Assembly: GCA_951406725.2 (NCBI GenBank)
Contig: OX597817.1
Location: 27,776,001-27,840,000 of the forward strand
Source: Octopus vulgaris
Taxonomy: Eukaryota
Direction: 5' to 3'
DNA: 64,000 nucleotides
Below are positions 1-64,000 of this stretch, piece by piece. The translations under genes were made by a program, and so were the position numbers. The notes under the pieces are model-generated. The model was not told the origin of the DNA, did not search any database, and saw nothing but the letters and a program-made list of their open reading frames with translations. How positions within the stretch are numbered: the stretch's first letter is position 1; each line of letters opens with the position of its first letter.

Positions 1-329
1 TTACTGTGACCAGCTTTCTTTTATATAAATAGCTGTGAGTGCGAATCCATTTACATAGAATAAGCAAAACAATCCGGCGAACCGAGTCTGCGAAGTCTGT
101 TCTGTTCTCCAAGGCAAGTAGTTCACTTTATGTAACCTACTTCTGAAGAAATCAACGAACTTGAGAAAATCGTATTACCCAACGAGTATATGAAATGGAG
201 TAAGTGCTAACAAATTTAATGTGGCGATCAAGAGAACTATTAATATAAACTACACTATTTGAGGAGGGGTAAACGTTGATGAACAATGCTTAACAATGCA
301 CGAATATGTAGCACTGTGTATTTACGTAC

Positions 330-367
330 GTACACACATACATACATACATATATATATATACATAC

Positions 368-426
<59 letters not shown>

Positions 427-698
427 TATACATATATATATATACATATATATATATATGTGTGTGTATGTATATAAATATATATGTATGTGCGTATGTA
501 TATAAATATATATATGTATACGTGTGTGTGTATGTATATAAATATATATATACATATATATATATACACTCATATATATATATATATATACATATATGTG
601 TGTGTGTGTGTCTGTCTGTGTGCATATTTACATATATATATGTATATTAAAAACATATATATACGTATATATTTATATACATATTATACATATATGTA

Positions 699-742
<44 letters not shown>

Positions 743-761
743 TATAGATACATACATAAAT

Positions 762-801
<40 letters not shown>

Positions 802-802
802 G
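330..802. repeat. compound (TA)n/(CA)n/(TACA)n microsatellite
   Basis: Directly visible dinucleotide runs; they explain the YI-repeat ORFs. Confidence 0.95.
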
Positions 803-1453
803 CATACAACGGAAATATTTATCCCTGAATTTGTTGTATAAGATATGTGTATATATCATGTCATGGTTTACTGACTTAATTTCTAGCTAAGTTGATAATT
901 TCATTTTTCTGCGCAAACATAAATCTATATAAACATAAATCAACGATAAAACTAATAAGAAGGATTTAAATATATATTTTTCTATTGTTCGCAGATATGT
1001 TGTATCGAAGTGTATTAACGTTCGAAGAAATAAATCATCACAACTTTCACGTTATTATCAAATTAATCTTCCTCTTGTTCATATATTTTATTGGTTTCCG
1101 TTACTGGACTATGTCTACGCTGGGTCAACACCTTTAAGTATTGTAGAACGATCATGAAGACTTACTTTAGACGCGCAAAATATCTTATCAGTTTCTAGTT
1201 ATCGAACCGCAACATGGCGTTTTAATGTAGTTGAGATACGTTAACACGTACTTCGATTAACTTGGACTCAAATAGACATTTATGCACTAAACTCACATAT
1301 ATACACACTTAAGCACACATATATAAATATATGTACAGTGACACACATACATAAATACATTCATATGTAATTTTTACAATTTGATCCAGAACTATTAAGA
1401 GAAATACAATTATCACCTGTATATGAATTTATAATTCTTGATTTCCAAAACTC

Positions 1454-1705
1454 ACTCGTGAGTTTCTCGACGAGAACATGGTATGGCTTCCGCATCCTGT
1501 GTATTCGTCAGAGTTAGTGCCTGCGAACTTCCACCTCTTCCCCAAGATGAAAAGACAACTCAAAGGTCACAGTTTTAACACCGTTCTCGAGACCTAGAGC
1601 CAATCGCAGAAGTTCCTCGGCTCACTTACGTAGAACGACCTCTAGACCGAATTACAAAAGTAGTAGGAATGCTGTTATTTACCAATGGAAAGTTACTTCA
1701 GGGAC
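1454..1705 (+). pseudogene. mariner transposase C-terminal relic
   Basis: Translates as TREFLDENMVWLPHPVYSSELVPANFHLFPKMKRQLKGHSF followed by stops; resembles the mariner HPPYSPDLAPxDF-LFPKLK motif. Confidence 0.85.
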
Positions 1706-3029
1706 TAAAGAATTTTTCTATGTTGGACTTTCCTCCACTGAATTTTTAAAAAACGCGTAGCCAGCTTAAATATATTAATGTAATGATTTTAATATATGAT
1801 TTAAATATATTAATAAAAATAATATTACAGGTCCAAGTAAACTAATTTGGCATCTCAAAGATTGTAGTAAACAAATTTTCTTTAGACTGGAAATTTTGTC
1901 AAGATCGTTCCCTTATGATAGAGCAAATTTTTTGCCCTCTTTGTACGGACAAACAACTATTTTTTTTTCCAAGCACACACTTGTCAACACCTATAAAGAA
2001 CGTGTTTTCAGGTGTTTACATTGGAAAAAACGCACTTTCAACTATTTCAAATAATATTTGCCCCCTTTGTCTAATAATATCTGTAACTTACACTTTTCAC
2101 TCCAACCATCCCATGCTTTCCTTTATCATTTCTATCCATTTGTCATTCACATACTATTTGCATATTCATTCATTAACTCTTTGATTTTCTTTCTTTCTTC
2201 CCTCTCTTATTCTCTCTTCTATAACGTCAAATTCTAAAATTACTAGCGTTCTCTGTTCACCTTTTGTTTTTCATATATATTATATATTATATACTATAAT
2301 TTCTTACATCTATAAAAATGTTTTATTAATGAAGAATGTTATTTATAATCTCATCTCCGATGAGATTGGTATATTATTCCACATTAATTTTCCTCCCGTA
2401 TTAATTTTAATATGCCCATCGAAACATCGATGTCGGCGATATAAATGATTTAAATAACATCTTGTGCGTTTGCCTACATTTTCCATTTCTCATATATATA
2501 TATATCAATCATCACAATCAAGGATAAAATATATATAGGATTTTATCAAGTAGCTAGCATGTAATAAACCATTTCGGTAAGCATTAATACAAAGTATATA
2601 ATTATATATATACATGCACCACTCACACATTCATATGCATACACATACGCACACATACATACATGTGTGTGTTGGCGGGTGTCTCTGTGTAGTCGCAGGA
2701 TTGATTGCGGCTATCTCCGGGCCATTGTTATACATATGTCAAAGAAATAATTCTATAGTTTTCAATTGTTTTGGTTTAACAATTCAACTTATCTCGCACG
2801 TTAACATAGTTTCACAATTCAGTTTTTTCATTCTTCCGAATTATTATTGTTACACCTTCGCTATACGCGACCCACAAATTATTAATTTTACTCCACTCAT
2901 AACCAACACGAGTACTTAATATATACCTACACCAAGAAAACTCGCAGATAGTCATATCATCAATATCAAGGTAAGCCAGCACTAGAAAATGAAGTCTACT
3001 AAGAAATAATATTCAATGAAAGTAAAAGT

Positions 3030-3970
3030 GTTAGGTACGGACAGAATATTTTGAATGTGTCAGTGTGAACTTGAACAAACCGTATCGGCTCACCGTAATC
3101 GTATCTAGATAAAATATTCTGTAAACCAATGCATACGGTTCAGTAGGTACTTCACAATTCAAAGTAGTCAGCTATACGAATCACAAATTTGTGACTTGGT
3201 CTGTCAATCTAGAAACATTTAGATGGCAGTGACTACGTTACTGAAACTGAAATCCGCGTTCTTAGAGCACAAGTTACAGTGTCCGGGTTAGTGTATGATT
3301 TACGTGGGTGTGGACGGGGGAAAGATTTAACAGCAAATAGTCTTTCCCTCTTAAATAAGCGATTAGAGTAGGGTCGATAAGGTTTAGTGAAGAAGTAGCG
3401 ATTATAAAACCTAGACGAGAGGGAAACGTACTTAAAACTTAGGATACCTGTTTAGGAAACGCATTGCAAGCAACATGCTTGCGGCGAGATTAGTTCTAGA
3501 CCAACTTTTCGGTGTGAAGTATGAAAGCTACTTTTTCAGAGTTCAAACGCATGTTCAAAGACAGGAGGAAACGAAAGCCGTCCAACGGGTCTGGGTGGCA
3601 GACATCAACATGGCAACAAAACCACAATTCGATCATTGACTATCTTCATAAGAATATGTCACTTGAACCCAAAGAGACGTACGCTGGTTTTCAACAGCGC
3701 CTTGTTCGATTGTTCAAGGCCAATGGTGAGCCGTATCGAAGGATGGAGCTCAGTGCCTATCTCGATGACTTGTAAGTTTCTCCGAAATAAAAGTGCGTAC
3801 TGTGAAAAGCCGATAATAGCACGGAAATACTGAAGGCAATGGCTAGCTACATAAGGAGGAAACTGTCAAGTATAGAGGCTATACTTTATAACAAGTGTTT
3901 GCATATCAAGATTGTTCAAAATCCTCATTGATTTTGAGCCCCATGACTGGCAGCAGAAGGCAGGAAATCT
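3030..3970 (+). mobile_element. possible decayed LTR-retrotransposon 5' end with gag-like frame
   Basis: TG...CA segment at about 3030-3157, then ORF 3521-3775 (ETYAGFQQRLVRLF). Reading through stops gives RGYTL*QVFAYQDC, a possible ruined CCHC knuckle. Confidence 0.35.
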
Positions 3971-3989
3971 CGATTTCTCATAGACGAAG

Positions 3990-4815
3990 AGTAGTAGCAT
4001 TAGAGACCTAATATTGACAATTAAGATTTCATTAAAGATTTCACCAACCAGAGATAAACATTTTTCCAGGTCATGTATAATTGTATGGGTCAGTCTCTCG
4101 TGGGATTCAAGGAGAGCATTAAGCCAGAAGCTGAAGATTCTATCTTTTCCATGTGATTTCCATTTGCTTGAGCATCGTAGTGCACTCCTGAGATCTTTAA
4201 CCGAGATAGCTTTCTATATTTGCTCATTAATATGCCCACTGTCTCTGAATTACCGATGAATCCAAAATGAATCACGACTGATCTTCTTGGATTCGACCAC
4301 ATTGATTTCCATACTTTTGTAATTTCTCAGGTGTAGTCTTAATAGTTATACTGGCTTTTGTAATTTTTCATAGAAATAAATATTTTCGAAATATCGTTAA
4401 AGATGTTTGATCATTTCTCGAGCCGCCTTATATATACTTCTTTACCTTGGATCATTTAGATGATTTGTCGATCACTTGATCGATTTCAATAATTATTTTA
4501 ATGCATTATTTTCTTTTCAACTTGTTAGCTTTTGGTACTTTTAACCGTTCATTTCTCTTGATGTACTCGATTATTTCATTCTCAGATCTCATTACTTTCA
4601 TTTTAGTTTAAGATTTCTCTGATGCTAGTCGGCTGTTTGCGTATTTAGTCTTTCTCTTTATTGGAATACGGTACAGAGCAATAGTTATTAAAACTACAGC
4701 ATAAATTAGATTATTCAGTGAGGTGAGATTTACTTCATGTTCATTCAAGATGTATTTTATAACCGCGTATACCTTGCCTATTAGTGTACCGCTTTGCTTT
4801 GAGTTGCACATCTTG
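3990..4815 (-). pseudogene. R4/Dong-type LINE N-terminal fragment (old)
   Basis: NLTSLNNLIYAVVLI and WKSMWSNP match the N-terminal motifs of the 11.8-14.1 kb element (TETNNLIKAASVI; FLSDIWS). Confidence 0.65.
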
Positions 4816-5112
4816 TGGATATTACTCCAATTTCTCAGTTTGATGTTTGGTCTTCAACGATTCTCATAGAACTTTTGTCGTTAAATTATCAACTTCAGTA
4901 TCTGTCTTACAAATTGCACTTTAATACATCACATTCTCATCAGCATCAAATCACTATTTTCCTTGAAAAGATCGGTTTAGCTATTTCTCATACCAAGTCA
5001 CATGTCAACTGTGACCTGGTATGACATAGTATTATTATTTGCATTCTCGCTTGTGCAGCTACAGATCTGAACATGCATTTGAGTCTGATGGATATTCATG
5101 TCAATCAATCAA

Positions 5113-5302
5113 CTAGTAGTAATAGTAGTAGTACTAGCAGCAGCAGCAGTAGTAGTAGTAGCAGCAGTAGTAGTAGCAGCAGCAGCAGCAGTAGTAGCAG
5201 CAGTAGTAGTAGTAGTAGTAGTAATAGTAGTAGTGGTAGCAGCAGTAGTAGTATTTGTAGTAGCAGCAGAAGTAGTAGTAGTAGGAGTAGGAGTAGTTGG
5301 AT

Positions 5303-5335
<33 letters not shown>

Positions 5336-5514
5336 GAGGAGTAGTAGCAACAGTAGCGCCAGCAGGAGTAGTAGTAGTGCAGCAGCAAAAGTAGTAGTAG
5401 CAGGAAGAGGAAGAAGAAGAAGAAGAAAAAGAAGAAGAAAAAGAAGAAGAAAAAGAAGAAGAAGAAAAGAAGAAGAAGAAGAAGAAGAAGAAGAAGAAGA
5501 AGAAGAAGAAGAAG

Positions 5515-5545
<31 letters not shown>
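5113..5545. repeat. (AGT/AGC)n followed by (GAA)n trinucleotide repeats
   Basis: Visible; produce the poly-S/poly-E ORF artefacts. Confidence 0.95.
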
Positions 5546-6944
5546 GGAAGGGGACGAGGAGGAGTCGGAGGGGACGAAAGATGAGTATACACTTATTTTC
5601 CGCCAGCACCACCATCAGGATGGATGAGGGGGATATAATTGCAAAGACATGCATAAAGTTTGAGGATTAACACAGAAAATCGAATTAGAAGCTAAAAACA
5701 TCGTGAATTATTTCGATATATATTGTCACCTGGCTTTTGCCGCTGGCAAATATCTTTGCTCTGGCAGATCTGCAGTTTTTGAGGGAGGAGATGAGTCGAT
5801 CACTTTACTTGCATTTATGTTTGTGGTGTCAGTGCTGGGCGGGAGAATATCATTGAACGGTTTTCCCCTTCAGATGTGTTTGGTATCGGAGACTTGTTTT
5901 CGGATTGCCTGTTGCTATTGCTGCTACTGTTTTGTTGCTATTTTGGCTACTACCTCTGTAGTTGTTAATTCAAGTTTTGTTGTTGCTGTTGCTATTTCGC
6001 TTCTACAGCTGTTGTTTCAGGTGTGATCATTTTTGCTTTTGTTGGTTTTACTGATTTTATGTTAAGATTCAAGATCGGTTACTTCATAATGTCACAGTCG
6101 ACCTAGTGGACTAAGCAACAACTGCAAGAAGAATATATATATATAAACATATATATTTAGGCAAGAGTGCGTATCAGCGAATTTTTTTTCCTGATTTGTG
6201 ACACAAATTATAAGCCGGCGTATTAATAAATATAGATATGTAGGAAGTCTATCAAAGAGGAAACAACTTAAAATATAGTGACAGCTATAGACATGCTATT
6301 GATAAAAAGAGGAACATCCGCTCTTAACAATTTAGATATGTAACGAATAAATATTGAGAAAACAATTCTGTCTGTCATGTTTGGCGGCGAAGCATGTAAT
6401 CAATTCTTAGCATAACAGATGACTTATGAGACAATATGTTATCCGATTATGATTCAGAACGAAATAAATCGGAAAGCTACAACGATTATGTAATATGGTT
6501 TAAAATAATTTATTTTGATACGCGAAATATTCAATATAAGCAAACAATCACACATCAAGAAATGGCGCTTTTACGATGTAAGAGAACGTGTATTTGTGTA
6601 GCAGCCGACACCTTCAGAAATTTTTGTTTTATGCTGTATTCTGTTTTTCACCTGAAATGGATTAATCGCTATGAAATATCTCCAGCATGGAAGTATCACT
6701 ACTAACAACTATATAATCTGAATGAATTCCGAAAATAAGTCGAGAGTAAAAAAGATTAGCTTTATCTCGCGTTTGGACAATATAATTACTGAACTGTAAT
6801 GAATTGACCTGGGGTACACTCAACTTAAAAATACCAGATTGTCTCTCTCATATTGTCACAGATGACCTGAGGTTAACCAATTGCAGCAAGAATACGAATA
6901 TACATATTTACGTATTTATTTCAAACTCTTTTATGTAAACGTGC

Positions 6945-7100
6945 TGAGCATAAGTCATGTCTATGTGGTTAAGAAGTCTTTCTCAAATTCGAGGTTCCGG
7001 GTTCGATTTCACTACGTGCTACATTGAATAAGACGGATCTTTTATAACTTGAACTTGCCTAATATTTTGCAAGCGGAATTCAGCTGACAGATACTTGTAC
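6945..7100 (+). mobile_element. degenerate SINE family 1 head
   Basis: tgtggttaagaagt...ggttccgggttcgatt resembles the head of the 10545 copy. Confidence 0.55.
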
Positions 7101-7134
7101 GTATAACTTATGAACAAAGAGAAATAGTTCAGAG

Positions 7135-7320
7135 CGATCAAAGACGGCAGTATTACGTCCGGCTCTCTATGTGCTGGTTTCGAATCTCACTTTGGTCAAC
7201 TTCGTCATTTATCTTACCAAGGTCGATAAAATAAAACACCTCATATACTGGAAACCATACAATTGATTGTTTCTACACGCTTAAATTTGTGGTCCAGTCC
7301 CTTATTTGGAAATCCTTTTT
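7135..7320 (+). mobile_element. degenerate SINE family 2 (tail B)
   Basis: ggtcaacttcgtcatttatc...ggtcgataaaataa resembles the family 2 central domain. Confidence 0.5.
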
Positions 7321-7510
7321 ATCGCTGCTATTTGTATTGCTATTGTCGTTATTATGAGTATTGGGAAAGAGAAAGGAAAGATGCATTTCATGTAACATAT
7401 CGTATACTGAATAACCTAATTTCTGCTTACTGTGTTATTTTCATTCTTGTTTATGAAAAGAAATAGTAAGATTAAAATACTGTACTAGATTGCTGCTATT
7501 TGTCTTACTT

Positions 7511-7748
7511 CTATATATTTCGTTATTGCCCACAAGGGGCTAAACATAGAGGGGACTAACAAGGATAGACAAAGGGATTAAGTCGATTGCATCGACCCCA
7601 GTGCGTAACTGATACTTTATTTATCGACCCCGAAAGGATGAAAGGCAAAGTCGACCTCGGCGGAATTTGAACTCAGAACGTAATGGCATGCGAAATACCG
7701 CTAAGCATTTCGCCCGGCGCACTTACGTTTCTGCCAGCTCACCGCCTT
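7511..7748 (-). mobile_element. tRNA-derived SINE family 2, tail A
   Basis: Head ggcggtgagctggcagaa, B-box gagttcaaattcc, central gactttgcctttcatcctttcggggtcgata, tail agccccttgtggg; TSD tttgtcttactt on both sides. Confidence 0.9.
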
Positions 7749-8328
7749 TTGTCTTACTTATATAACTGAAGTTGTAAGCATCGTTGATAATTTGAATCGA
7801 ACCCTCTCGTTGCTTAGCCTTGACTGCCCAGACAGATCTACGATAAATGTTTACTCAGCCATGATAAATTGTTTCTCTCATGGCATAGGATATTCCTATA
7901 CAATGATTATAACGATTGGTTTGAAGAAAGTTTGGTTGCTGTTTCTAGCAAATGGAATAACCACGTTGAGCCATTATGGCTGACTCCTTAGAGAAATATC
8001 CTGTTCGCATACATAGAGAACATATTCAGTTACGATAGTTTGCTTAAGCTTATTCCGTGACATTTGCACTACAATTATTCTGTGTTCACATTTTAATGTT
8101 CCAAACACGATAGTATCGCATTAATGAACAAGTTGACCTCTACTGATATGTAACTTTTCTGGTGAAGCGTAGTAAATGGATGGAATAGATACTGTCAAGA
8201 GAGTTCCTGCTACAATGCAAAAGTACTTAGAACGGAAGATTATATCAGATCATTATATCATTCTCTTAGATAACATTATTAATTATACTTTTCTCCAGTT
8301 TATACGTTTTCTTCTTGTCTTCTCTTCC

Positions 8329-8329
<1 letters not shown>

Positions 8330-8382
<53 letters not shown>
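8330..8382. repeat. (TTA)n microsatellite
   Basis: Visible. Confidence 0.95.
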
Positions 8383-8383
<1 letters not shown>

Positions 8384-9168
8384 TTGTTTGGAAAGAGGAT
8401 GCTTTGTCGTGGCTCGTAAGTTTTCTTTGAAAACGTATTATTTGGTATTCGAATTTTTGTTGGATTCTTTACTATATCAGCCAGCTCGCTTTGCTTAAAG
8501 CGAGCAGGTGGGGCGAAAACTTTTGAGATCCAAAATGTAAAATTTAATATTTCAAAAAAAAAAAAAAAAATAAAAGATAACATGGCTTCCTAAATCGAGG
8601 TAAGTGATAGCCGTTGGAACAGCCATTATGACTTTATTTTCCCACCTCTAATTGATATGGTGAGAGACAAATCACACACAACAACAAAAACGACAACCAT
8701 AGCAGTAGAAACAGAAGCAGCATCATTGATAAGCAGAATAAAATTTATAATGACACGAGCACTACGACCACCACGCACTCAACACTAACACAATCACCAA
8801 AACCACCACCACTACCACCACCACTACCACCACCTCTACCACTACCATCACCACCACCAACACAGCAATACAAAGGAATCAGCGGCCAATATTATCTCGA
8901 AACAAATTGGGATCGGTTTCGCACGAGTATGTCATCGACTGGAGAAAGTTGACGTGTCAGAAAACGCTTTAGGTGACGCCAAAGCGAATTTAATAAAAAA
9001 TGGCAAAATGGTATTTCTAAACACACCAGAAGCAGTGTTTACTTGTCTGGTCGCCTTAACGAAAGAGGTTGTGTGGTGGGCCAGGCTGGAAAAGGCTGAA
9101 GACAGATACTTTCCTCTTTAGACAAGCATTAGCCAAATTTTTTCAAGCTTCCTTTCATTATAACTTTA

Positions 9169-9586
9169 GGACCTTTTCAGTTTGAACGGCAGTTTTTAAC
9201 ATAATTTGTAGGTAACTAAAAATTTTTAACTTCGTATACTGGTAGAATGTGTTTATAAAACATCTTTTTCGCTTGGCTTTCTTCAGAAAATTCTATAGTT
9301 TGTAAGATATTTGTTGTTGTTTTTTTCTTCAATTTCTGCAATTTCAACCAATCAATAACGTCTATTGGGGTAAAAAAAACATTCTGTGCCGTATGAATAT
9401 GTCCCTCGTTTAAGAAACAGATTGGGTTTATTTACATTTGTGAAGAAAAAATGATACCCTTCACCCCACCCCTAAACCTAACCCTAAAACAGATTGAAAT
9501 GCAATAGATCAATACTAGGGTCATAATTATGGGTGACAATTTCATGACACTGCTAGAAAAAACTGCCGTTCAAAGCGAAAAGATCC
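9169..9586. mobile_element. MITE with ~29-bp TIRs and TA flanks
   Basis: ggaccttttcagtttgaacggcagttttt ... aaaaactgccgttcaaagcgaaaagatcc; TA on both sides; internal ccctaa-like units. Confidence 0.85.
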
Positions 9587-9589
9587 TAA

Positions 9590-9950
9590 TTTTATTTCAG
9601 TTGCCTTAGTACCGGGCATTCTCTGGAGGCCAAGAGTAGCAAGGGCACTTTTGTTTTGGCATGCCTGCTAGAATTATTACCACATTTATTCCATTTTAGA
9701 TGGAGAGTGCTTTTTGTAGTATATGGGCTGTACCTATCAAGGTTAACTTTCGTAGCTCACGGAGATTGGCATTACCAGGGAGTTCCTTAATATACTCCTC
9801 AGCTCCCTTCTTTATCGTTCCCAACACAACAATTACCACTGGTATCATCGTAGTACTAAGCTTCCACATTTTTGTGATTTCAATTTTCAGATCTTTATAG
9901 TGAGAAAGCTTTTCGTATTCTTTTCCTGAGATATTTTGATCTTGTGGCAC
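9590..9950 (-). mobile_element. 5'-truncated R4/Dong-type LINE 3' end (restriction-like endonuclease C-terminus plus 3' UTR)
   Basis: ORF 9696-9950: KEYEKLSHYKDLKIEITKMWK...IPVVIVVLGTI...LIGTAHILQKAL; abuts a (TAA)n tract. Confidence 0.85.
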
Positions 9951-10544
9951 ATTATTATTATTATTATTATCATTATTATTATTATTATTATGCAGATGTC
10001 ACCGTAATAGTGTCAGACACCAAAAAAGCTCCTGCTATCGATTCCATTTTCAGGGAATACTAAGCAATGAAAGGACTAATGATAAATCCCAACAAGTTGG
10101 TCGAGAAAAGACTAAGACCAAGATTGGGCTCCCGGCACCTGTAATTTAGTCAGGCATTCACTCCTTTCTAATGTCGAGTACTTTGGTTCGTGTAACATCT
10201 ACATTAGCAATATATAGGAATCCCTGGCATGGCAGGGATTCCTATATATTGTTATATTTCTGTATAACGTTATAATGAAAGGAAGCTTGAAAAAATTTGG
10301 CTAGTGCTTGTCTAAAGAGGAAAGTATCTGTCTTCAGCCTTTTCCAATCGGCCCCACCACACAACCTCTTTCGTTAAGGCGACCAGACAAGTAAACACTG
10401 CTTCTGGTGTGTTTAGATATACTATTTTGCCATTCTTTATTAAATACCCTTTGGCGTCACTTAACGCGTTTTCTGACACGTCAACTTCCTCTAGTCGATG
10501 ACATACTCGTGCGAAATATGTATATAGGCGTTGGAGTGCCTATA

Positions 10545-10890
10545 GGCGTAGGAGTGGCTGTGTGATAAGTAGCTTGCTTATCAAGTACATGGTTCCAGAT
10601 TCAGTCCCACTGCGTGGTACCTTGGGCAAGTGTCTTTTTATTGTAGCCTTGTGAGTGGATTTGGTAGACGGAAACTGAAAGAAGCTCGTCGTATGTGAGT
10701 ATATTTATATGTGTGCTTGTGCGTCTGTGTTTGTCCCCCGACACCGATGGTGGTGTGTTTAGTTCCCCGTAACATTGCGGTTCGTTAAAAGAGACCGATA
10801 GAATAAGTGCTAGGCTTCCAAAGAAGGCGGTGCTCCAGCATGGCCACTGCCACATGACTGAAGCAAGTAAAAGAATAAAAGAGTAAAAGA

Positions 10891-10892
<2 letters not shown>
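10545..10892 (+). mobile_element. tRNA-derived SINE family 1
   Basis: Head ggcgtaggagtggctgtgtg...ttcagtcccactgcgtgg, CORE-like ccttgggcaagtgtctt, tail ggcggtgctccagcatggcc...gtaaaagagtaaaagag. Confidence 0.9.
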
Positions 10893-10929
<37 letters not shown>

Positions 10930-11774
10930 AATATATATGTACGTATGTATATATGCATGTATGTATGCATGTATGTATGTGTAAGTGTGTCATGTGCGAA
11001 TCTGTGTGTATAGCCACATGTTTGTGTGCATTTTACATCAAAATATTCATGCCAACCAGATGAATTTCCTTAATCACTCACGTTTTCTTTATTTTTCCTT
11101 ATTGCTTCAAATACCTTTTACAAAATGTTTCATGAAACAAATATTTTAGCTATAAATTTACGTAAATTGCACTTTCGTTCGTCGTTAAAAGTCATCATTC
11201 ATCATATCACGTATCCATGTGACTATTTGCCTGGGATTTAACAATAATGGGGAAAAAAGAAAAGAAATAACACAAAAGGTTGAATTATCAACTTCCTTGC
11301 TTTTTTATATTACATGTTTAAAATTTTTCTTTGGCGACAAATGTTTTTCGACGTGCTAAATGCTATCGGTTAGAATTTACAATGAAATATGCTAGATTAT
11401 CCTGCGGCAGAATTGGTTAAGATGAGATTTTATGAAATAAGTAAATAGAAAGAAGAAATAATGATAAAAATAGAAAATAAATGAAGGAAAAATTGACGTG
11501 TGGAAAATATCAATGTAATTTTCAGAAATTTTGCGAGTTCCTTGAATTGACTTTATTTAAACAAAAATATATTTCCAACCGCCATTTTTGTGCTACATCA
11601 TTAACGCTTTTCACATGCTTAACTCTGCTTGCTGACACGGCAAAGTGAATGTGTTTATTTTTATTGATTTATGGCTGATTTATTTTATATTTTTATATAA
11701 TAATTACTGTGGGTGGTGGGGACGGTTTATTCTATTTCCAATTTAAAGCTATTCTGAAGCATACAGGGAACGAA

Positions 11775-14110
11775 TATTCGAGTACAAACCAGCACTGTTG
11801 AACTTTCTTTCTGTAATAAATACACATACCTACGTCCAGGTATTTATAGCTTCAATGTTATTCTGTCCGTTTAATTTCGACTTACGGATCAGTCTCAGTC
11901 CGCGCAAGTACTCCATCTTCAATTTTTCTTATCCCCCAGTACTTATAGGCCGTATCTTCCTTATGCATCACAACCTCACCCGACGGTATCGTTATCCCGT
12001 CCATACATTTGATTTTGCCTCTCTTCAAGACTAATACATCCCAATTTTTCAGTCCAAACTCCATTCTGATATCAACACTGAAAGTATACACCGTATCAAC
12101 GTGGGAACTGACTTGGGATTCATCTCTACCATTAAGTTTGAGGTTATCCATGAATAACAAGTGGATGACATTTTGTTGGCGGCTCTTGAATACATACCCA
12201 ACTTTTACTATCCACAGAATCAGTGTTAGTGGTATCAGGCACAGTAAAAAGATCAGTGGAGACAGGCAGTCCCCTTGGAAGATGCCTCTCCTGATTTCTA
12301 TTGTCCCTAAACTTCTTTCATATGCTGCCAGTTCCGTCCTCTACATCACCATACTTTTTTATAGCAATCTCTCAACATTCGATGCAATACAAATAGGTTC
12401 ATACATTCCATAATCCAAGAATGTGGGATCATATCGTATGCCTTACGATAATCTATCCATGACTTGACTAAGTTAGTTTACCTTCTCTTGCATTCTCCAA
12501 GTTCAGTTTTGCCTACCAAGAGTTGATCCTTGGTACCTCTGCAGTTATGCTTGCAACCCTTCTACTCATGTGGCAGGACCGCATTTTCTTCCAGATGTCC
12601 GTGCATTGACTCTGCGACTATTCCAGTCAATAATTTCCACATAAGTGGCAAGGAGGATATCACCCTGTAATTGTCTACCGTATTACCTTTTTCGATGTTT
12701 TTCAAGCACAGCACTGTCGTATTTGTTGTCAACCACTCTGTTGTTACTTGGTCGGCATTTAACAAGGTGTTGAGTTGTGCAGCTATTCGTGCATGAAATT
12801 TACGAAATATTTTGCTCCAGTAGCCTTAAATTCTACTTAGCCCCGGGGCTTTCCAGTTGCCCATTTTTTCTGATTTCTTTCACTACCCTAATTGAAATGA
12901 CTAGTTCTCCCCTTTTCGAACAGACTTCTGTTTGCTTCACTTCTTGCAACCATTCAGCATCCTTCTTGTGCTCCTTGTCTTTGCTCCATATGTCACTCAA
13001 AAAGCTTTGACTTTCAGTGTTATCTGGCATCAACTTTTCATCTTTACACTCTCCATTTATTTCTTTGTAGAACCTCTTCTGATCTACTCTGAATAAGCCA
13101 TTCTGCTAGTAACACTTCATTGTTTGGTCATATCTTACCATCATTGCTTTCGTTGCAACGAGGCGATGTTTTACTTCCTCCATTACCACTTTCAGGCCCC
13201 TTTTATTTTTCAGTATCATACTCTGTTCAGGGCCCTGTATTTTTTTTCGCTTTTAAGCTCCCCTTTTCTTTTCGGTGTAACACAGAAATGTCTTTCGAGA
13301 GCACATCTGAACCTATCTGTATTTTTCTCCCTAACCGAGGATCTTTTCTTTTGTCACTCCCATTATATTTCTTTTTCTTCACATCAACACTCACGTTTTA
13401 TGCTACAATAACACTTGCTGCCTTGATCAAATTATTTGTTTCTGTGATGTTCTTTGTTCTGATGTATTTCAGAATTTCATTCACATTTCGTTTCTTGTTT
13501 CGATTTCCGATCAACCTTTTTAAGGATGTAAATAATGTCGATATCGTTCTCCTGTAGCCTTGCCTTTATTCTGTCGTAGATTGCCTTTTGCCCATCTGTC
13601 ATGTCACCATTAGTTTTATTGTCTTTTTCCAAACCATCTATATGTCTCTCATCGAGCAAGCTATCACTGTTCTTTCCTGTGGTTTATTAGAGATCTCAAT
13701 CTCTGTTTCCTGCTATGGGATTACTTTTATCAGTAGGAACTGCTGTTTCATCGTTTCCTCTGCTGCTGTTTTCCAATACCCGTGTTTTGATAGCCTCTCA
13801 CTCTAATTCTGTGAACTAACGGGTTTTTTTATTGCCCTAGCTCGATCACATAATGTCTGTTCCGTGAGATGAAAGAATCCTGTTTTTCTCCATTGATCAT
13901 ACATACATTGTCGGTATCCCCTAATATGAACGCCATTTTCGTCTACAGGTTGGTCAGGTAATTACGCTCCATATACACAGTATTGACTTGTTCGATCCAT
14001 CTACGCCGTGTGTGCTGGTTTCTTGCTGGATATCGACAGGCAGGACTCGGACCAGAATCTCTGAGCCTGCCGGGTGCAACACTGTCACAATCAAGGTCTT
14101 CAGTTTCATT
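11775..14110 (-). pseudogene. R4/Dong-type non-LTR retrotransposon, N-terminus through RT, frameshifted
   Basis: RT motifs NYRVISSLPLMWKLLTGI, RRGIFQGDCLSPLIF, LLFMDNLKL, DIRMEFGLK and YKYWGI, with many stops and frameshifts; (TAA)n lies upstream on this strand. Confidence 0.93.
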
Positions 14111-14371
14111 ACCACCGTTATTCAAAATATTTTGTTTTTTCATTGTCCCTCATATGAGGTAGCGATTATCAGGTTACGCAATTACCAGTGTTTTTATTGT
14201 GACACCATCACTAGATGTATCATAAATCAGGACATGGGGAGATTCCAACCGCTTCCTTTCATTGTTATGATCATCATTACTGATATTATTTTCATTTTTT
14301 TTACCATTTGTCATTTTAAATATTTCCTCTGATACGACATGAGTTTTGTGTATAATATTATTATTAGTATA

Positions 14372-14412
<41 letters not shown>

Positions 14413-14623
14413 CATTGTTGTTATTATTTCCATTTATTTTTAAAAGCTATTATTAAATGTTGTTTAGTTTCAAATTTTGTCTTGTACTTGAGATAATCAT
14501 AAATATGTGAGGTTTGAAGGGGATCGTAGGAGGAAGAGAAACAGCCTGGTGAAGAGACCAAATTCTACAGGTCTGTAAATACATTCGGTAGATGGTGAGG
14601 AGGAGGTCAGCAAAGGGCATTTT

Positions 14624-14936
14624 TGTGAACATCAGTATATAATTTTTTCTATATGTAATTAAAACAGAAGTCAATTGGTTCTTTTCAAGGGCAAGGTCAG
14701 CGTTCTCATTGATCGCTAGTAGTAATAAATATATTTGACCGCTGAATACAAGGGTGTGAGGCCTGTTTTGTCTCTGTGCGATAAGGAGACAAAAGAGGCC
14801 TCACACCCTTGTATTCAGCGGTCAAATATATTTATTACTACTAGCGATCAATGAGAACGCTGATCTTGCCCTTGAAAAGAACCAATTGACTTCTGTTTTA
14901 ATTACATATAGAAAAAATTATATACTGATGTTCACA
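14624..14936. repeat. near-perfect long hairpin (~151-bp stem, 11-nt loop)
   Basis: 14624-14774 is the reverse complement of 14786-14936 with about 2 mismatches. Confidence 0.95.
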
Positions 14937-15086
14937 TCGTTGAATTTTTGAATTTCTGATTATTTCTTTAAATTTTTCTTTTCTTTTCCTAAGTTTTGCT
15001 GTGGTTTACACTTTTTGTAATTGTGCAATTTGTGTATGGTGGCAGATGCTTACTTAATTCTTTCGTACATTTCATTGCGTTGTTGT

Positions 15087-15505
15087 AATAAAAGGTATGT
15101 TTACATATTCCGGTAGTCAAGGAGAAAAGACAAATAAAATTGTCACAAAAATTGTAGATATTGAAGTTTTAAATTTTCTAGAGATGAGAGATGTATGTCC
15201 GATCGGAGACGACTGTAGTGTGTTTGCAATAAAAAGGATGTTTACATTTTCGAATACATAGGGAGAAAAGAAAGAACAGAAAATGAGCGTAAAATTTTAA
15301 CAAAAATTGTTGATATTAATGTTCTAAAATGTATTAAGATGATCGTTTGTACATCCGAACAAAGAAGACTGTAATGTTCTTATAATTAAAATGATCTTCA
15401 CATTTTCGAATATTCAGGCAGAAGGAAAGGATAGGTATTCACAGAAGTAGTAGATATTAAAGTTTTAAAGCTGATAGTTTGTGTGTTCGAAAACTGTAGA
15501 TATGT
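15087..15505. repeat. about three degenerate tandem units of ~120-155 bp
   Basis: Recurring aataaaa.g.atgtttaca.tt...aaaattgtagatatt.aagtttt...gactgta.tg blocks starting near 15087, 15228 and 15383. Confidence 0.65.
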
Positions 15506-15559
15506 AAGTTTCTTAACTAATTTTGAGGGAAATCTGAAATATTTACAGGAAATAGTAGG

Positions 15560-15795
15560 TATTCTTTAATAATTACGTTTGGTCCATTAGCTTGGATGGA
15601 TCTGTCAGTGTTGACTGGAAAATCCCAGAGGATAGTGACACTTTACCTTCAACGACTGGCTCCGGATGATGTTCGTACCAGTACGTAGGTGTTCAAATTT
15701 GTAGTGTTTACATATTTTCCAGTGTAAATACTGTCCTACCCTATCGTGACAATTTTTACATTCTTTTGGTGTCAGCACAGGACATGTCGAGACGA
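15560..15795 (-). pseudogene. R4/Dong-type LINE fragment (end of zinc knuckle to start of RLE)
   Basis: CPVLTPKECKNCHDRVGQYLHWKICKHYK, WYEHHPEPVVEG and TILWDFPVNTDRSIQANGP across frameshifts. Confidence 0.88.
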
Positions 15796-15860
15796 GATCC
15801 TGTATTCTAGTGATAGTGCTTGTTGTTCGTTGCCGTGTCGCAGTAAAATTTTCTCACTAA

Positions 15861-16266
15861 ATCAAGAGCTAAGTTCATCACATTTCAACCCGGGTCAGTT
15901 TTGTTATTTATGATCTAGTTGGAGATTTTTATGAGAGTAATTAACATTCATTGGACTTCGGTTTTCACACCTCGAACGGCATAATCACGGGATATTAGCG
16001 GGACTATGCACATTTCATTAGTCGGGCAAAGAAAAGAGGCAGAAGAAATCGAAAACCTCGAATTCGGCTGCAAAAAATTTCTTATGGGAATAAGGGGTCA
16101 GTTTATCGATTTTTAATGGCTTTCTGGGGTGACTGGGGAAATGAAAAGATCTTCACGACCTCCCTCAGACAGTTTTGGAAGCCCATAGAAAATGCGATTC
16201 TTTTACGTGAAGAACTGGATTTATATAAAGGACACACAGATATTTTGCCGTTTATAGATATAGAGA

Positions 16267-16268
<2 letters not shown>
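15861..16268 (+). mobile_element. non-autonomous Helitron/DINE-1-like element
   Basis: 3' end acacacagatattttgccgtttatagatatagagat; the 5' boundary is uncertain. Confidence 0.45.
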
Positions 16269-16331
<63 letters not shown>

Positions 16332-16819
16332 CAATAGATAGGCAGGTAGAGACATAGACAGATAGATAGATAGCTCAATGGCAATAATATCATCATCTTA
16401 ATTAATACCAATAAAAATTAATAAGTATGCCAATGATAATAATGATAGCAGTAATTGAAATAGAAATAATGATACGAAGAAATTATATTCATAATAAAAA
16501 TCCTGGCAGAAAAAAATAATGTCAATATCAATTGTGGTACTTGTCTTATGTCAAAAGAAAAAAAATCAATAATATCGATTGGAATTAAAATAAGTGGAAC
16601 AGCATGTTTAATACCCATACGATACCAATAAACAAACACACTTGCAGTCATATGCATAATTTGAACCAGATGTTCAGGCTATTGGAGTCAAACTATTAAT
16701 AAAGAGGTTTACCCGCACGAACTGAGAAAAAAGAAGTACGAATCTAACGGGGTAAAATCCTTTACAATTACCAGACGAATATACGAATGCGAATAATGTA
16801 TTCTTCATTCTAATTCAAA

Positions 16820-16915
16820 GGCTATGGGAGGAGACATTTACCCAAGGTGCTACGCATGGGACTGAACCCGGAAGCACGTAGTTGGGAAGCAAGCTTCTTA
16901 CCACAAAGCCACTCA
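16820..16915 (-). mobile_element. SINE family 1 head fragment
   Basis: Reverse complement gagtggctttgtggtaagaagcttgcttcccaac...gggttcagtccca. Confidence 0.85.
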
Positions 16916-16924
16916 TTGAGCGTG

Positions 16925-16955
<31 letters not shown>

Positions 16956-17862
16956 ATGGATGTGTGTGCACATATAAGTATACATACACACATATATGTA
17001 TATATATATATACATATATATGTATATATATGCATATATATATATATATTTATATTACTGTATATATGTAAATATATACGTATATATATATATATGAATA
17101 TATATACATATATATATGTATATATGTTCTCTTTCTTCTTTCTTTGCTTCTCTTTTCCATTGACATGACTTTCAGATACACAGCCACCACCACCCACACA
17201 CACGCACACATACGGAAACACACACAAAAAACACATACACACTCTCTCTCACTGGACAATGATGAAAAGAAATCCAGGCAAAAAATTATTTTTTGAAAAC
17301 CAAGAGACCCCTTGGTGTAGCCAGCCACCTGCTTATACCATTTTTAAAGCGACAAGAATCACTTTCTATTGAAAGAACTGACCAGCTGCAAAGATGTCAA
17401 CACATGCAAAATCAGAAGTTGGAAATGAAATCACTTCAATGAGTCCCTACTTTTTTCATGTCTTCCTGTTGGTTGTGAATTCCTTAATGTGAAATTGCAT
17501 AACTACAGGGTCAAATTTGAGAGTGGGCGTCTGAAGTACCATCACAAAGACTAACAAACGGCTTGGAACGCAAAAGTGACCTCTTACCTATAGGTCCATG
17601 GAGAAGTGATGCGCATGCCTTTTTCAGTCAGAAAATGTAAAATTCATTTCTTTCCTTGTTTAAACACCTAAATAGAATCCTAAATCATCTGAGCATCATT
17701 ACAACAACCAGGGATTCCCGCGACACCGGCATTTTGAATTGGATTGTCTATGAATTTATTCGAAACTGAGAGAATCTTGAACACTCCTACATGACTAGAG
17801 GTGGACTAACCGATTACAATAGATACAAACTGAGTGAACTGTCAGAGAAGGTTTCAGATAAA

Positions 17863-18134
17863 TGTAACCGCCCGAGAGTGAAGTTCGAGTGGCCATTTCA
17901 CCTTCATTTTATATAATTTTACCTTTCATCAGTTTCATGCTTTTGTCCTCACTTGTATTGTTCTGTCAGTCCTTGTGCCGTCCACACTGTGTTTCGGGTC
18001 TTTGTGCCTAATAAATAATCGGTTAGTTGACGGTGTTAATTTGATGTGTGTTGGTTTAACAGTCGGTAGTTGAACATAGAATACTGAGTATCGTACCTAC
18101 GTTCGAGTAGTGTGGAGTGTGTTCTATGGTAACA
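17863..18134 (+). mobile_element. probable solo LTR (272 bp)
   Basis: Begins TGTAACC and ends GGTAACA (imperfect terminal inverted repeat); internal TATATAA and AATAAA; flanks taaa/tata are an imperfect TSD. Confidence 0.6.
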
Positions 18135-19989
18135 TATATTTCTGCGATAGGTTATTTTTAGGTAACCACAACCAACTTTTTATTTCTGAAATATTTTTTA
18201 ACATCAGACGGGTATAGCGACATCATAGCATATACATACATATAAATTTATTTACACACATTTTTAAGTAAATCGCATGTGTAAATATGCAAATCTATTT
18301 TTATTTGTTATTATTATTGTATATTGCAATTTATGAATTTTATTCACAAATGCCGACAAAGCAGACCTATAATATTGTTGGATAACGTAAACATATTTCA
18401 CCTCAAAATCAAGACTGTTTACTTCTTTTTAATTGGCCTTGTATCTTATTTTACTGAGTTTGTTTACATTTCATTCTGTATTTTTTGTATAGTAAATATA
18501 CTACCAATATTTAATGTTTAAATACTCATATCTTACATTATATGAAACGGTGTATAAAAACTTTTGAACAAAGTATATATAATGCATTTCCTTCTTTAAT
18601 AATCCTAAAACAGGCAATTCACTATTAACAAGAATAAGGTTTACAATTGTTGCGCAATGCGCTGCAGAATTTGTTTATAAATAATTAAAACTCTTTCACC
18701 AACATAACGCAAACTGTAAGAATTTGAATAGATATGTTCGAGTATGGAAACTTTGTAATTTCATGCAGATTTATTTACAGCAGGGTGCCATATGATATTC
18801 ATACAAATACTGATTCAAAGTATAGTAAAATCCGTATCCCAAAGACCAGCCTGCTTCTTTAGGGCAAAAACGACTAAGACTTTTAGCAGCAACTAGCAAT
18901 CTTACAAAGATCAAATAACACCTACAAAGGAGTACTGAGTACTACCCAACTATTTGAGCTATAACTACTAGGCAAAAAAGTACAAAAGCAATCCAGGGCT
19001 CTTCAGAAAGAAGGCCCTCTGATGTATTGCTAAGAATAATTCCCGTACACACTATAACCGCTATCCAACAGACTGACACCACCTCTCTCTCTCCTACACA
19101 CACTATCTTTTCTTAGTCCATTTCTATTGTTAATCAATAGCTCGGAGTCGCTTGAACGAGTTCATTTTATTCCATATGGTCATCGTCCCACAGGGGCTAC
19201 CCAGGGAACTCGACTCCCCTATTCTCTTCTGCTGCGCAATAACACTTTTTATCCACTCTAATAGTTTTACGTAACTTTTCTTTCAATTTTTCTGGAAACT
19301 CTCCACGCCCATGTTGTCTTTCTGCTCAAGTTGCAAGTAGGAGGCAAACAAAAATCATGAATTTCAACTCACTAAAACATAAAAATATATATAATATTAT
19401 GGAGTTGTTCGTCCATAAATACTAACAGTAGTAATATTGTCCACAAGTTGCATTAATGATGCGTGTTTTATATGCTTCTACCAGTGTTAGCATGTATGCT
19501 TGCATGCGCCATTTGCAAGTTATGATAGGATACGATGTTTTGCTTTATTTAATATCAGAGATTTGCAGTCTCCACGAAGAAATCATGTTAAGGTTCTATA
19601 ATTAGTTAATTATAATTAGTCATTGATAGCTTTTTGAGATAGTTTTCATTAAACAGTAATATTTGGGAATTGGATTTGCCAGAAAATAAACTTTAAAAAT
19701 GAATAAAGGAGTTACACATAATTTTCTGACGTTATCGAGAAAATGCAGTTTTCATTAATTAATTAATAAATCAATTAGAATCAAAGACGAGTGTTGTGTG
19801 TTGTTATATCTAAAGATCATAAGGCATGTTTTAAAGTTTTTTTTTGTTTTGTTGTTTCGTTTTTAAAAGCAGGCAAAGACAGTCACTTAAAAAGGGAAAC
19901 ACAATATGTAGCAAAATGTTAAAGCCATACAATGATTTGCAGTTAATAACGAGTTATTAATAATTTATAAATGTTGAGTGGCATGAAGC

Positions 19990-21500
19990 TATCAGACCAT
20001 ACACCGAATTTCTGAGAAAGAAATGTTTAAAAAAAAAAAATTGCAGAAGATATTATCGATAGTGACAAAATATGATTATAGAAAACTGGAAACCTACAAT
20101 CTTCAAGATATAGTCGATATATACGCTACCGTGGAGGTGCGCTTTACGACAGAGGAAGATGCAATTAAGCACGCAACGGAGGTAATAAGATTGGAGGAGT
20201 GGGTACTTTTAACTTCGTACTGTGGCAAACGTGTGGCCAGAGTGCGAGGAGGCAAAGTACCACGAGACTAAAAGAAGCCTAGCTGATGACAGCGATAATG
20301 TTCAACACGAAAGATGAGGCCAAGATACTGAATGCCACAAAGACACATAGAATCAACTACTGGGGATACGGGATCGAGCTCACTATCCAGGAAACCATAG
20401 ATGACTTAAATCGGATTGCCGAGGAGATAGTGCTGCCCGACAACTTGAGATTAAGAGTGGTAGTAGAGGGCAGACCGCCTGTATGTTTTACATGTGGGGA
20501 GAAAGGCCACATGAAGGCGACGTTCCCACAGAGAGAACAGACGCAGAAGCAGGAGAGTAAGGACCAGGTAGTACAGGTGGAGATGGAAGAAAAAACAACG
20601 GAGGAGGGATTCACGGTGGTGGAGAGAAAAAGAAGTGGAAGAGTGAGCCCGCCGCCAGGTAACAAGAAAAAGAAGAGGTGGAAATGAAAGATGCGACCAG
20701 AAGGATGGAAGACAAAACAGTGGTGAGGAAAGAAAGTGAAAATGTAATTGAAAAAGTGTTCGAGAAGGAGTTACAGAAGGAGGAAACAGTGTTAAAACAG
20801 CCGGTTATTCCAGCGAAGGAAAAAAGATTCAGGAGTGCAACTGTACGAGGGTGAAATGGAGAAATTGTTCAGAGTGGAGATAGAAAAAGAAAAGGTACCA
20901 GAAATAGAAGTAGAAAAGAGAAAACCAAGAAAAGGAAAAAATAAATGGAATTTCGTAACATGAAAACACAAGGAGACCGAAAGAAAAATTGTAAAATTTA
21001 AGCATATCATAAGAGTGAGGTTACCCACTGATATGTATTCAGAAAATGTGAAGGCCACATACAAGAGACTGAGAGATATGTGCGGAGACAAGATTGACCC
21101 CCCCCCCCCGTAGTGTTGGTGGAGTTCGACGAACTGCCACCCGTAGTTGAACTCGGAGACTTCGAGCCTTTCATGAGGTATTAAAAAGGAGTAAGTAAAA
21201 TTGTTTGGTTGAAAGAAAAAAACGAAAAAGTAAAAGTGTGTCATGTAAAAAAAAGAGAAAAAAAAGATGATTAAGAAAAATCAATAGAAAAATAGAACGA
21301 TTGTGAATATTGTGTATAAACGTTCAAATGGTACTGCATGGGAATGGGGTCCATGTGGGAATGGGGCCCATGCAGCCATTTCATTTCTTCGTTTTTTATA
21401 TAACATTTTATTCTCATTCGTTTTAAGTTTTATGTCCCCATTGTGGTGTTGTGTCTGTCCTTGTAGTGTCCCTCTGTGTTGTGGCCGTAGTGCTATATAA
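19990..21500 (+). mobile_element. Tx1/L1-like element carrying only a decayed ORF1 and a 3' tail
   Basis: LRVVVEGRPPVCFTCGEKGHMKATFP (CCHC knuckle with the last C lost), EEGFTVVERKR, purine-rich linker, then tail tttatgtcccc...gtccctctgtg; no EN/RT seen. Confidence 0.75.
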
Positions 21501-22544
21501 AGACATAAGATTTAGTTGACATGTAAGTGCATAAAATTATTTAAATCACCCAAAAATCTGATGGAATACTTGCTAAGAATATCCATGTAAGGGTTAAGTA
21601 AACACATGTTTCAGCTCTAAAATAAGAAACGAAGAGAGAATGTTATCAAAAATTGCAGTCAAGCTACGGATTACAATTTAATCAAATTTCAATATTAGCT
21701 AATATTATATTAATAATACAAATGGTGGAATATATAATCTAACTAAATTTCTGATACCAGTGATATTAATTGCACCACCTGGAATTTACTATCTGCACAG
21801 AGCAGATATAACTGCAATAGACTGAATATAAAGAGTTTATATATTATTTCTTGACGAATAAATTTTAGTGGGGCATTTTTAATACATATAACGAAAGAAA
21901 TCATGGAGCTACATTCACTGAAAGCATGTTGTATTTTATCACTCTAGATTATACGTTACTGGAGTTTTTGTTTTACTTTTCAACCTTCACTGGATCAATA
22001 ACTTAGTATAACCAGTTATACATTAATCAGTTTATACACTATTTTTATATTTCTTTGTAGATATATAAGTTTGCTGAAGGAAAATTATTCTGTCCGCAGC
22101 TGGCCAAATTGATCGTCGGATCACACGTTTCTGTAATACACGGTAACACTTGGTTATAACATAATTTTAGATATGTGGCAATTTATTGAATATTTATTAT
22201 GTTACAAGATTTTAACAACATAAAATATAATTTCCCCTATGATTCGATATTATCTTTATTTTCACCATTTTTTCAATATATTGAGTATCTCTAACTTTCT
22301 TCACACAGTTTTTCAATTGAGTGCGGGAATCCAGTTCATTTTCAATAACAAAATCTAAAACCAAATTTACTGATACAAATACTTCTATGTGGTTATTCTA
22401 CTTGTTAGAAAATGCAGCTAAATTTCCAGTACACCACGCTCTTAAAACAACTAACAATGTTATTGAAAAAAGCACAAATCCTGGTCCAAAGATAGAATTA
22501 TTACAAATACAGCTAAAATTATAAAATACTTTCCAGTTGTTTGC

Positions 22545-22603
<59 letters not shown>

Positions 22604-23157
22604 GGTGGCTGCCCCTTCGTTATCGAGTATGGCCATTGCACGAAGCTTAATCAATGTTGTTATCATGCAATGCCTGTGCAAGAAGATTTTTTTAAAGTGA
22701 GGAAAGGCTGTGCACTGAGTCAATCCCACTCACTAAGCAACAGTAGCCATAATCCGAAAAGAAGAACAAGTCAACATCATCGGCAACCACTGAGCCGCAG
22801 GTTTTATGTCGGAGTTATCCCAGTTACCTGAGTTACCTTCTCCTAGAAGGATGCCCTAACAAAGGCTAGGAGTCCTTCACTCCCAATGGTTTAACCGCGA
22901 AATCGGGTATTCAGTCCGATTACTTCTATGTCCCCGCGCATGATACAGCCATAAGACATTTACTGGATGGCCGTTGAGTCTCAAGAGTTCCTCCATCTTT
23001 TGACGGGTTTTGTTTTTCATCCCGCAGGGTGTCCAATAAACACCCTCCTCACCAAGCAAGCTTGGTGTGGTTGCCGGTTTAGTCGCCGACGACCCGACCA
23101 TGCAACAGGTTGTACTGGGTTACATGTTACCAGTAGCACTCGAAAGTGACCTGACAT
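22604..23157 (-). mobile_element. non-autonomous bipartite RTE-derived element (5'UTR-like plus 3' end)
   Basis: On the minus strand: ggcgactaaaccggc...ggtgaggagggtg, gggcatccttctaggagaaggtaactc (RTE 5'UTR-like), and 3' end ggccatactcgataacgaaggggcagcc; sits in a (TA)n tract. Confidence 0.6.
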
Positions 23158-23162
23158 AATAA

Positions 23163-23200
<38 letters not shown>

Positions 23201-23446
23201 GGATGTGTCCCTGTGTGCGTAACTGTACTATATGTAAAGCATATAAATATATGTATAATGAATACTAATTCTGTATGTGTTTGTGTGTGTGCAAGTGTAT
23301 ATGTTCAGCTTTGTGGGAGTTCTCTAAAACAATTAGCGTAAGAGTTTTTTGTAGTGAAAATGGCACTCTTCCCACGTAACAAAATGGTTCATAATACTAT
23401 AAAGTCTGATAGTCATTGTAAAACAAAGGGGGGAGGGTTCAGAGTA

Positions 23447-23670
23447 CCTATTTCTTTACTAGCCACAAGGGGCTAAACACAGAGAGGACAGACAAACGGA
23501 TTAAGTCGATTATATCGACCCCAGTGCGTACCTGGTACTTATTCAATCGACCCCGAAAGGATGAAAGGCAAAGTCAACCTCGGCAGAATTTGAACTCAGA
23601 ACGTAACGGCAAACGAAATACCGTTAAGCATTTCGCCCGGCGTGCTAACGCTTCTGCCAGCTCGCCGCCT
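23447..23670 (-). mobile_element. SINE family 2, tail A
   Basis: Full head, central domain and tail; imperfect TSD gggttcagagtacc / ggggtcagaatacc. Confidence 0.92.
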
Positions 23671-23944
23671 TTGGAGGGGGGGGTCAGAATACCGCCACAA
23701 CTTAGTAGTTGCGACAAGAATATTACAGTGCCATACAATAGCATACAAGTTGACGAGGATCTACATTATAACAGAATGGTAAGACAGATGCTCTCAGATC
23801 ATAGTAAGATGTGTGCTATATTTTTGGGTTATGTGTTTCTTGTTACAGCATCTATCATACGAAATATTTTCATGAATTCCTACTTACTTTTGCATACGTC
23901 ATCTGATATTGGAGAAACATTTAGTAATAGTGATAGATCGGCTT

Positions 23945-24160
23945 AAGGCGGTGTGCTAGCAGAACCGTTAGTACACCGGAAAAATGCTTAGCGACATTTC
24001 GTCCGTCTTTACATTCTATGTTCATCTTCCGCCTAAGTCGATTTTGCCTCTCATCATTTCGAGGTCAATAAAATAAGTACTGATTAAGCATTGGAGTTGA
24101 TGTATTCGATTTTGCTCCTCCCACAAAATTGCTGGCCTTGAGCGAAAATTTGAAAGCATT
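23945..24160 (+). mobile_element. SINE family 2, tail B (older)
   Basis: Same head and centre as tail A copies, but tail cccacaaaattgctggccttg...tttgaaagcatt. Confidence 0.8.
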
Positions 24161-24518
24161 ATTGATAGTTGGGTATGCAGTTGTACATCGGTCTACAGCC
24201 ATGTGAGGACACAATTTCAGGCAACTTTCATCCCTATATATATTGAGACCGTTGTTCAAAGCCAACATTTTTCTTCGTAGTATGCACATTCTTCGAATAT
24301 ACTTAGGGACCGTACACAAAAGCAATTTCTAAAGTTCATGTTAGTTCCTATTATCCTATGAACCAATCGCATAATGTTTAGATTTCCTTGATTGCGTACT
24401 AGAGAGATCCTCCTCTTGAAATATACTTCTACGATACAGTATACCATCAGAAAATTTTTATTTAACTCCAGAATAGTGTTCCAAATTGATGTCAGCTGGT
24501 CTGTGGCTGTCATATTGG

Positions 24519-24752
24519 AAGGTGGCGAGCTGGCAGAATCGTTAGCACGCTGGGCGAAATGCTTGGCGGTATTTCGTCTGCCGTTACGTTCTGAGTTCAA
24601 ATTCCGCCGAGGTCGACTTTGCCTTTCATCCTTTCGGGGTCGATTAAATAAGTACCAGTTACGCACTGGGGTCGATGTAATCGATTTAATCCGTGTATCT
24701 GTCCTTGTTTGTCCCCTCTGTGTTTAGCCCCTTGTGGGTAGTAAAGAAATAG
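24519..24752 (+). mobile_element. SINE family 2, tail A
   Basis: Near-intact copy ending ccccttgtgggtagtaaagaaatag. Confidence 0.93.
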
Positions 24753-24789
24753 GTATTTTGAACATGAGCAAGTCGAAGGGCCTAACGCA

Positions 24790-25540
24790 CAGGAATGAGG
24801 AAAAGAATCGAATGCTTTTAATCCGGCCAGACTGCGAGCATGTTCGTCGAATGCTACCGCTCTCCAGACTACACGGTTTGGGTTATTACGCGTTACTCAG
24901 AACATCTTCGAACTCCTTCTCTCTGAGCTGCTTGTTCATCTCTGATTAATACAATTTGTAGCATAATGATATTAAACTCTTCGTTCTTCCCGGTAGTTTT
25001 TTGCCCTTTGAGTAGCATTGCATTCTGTTTGAGTTTTGTTTCTGCTGGAGCCATCATATTACTGTGTTTATATCCCCAATCAGCCTTTAGTGTTCAAGGT
25101 CAATGAAATGTTTCAGTTAGAAGGTAATATTTTTATACAAGTACTCGACAATTACGTTTCCTACTCAAGGGTATCCCTATTAACGCTTCAAAGATTTGGT
25201 TTAAGAAAAGATATAGATATCAGATCTCTTGGAGCTTTGCTGCACTCTGATTAAATCCATCTTTCTCACTCTAGACATTGAATCTTCCTTAAGAACTAAT
25301 TTCTCTGACATTGATTGCCCTCTCATACCTCTGTATACTACAGATTCGTTCTGATTACATTTCTTGTTAATTATTGTTCAGCTAGACTCTTCTGTCATTT
25401 ATCAAGTGACAGCTTTTAGTGCCTGTCTGAGGGGGTGATTAATATCTACACAAATGTTCTGTTTGTACTGTCTCCAAATATCATTTCCGTTTTATTTTTC
25501 ACACTTTATTAGTGAGGTGTCTAGTTGTTTGCCAGTAGCT
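24790..25540 (-). pseudogene. decayed non-LTR (RTE-like) RT fragment
   Basis: Minus-strand remnants KAPRD..., RDEQAAQR and LKAFDS in the expected order. Confidence 0.5.
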
Positions 25541-25689
25541 GATGAGCAAACATCCCGTGCCTGATAATTCCCCGTAGATAAACGATCCTTTTTCGCATTT
25601 TCCAAAACCACAATGCACGCTTTTATTACTTTACTTTTCATTAATGTTTCAGTGTCTCGAATTTTTTTTGTGTGTGTGTGTATGTGTGT

Positions 25690-26261
25690 TTCCAATCCAC
25701 CCCAACACCACCCACACCCTCTGAGATCCACCCTATCCCTGCAGACAGTGAACCCACCCGCTCCCCTCCAACAAGAAAACAAAAGAAAAAAATAATACAG
25801 ACAGACAAGAGACTGAATTTGATATCAAGCCGAACATTTGTACTATGACAGAACAGAAAGAAGTTAAAAGGCTAATGGAAGAGTATAAATGGTGCGAAGT
25901 TGGTGAGACCAGGTATGCTGTGATTGAAAAGAAGAGAATAGATGAGTTTGTGTTCAGGTGTGAAAGGGAGAATTGGGAGGTGAAAGATACAAGAATGAGC
26001 GATGAATTTGTGGAAAATATGGAGGAGTATTTCGGAGTAAGAATGCATATGGAAGGTCTTCGTATTGGGAATGAACATTTAAGTGACGGTGAAAACCAAA
26101 GGACAGGTAAGTGATGCTAACGGATGGGGCCTTTAGCATCGCTTTCATATCATTTTTTTCATGTAATAATTCATCCTTCATAAATTTAATTATAATGTTC
26201 TATGTCCCCATGTCTTGTGGTGTCCCCTCTGTGTCGCCCCTTGTGGGTAATAAAGAAATAG
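25690..26261 (+). mobile_element. 3' part of a Tx1/L1-like non-autonomous element with the SINE tail A end
   Basis: Purine-rich ORF 25845-26114, then tatgtcccc...gtcccctctgtgtcgccccttgtgggtaataaagaaatag. Confidence 0.6.
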
Positions 26262-27112
26262 TGTGTATGTGTGTTTACTGCAACCAACTGTTGTGTCTTC
26301 TTATGCTATTTCATAACAGTTAAGTAGCGATTATCAAGTTGATAACTCTACGAAAAATGGATTTGACAATTAGAATTCTTTCTATAGCTACAAGTACAAA
26401 ACATTCTCTACTTAGGCTTATCTTCATGTTTCTTCGGTAGTTTTGACGTTTACGTATCTATGTCATTAGTAGTAGGTTCCTGAAAGGAAATACTATAACT
26501 CTCAATAGGAAGTTTCTTCGACGGATATAACTAAAAGAATAAACTGTTATTTAACAAGACTGATGATTGTGGCTCTAACTCTGGAGAGGATATTCATAGT
26601 ATATTCGCTGGATAGTCTCACACGCCAAATACGAGTATTCTTCTGTCTACATATATTTGTCTATCTGTATTCCTCTGTGTACGTAGATGTATCTCCAATG
26701 TTTATGACGATGAGAGTATTCCAGCTAATTCGTCAACTAAAATAAGTACTCATTGAACCACTGTGAGGGTAGATCAATAACTGAGTAACACGACAGGTAA
26801 GCATAATCATCACAATTTACAGGCACCTGTGCACCCGACGTAATCAAGCAAAATCAACGCTAGACAGTCTGTGACAAGGTAGGTCACCTATAGCCTATTC
26901 GACGGGATTACACAAATTCTGAGCACAATATTTCAATCAAAAGACTGATCTACCAGACGGTCTAGTGAACGCCATGTACGACCAAATGGTTGAGAAGCAA
27001 AGATACTAACCAAGCCATACAGCTGAAGCACAAGTATAAATACACAGATCCATGCACATATTTGTATGTGAATATATATGTATGCGTGTGCGTAGAGACA
27101 CACACACATATT

Positions 27113-27517
27113 ACTCTCTTACTCTTTACTCTTTTACTTGTTTCAGCCATTTGACTGTGGCCATGCTAGTGCACTGCCTTTAGTCGAGCAAATCGACCCC
27201 AGGACTTATTCTTTAGAAGCCTAGTACTTATTCTATCGGTCTCTTTTGCCGAACCGCTACGTTACGGGGACGTAAACACACCACTATCGGTTGTAAAATG
27301 ATGTTGGGAGGGACAAACACAGACACACAAACATATAAACACACATACATATATACATATATATGACGGGCTTCTTTCAGTTTCCCTCTACCAAATCCAC
27401 TCAAAGGCTTTGATCGGCCCGAGGCTATAGTAGAAGACACTTGCCCAAGGTGCCACGTAGTGGGACTGAACCCGGAACCATGTGGTTGGTAAGCAAACTA
27501 CATACCACACAGCCACT

Positions 27518-27520
<3 letters not shown>
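27113..27520 (-). mobile_element. SINE family 1, full length
   Basis: Complete head, CORE-like block, internal (TG/TA)n and tail. Confidence 0.93.
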
Positions 27521-27598
<78 letters not shown>

Positions 27599-28423
27599 GC
27601 TCAACAGGAATATGTGCATTTTGGTATGATTGTGTCTCTAAGCACATACGTCAAATGGGTGTTTATATTTAAAGATGAGTTGAGGAGTTGCAACCCTATT
27701 AATATCAAATGAAAAAAGAATACACAACATTTTCTTTTGATTTTAACGGACTTCCTAAATACCATATGAAGTTGCATTTGGAGATGAGAGATCAATCAGA
27801 GAAAAACATTGACTGAAATGTTAAAGTTTCAATGAAATAGATATGGAAATACAATATTTTCTTTTCATACCTCGATATTATTATTATCTTTTTATATTCG
27901 ATATGTACGCTGTTCATTCTTTTCAATATTGTCAGAAACAGAAAGAAAGCATTCAGCAGGAAAAAAAATCCCATAATTTAGAATTGATTATTACTATATG
28001 GAAACCTGTCATAGGCATTATTCGACCACCTGATATCAGTGAGTGATGCAGTCAATCGAATTGACCTCAAGTGCATCACTCACATACGTAGTAACCACAA
28101 GGTTGAGCGTGGACATTAAAATCTACATAGAGATAAATTGGCGAGACATACAAATTGTGATACAGTAATGCTCTTTAGTATCATATATTTCAAAATTATT
28201 TATTGTGCACTACAATTTGAGAACTACAGTATCGTTGTTTATGGGCTTCCGTCGAGTTAGTGAATAATATATTATATTAGCTAATATATACGTGAAGTAT
28301 ATTCGCCACTTAAATGTGGCTAACCATTAAGGGTGGTTGCTACTGTAGCTTGTTAGCCACATTTAAGTGGCAAATATACCTCACCTTGTCGTGCAGCTTT
28401 AGTTTATATCTCGTTCAGAGATT

Positions 28424-28465
<42 letters not shown>

Positions 28466-28477
28466 ACAATCTTATAT

Positions 28478-28856
28478 TACTCGAGCAAAACGCCACCCCG
28501 TACAATGGACGGTGCTAAGTTGTCAAACATTTAAACCAAATTTTCTCAAAACAACTTGTGCGACCATCCCATAGGTCTCCCCTTTGAGAAACACTGTTTT
28601 AACCTAAATTTGAGACACCAGCAAAAGAAGAAATAAAGATAGACTTTTTACTATTCCAAACAAAAGCGATTTTCCACGGCTTTATCGATTGCATTCTCAC
28701 CTGGAATCGATTTTTGTAATTTTTTCAAGACTTATACACGCCCTGATACTGTCGGTATCTACATATCAAATTTGAGCGCAACCGAATGGAAGATGCCCGA
28801 GATCCTAGAAGCCGCACACACAGACAGACAGACAGAACGGATTTTATATAAGAGAT
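28478..28856 (+). mobile_element. non-autonomous Helitron/DINE-1-like element
   Basis: 5' hairpin ccgt..acgg; 3' acatatcaaatttgagcgcaaccg...(acag)n...ttttatataagagat, typical of DINE-1/Lep1-like ends. Confidence 0.6.
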
Positions 28857-29285
28857 TATGCACAAGATTTTGAACGGTGAGAGTAAAAATGGAGCATCGC
28901 TGACACAATGTGGTTCCTTGAAAGTGCGCCGTATCTTGACCGATGTTTACAAATTTGCTCAGTATACAGCGAAAGATGTAAATATCCATAAATATATGCA
29001 CACCTATACATACACGCTCATACAGAAATTGTAAGCTTTTACACAATTTCCGTCTACAAAATGACGAAATGATGGTAGAATTTTATTTGGCCGAAACCTC
29101 TAGTAGTAGAATCGGAACAGGGCACCACTTGGTGAGAAATTTTAACAACGCAAACTCGCCTGGGCTGTCAAACGTATATAATTATATACGCACGGGCTTG
29201 CGCGCACACATACTGTTACATAGATAGATAAACACACAGACGGCCGACGCACATACAGAGAGCCAGACAGATAGATAGATAAATG

Positions 29286-29340
<55 letters not shown>

Positions 29341-30393
29341 GGGATGCAGGAGATAAATAAACAGTTGGTACAGTGAAATATATAAAGCCATCAGTATATA
29401 TATATATATATATATATATAAAACTAGATACATAGATAGGTTTTTAAGGAGGGGAGAAATAGCGATAGGAAACATAATAGAGTGAGCAAAGTTCTTTATT
29501 CTATGGAAATAGGAAGAAGCAAGAAGATATAAAATACGTACAGAATATTTTAAAATTATGGAGGAATACATGGAGCGTAAGTAATTTAAACTCCACGGCA
29601 ACTACAAAAGATTGAAATTGGAAATTTCTAACCTTTAAACTGAGATATGAAAGTGATATTCAAGATAGGATAAGTAGAATCTTTAGAAAAAAGGAAGAAA
29701 TGATCGCATTATTTTTCTTTGCTCCTTACGTCTTGGGTTCAAATTACGCTTGGTCTCAGTTGGTGTTTCATGCTTCCTGGACCGATAAATATGGTATTAT
29801 GCAAGTGATATAGCTGATATAATCGAAAGTACACTTCACTCTGGTTTTTAAGTCCATGTTCCTATTTTAGGAACGATTATTAAAAGAATATGATATTTGT
29901 ATATCGGACGCCAGATGTGTTGATATGTTTATGAGATGGATCTTCGTCACTTTCAGCGATGGAGATTCAGTTATTTCATCAACGCACTTATACATACACA
30001 CACATCTATTCACTCGTATATATAACACATACACACACATACGCTTTAAAACCACAAATTTTTCACTATTAAAATACACACGGAGAATGCAATGAATATA
30101 ACAGAAATAGGCTTACCTTGTATGAACTGCAGAAATAAGGCTTACAGATATTCTGGAATGAACTGATTACGCGTTTTGGAGGAATATACTTAAAGCTCTT
30201 CAGCCAGACTTACTGTAAATCACATTATTTACATTATTTACATTGGACGGATATCTGTTCTCTTCTTGTTTGTAGTTAACACAACGTTTCATCAGATGTT
30301 TTGGGGAAATTTCGAACCTACGTTAACAACAAACAAGATGAGGACAAAGATCCGTTAAATGTAAGTAATTCATCATCTCTTAAATATAGAACT

Positions 30394-30930
30394 CAATTGC
30401 AGCGTGGAAGGTGTTTGTAAGCCATTTAAGAAACACACAAAAGCCGTTAGATTCACTTCAACATTTAAGTTTAATTTGTCAAAATATTTTCGTCGCTATA
30501 AGACCGCGACCTGTTCACTGACAAAAATCAGTGCTGCATCTGAAATATATTTCAACTAAAATAAAAGGCTGATTAACGGCAGATCCTTACAAACCATGGT
30601 TGCTAGTTTAGCAATATGTATACGCCCACGAAGTTACATGCAAGAAAAAAAACGCAAGTTCTTATAATACTGAATTAATACCCCAAATAGTGTATAAGCT
30701 TCCTGGAGTAGTGTATAAAATAAAGGGTCTTACATAATTACATATTGAATGATGGATTATCATTACTAAGGTTTGCATACTACATATTAGGAAAATTCAT
30801 AAATGTTGAAGTGAATCGAACGGCTTTTGTGTGTTTCTTAAATGGCTTACAAACACCTTCCACGCTGCAATTGTTTTCGTTCCAGCACACGATCTCAGAT
30901 CAAATCACTTGCTATGCAAGTACATCTCCG
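30394..30930. mobile_element. PLE-like non-autonomous element with 74-bp inverted arms, one-sided tail and HHR
   Basis: Arms 30394-30467 / 30800-30873 (1 mismatch), 57-bp tail, exact 13-bp TSD taaatatagaact at 30381-30393 and 30931-30943. Confidence 0.85.
30476..30524 (-). ncRNA. minimal type I hammerhead ribozyme, G3:C8 core variant
   Basis: UUGUCA-GUGAACA-G-GUCGC-ggucuuaua-GCGAC-GAA-AAUAUU-U-UGACAA: 6-bp stem I, 5-bp stem II, palindromic stem III. Confidence 0.75.
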
Positions 30931-31855
30931 TAAATATAGAACTGTTTTACTGTAAATCATCTATTTTTGAAATGTTCTTCACCATTTCACCGTGAGCGTT
31001 CTTACATTTGAATGCCCCCGCGACGTTCAAAAACAAACATAATGTGAGCCAGTACAATATAAAATTAAATAAGATACTATTACCATTGTTAATAATGTGT
31101 GTGTCTGTGTGTGTGTGTGTGCTTGTGTTTGTGCGCGCGCACATATTGACTCGAAAACCTCACACAAATCAATATTTATGAACATATCACAATATAGATA
31201 TAAAGGTAGTGCGGAAGTCTTTGCTGTACTAATGCCGTTCAAAATTAGATTTTTATGAAGGGTGATGTATCGACTAATATTTTAATATATGTGTGTTCTG
31301 GCACGTTGGCAGCTTGTACGTGTCTGTGTGTGCAAGCGCACACGTGTGTATGTGCAGAAGAGAAATATAATATCTGATGTTGCTTCAGTGCATAACGATA
31401 AATGTTGTTTTCAAGTTAAAAGAGATGGGAATGATAATGAAATCTGCAGTGTTGGGGGAAGTCTATGTTACTGTAGAAAGATGTGACTCGTTGCTACATC
31501 ACTTGTCAGAGTGAACTTACAGGGTGTGTACAGTCTTTGGAATTTAAATGTGTAATTGATCAATGTATCAGATAGAAAAGTCGAATCACTGTTTGTTATA
31601 TTATCAATTGTCAACCACTACACGTACGAATGGATTTCTCGTAAGAGAAGATGTATTATTGGAAGGCAGACCACTGAGAACTTTTGCATGAAGGAGAAAC
31701 TACTGAAATTTATTGGATGGTGATAGTAAGCAATACATATATTTTACAGGGGAATAAAACATTAAAAGATGCTATACATTATAGAAAGAACTGTTCTTCA
31801 GAAACTGTATGTGTTGAATGATAAAGTTAATGTGTGTTTAATCATTACTTAAATG

Positions 31856-31894
<39 letters not shown>

Positions 31895-31900
<6 letters not shown>

Positions 31901-32144
31901 TAGTTATCGCCAAGCTAACATGGCAGTCCAGAAAAATATGACGAATGCTGCCGTTGATTAGCTCCAAGAGGTTATCACCTCTAGCTAGCTATGTGACACG
32001 CAAACCTGTGTCCAAAGGTTATAATGAAGACAGGTTTGTGTGTCACATAGCTAGCTAGAAGCGATGGCCTTTTGGAGCTAATCAACGGCAGTATTTGTCC
32101 TAATTTTCTAGACTGCCATATTAGATTGGTGATAACTGTTAATA
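31895..32144. mobile_element. imperfect ~115-bp-arm hairpin element related to 42032-42485
   Basis: 31895-32009 pairs with 32030-32144; shares ttagc.ccaagag...ctgtgtcc with the 42 kb arms. Confidence 0.8.
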
Positions 32145-32699
32145 TTCAGTACCGCTGCCGTAGTCTCTTTTAGAGAGAATTAGAAATAATGATATTTCTA
32201 TATATATTTAGTACGGGTATAAATGATAAGCAATTGACGTGTATAGAGGCAAACTCGTTGCAAGTTCAAATATGCTTGAAGTATATACGAATCCGTAAGG
32301 AAGCCTTTTTCTGTGTTTTGTCATAGACAAATAAGAGTAAATACACCGTGTCAGCTCGCAGCACTCCCTAACCAGACTGCTGGGTGCATACGACAAAGAT
32401 AGGAAAGGCGTATGCTGTGAATTGACATGGGAGACAGGTCTCACTTCTTATATTCTTGTCATAGTTGAATGACTGGTCGCGCTATTCGGAGGCTCGTAGT
32501 AAATTAAATACGGGGAGACAGTGATAAGTAGTGATGTGCATAAATTCAAACTTGGGCGCTCCTTTTGAAACGCACCTCTCCAAAAAGAAAAATGAAATGC
32601 AATTGAAAACAAAGTTATGAAAATGGAAAATATATACAAAATAAATAATGTATGCAAAAATTTAGAAAGATTCATCCATTTTTAAATTGTTACAAAGAA

Positions 32700-32950
32700 G
32701 GCAATGGCCTAAAGGTTGGATTATGTGATCATTCAGAACTAGTATAAAGAAATCTGTTAGATTTGTCGAAAATATTTGTTCCGAGTCACCTAGACTATTG
32801 CGCCCAATTATGGGCACCGTTTAGCCGCAAATAAGAGCAGTATTCAAGGCGAACCAACGCTAGTACACCACGTACAACAAATGAGCTAGTGAGAGAGGCT
32901 AAAATAATTCACTCTCTACTCTCCAGAAGTTAAACGCGAAAAATATCCAG
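32700..32950 (+). pseudogene. CR1/L2-group LINE ORF2 C-terminal relic
   Basis: GWIM*SFRT, FVPSHLDYCAQLWAP and ERLK*FTLYS resemble the LVRPHLEYC..W.P / ERLK.L.LYSL motifs. Confidence 0.7.
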
Positions 32951-33181
32951 TATGTGCATGCGCGCATTCATAATCATAAGATCGGAATTCTGAGATTCCA
33001 GGAGCGGGCGATACGTTATACTTCTATAGTCCATTCAGCTAACAAAACTGAGAACCCTATCGACGGACCGATCTACCATCTTTGTGGAGGTGGGTGATAT
33101 TATACGCCATATAATACGGGAAATCGGACTTATGGAGCTTTGGCAGAGGATGAACTTTCGATCCTTTCTTTGATATATATG

Positions 33182-33225
<44 letters not shown>

Positions 33226-33240
33226 ATTTATATATATTTT

Positions 33241-33643
33241 TTATTCTTTTACTTGTTTCACTCATTTGACTGCGGCCATGCTGGAGCACCGTCTTAACTG
33301 GTTTTAATCGACCGCTTTGTTAATTTATTCTATCGATGTCTTTTGCTGAACCACCTATTAGGGGGACGTAAACACACCAGCATCTGTTGTCAAGCGATGG
33401 TGGGGGACACAGATACACAAATACTCACACGCACGCACACACACATACATATATATACATATGTATGTATATATATATATACGACAGGCTTCTTTCAGTT
33501 TCCGTCTACCAAACCCACTCACAAGGCTTTGGTCGGCCCGAGGCTATATTAGAAAACACTTGCCCAAGGTGCCAGGCAGTGGGACTGAACCGGAACCATC
33601 TGGTTGAAAAGCAAGCTTCTTACCGCTCAGCCACGCCTGCACC
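33241..33643 (-). mobile_element. SINE family 1
   Basis: Head, CORE-like block and tail match the 27113 copy. Confidence 0.9.
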
Positions 33644-34451
33644 TATATATATATATATATATAAAGAGAGAGAGTGAGAGATAGAGAGATACAAACACAC
33701 AGACAGAAACATTTGGTAATTTGTACTTCATAATAATATCTCGCACAAGCTTTGCGAAACTGGAAGATTCAAGACACCACAATATGTATTATTTTAGAGT
33801 TAGTATTTAATGTTTTACGTCGTCAATGTGTGCGAATCTGTGTTTCTGTGCGTGCATGATTGTGAGCGTGTGTCTGAGTGTATCTACGAACATGTCTGTC
33901 TCTGTGCATGTACGATGAATGCCTAAATATAGAGATTCATACATTCGGGAACTGTTTAATATGTGCTTGTATATAGCGTACAGAATACTTGGAATGCTGG
34001 AATTTTCTATGTATACGAACGCATGTGCTATTTAGATTTTAAATTGTTGAATTTCAGCTGAAATAAAGCTATTGGTAAACTTCTATCAAAACTGAAAGAA
34101 ACTCAGTGATGACGTAATAAGGAAACACAGAGAGAAATTGAGGTTAAGAGGTAGGAAAAAAAGACAGCAAAATTTAGTGTGAAAATTGGAAAGCAATGCC
34201 GGTAGGAGTCAAATATTGAGGGAAGCGACACTAAATGAGTGATGAGGTGTATTGTAACCTGCAACCACAAATTGATTTTTTTTTTTGTGGTAAAGTGCAG
34301 TCTGTTTGAGAATAAAATCAAAATCCAACATATTCTTTGAGGTGAATAAATTGATAAAGAAAATATCTGCTAATTTAAAGTGGCGAAGAGAAAATAAAGG
34401 AAAGCAAAATTGGAATCGATATGGAAAATAGAAAATAGAAAACAGCATATG

Positions 34452-34500
<49 letters not shown>

Positions 34501-35553
34501 AAATTAATTTCAATAAAAGGAGAGCAGATAGAAAAAAGCAAAATATAGATGCTTTATAAAAGGAAAGCAACATTATGAAATTCCTCTACTTTGTAGCTGT
34601 CGTTTGCGTCATGATTGAATTTCTCCAAAGATATGGTAGCATGAGTTAATGACAAATCTTTTAGGCGTTCATAAATATTACCAGATCATGTTCGTCTGCG
34701 AAAGCCGATCAGCCAGCTGGTGATGAAATGGCTCTTCTTATTAAATTTAATGGGTGAATGAACATGGAAAATTTATTTTCTAATTTGTATTTTCAGAACC
34801 ACTCACAAGATTTTGCACGTATTCATGTTCCCTACCACCAACCAAAAAAAAAAAAAAAAAATCATATATTATATCCTTTTCGTTTTCAAAAAGCGTTCAG
34901 TTATACATATCTGTGTTTGTGTAAGTCGGTGCGCACGCACGCGTGCACGTGATTTCAAACTGTCACCCAATTCATAAAGAAAGACACGTTCATCCATGCA
35001 CATCGACGGCTTTCTGCACAAACGTAAACACACAAGTACACACATACGTAGGTTTATTCAACATACCTACGTCTATTCACACGCACATGTATGCATATGT
35101 GTTTGCGTACGTGTCAACACAAGTACATTGTCTTTATACAGTCGTATGTACACATCATATATAATTTCGAAAAAGATTAAGGTAAGCTTAAAATTGACAT
35201 ATTTCAATGAACATCCATATAATATTCCCTTTTTCTTTTTCGATGTTCCTATATAATTATTATATAAAATATATAGACTTACATTAAAGAACCATCTCTA
35301 GCATTCCATAAACAAACTCGTACTAGCATACATATACACATATATGCATAAATGTGTGTGTGTGTGTGTGTGTGAGCTCAGCAACACACAACTCTGACAT
35401 ATGGTAATTTTGATTTGGATACCGATTCTTTTGTGAGATGTAATTAAAATTATTTTTCGTTTTCCATTTTCCTTTATTTAAAACGATTTCGTGTTGTTTG
35501 CAGTTGCTGAAAAGAATGCAATATCCAATAAATCTAAGGCCGCTTTCAATCGA

Positions 35554-35555
<2 letters not shown>

Positions 35556-35589
<34 letters not shown>

Positions 35590-35691
35590 CAGTAGTAGTA
35601 GTAGTAGTTGGTGGTGGTGGTGGTGGTGGTGGTAGTAGTAGTAGTGATGGTGGTGGCGGTGGTGGTGGTGGTGGTAGTAGTAGTAGTGGTG

Positions 35692-35741
<50 letters not shown>

Positions 35742-35982
35742 GGTGGTGGTGGTGGTAGTAGTAGTAGTGGTGGTAATGCTGGTGGTGGTGGTAGTAGTAG
35801 TAGTAGTAGTGGTGGTAGTTGTGGTGGTGGTGGTAGTAGTAGTAGTAGTAGTAATAGTGGTGGTAGTGGTGGTGGTAGTAGTAGTAGTAGTGGTGGTGGT
35901 GGTGGTGGTAGTAGTAGTTGTAGTAGTAGTAGTAGTACTCGTGGTGGTGGTGATAGTAGTAGTAATAGTAGTAGTAGTAGTG

Positions 35983-36024
<42 letters not shown>

Positions 36025-36135
36025 ATAGTGGTAGTGGCGGCGGCGGCGGCAGCAGCAGTAGTAGTAGTAGTAATAGCAGCGACGGCAGTAGGTAACAGCA
36101 GCGGTAACAGCAGTGGTAGCGAAAGCAGCGGCAGC
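35556..36135. repeat. (GTA/GTG/GCA)n trinucleotide array
   Basis: Visible; gives the poly-V/poly-T ORFs. Confidence 0.95.
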
Positions 36136-36360
36136 AATGGGGCCAAGAAATAATTAGCTTATCTATATTGATTTGATAGAAACAATATATTTTGAAAAGT
36201 ATCTCAAACCGAGGTGATTGGCAAAAACACTTTATTTATTATTTATTGTTAGATTTACTCTTTTTACTTATTTCCCGAAATGCAGCAGCTATATAGCCAG
36301 TTACGATAAAATTGATTTCTGTTTAAGCGATATTTTATATTCAATTTATCTAGGATAGGA

Positions 36361-36724
<364 letters not shown>

Positions 36725-37476
36725 AGCTGTGTGTACGGGGAGAGAGAGAAAGAGGTTGAAAGAGAAAACTGCGAGATAGAGAGAAAGACATACTTGCACA
36801 AAATAGTTTATCTTTAAACACCTACCCGTGCATACTTCGGCTGCGACACCAAGAGAGAGACAGGTAGACAGAAATGTGAGATCTGGTATACAGCTTGATA
36901 CCCTCGATGTGAAATTAATTTCACCGTTAAAGTATATTTCGTTTAAGCCATGTAAGCAAGGGACGATCTTATGTCTCGTGTATCGTTTAGCTGTGTTTTT
37001 GTAGAAGCCCTGCAAGACAGATTCGAAACTATATTGGGCATACTACACCCTTGTTGAAATTATTTATTATCTTTCTGCATATAATTCTCTTTATGATTCT
37101 TTAAAATGATGCTGTACTGTTTTTTGTTTACCTGAGCCTGTCTGCAAACTTTATTACTTGATGTGCATGCTTTTCCCAACATTTGTGGTAATCGAACAGC
37201 GTCCTTGCAGATGGTATAAAGTATTTTCAAAGTTCTAATAATGCTAGCTTTGTATGATTTCAGGAGTAGAATTAGGTCATCTGGTCTCAGAACTAATGCA
37301 GATTATTGGCTCTGTTACTGTTATATGCTTTAAAATGCTATGAGAATTTATCCTGGCAACCCAAATATTCTTTCTTACGACTGAGAAGTCGCTTTAACGT
37401 TGCCGTTAGAATAAATAGCAAATCTGAAAAGGATCCTTCCCCATTTATCCTCATACTTGTTTTGTCCATCACTTCC

Positions 37477-37860
37477 GGTGAGGCGCAATGACCCAGTGGT
37501 TAGGGCAGCGGACTCGCGGTCGTAGGATTGTGGTTTCGATTCCCAGACCGGGCGTTGTGAGTGTTTATTGAGCGAAAACACCTACAGTTCCACGAGGCAC
37601 CGGCAGGGATAGTGGTGATCCCTGCTGTACTCTTTCACCACAACTTTCTCTCACTCTTACTTCCTGTTTCTGTTGTACCTGTATTTCAAAGGGCCGGCTT
37701 GTCACTCTCTGTGTCACGCTGAATATCCCCGAGAACTACGTTAAGGGTACACGTGTCTATGGAGTGCTCAGCCACCTACACGCTAATTTCACGAGCAGGC
37801 TGTTCCGTTGATTCGGATCAACCGGAACCCTCATCGTCGTAACCGACGGAGTGCTTCCAC
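37477..37860 (+). mobile_element. tRNA-Arg-like SINE family 3 (OR-type), tail X
   Basis: Head cagtggttagggcagcggactcgcggtc...gtttcgattccc (TCG anticodon-like); TSD atcacttcc on both sides. Confidence 0.9.
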
Positions 37861-38130
37861 TATCACTTCCACCTCTGCACTATTCCCAGTCTTTTCTTCC
37901 CAGTGCATCGGCACTTTAGAATCTCCTCTCTGCTCATGTTTTCTTCCTGCAAATGTTGTCATGCGATAGTTTAAATAAATAACATTACCGGCAACTACCA
38001 CGCCAGCCTCAAAGAACTTGCAGGATACATAGTCCCTGTATATCACACGAAAATGAGCAAGTAAAATATAAAAATATGAACATAAAAACAGCAGGAAATA
38101 TTTTATTTCGGACGATTCTCCTAGAATATG

Positions 38131-38221
38131 AGCTCTCTCCACATGAAGTTTAACTGGAGCGTACACAAATTAAATTCTCATCAAATAGAGGGAATATACC
38201 AACTTAAGTACGTTAAATCTT
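38131..38221 (+). repeat. ~90-bp direct repeat; second copy at 39410-39911 is split by a SINE
   Basis: agctctctccacatgaagtttaac...aaatagagggaatataccaacttaa.tacgttaaatctt occurs twice. Confidence 0.9.
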
Positions 38222-39477
38222 TTGATATCTGAGAGGTCTTTACTTTTTTACAGTAGCATTTCAGAGCAGCCTCAAATATTTTTGATATTTCAACAATATT
38301 TTTCAAATTTATCAGTGAGGTTTGGAGATTTAGCATTGTAGGCACTTATATACTATTCTAAGCAAAGTTCTTATAATATTGGTTCGTTGTTTTGGGGCGA
38401 TTCTCTGAAGATTTTTATTTACATTTTCTTTTTTTTTTTATTATTATTATTCATCCTCTTCTTATCTGGGCAAGTGTCTGATTAATCGTTTTCTGTTGAG
38501 TAATTATCAATTATTTGTGAAATATCTCAGGTTAACAAGGTGATGAGGCTGCCTCTAGGTATTTATATGCACACATACTTATGTATATACGTATGCGTGT
38601 ATGCATGCAAAATATTTAAATTCCTCTTACATACAGAATACATGTATTTTCAAATTATAATGACAAATAATATTTGTCGCCACTCCAATATGGCTGCTTC
38701 AAATTATAATGATTATATATATTCATATATACTTTATAAAATGTATATGTTCAAGTATATGTTTATTGTGGGGTAATGTTTTAAATAATGAAGCGTTATC
38801 AGTTTTCTTACTTTATGCAATGTGCTGCTTTGCGTTTATACTGTACTGTATTGTAATTTTCTTCCATCACATTACGAATTTACGTATATATTCAGTGAGT
38901 AAATTTAACTTTGACAATTAATCGAAAGTTACATTGAAAGATTTTCAATTCTGAGATTTGCATTGTAAAATAAATATGCTATTTTGTCGTCGAATAATTG
39001 ATTCGAATTTCTCTGTGAGATTTCGTGAATAAGGAAATATTTAGATTAGTTGTACAGTAGCTAATTTAAGTGCTATTTGTGTGGGATTTCTTAAAGCCCA
39101 AGAGAAATAACTATTATTGTGAACTGAAAATCAGAAAATTATCTACGAAGGTAATATTTGTTTAGGTTTCAAATTCACTATGTGATAACTAAAAAGTTGA
39201 TTTTATCTTATGTTTGATGAAACCAAGAATTCTTTTTATATTTTTATATTTCATAATTTCGTAATTTATTCCTTCATATTTGAAACACATTATACATTGG
39301 GAGATTTTTTATTGCTACTCAATTGTGAAATTAGTTCAAACAATTGTCGCTCGAACTTTGTTTGATTAACGGAACACTACTAAAGCATCGCGTATTATCA
39401 CGATGTAAATAGCTCTCTCCACATGAAGTTTAACCGGAGCGTAGACAAATTAAACTCTCATCAAATAGAGGGAATAT

Positions 39478-39872
39478 TTTTTTCTACTTTAGGCACAAGG
39501 CCCGAAATTTGTGGAGAGGAGGCCAGTCGATTATATCGAGCCAGTACGTAACTGGTACTTAATTTATCGACTCCGAAAGGATGAACGGCAAAGTCGACCT
39601 CGGCGGAATTTGAACTCAGTACGTAAAGACAGATGAAGTACCTATTTCTTTACTACCCACAAGGAGCTAAACACAGAGAGGACAAACAAGAACAGATAAA
39701 CGGATTAAGTCGATTATATCGACCCCAGTGCATAGCTGGTACTTAATTTATCGACCCCGAAAGGATGAAAGGCAAAGTCGACCTCGGAATTTGATCTCAG
39801 AATGTAACGGCAGACGAAAGACAGCTACGCATTTCACCCGGCGTGCTAACGTTTCTGCCAGCTCACCGCCTT
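39478..39872 (-). mobile_element. composite SINE family 2 (tail A copy joined to a headless tail B copy)
   Basis: Two central domains in tandem; 15-bp TSD aaatagagggaatat / aaataaagggaatat around the whole unit. Confidence 0.9.
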
Positions 39873-41399
39873 AAATAAAGGGAATATACCAACTTAAATA
39901 CGTTAAATCTTCAATAATGTACGAAGCAGTTTATTGAAAACCAGAGTATTTTTAAAGATACTGAGGAGCAGCAGACGTTACAAAAGATGACCTGTGATTT
40001 GCACATCTACTTAAAGATCAGCTATGTTCCAACGACCCATATGCTGGAAGTTAATAATTAGTATACTCTATAGATATTCGAAATACCTTGGTTAGTCACT
40101 TCACTAAACTATCAGTAAAACCATTAAGAACATATTATCTAATATATAGTAACCGAAAGACCAGAAGGTTTTAAGTATTTAATGCTGATTAAGTTCAAAT
40201 ACAAGTGTATTTCTAAATATAGATCACTAGCATCACCCATTACAACTATATTGTGTGTGTGCATACCTGTGTATGCGTGTGCACGCGTGAGTATGTTTAC
40301 GGATGTGTGCGTGCGTGTGCGTTCATGTACGTGCGAAAGAAATTATGTCCGCCTTTTCATTTTGGAAATACAATGTAGATCAGATATTTGTAAAATCGAT
40401 CTGGTAAAATCAACGTTCAGTTGTTCGAAAATATTTTAGATTATCGTTGAAGGGATTCTGCCATTTCCAATGAAATTCAAAGATATAGAGAAAGAGAAAA
40501 AGTTTCGAAGTATTTGCGTCTTTTCTTTCCAAAGATGAACCGATCCAACAGGGAAAGCTATAGAGGTTTCAGATATTATTTGTCTTGACACACTATTGAT
40601 CGAAATCCGACAATGAACCATTTCATGTTAAACTTACAAACTCCAAACCCTAAATTGCTTCGATTGATATTTGTTTCCAACGGAAGAAACAGAGGGCTGG
40701 ACGAGCGGCAAATCCTCAAACAGAATAGAAAAAAATTTTGTTAGTGATTGCTATACATTTATTTTATGTAGTAAATGTGAATGTAACGTAGTCGATTATA
40801 TGTTATCCATGGGGCAATTGTTTGTTTTGCTGCATTTTCTATGGAGAGAAGGGTAAATGACAAGGGATTCAGTTTCTAGGCAACCTGATGAAGAATACAG
40901 CTGGCAAATTCATTCGAAGACAAATAGCTTTTCGTTATAGACAAATATACATTCACAGATATATGAATATATGCACATATGGATCACACACCCACAAACA
41001 CACACATATATGTTGGGTTCCTGTCATTCATGACAAAAATCATTTCTTCCATATTCAGTAATTTTAAGTTTTGCAGCACGACTTGTTTTGAGTTTTGTTT
41101 CAGCTTGTCCTTTCCAGTTGTTATTCGATATCACTTTATTCTTCTCTTCCGTCTAATTTGTTTCTGCTCATAGATGTATGCATATATATCCGCACGCACA
41201 CACACAGGCGCGCGCTCCTCTGTGTGTTAGTGTGTGTACAATACTATATATATATACTATATGTTTCTATATATATCTATACCTATCAATATATCAGAAA
41301 TATTAAATTTCTAAATACCTCATAGAGATAGCACCGTACATATCAATATATCTATATATATATATTTATATATATATATATATATATATATAACATCAA

Positions 41400-41558
41400 T
41401 TGACAACCGATGCTGGTGTGTTTATATCTCCTAACATGGCGGTTCGGGAAAGAGACCGATAGAATAAGTACTAGGCTTACAAATCAATTTTTTTACTAAA
41501 TTCTCTTTAAGGCTGTGCTCCAGCATGGCTGCTGTCAAATGACTGAAATAAGTAAAAG

Positions 41559-41560
<2 letters not shown>
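41400..41560 (+). mobile_element. SINE family 1, 3' half
   Basis: tgacaaccgatgctggtgtgtt...gagaccgatagaataagtac...gactgaaataagtaaaaga. Confidence 0.85.
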
Positions 41561-41592
<32 letters not shown>

Positions 41593-41600
41593 TTATTTCA

Positions 41601-41757
41601 CCTTTACTTGTTCCAGTCATTGGACGCTGCTCATGCTACAGTACCACGTTAGAAGGTTCAGTCGAACAACTACCGCCATTCGTAATTCTTTGTAAAGTCT
41701 AGCACTCATTCTATCGATGGTTTCTGCCGAACCACTAATTTACGGAGACGTAAACAA
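41601..41757 (-). mobile_element. SINE family 1, 3' half (older)
   Basis: Degenerate reverse copy, tail-to-tail with the previous one across (TA)n. Confidence 0.7.
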
Positions 41758-42031
41758 ACTATCTTATTTAAGAGTCGATCTAAATGTGAACGTTCTTTGT
41801 TATCAATAAATAATTAAGTTATAATAGAATAGAACATACATAACAGTAAACAAAATAGTAACGAAAAGAAAAATTAACAAAACTAATCTAACTAGATAAA
41901 ACAATATATAATATAGTCATTTGAACTGTCTCCGTTAAATCATATCTTATTCCATTAGGCTATTTATGTTAATATTAAAGTCCGTTACTATTTTTAAATC
42001 TCACGACGTGAGATATTCAGCAACAGTACTT

Positions 42032-42485
42032 TGTAGTAAAGATTGTTTGCTAACATAACACAGCAGTCCTGTAATTTAGCCCCAAGAGACATCGTCTCCA
42101 GTTGGCATAACGACATGATCTGTGTCCTTGTATTTTCGAACAAGGGAATCTAGCACCCCCACTCAGCTCAAATTAGTAATTTTCTAATTTACAAATCAGT
42201 GATTACTTGTCACTTTGAAAACTATATATTTCGAACGGGAATTTGGTAGCGCCACCTCTAGCCGTGCAATTATTCTGTGCTGATGAAGGGAAATAACCCA
42301 GGAATCGCGATACACACATATTGTTTTGAGCTGCGTATGGGTGCTAGATTACCTTGTTCGAAAATACAAGGTTACAGATCGTGTAGTATCGCCAGCTGGA
42401 GACGATGTCTCCTGGGGCTAAATTACAGTAACATTAGTCCTAAACCATGACTGCCATGTTATGTTGGCAAAGAATCTTTACTACA
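42032..42485. mobile_element. PLE-like inverted-arm element with internal HHR motif
   Basis: Arms 42032-42158 / 42339-42485, with one indel. Confidence 0.8.
42276..42316 (+). ncRNA. degenerate minimal type I hammerhead
   Basis: UGUG-CUGAUGA-A-GGG-aaauaa-CCC-A-GGA-AUCGCGAU-A-CACA; GAAA is mutated to GGAA and stem III is palindromic. Confidence 0.6.
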
Positions 42486-42608
42486 TAAAAGTTCATGCTT
42501 TGCCATTTGTGGCTTGGGTGTTATTCTGTGTGTTTGTTTGTCTTTAGATTTTTTGAGGTGGAGGTGGGGTTTAACTCGTATAAGCTTTATCTTTGATATT
42601 TAATATAT

Positions 42609-43391
42609 ACAGTGTTCGGGCTAATTTTCACCATTATTAAACGCTTCCTTTTTCATCTTGATATATTGGTGAATAGCCAAAATCGTTAGAGAAGATGAAG
42701 ATTGTAGTAGAGAAAAAAGTTATATGAATATTGGAAAGAGTATCTTGTATCATAATGATTCGAGCTAAGTATCAAAGTGCCAAAATCATGAGTGCTGCTC
42801 AATGATCTGTGAACGCTGTAAAGGTTGGGAGACGTGTCCCATGTATCAGGAAAAAATCAATTTCCTTCAAACTGTGGTGATGTGACATCATACCGTCCCA
42901 CAATTTGGAACAATTCAAACAGCTACCTGAAGCTATTAGAGAGTGATGCTTCTGGAAGTTCATGTGTGTAGCAGTATTCAGCTCTTTACCATATCCCTAG
43001 AAAGAGATAGAAGTGGCTGTCGGATAATGTCTACCGATTCACTAATCCCAATATCTTAACTCGTAATATCCACTGATTGTAATATCATGGGTTATTGTGA
43101 GTGAGGGGCACGATTTAGAGAGACACTAACCGCTACGCCTGCTGATGGCAAAGATTAAGGAAGTGTTCGAAGATTTTCCTAGGGACACAGTGAGAAATGC
43201 ATGCGCCAGGTTGCAGAACCGTCTTGGGGCCGTCGTGGAAGCAGAGGTTGGCTACTTTGAGCAAACTCTTATCTCCCAGCCATAATCTATTTGATATTAC
43301 TTGAAATTTTACGATACTTTAATTTTTGGACGGGATATTTCATTTCTTTTCCCTTTATTCAAACTATCAAATTTAATCTAAACACCTTGTC
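42609..43391 (+). pseudogene. internally deleted Tc1/mariner-superfamily (maT/DD37D-like) transposon
   Basis: C-terminus LMAKIKEVFEDFPRDTVRNACARLQNRLGAVVEAEVGYFE; degenerate TIRs acagtgttcgggctaatttt / aaatttaatctaaacaccttgt. Confidence 0.75.
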
Positions 43392-43818
43392 ATCAGAAAA
43401 TAAATACTTTGTAATTTAGACAGATCTGTCAGCAATGTATATGAGGAAGCTACTCGTTTAAATTATTTTCAATACTTGTTCTGTACTTTAATTTATTGAC
43501 ACAGGAGGGGTAATATGTAAAGTTGAGCTTGCCCGAATTTGAACTGAAATCTAAAAGACTAGAAAGAGATTACGCAAAGTACTTTCCCGACCCTCTAATG
43601 ATTCTACTCGTCATCTTTGTAATCAATGAATGAATACGATAGAGTAAATGAGATCATGTACTGTTTCTCTCCAAAGAACTCTTTCATTTGGGCAAATGAC
43701 ACAAACAATCACATCCACACTCACGCGTTACACATACATAGGCACTTAAACACGTATAAGCATACTTATTCAATATATATTTTGTGAGAGTAAGATAAAG
43801 ATGAATAGATAGAGATAT

Positions 43819-44050
43819 AAGGCGGCGAGCTGGCAGAAGTGTTAGCACGCCTGGCGAATGCATGGCCGCATTCCGTCTGCCGTTACGTTGTGAGTTCAAA
43901 TTCCGCCGACGTCGACTTTGCCTTTCATCCTTTCGGGCTCGATTAAATAAGTACCAGTTACGCACTGGGTCGATATAATCGACTTAATCCGTTTGTCTGT
44001 CTTTGTTTGCCCCCTCTATGTTTAGCCCCTTGTGGGCAGTAAAGAAATAA
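43819..44050 (+). mobile_element. SINE family 2, tail A
   Basis: Full copy ending ccccttgtgggcagtaaagaaata. Confidence 0.92.
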
Positions 44051-44149
44051 GATAAACATCTTGGTAGTTACATAGAAAGATAGAGAGGGAGGTAGATAGA
44101 CAGACAGGTAGGCAGACAGACAGTTAAATAGCTTGCTAGCTAGCTAGCT

Positions 44150-44164
44150 AGTTAGATAGATAGG

Positions 44165-44253
<89 letters not shown>
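44150..44253. repeat. (TAGA)n microsatellite
   Basis: Visible. Confidence 0.95.
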
Positions 44254-44342
44254 GTGTGAACACATGTGTTTCCATGAGTGTACGGAAATTTCGACGTAGA
44301 ATTAAATCGATGAATAATTTCTAACGCAGTGTTTTATAAATA

Positions 44343-44399
<57 letters not shown>

Positions 44400-44841
44400 G
44401 AGGCTGTCAGAAAGAAATAAAACTAGAACTGAAGTTTTTGACTTATATCCCTGAGATGTATATCTACTTCAAATATTTAAAACTGTTCAGCATTATAGAT
44501 GAAGATGTCATGTGGTGTGTATGTGTAACAATGTCAGACACTATGTCAACACATTGTTTCATTTCACTTCCTGTTGATTTTATTTTATTTTATATTTTTT
44601 ATAGTATTATTTTTTTGTACCTATCCAGTCTCCAGAGAAGACATGATAAATCAAATTTAGTAGATTTTTCTCTTGTTGATTTGCTTCAATGAATAGCTGG
44701 ATAAATAGAGGTCCACTCCTTAACATGCACACAAGGGTTTAATACAGTTCTGTATTTAAGAGATGAGGAATTATGTACATTATTTACACTATTTACATTA
44801 TTTCCATTTGACGGTTATTTGTCCTCATCTTGTTTGTTGTT

Positions 44842-44887
44842 AACACAAAGTTTCGGCTGATATACCATCCAGCCTTCGTCAGGTGTC
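44842..44887 (-). ncRNA. minimal type I hammerhead ribozyme
   Basis: GACAC-CUGACGA-A-GGCUG-gaugguauau-CAGCC-GAAA-CUUU-GUGUU; the stem III palindrome has one substitution. Confidence 0.75.
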
Positions 44888-44919
44888 TTGGGGGAATTTC
44901 TAATCTGGGTTCTCATTCC

Positions 44920-44998
<79 letters not shown>

Positions 44999-45106
44999 GT
45001 TGTTGTTGTTTTATTAATATTATTGTTATTTTATCATTATTATTATTATTATAATTATTATTATTATTATTGTTTTATTATTATTATTGTTTTATTATTA
45101 TTATTG

Positions 45107-45205
<99 letters not shown>

Positions 45206-45267
45206 CCAGGTCACTGCCTGGAATCGGACTCTGAATCTTGGGGTTAGTAGCCCGCGCTCTTAACCAC

Positions 45268-45342
45268 GGGCATATGGTGCAGTGGTTAAGAGTGCGGACT
45301 AATAACCCCAAGATTCCGAGTTCGATTCCCAGCAGTGACCTG
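45268..45342 (+). promoter_or_regulatory. tRNA-derived head with Pol III A and B boxes
   Basis: A box TGGTGCAGTGG and B box GAGTTCGATTCC at tRNA spacing; the acceptor stem is poor, so this is not a tRNA gene. Confidence 0.8.
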
Positions 45343-45429
45343 AACAATAATAATAATAATAATAATAACAACAACAACAACATTGAAAAATACCTTAGGA
45401 ATGAGAACCCAGGTTCGAAATTTACTCAA

Positions 45430-45475
45430 GACACCTGATGAAGGCTGAAGGGTATATCAGCCGAAACGTTGTGTT
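45430..45475 (+). ncRNA. minimal type I hammerhead ribozyme
   Basis: GACAC-CUGAUGA-A-GGCUGA-aggguaua-UCAGCC-GAA-ACGU-U-GUGUU; intact core with palindromic ACGU stem III. Confidence 0.85.
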
Positions 45476-48400
45476 ACCAAAAAACAAGATGAGGACAAAT
45501 ATCCGTCAAATGTAAATAATATAAATAATGAAGTGTTTAATTTCACAATCAATCGGGAATACAGTAAACGTTAGCGGGATTTAGAATGTGTTGAAAATTA
45601 AAATTTTTCCTCGTTAATTTTAATGTTTTTGTGTACATATAGCTTACTATGGAAAGAAGAAGACGTAGAATTATAAACAAATATAAAGGGGGTTCGAACG
45701 ATGTGAAACACACAGCGGTTGTTGAATCTAGTTTGCAACAGAGAATCAGTATGTAACTGTAGTTACTTAACTAAATCTGTTAATGTACTCCAGAAGACTA
45801 GAACCCGAAGACTTCACTTATTCCATCGTCTGATTTCAGTGGAAATGATCACCTAGTGTTAGATACCTTCCATAATATTAAATGAAGCTTAGGAAAGCAC
45901 TAGAGTTTAAGGAAAGTTAATGAAGGTGACTGAATTGAAAAAGGTTAAGTAAAGAAGAAATAAATACAACGTGTACAAATGTATGTAGACCATGTAAAAA
46001 GTACTTGTAGAAAAGGAAGAAGTATAAAAGCCCAAGCGGCATGAACACATGAACACACGAACACGTGTGCATGAACACATGAATAGATAGATGGACACAA
46101 GTGGTGTGACTCTTGTGTCCATCTGGTTATATCAATTCCGTGGCTTAATATTTCAAAATTGTTTCTTTACCCAGCATTTAGTTTTCTCAAGTAACAGAAG
46201 TATACGAAGAAAAGCACGACTGCGTGGGGGTGTTTAGCACGGATGAATTAAAATAACTTTTAAAGAAATATAATTTAGAAATTATGCATTGAAAGATTTC
46301 CTTTACTCAAAAAAGTTTAGTTTGACAAAATTTTCGAATTTCAGCATTATTTCATAGTTGCAATTTCAAAGATGAATCATTCATTTCAGCGGCTTTGATA
46401 ATTTACGAATATCCGCTTCAGAACACTTCAAGTAGTGAAATCTCACTTAAAATCATTACGCAAACATAACTTATTCCGAATACAGAGATTTTACGGATTT
46501 CCTACTTGAGTAGTTATTTTACATAGTTCCATAGCAGTAGTGTAGTACCTAATTAGTTATATTCATGTGGCTGAATGGAATTAGCTAATGTATGTATTGA
46601 TTTGTAAAATATTGCTAAAATACAAAGTATAACAAGCTAGTTTGTTTTTTTTTTGGGTTATTTTTTCATTTTTGTTTACTTTTATTTTTTTAGAAAATTG
46701 AGTTGATACTATTTCAAATATGAGATCTAAAGAATTGCTTTCTTGATTCTCTAAGCTTTGTATTTCCTTTTAAGGATATAATAGAAACTTTTCAATTCAG
46801 AAAACTTCCTAACGAAATATATATTTTAACTGCATCTTTTTTTTTTTATTTTGCCATAAACTTACCAACCTTACAATGTTTACTTTAATCTTTTGATGTT
46901 TGGTATTTATTGATATATTTTGTTGTCCTTTTTTTTCTTTTTTTTTAATTTAATTTTTAAAAGCTTCCAACATATACATTGGACTTTGATATATTGTTAA
47001 ACATCATATTTAATATATTGCCGAACTTATGTTTTGTGCAACAATATCAACAACCTTTAGATGTTCAACAGTTTTTTAATATCTCGGAATATTTTCCTGT
47101 TGGGATTTTTTTTTTCGTTAATAAAGAACAATATTACCTGTATACACATTCATGTTTTATCACTAAACTAAATAAAATTCTACTGCTCTTATTGTGGTTT
47201 ACATTCTGTTTTTTGTTTGCATTCATTTGTCTTCTTTTTGGTATTGTTTTAACATGGTTATATATTAAGTTCTCCAATAAATCGTAACGCTGAAATATTC
47301 TCATTGGTTTCACTTATCTGAGCTTTTGGTTAGTTTAGTACTTACGTATGTAAAACCAATGATGCGGTTGGTGTGTTTCCAGCTATTATCACTCGACGTA
47401 CAAGTAAAGCAAAATGTTTTATCGTATGGTGCGTGAAGTAACAAGCCATAGGTATCTTGCTATTAAACTTTATGTCATCTGAATTTGTAATCACTACTTT
47501 CGCTGAGTTCATTCTTGCAGTGTTTCACTTGATTTCTTCTCCTGTGACTACTAGTTTATGTTTGTTTTTATGTTTTGGTTAGCAATTAATTACCCATATA
47601 CAAATTAGCCGATTTGTCATGACGATCAGAACTTTCGCATCATTTCCTTTAGCGAACAATGTGTTTGCATAAAAAACGATTTATATTCAACTTATGTTGA
47701 TTTTGTTTATTTTGTTCAACGTTCCTCAAGCGTTTAATGACTTCACAAAATGGCGTTCAGACATGCATTATCATATTTTATTTGATTACTTCTGTTTGAA
47801 AACGACGTCATCTATACTCCACTAAATCTAATTGTCAGGATTTTAATTCACGTCCGATTATTCACCTTTGTTCCCAGCGGGTGTGCAGCCTTTTAGCAAA
47901 GTATATTTTGTTTTAACATTATATACGTATATCAATCAAACGAAATCTTCAAAAGAATGTTTAAGAATTAAAGTGGTTCATAGACATATAGGCTCTAGGC
48001 ATGCAGGCTCCGCATTTTAATGCACAATTAAATTATTTATAACAGAATAGCGGATAGAGGTTAAATGTCCTTTATCCTATTCAAGTTATAAATTTTCTTT
48101 TAATCTGAAATATCTTTTCAAAGACAGATCCAAGTCAAGAAATGGCTTCTACATTTTCTTTGAACTTACATTAAATATGGAAGCAGAACTCTCAAAATGT
48201 TTATTTGTATTATAGATTACCTTCAGCTATCAAAGAGGTTCTCCGGAGGTCTTCTTAAAACTCGAATCCAGATATGATTGTCTTCAGAAATAAAAGATTT
48301 TACGCTGTTTCTTCAAACAAGAAAAGATATGTGCTTATCCTACATATTGTCCAATGTGATGAATGTCTACGAACATCGAAAGATTGCTATATTTCTCTAC

Positions 48401-49380
48401 TAGATTAGAATGTCACTTTTATGGATATATGAACATCATGAAGTGTACCTCATGAAATTTTGCTTTCAGTTTTATCACAAACGACCGCCTTTATGTCCAT
48501 CTCTAATCTTTAAAACGACTTTGGTGAGAATATAATGATTTGGAGACTAATAATTTAGAATAATAACTTGTTGAAGTTGTTTACAGAAAAATGTGTTCAA
48601 CAAAATGAATGAGTACCTTTAAAGTTACATCGGATGAGTGTCGTTTTGACTGGTTGTTATGCTGCTTTAATATATTAGCAGGAATATTTAACATAGGAAG
48701 TAAGAGTCGACATGCAAATGTGCGTGCAAAGTAGTATGCACGTGATGCAACTGTGATCAGAGACTGAGTCAGTCAAGTAGACGTATCTCTTATGAACATT
48801 AACTACGACATCCCTAACTGGACGAAGCCTGTCATTTAATCAATGCAGCATTATTTCATTGTTCGATGAATTAGTAGGACAGCAGTTACATATCTGTGCA
48901 AGTATATTCAACCAGTCTCCAACAAAATTATACCTTCTCAGTACAATGTTATATCTAGAAAGTGTCTGGAGGCAAGCTGGAGGGGCACTAGACTTAGTAC
49001 AACACTCCAGTCTTACACAACCACCTGCTCATGGTGTATTTACCGGAGTCTTCTCTTTAAGGCATTTGGACCATATATTCGCTTTTAGGATAACTTTGAG
49101 CTACATTTCCATTTGTTACAGAGATTCTAAATATTCATTTACGCATCATCAAAGAAATGAGAAACTCATAGATTGAAGTAAACTCACGAATGGTAAAATA
49201 CAAAACTTGAAAAATCGTTTATATTATGTAACTCGCTTGAGCTCTTATTGAAAATATCCATGACACGCAGGTACTTGTAACAAAAACTCTGAATAAGATA
49301 GTGGGACATACATACACCTATCTATCTGTTTATCTATCTAGTTATCTCTATCTATCGCTATATATATACACACACACACA

Positions 49381-49430
<50 letters not shown>

Positions 49431-49486
49431 GACATACATATATACATAAATACATACATATATATATATATACTTACGTATATATA

Positions 49487-49880
49487 CGTAGCTGTGTGGT
49501 TTGAGGATTGCTTCCAACAATATGGTTCCGGGCACAGTCCCATTGGGTGGCACCTGGGACAGGTGTCTTCTAAGCCATGTCTTCTAAGTCTCAAGAGTGG
49601 ATTTGGTAGAAGGAAATTGATACAAGCCCGTTGTATATATATATATATGTATATATCTATATGTCTGTGTTTATGAGTCTGTGTTTGTCCCACCATCATC
49701 GCTTGGCAACCGGTGTTGATGCGTTTACGTCCCTGTAACAAAGCGATTCAGGAAACAAAGATTGATGGAATAAATATTAGGCCTAAAAAGTAAATCCTGG
49801 GATCGATTTGTTCGACTGAAACTCCTCAAGGCGGTGCTCCAGCATTGCCACAATCAAGTGACTGAAACAAATTAAAAAAT
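49487..49880 (+). mobile_element. SINE family 1
   Basis: Diverged full-length copy. Confidence 0.88.
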
Positions 49881-50899
49881 AAATGAATATTTATCGTTGA
49901 AGCACGGTAGGGGTTGAATATATTCTTAAGTCCACCATTTCATCAATCGCAGCAGCTTCCAAGCTTCACCACTAATTCAATTCTCAACTAAATATTGCAA
50001 ACTGTCAATTGTTTGGCATAAATAGTTTGAGATGTGGTTCAGTAGAAAAAAAGTTATATCAAAATATGTGACCTCAACGGGGGGGGGGGGGGGCATTAAA
50101 GTAGATATTCATCTTCAGTTAACATAATTTTTTTAATTTTAAATTAAAAGTATACTTTTCTTAGGCTTAAATGATAAAAAAATGCATGGAGGATTCAGAA
50201 TCACCAGTGGCATTGAACAAAAATGAGTAGGAAAACAGTTGAGGTAAAATGTTACGAAATTTAATGACAATAAGTAAGAGATTAACGCTTAAGCATTAAG
50301 AATAAAGAATATATTTCTAATATGAATGTTTACGTTCTAAGACGGTGAGCTGGCAGAAGCGTTAACAGATTAATGGGCCTTGAATTTTCCGCTTGCATAG
50401 TACTACGTATATTTATATCATTAACTCTGTGGAACTTTACAGGTAATATCACGATCAGTCAGTATATAAGCACTCACGAATTTCCTCTCTGTCAAGTGAT
50501 AATGCATGTGGTAAATTGTCTCTTTCTTACTGTGATATTTTCATTCTATCCATAGAATGATCTTGTTATGTAGTATCTTATTCAGTTTAATATACCGATA
50601 GGAATTCGAACCATTATTTATGAGTTTGATGTTTAGCTTATCTCTAACAGTTACAATTCCATGCTCCTAAGTTTACGGGTGGTTAAACTAATGTAGATAG
50701 TGATGAATCTTTGAGAGCTGTTAAAAATATTATACAAAAAGTTTCATTTTAATGATGAAGAATATTAACTCTTTTAATTCATAGCTCATTTCTAACTCTG
50801 GACCATTTATTTCTAATCATACAAAGTATATTCACGTAACGTGGATTTAACTGAGCGTTTTCACTATATTCAAATGGTAGTAATATGACAAAATCATGT

Positions 50900-51400
50900 T
50901 GTCACATAACATAATTTTCATTGAAACAACTTCTGGTTCTGTTCTTGCAGACGATCCACCACACCCGTAAATTTAACTGATGAGACACACCGTGTGCAAG
51001 ACTGCTCGACTCTCTACGTTGAATCCTTGTTTATTCGTTGGATGCCATCCGTAATAACCATCGCATCTTGTTGCAACAACGTATATTCTATGCTGCATGA
51101 CATTTTTATACATATGAAACACATTTATGCGATTACTCAGACGAAAGTGACTGCTGACCCTCCTTTAGAATTCTATATGTAAGGGGTCGTCGATATTGAA
51201 TATACCATACTGCAACCTTCCGTCAGAGTAGTACCAGCTTCCAGGCAACATGTCCAGATCACGTGGACATAAAAAGTGATGAAAATGATGAAAAGCTGAC
51301 CACGAGGCATCCATAAATTTATAACCCATTTAGAATTTCTTTCAAACTCTCTAATCTGTTTTAGAGCATCAGTCGAGGTGAACTGCAGTTAAATATACAT
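50900..51400 (-). pseudogene. decayed RTE-like LINE C-terminal fragment
   Basis: Weak remnants of the post-RT region (SIEY.LLQQ.., RW.GH-like, GR..K-like). Confidence 0.4.
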
Positions 51401-51507
51401 ATTTCCTGTCAAATACGTTGAGTGGCTACTTTTTAACGTTTCATTTGTTCACTTATTTGCATGTGTGTGTGTGTGTATAAGTATATTATGGAATTGAGCA
51501 TATTTTT

Positions 51508-51718
51508 TTTATTCTTTTCATTTTTTCAGTCATTTGATTGCGGCCATGCTGGAGCACCGTATATATATACGACGGGCTTATTTCAGTTTCCGTCAAGTAA
51601 ATCCACTCACAAGTCCTTGGACGGCCCGAGGCTATAGTAGAAGACACTTGTCCAAGATGCTCCGCAGTGGAACTGCACCCGAAACCATGTGGCTGGAAAA
51701 CAAACTTCTTACTACTCA

Positions 51719-51722
<4 letters not shown>
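51508..51722 (-). mobile_element. SINE family 1 with internal deletion
   Basis: Head and tail joined at the internal (TA) run. Confidence 0.85.
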
Positions 51723-51756
<34 letters not shown>

Positions 51757-52692
51757 ATAAATATAACACACACACACACACACATATATATATAATACAC
51801 ACACACACATATATATATATATACATTTTACGCACATACTTATGTGTATACACATCGCGCATTATTAATTATATCCACTGCTGCAAAAGCAACTGAAAAT
51901 ATTTCCTTTCCATAACAGTACAGACACAAGCTTGGAAATAGCCATTTAAATTTTTTTTTTATTAATGGTTTACAGGGGGAAACTGCATAAAAAATATGAA
52001 TGACAAGAGAAAATATAAAAGTAGATGACGAAGATATCGATAGAAACTTCCATCAAATAACTACGGAATATTCAATATCCACCGATATAATTACTGAAAT
52101 TTGAATAAAACGGATGAATATATAACAGAATACTTCCTCGTAAAATTAATATAATAAATATATATTCGCATTACGATTAATTCTTTCCTGAGTAGAATAT
52201 GATTTTATTCAATAACATCGCTCTAGTGCCGTACATGTAAATGTGTATGTTGATACACACACTCACATACACACAGACATGCACGCACACACACAAACAC
52301 ACTCACATACACACACATGCACATACACATACTCACATAAACGTGCGTTCTTTCCAATACTTTTTACATTGCTGGTTCGGATGTAATACTAAATATAGTA
52401 GGATAACGTTTCGGAAGTACATTTTATTGAATGCTTTCACATTGGAATAAGAATGCCTGTCTTTTTGTCTATACACAAGTAGCTATGCATTTTACGTGTA
52501 ACTCGCAAAAATCATTTATGTAAATATTGACTAATATCGAATTGAACTGTAATAGGCTTACATGAATACTTCATGTTGCGCAATAGATGCCTAATGCTCA
52601 TATTGCCAAATTACTTCATCCTTTCAATCCAAATATCTCATCCACATGAAGTAGTTTTGACAAATATTATTGCTATGTACATTTATATATAA

Positions 52693-52728
<36 letters not shown>

Positions 52729-53077
52729 ACATATGCACACACATGCAAATATATATTTGAATATATGAATATATATGAGTATATATACATAAATACATTC
52801 ATGTATATATATATATATATATATACGTGCATATATACACATTTACACATATATACATACATGTGTGTGTATATGCTTATGTCTGTGCCTGCCTTTTAGT
52901 TTCAATCATTATGTATAAGAATGTATGTAATCTCAGTAAAAAGCAAATATTAATCCGACATATATTTATGGATTTCAGCAAGATAAAAAGATTAGATATG
53001 TGGATATATCTCAAGATAACTCTAAATGCATGCACACACACACATACTCACACACATTCACGCACACTCAAACAAAC

Positions 53078-53136
<59 letters not shown>

Positions 53137-53201
53137 TACAAACCAACATACATACATATATATGTATGAATAAGTACATTTATCGATACACACACGCTAA
53201 G

Positions 53202-53234
<33 letters not shown>

Positions 53235-53245
53235 TATCTATATTC

Positions 53246-53560
53246 TTTTATTCTTTTACTTATTTCAGTCATTTGACTGCGGCAATGCTGGAGCACAGCC
53301 TTTAGTCGAACAGATCGAACCCAGGACTTATTCTTTATAAATCTGGCACTAACTCTATCGGGGTGTTTTGCTGAACTGCTACCTCACGGGGACATGAACA
53401 CACCAGCATCGGTTGTCAAGTGAGTGTGTGGGGACAAACACACACACACAAATATATGCACTCACAAGGCTCTGGTCGTCCTGAGACTACTGTAGAAGAA
53501 ACTGAACCCAGAACCATGTGGTTGGGAAGCAAGTTTCTCACTACACAACCACGCATTTGC
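53246..53560 (-). mobile_element. SINE family 1
   Basis: Diverged copy with deletions. Confidence 0.85.
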
Positions 53561-53726
53561 CTTATATCTATATATATACTTTATATATCTAAAAGTATAT
53601 ATTTATATGTATAAACAATTATAAGGGCAAAAGAAAAGAAACCTTAGCCAATATGCTGAGAAATAGACTTTATATCGTCAATCATCACATACGATATTTT
53701 TCACTATAAATACACAGCACACACAC

Positions 53727-53773
<47 letters not shown>

Positions 53774-55799
53774 AGATAGATGTATAGATAGATAGATAGA
53801 TTTATATATTCATGCATATATGTGAATATATATATATATATACTGATAGACAGATAGATAGATATACATATATATATTTAGGCTTGTAAACTTCAGTCAT
53901 TCTTGAACAAAAAATTCATAGTTAACATTTTCACCTATTCATATGTATAAGTACATTTATGTAACCACACATTAATAAAAGTTAATAGAAAAAATAAATA
54001 TTTACCGAGTCGCAGATATCACACTCTTTTGTTCGCATTTCTTTCAAAATATGAATAAATATTCGGTACTAACTGCTATCTTTGAGGGTCATCGTATATG
54101 TCATAAAGCCGATGCATCGAGCAAACTAACTTGGGTTTCGCGGAAGCTTATACTTCAATTAATCTAGATGTAATATTTTGTTCACTAGCTCTAACAAACT
54201 TAACACATCTTACTAGTAATAATGCACAATATGGAGACCGTTTAAATAAAGCTAGCAGTAAAAACAAAACATCTTATAATGTTATGTTTTGTTCCTCTTC
54301 TCTGAGTTCAAATTCAGCCATAGTATACGTAGACGTTCATATACTTACTGAGATCGCTAAATAAATATGTGCAGTAGGTCTCAGTATGTTAGAAACCTAA
54401 CCTTACAAGTGCCTGTTCTAGCACACTATTAGAAATCAATAACCATACACTATAGAAAGCAAGACATTATATGTAATATTACAGCTTCCATCGACCCTGT
54501 TAAACCTGGGCCGGAAACGAAATTGACATAGACACATGATACATCGTATTATCAATATAATATATCATTCAATTACCTCGAATACAATATTTTCGAAGTT
54601 ATTTCATAAAGGTTTTCAGCATAAGAAGCTGTTTTAATATTTTTGTTTCTTCACTTGTTCTGCTGAACTGTGGCTAGTTATTGTTGACCTGAATCTGTAG
54701 CATGATTTCCATTTCCGAGTTTGTAGCTAGTATCCATTATACTTAAATTATCTCGATAATGTCCTTGAAAAGCATGCAGGCAAACAATAATTGAAACGCC
54801 AATATATATTGGCCGATTTCTTTAAGCATAAGACATGATGTATGAAGTACACAATCTTCAACATGAAACTCATTCAGTACACATTTTCGTAATCGATTAT
54901 CAGGTAATATTTTTTCTCCCAAATAGAAATATTTCAGACTCTAGTAACAATTTATCTGCATTTGTATTTCTTTACAAATATCAGAATTGACAAACTTTGA
55001 ATTCTCATTTAAATATGCGAAACGGTGCACTCATTTGTACAAACACGTGACAAAATAATTCATCTCATGTCATGTCGACATTACTCAGTACAAATCTCGT
55101 GATAACAAGCATTATGAATGAAATTATTTGAATTGTCATAGAAAAACGTAAGTTAAGGAATGACAGTGGTTCAACCGAATAAGAAAACCGGTTGAAATAG
55201 TTTGCATTGTGCATAAATCATTGAAACCTCTAGATATAAGCACCATTTAAATTACCCATTATAGTATAGTTATATTGCATGATTCAGAAAAACATACGCA
55301 AGAAATTACGAACAAGTTAACATTATAAAAAAAGTCAAATGAATGTTACATTTTACAGATATTATAACTAAAATGCAATAATATCGCGTATTGCACTCTT
55401 AAGTAAGTAACATTTTTTGGCAAATGTGTCCTGGATAAGTATATAAAAGAATATATTCTGCTGCATATACAGAACAGCGGATAATTGACAAGGTACTTGA
55501 AAACCACGCTTTGGAAAGGATTATTTCTAAATAGAGAAATTGGGAAAAGGCCTTAAACAATAAACCCCAAAATACAATAAAAACGAAAGGCTGTTAATCA
55601 CGCATTATGTCACTCCGCAAATCAAGTGGTTTAATGGAATCAATGAAAAGATGATACGAAAAGCATATTCGTTAGATAGGGAAAACAGTAGTAAATCCTG
55701 TTGCTGAGCAACGATCCCTCATCTCTTTCTTAAAATCACTCCCTCTACATGCATGCATACGTATGCCTCTGGGTGAATGAATACACATACATACATACA

Positions 55800-55867
<68 letters not shown>

Positions 55868-55964
55868 AAGAGGCTTCCAAATAGGAAAGCGTTGTGCTAG
55901 AACACAAAAAGGGATAAATTCATGAAAGGAATGAAAATTAAAAACATTTACCATCTCAGCTATA

Positions 55965-56037
55965 TCCCAGACCGACGGTTTCTAATTATTTCCAACAAAA
56001 AAAATATATTTGCCGAAGGCAAGTTTCTTCAGTGGAA
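55965..56037 (-). ncRNA. type I hammerhead ribozyme, copy 1
   Basis: UUCCA-CUGAAGA-[extended stem II]-A-GAAA-CC-GUC-GG-UC-UGGGA; GUC cleavage triplet. Confidence 0.7.
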
Positions 56038-56395
56038 CAGCCTTAATAATCCTGATGTAAAGACTGTTAGATCCACATGTAGATCTAACGGTTTGTAAAT
56101 CCTAACTTTTCAAACCCCTGCGCAGACGCAAATCATACCTAGCGACAGAGAGGATGCCGGTAAAAAATTTACAAACAAATTTATCAAACAATATTTAAAC
56201 ATAATAGAATAGAGTAATAATAAATAATTATTACCAGTGGCCCAGCACAAAAAACGAATTAGTCATTAGACTATATATTATTTATATAGAAATACAATAA
56301 GAGGCTTCCAAATAGGAAAGCGTTGTGCTAGAACACAAAAAGGGATAAATTCATGAAAGGAATGAAAATTAAAAACATTTACCATCTCAACTATA

Positions 56396-56468
56396 TCCCA
56401 GACCGACGGTTTCTAACTATTTCCAACAAAAAAAATATATTTGCCGAAGGCAAGTTTCTTCAGTGGGA
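56396..56468 (-). ncRNA. type I hammerhead ribozyme, copy 2
   Basis: UCCCA-CUGAAGA-AACU...AGUU-A-GAAA-CC-GUC-GG-UC-UGGGA; perfect 5-bp stem I; stem II contains the hairpin UGCC-UUC-GGCA. Confidence 0.75.
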
Positions 56469-56890
56469 CAGCCTTAATAATCCTGATGTACAGACTGTTA
56501 GATCTACATGTAGATCTAACGGTTTGTAAATCCTAACTTTTCAAACCCCTGCGCAGACGCAAATCATACCTAGCGACAGAGAGGATGCCGGTAAAAAATT
56601 TACGAACAAATTTATCAAACAATATTTAAACATAATAAAACGCTTTCCTATTTGGAAGCCTCTTATTGTATTTCTATATGAATAATATATAGTCTAATGA
56701 CTAATTGTTTTTTTGTGCTAGCCCACTGGTAATAATAATTTATTATTACCCTATTTTAGTATACATATATCTATAGTTATGTGTGTGTGTGTGTGTGTGT
56801 GTGTGTACATATGTATCATTATTATAGAAAATATAGTTGACAGTAACTTCAAAGATTCGGTCACTTAAGTCATCGTCGAACTGCGGTTCA

Positions 56891-57017
56891 TTACTCTTTT
56901 ACTCTTTTACTTGTTTCAGTCATTTGACTTCGGCCATGCTGGAGCACCGCCTTTTAGTCGAGCAAATCGACCCCGGGACTTATTCTTTGTAAGCCCAGTA
57001 CTTATTCTATCGGTCTC
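56891..57017 (-). mobile_element. SINE family 1, 3' end (young, 5'-truncated)
   Basis: Near-consensus tail. Confidence 0.9.
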
Positions 57018-57093
57018 GTGTTAGTTTTGTTTTTATATTTTTTCTGTTGAGTTAAAACCATCTTTCGGTATTTGGATTTGAGTGAGGCGGTTA

Positions 57094-57474
57094 TTAAGAT
57101 TTTATGGAAATGTGTTTTGGAAAAAAATGGGCATTGATTAAATTTAGAGTTATGATATTGTTTAAACTGAATTTATTCATGCTTGTAGAATTTAGTAAAC
57201 AAGCCTGAATGTGTTTCCCTTTCGTAGACTTCAGTTGCGACAGTATTTTTGTTGGTTTTGTTATTATTGGATTTAATCCTTTTGCTTTCACAATATAAGA
57301 GTCAAAGAAACAAAGTCCAGTATTTAAGCTCGTAGTTATTGGGTGTACCGAGTTTTTTTTTTCCACATAAAAATTTAGGTAGATGGCAAGATTAGGCTGA
57401 TCCTCTCTTTTTTGATATTTAGGGTATTTTCGTTTTAGATTTGCAAGGCTGAGGTTATTATTCAGGCATGTCAT
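57094..57474 (-). other. possible Penelope-like coding remnant
   Basis: LNPIITKPTKILSQLKSTKGK loosely resembles the PLE RT-endonuclease linker (VVFKP.NTL.SLL...KD); no catalytic motif seen. Confidence 0.25.
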
Positions 57475-57900
57475 GGCTTTTTTTAGTCTAGAATATTGTT
57501 TTTCTTATGCTTTGATGTTCACAAATGTGTTTGAGTGGAGGCTTAATATTTATATATTTCTCTATGGGTGTTTATTGTTCGACAAGCAATTTCACTAGCA
57601 TATAAGGATTTAAAATTTCCTGTTTTATAAAGGTGGAGTTTGTTGATGCTTATACAATTTCTTCAAATTCTGATATGGAAGGTGGGTATATATTCATTTA
57701 TGAAAATGGAAACAAAACAGTACATATACTTTCACAGAAAATAAAGATAAACATTAAAAAAAAACTAAAATAAAATAAAAATAGAAAAATAAAAAAATAA
57801 TACGATATAGCTTAATTTTTTAAAAAGTCCTTGCACTTATATCTATAGATACATACAGAAATATGTATCTACATACATATAAATATATGCCTTTGTATAT

Positions 57901-58020
<120 letters not shown>

Positions 58021-58199
58021 TTAGGAGAGGCAGTTATAATTGTCTTAGATTATTATAATTTAGGTATATCATTACTATGCATGTAATAGTCTGGACCACA
58101 ATATCTTTATTCCAGATTGAAGCAGACAGCTTTAACAGAACTTTGATCCAACAGTAAACTCTGGTTATCACAAATTAATGTAGTTGGAATATGGAGATA

Positions 58200-58860
58200 A
58201 TCTGGAAGCTCTCTATGCAATAAAGGTCCGTATTAAACTTGGCAAAAATGCTACACAAATTTATAAGATGCTCTAGGCTGCGTAAAGATCAACTTGCATG
58301 AGTCAAGCATCTGTTTGTCTTTCGTTGCACAAGAGATTCCAGTAAGATAGACAAGAGGTGAAAGATAATGAGATGTGTGAGAAATTTTCTGGATGTACAC
58401 CGTCGTGTGTCTATAAGAACAATAAGCATATAATCTAGATTTGAAGTAGCAACTGTACGCAGAAAATCTGAATATATGCAACATTTCTGCATAGTTATTT
58501 CCTAAAGTGCTTACCGACGAACAAAGTGGGAAGATTTATTCATGAGAACAGAGCGAGGATTGAGCTAATTCCCTTCAGTCCAAAAGTATGAGTCTCTGTT
58601 GACCTGTGACGAAAGCTGGTTCTACTGTTATGATCTACAAATCAAGAAACATAGTGCCCAATCTTGGCTCCTCCAAACCCAAGAAGTTCAAGCAAAGCAA
58701 GTCCCCCAAGAAGCTCGATATATTACCATTTTTAGACAGCTATGGCATCATCTATATCCACTGGATTCCCGCTGGCAAACGGTCGACGCAGGGTACTCCT
58801 TGCAGCTTTTGGGGGAGTTTCAGCAGATATTTCGTCGCGAAAGGCCAGATCGATGAAGAA
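58200..58860 (+). pseudogene. mariner transposase N-terminal/catalytic relic
   Basis: YAIKVRIKLGKNATQIYKML (HTH), TCDESWFYCYD (first catalytic D) and FLDSYGIIYIHWIPAG. Confidence 0.9.
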
Positions 58861-60963
58861 ATTAATGTCCTCTGGTTCGAAACCATCCAATCCAAATGAA
58901 TTTATTGGTTTTAACAAATGCTTTTTATTAAACCAAGTTCCAGGCTCAGAAACTTTGATGTTCAAAGTGTTTTTTAAGGCAACTCAAAAATGTCAGAGTA
59001 GTCATTTGGAAAAAAATTCGCATGAAAATATTTTACTGTTTGCTCTAATACAGGTGATTGTATCAATTACTATTTTCCTTCGATATATAGTTGTATTAAA
59101 TTTAAATGCTGAAGTTAATCTAACGGATTTTATACTTGTATATTTTTGTATTAATAGCCTATATAAACTCACATCTACAAATGCACAGAGATGGGAAATG
59201 ATATTTCTTTTTTTATTTGTTTCCATCGTGTGAACTACGGTAGCAGGAACAGTGGAAGATTCAGCAAAGGAATCAACTATCAGAGATATATAAACAAGTA
59301 AGAGAGTGAAAGAGCAGCAAGGCATTAATAAGTGGCTCAGAAAATAAAATTTAATCATTTAGTGGAAAGGATCTGAGCCCTGCATTGCAAATAGTGGAAT
59401 ACTTAAACATTTTCTAGACAAAGACGTTAATAATTGCTTTCTTTTTGTAAAAGTTATGTAAATTCCAACTAATTAATAAACAGCTTTCATCATTATAGCA
59501 AAGGCACCACAAATGTCACACTCTCTCTCACTCTCTCTCTCTCTCTTTCTCTTTGTTTCTTTCTCTGTGTTGTCCTGGTAACCAATGTATACACATGTGT
59601 ACTCTTTAAATCTTGACCTGTTTCAATCACAGAACAGCAGCCATGATGAGACAGTGACTTCGGTGATTTTCATCTATCGACACCAATACTTTTTATATAC
59701 TTGTATACATATTGTACATAAATGAATGCACATCTGCACTACATATAGATATACACAAACTTACCTGATAACAGACACTAACCCAGGTCAGGTATTAACC
59801 GAGTCTGTTGCGAAGGTCAACTAAAAGTCTTCTTCTCTCTGGTGGGTTTGGTAAAGTAAAAGGTTTAGAGAACGAGCTTTCCTTTTCTGGATGAATTTTC
59901 ATTACTTTTTCAAGTATCACGTAAGGAGGAAGGTAATGATAATTAGAATGATGTCACCCTCCATTTCAATCTATGAATGATTGGTGAGACTGGTAAATTC
60001 AGCGTGATTAAGTAGTCTATGTATAACTATTTAAGTGTTTGCCAATGGCAAGAACTGGAGAAAATCATTTCCCTTTGATTTGTAAGCGTAAACCGCAATT
60101 GTGGTTTGATACACTGACTTGCCTTGTTTTCCTGCTGTCCCATTTTGGAATTCTACTTATCGTTCTTTTATAGCATTAAGTATATACATCATTACCTATT
60201 TATTCATGTGCCTTTTAATTGTTGTCGGCCCCATTCTCTTAATCTGTGTTAATTCCGCAGAATTTCTACAGGAGAAATTACATGCCCTATGTGACACGAA
60301 GGGTAATATAACCCAGAACTTTGTGGTTGCAAAACTTATCACTTCGATATAGAAATATTATGATTTTATATGGTATTAAAATGCGAGGAAAACATTTTTT
60401 GTTACAATTTTCTAGTACCATTGAAACAGGATAATGTTGTATGCTTAAATCAGAAAATTTTATTTATGTGCATATATTTATGCTTTACGAAATTTTCTAA
60501 ACATCACATATTTGTATGTGGCGTTGATTTCATGTCGGTAGCATGCATTATTGATGTATTTAAAAGCATTGTTAATGCTTTGTCCGTAGTATTTTGGTAT
60601 AATATGTTCATTATAACATTTAATGTGCTTAAGAGAATGTGTGAGCGGGTTGCTATTTCATGGCTTCATAATTAAGTTTTCTTTATTGCAGCGGCTCTTT
60701 AAAGTCGTTTATCTTTGATGGAAATCTTGTTTTCCTTTGGGCATTATATTTTACCACTAATGTAAAACTGCATATTTCAACATTATTGTTGAATATCTTA
60801 ACATCACGATGTCTGTTTTAATGTTTGACTCTATTAGCTGCTATTCACTAAGCATATCTGTAAAGTAAGATATTCAAAGAGGATTTCTATTGTAAACACA
60901 TACACAATATTTATATGTACGTGTGTTTATATCCTCCTACACACACAAATACACACACACACA

Positions 60964-61003
<40 letters not shown>

Positions 61004-61648
61004 CATATGCATTCGTGTAGATATATATATATATATATTTATATAGAGAAAGTGGGGAGAAGGAGAGCTATATATATATATACTGATGTATACATACAAA
61101 TGTGAATACATACACATACAGAAACACACTCATATATACATATGTATGTCGTTGTTCAGTTTTATTTCAAGATTGCTGGTCAAAAGGGCAAGATCCGGTT
61201 TCTAATCTAGATCTAAAGTTCCTTCATTGGAATTTCAACATTGACAGCAGGGTATTTTTGCTTGTATGTATGTATGCATGTATGTATGTATGCATGCATC
61301 TATGTATGTATGGAAGATTCAGCAGTGTATGTATGTGTGTATATATGTATGTATGTATAGATAGATAGATAGATAGATAGATACATAGATAGATAGATAT
61401 CCATATACATTTCTATATGCGTGTGTATAATTTTTAGCTTGATAAGTGCCAACGCACAGAACTCTAAGTCGCTGAGTCAACCTGTAACTTCTGCTAAATA
61501 TTAACAAAATATTTATATACATATGTTTTGAGTTCTATTTTCCGTTTGCGGATATTGGTTTCAGATAATTGTGTATATATATACATACGCATACACACAT
61601 ATATATATACATATATATATGTACACACATATATATATATATATATGT

Positions 61649-61707
<59 letters not shown>

Positions 61708-61724
61708 TATGCTATATATATATA

Positions 61725-62080
61725 AAGTTGTGTGTTCAGGAGTTTGCTTCGCAACAACGTGGGGCCGGACTCAGTGCACTGAGTGGCACCTTGGGCAGGT
61801 GTTTCCATTTGTAACCTCGGAACGACCAAAGGCTTGTGTCACGATTGGGTACACGGAAACTGAGAGAGCCCGTCGTATATGTGTATGCATGTGTGTGAGC
61901 GCGCGTTTGTGTGTGAAGCGTGTCTCTGTGTCTGTTTGACCGACACCCAACCACAACTATCACTTGACAACCGACATTGGTGTATTGGTGTCCAAATAAA
62001 ATATTTGCTGGGGTCGATTCTTTCGACTAAAAAGTTCTTCTAGGCAGTGCCCAAGCATGGCTGCTGTAAAAGATAAAAGA
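61725..62080 (+). mobile_element. SINE family 1 (old)
   Basis: gtggcaccttgggcaggtgt...gcccgtcgtat...ggcagtgcccaagcatggc. Confidence 0.82.
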
Positions 62081-62871
62081 CATGATAGTATGATTTTTCT
62101 TTGAGTTTTATCTAACTTCTCGGGAGTTCAAGCCGCTTGCTAACAAAGCAATAAGACTTTTTGAGTCAAGAAAGTTTCCTGTGTGTGTAAATATGTGGTT
62201 GAGATGTTGTGTTACTTGAATTGTCGATGCATGCATCCAAGTGTGTACATCTCAGATGGAAAATGTTTGTAATGCTTTGCAAATCTTCATTGTGCCACTA
62301 ATAGATTGCATTTGGAGAACCTACATTCTGTTTGCTCTTTCTCCGCGAAACCGAGTATTTCTAGTATTTTGTGCAAATGCAGCCATGATGGAAGGTAGAA
62401 ATGAGAATTCATAGATACAGTACGAGAGCTAAATGTAGCACAGTAATTAGGCAAAAATGTTCTCTTTTCCCTGGGCTTTTGAGTGTATTTTCACATCCGC
62501 TGGGCAGCTGATCCCTAAAACAGTGCTTGGTTTTGTTGCCTGTCCCAACAAACAATATAAAGTCCGATATCTTTGCACCGTATTGTTGTTTCAATTGGAC
62601 TGTGCCACCAGAATTCTTTGTGTTTAAAGGTGTGAATACCTGCTGATTCTGACATGCCTTTGACGTATACGTCAGGGGAGACTTTCCTGCTGATAGCATT
62701 ATAAATAGTCTTTGCAAGTATGTCATACCTCCGGGGTAGATATTATTTTGTATGTATGTAAGTAAGCATGTATATTCATGTATATATATAATGATAATAT
62801 TAGGGAATATACATGTATTATATATACACACATATATATATATATATGTATGTATGCATATTTATATATAT

Positions 62872-63155
62872 CACGTGATCACGTGACCGACCAGACCATC
62901 AGATGTTGCTACACATCGCTAGTCACAATGCATTCGCATTGTTTTAGCCTTCAAATGACGCCACCCCGCCGGCTAAGCGAGCAGGCCAACAGAAGAAAGA
63001 GTGGTGAAAGAGTACAGCAGGGATCACCACCCCCTGCCGGAGCCTCGTGGAGCTTTTTAGGTGTTTTTGCTCAATAAACACACACAACGCCCGGTCTGGG
63101 AATCGAAACCGCGATATTACGACCGCGAATCCGCTGCCCTAACCACTGGGCCATT
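62872..63155 (-). mobile_element. tRNA-Arg-like SINE family 3 (OR-type), tail Y
   Basis: Same head and middle as the 37477 copy up to tactctttcacca, then an unrelated tail ending ggtcacgtgatcacgtga. Confidence 0.9.
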
Positions 63156-64000
63156 GTATGTATTTATATATGTATGTGCATATGAGCAAGTGGATGTGTA
63201 ATGTTGCTTGTCTGGTGTGTACCTGTGTTCTGTATTAGTGTAGACGATGAGACAATTTATCCGTTATACTATACGTAACATCTATAATATTAATGATTTA
63301 TATCGAGACACTATGAAATACGTGAAAATATATTTACATATCTTTGCATATTAAACTATTTGTGTGTTTATGGTCGAATATAATGCTGTATGACTTTGTA
63401 TTAACACAAAATCTGATTAAAAGAAATGTTACAACTCTCAGAGGAGAAAAGGCAAACGAATTATGCAAAATAGTTAATGCCGCTAAAGCAAAAATCATAC
63501 TCTTGAAGCCGATATTGTATCAATGTAATTAAAATGTTTTGGAATCAAAACAAAATTGAATATATGCATTTGTTAGATAAGCAAGAATATATATACTACA
63601 AATTTCTCAGAATTTTTATTCAAAATTTTGTGTTAAAACTGATATCGGTATACTCTCGGAAGAGCATATTGCATACACTGTTGTACTTCAGTTTTTGTTT
63701 TATTGTAACTTTATTATTTCATTGGCAAAACTTTAACGGCACTATCCGGGTTCTCCATACGAACCATAAGCCCCGCTCAGCAGAAATGTGTCTCCACTAT
63801 ATTTGCATGGTGCAGAACTTCTTGGCAGGAAATATCATCTCACCATGAAGTTTCCTTATAAATCGTTTCTGGTGCACATGCAACGCAGCTTTTCATATAT
63901 CGGCATTACGACCTCTCATTCTTAGCCGAACAGCACAAGTACAACAGAATTACCATCCGTACATTCTGCAATCGGTTGAGCAATTTAAGCGTTTTTTCTT

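Follow-up and report, generated by a model that had tools for sequence, protein, structure and literature searches.

We have traced a tRNA-headed, hammerhead-bearing repeat of Octopus vulgaris to the end of a coding retroelement. The unit, which consists of a head, a spacer and a hammerhead ribozyme (HHR) motif, is almost certainly the pseudo-LTR (pLTR) of an ORF-bearing Penelope-like element (PLE) of the Penelope/Poseidon type. In the full mechanism that we favor, with a probability of about 0.62, pLTR units would be inserted as inverted pairs made by the element's reverse transcriptase (RT) from an RNA that Pol III starts in the head. The unit was found in the window, the 64,000-nt stretch of DNA analyzed here, as an inverted pair at 44733-45541 with the following features:

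44733..44743 (+), left target site duplication (TSD), 11 nt, with one mismatch to the right copy
44744..44921 (-), minus arm, containing the PLE ORF start (ATG 44916-44914) and an HHR, up to the distal RT start site B, which carries a PLE 'tail' of ~40 nt
44842..44887 (-), minimal type I HHR with an intact core and a broken stem III palindrome
44922..45206 (-), (AAT)n spacer of the minus arm, expanded
45207..45267 (-), head of the minus arm, positions 15-75, A box mostly missing
45264..45267 (+), 4-nt microhomology joining the arms; this plus-arm leader equals head positions 15-18 on the other strand
45268..45345 (+), tRNA-Arg(ACG)-like head, by alignment to the genome's own tRNAs
45275-45285 (+), A box of the plus head, with two changes from the family's commonest letters
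45320-45329 (+), B box of the plus head
45346..45382 (+), (AAT/AAC)n spacer, which in tandem copies forms the ORF's 5' UTR
45383..45530 (+), plus arm, containing the ORF start (ATG 45401-45403), up to the proximal RT start site A
45430..45475 (+), minimal type I HHR within the ORF, with both the core and the AACGTT palindrome intact and cleavage predicted after 45470
45531..45541 (+), right TSD
45604..45608 (+), first run of at least four T past the plus head, in flanking DNA, the would-be Pol III transcript end of the window copy

The first clue to the origin of the unit came from two tail-selected loci (L013 and L027), in which the end of a reading frame lies immediately upstream of the head. 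A genome search with a peptide from this frame end gave 3307 candidates, 150 of which were scored, and 30 loci selected by their endonuclease (EN) were read. An ORF stop followed by the head ~30 nt further on was present in 28 of these 30 loci, and the HHR segment in 26. Where loci were instead selected by the ORF N-terminus, the HHR segment was in frame and contiguous with that N-terminus in 25 of 30. The element is laid out as head-AAT-ATG/HHR-RT-GIY-YIG-stop-linker-head-AAT-HHR. One locus (L140) is a classic partial tandem of the element, and in another (L152) an open frame of 219 codons extends from the spacer across the HHR; pLTRs from partial tandems are seen in both. Because the head adjoins the ORF stop, the HHR lies in the ORF N-terminus and these two loci have such structures, the window unit is read as a pLTR. 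The initial annotation had described a tail of ~55-100 nt after the HHR. This tail is present, but it is coding sequence from the start of the PLE ORF; the 'HHR tail' corresponds to the first ~55 codons, with the window ATG at 45401.

Natural copies contain DKG, YVDD and CSC..H..H motifs in that order. The RT was recognized by RVT_1 at 32.4 bits (cut-off 29.6), and 56 homologues carry PF26215 in every case and PF00078 in most. The Pfam search returned no GIY-YIG match in the element, so the GIY-YIG label rests on the homologues and on sequence motifs of Penelope type. A full-length relative (P0004) is 53% identical over the RT-EN fragment and also has the N-terminal motif over the HHR. In the three RT-EN linkers read (L153, P0002 and P0004), the extra Zn-finger of Neptune and Nematis was absent, and the EN is not N-terminal, unlike that of Naiad. 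By motifs and layout, the element is assignable to the Penelope/Poseidon type. No intact ORF was present in the copies examined, the longest open stretch being 321 aa; since all of these copies are broken, 'autonomous' applies to the parent element. A genome search with the N-terminal peptide returned this PLE family only, and viral contigs contained no relative. It had been proposed initially that a PLE rather than a LINE mobilizes the unit, and that PLE ORFs sharing the HHR tail should be sought. Both ideas were borne out, as the HHR segment is common to a PLE with RT and GIY-YIG domains. The accompanying proposal of a SINE formed by fusion of a tRNA head to a PLE tail is not supported, as the head itself lies inside the ORF-bearing PLE.

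Head and HHR, whose co-occurrence had been suggested as a check, are found together in 29 of 29 head-selected loci (the window's own locus left out) and in 26 of 30 pattern-selected loci, which rules out a chance nested insertion of head and tail. Forty arbitrary 10-kb stretches (400 kb) contained four insertions, all of them inverted pairs, and no ORF pieces. Extrapolated from these four to the genome (2.8 Gb in 227 contigs), the number of insertions is estimated at 28,000, with a 95% range of 7,600-72,000. Exact genome-wide matching of a 25-nt head pattern gave 1827 heads; the linker 10-mer accompanied 131 and the fold-back 10-mer 194, in agreement with the 5' boundary described below. The ORF segments (n = 42) differ from each column's commonest letter by a mean of 5.6%.

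In the window, the minus arm extends from head position 15 (45267) to 44744, and the two arms are 85-89% identical. This agrees with the initial description of head-to-head units, the minus one short of the first ~14 nt of the head, and the tRNA-like head, (AAT)n spacer and HHRs (45430-45475 on the plus strand, 44842-44887 on the minus strand) described there are all present. The single 11-bp TSD reported around the pair is imperfect, with 10 of 11 positions matching and a longest exact repeat of 8 nt across the flanks. It is still credible because TSDs of at least 11 nt with at most one mismatch enclose 31 of 46 inverted pairs, vs 1.4% of mismatched flank pairs. The pair is one insertion event, as the initial annotation had it.

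The 3' ends of 210 tail matches form two clusters, at +119..+132 and +149..+163 from the ATG. One end lies at each site in 38 of 46 inverted pairs (p = 5e-6), with the 'tail' at one end in 38 of the 46. In the window pair, the plus arm ends at site A and the minus arm at site B, and the arms are joined by the 4-nt microhomology; priming of the two arms at different sites would explain why the arm with the shorter head is the longer one at its 3' end. The minus arm was also considered as a fold-back copy of the plus arm and this was rejected, since the minus arm extends 43 nt further 3'. Loose ends at site B were among the matches listed for the contigs of all four sequencing runs (4/4); these runs are contigs, one of them only guessed to be RNA, and their depths cannot rank parts of the element.

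From these ends we infer two-strand priming by the element's own RT, giving inverted short pairs. The GIY-YIG domain would cut both target strands ~11-15 nt apart, after which the two strands would prime at different sites, one at A and one at B. Each cDNA would extend ~250 nt to the RNA 5' end, and microhomology or fold-back would then link the two in head-to-head orientation. The rarer ORF-bearing copies would come from a long RNA primed at its 3' pLTR. HHR cleavage would need a dimer or protein and is probably dispensable for insertion. The Poseidon PLE of Anolis carolinensis (PAc), as presented in excerpts of PMC11167929, offers a close parallel: its ORF likewise starts at an HHR, both target strands are cut and extended, as proposed for the octopus element, and the targets are AT-rich, as in octopus. 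Its two RT starts are 30-40 nt apart and 111-118 nt into the ORF, compared with about 120-130 and 150-160 in octopus. The start site of PAc is equal on both strands in vitro, whereas 38 of 46 octopus pairs have one end of each kind, and these excerpts describe no tRNA-like head for PAc (PMC11167929).

A descriptor of the minimal HHR matched twice in the 64-kb window, both times in the arms, and never in 60 dinucleotide shuffles. The plus-arm motif has the CUGANGA/GAAA core, helices I and II and a palindromic stem III remnant, with a predicted cut after GUU at 45470, 70 nt downstream of the ATG. The initial annotation named a palindromic stem III as a hallmark of the minimal HHRs of PLEs; the AACGTT of the plus arm conforms, whereas the minus arm has AACTTT in its place and the palindrome is broken. 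The search for type I HHRs proposed in the initial annotation was likewise divided, the descriptor matching both arms while Rfam made no hammerhead call at its gathering and E-value thresholds, its matches being hairpin and microsatellite noise. Single-strand folding of the HHRs gave z values of -1.4 to -2.0, which is weak evidence, and in a cofold of two plus motifs the minimum energy structure was not the active dimer. A cis dimer of the window HHRs is impossible because they sit on opposite strands. At the level of sequence, the putative plus-arm ribozyme matches the minimal PLE hammerhead published in PMC4209133, which is said in the consulted sections to cleave poorly and only as a dimer. 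The PAc HHR, according to the excerpts cited above, cleaves only with protein, and its cleavage is dispensable for insertion (PMC11167929). An equal HHR layout occurs in an unrelated PLE (L287). Of 193 copies that span the HHR, 127 keep the core, 90 the palindrome and 67 both, a pattern of loss that neutral decay at a CpG would be expected to leave.

Canonical EN+ PLEs, so far as the consulted sections of two papers describe them, share with the octopus element an RT followed by GIY-YIG, a partial tandem pLTR, an inverted 5' copy and a one-end tail, as well as a minimal HHR with a long helix II, an extra base after A9 and palindromic 15.2-16.2, and many dispersed solo HHRs (PMC8557442 and PMC4209133). 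The octopus element differs from these descriptions in that its pLTR has a complete tRNA-like A/B-box module and a microsatellite, and in that its truncation is non-random and piled at the head.

The tRNA likeness of the head rests on alignment to the genome's own tRNAs, since neither ARAGORN nor Rfam called a tRNA on it. The comparison set comprised 35 distinct genome tRNAs and Arg(ACG) genes, with not every isotype included, and within it the best global match was Arg(ACG), with a score of 63.8 vs 57.9 for the next isotype. Arg tRNAs reached a z of about 7 against shuffles, and the first base of the head aligns to tRNA position 1. The letter preceding the B box is A, where the genome's tRNAs have G. 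The linker between ORF stop and head looks like an inverted copy, now decayed, of the 5' end of the head, pointing to acquisition of the head as a product of that kind. An A/B-box regular expression found no tRNA-like head in 79 metagenome PLE loci and relaxed ARAGORN gave scattered low-score matches in them; many of these loci are without flanks, which makes this a weak test.

An RNA that begins ~13 nt ahead of the A box is in keeping with a Pol III promoter of the tRNA type. Complete 5' heads (n = 92) were collected from sets not selected by ORF, and include the window's own head and two insertions that are present in duplicate (L169/L170 and L179/L181). Of these, 83 match 8 nt or less of the upstream linker, 9 continue for at least 15 nt and none falls between; thus, 83 of 92 full heads end within -8..+1 of the head. 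The least biased set had 25 of 31 heads ending at the boundary. By comparison, truncation within the ORF averages 1 per 381 nt, giving a random expectation of 2.3% per 9 nt. Loose ends at head -7 were among the matches listed for contigs of three of the four runs, from three organisms.

PLE promoters have, to our knowledge, barely been mapped. Pol III is regarded as unfit for coding retroelements, and its use by such an element becomes testable in a PLE whose pLTR contains a tRNA promoter. That transcription is 'Pol III-driven', as suggested initially, is something that we infer, and the case is strengthened by the 5' boundary and by the lack of a T4 run, the stop signal of Pol III. Initiation by Pol III would lie ~6 nt upstream of the head, and in the absence of a T4 run transcription would continue into the ORF. 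As Pol III RNA would lack a cap and the HHR is predicted to cut 70 nt past the ATG, the protein may derive from less frequent read-through by Pol II, with Pol III providing the template.

No run of at least four T was found in 2556 sense columns of the 42 ORF segments, where 4.5 were expected (P about 0.01). In 16 natural copies, 14 runs were observed vs 63 expected, and these counts amount to one observation rather than 16 because the copies have one common ancestor. A synonymous-codon shuffle of four open stretches gave 2 runs observed vs 4.3 expected. The controls within the genome were four LINE families, rather than a head-less PLE of the same genome, and these have 2-13 T4 runs each in shorter ORFs. 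Among 39 other PLE families, the median ratio of observed to expected runs was 1.25 and two families had none; one of these two, L287, has an ordinary T-rich pLTR without a head. The T4 absence is suggestive of Pol III transcription rather than conclusive. It is possible, and we propose it tentatively, that a captured tRNA promoter lets Pol III make the entire 2.6-kb template RNA of this coding retrotransposon, that Pol III terminators have been purged from its ORF, and that it sheds SINE-like offspring by priming at the 5' end of that RNA.

Alternatively, the tRNA head is a passenger on a Pol II-transcribed PLE, the short copies being 5'-truncated or folded back at the apex of a hairpin formed by linker and head. 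Such a hairpin is predicted at -10 to -16 kcal/mol in the four copies folded, with its apex at the boundary (loop -3..+1), and 31 of 75 junctions are fold-back-like; a stop caused by structure could thus pass for the 5' end of an RNA. PLEs in general, according to the consulted sections of PMC8557442, are heavily 5'-truncated and have inverted 5' copies. The sole mapped Penelope promoter, that of Drosophila, is TATA-less and LINE-like in the excerpts of PMC2377424, whereas the octopus pLTR has a tRNA-like module. However, 40 of the 75 junctions are neither fold-back nor linker and yet have the same end point, and few of 34 head matches begin at the 3' base of the hairpin (6 at +9..+18 vs 24 at +1..+3). 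The missing T4 runs are also left unexplained, and we regard a passenger head as rather doubtful.

The initial annotation envisaged an independent, non-autonomous SINE lineage that stems from short master copies and is mobilized in trans by a PLE. This would fit the scarcity of ORF copies relative to short copies (no ORF pieces beside four insertions in 400 kb), the start of most short copies at the head, and a plus arm in which both promoter boxes (A and B) are present and a T-run follows 75 nt downstream. We consider it unlikely, given that the head sits in the ORF-bearing element. Across 178 tail columns of a few hundred selected copies, no variant is private to solo copies, and haplotypes T39-A108-G64 and A39-G108-A64 both occur in solo and in linker-joined copies. 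The frequencies at columns 124 and 39 do differ between the solo and ORF-linked sets, which we put down to a 9-nt repeat and to the choice of loci. The 3' ends are placed at two fixed sites, and no inherited flank was seen in the loci read. In the excerpts of PMC11167929, furthermore, the anole PLE requires ORF sequence beyond the RT start sites, which the solo copies are without. Judged as a SINE2, the unit has the tRNA-derived head with A and B boxes; it departs from a SINE2 in sharing more than its 3' end with the autonomous partner, since the head also belongs to the coding element (at 28 of 30 EN-selected loci). The unit resembles a SINE in size and probable promoter, yet is most readily regarded as derived from the RNA of the parent element; solo copies may in addition have amplified secondarily. 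The octopus SINEs OK, OR1 and OR2 have tRNA-derived heads, as does the unit; they were reportedly described by Ohshima and Okada in 1994, with an Arg origin for OR1 and OR2. Identity with OR2 was rejected on description, since OR2 is called a CORE-SINE in the consulted parts of PMC4758252 and PMC5804259, whereas the octopus unit has only AAT between its head and the PLE ORF.

Cleavage of a Pol II precursor at the tRNA-like head by RNase P would place the boundary near tRNA position +1, as seen, but is very improbable, since many ends keep a leader of 3-7 nt (fold-back can explain part of this) and the window head has no cloverleaf fold (z +1.06) and no ARAGORN call.

Related arrangements are known from other elements. 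The SINE-like SM-alpha and Sj-alpha repeats of Schistosoma, in the sections of PMC6765202 consulted, also combine, within a single repeat, a Pol III-type promoter and a hammerhead downstream of it. They are non-coding and tandem, with HHRs shown to cleave (PMC6765202), whereas the octopus HHR is minimal and inside an ORF, and the promoter-like head is part of an ORF-bearing element. Non-coding head-to-tail HHR repeats that give circular RNA, as in retrozymes and SM-alpha, do not describe the octopus unit, which is an ORF start found mostly in inverted pairs; head-to-tail headless arrays were limited to two loci (L029 and L045). The TRIMp3 elements Cassandra, Helenus and Ajax likewise have a small-RNA-derived Pol III promoter in the terminal repeat. 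They are non-autonomous LTR elements, and in the sections consulted their autonomous partners are argued to need Pol II and to be unlikely to share such LTR sequence (PMC10886601); in octopus, the coding element itself bears the head. The literature searched, partly in excerpt, described no PLE with a tRNA-derived promoter in its pLTR, the nearest cases being SM-alpha, retrozymes (PMC7761336), TRIMp3 and the Drosophila Penelope promoter. A repeat annotation of octopus from 2026 contains 190 PLE families (PMC13282606); in term searches of its accessible text, 'ribozyme' and 'hammerhead' were absent from the main text and 'hammerhead' from the supplement. The family may already be deposited in repeat databases, perhaps as a SINE.

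If Pol III does make the full template, as in the tentative proposal above, the unit would be a SINE born inside its autonomous parent. A tRNA promoter in a PLE pLTR also suggests a possible route to SINEs and to HHR repeats such as SM-alpha with no fusion step needed, and that some annotated tRNA-SINEs in such genomes may be PLE ends. The pairing of A and B ends over 46 insertions provides genomic evidence on the second-strand integration step of PLEs. The ~28,000 insertions, being largely inverted repeats, would also be a source of dsRNA if co-transcribed.

In L257, L260, L265, L268, L272, L274, L277 and L280, the sequence continues past the tail for ~200-260 nt more into the ORF N-terminus and then returns to a head or a tail. 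This jump-back looks as if the reverse transcriptase (RT) had switched from the 5' end of one RNA to another RNA, the pattern being due in part to a selection effect of the query. Headless units of AAT and hammerhead ribozyme (HHR) form head-to-tail arrays at two loci:

L045:355-1458, six copies, unit ~190 nt
L029:1121-1645, three copies, unit ~190 nt

Of all the layouts observed, only these arrays would let two hammerheads pair as a dimer in cis.

In L076, L173, L176, L177 and L178 the family's (AAT)n spacer is interrupted by insertions of other repeats, and it has also expanded and drifted toward other triplets. The family is a source of microsatellites and of landing sites.

A further insertion of the family lies in the window at about 30222-30393, as an inverted pair of ORF-start pieces without heads. 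Its HHR is gone (deleted or lost), and its ends are one site A and one site B, the proximal and distal inferred RT start sites, as in the main insertion. The window also carries an open frame, assigned by motif to another retroelement:

11885-12340, minus strand, RT-like peptide

Two insertions each recur at more than one place along contig C1 (L168, L169 and L170; L179 and L181) and therefore represent segmental duplications. A motif search of the genome G000 returned a cluster that forms a tandem tRNA array:

G000:C2:211887730-211907120, all on one strand, 23 matches to a tRNA-Arg(ACG) motif

Two Penelope-like families unrelated to the tRNA-head family (L287, L290) likewise have ORF stretches without runs of four or more T, and the L290 family strongly prefers TTC over TTT.
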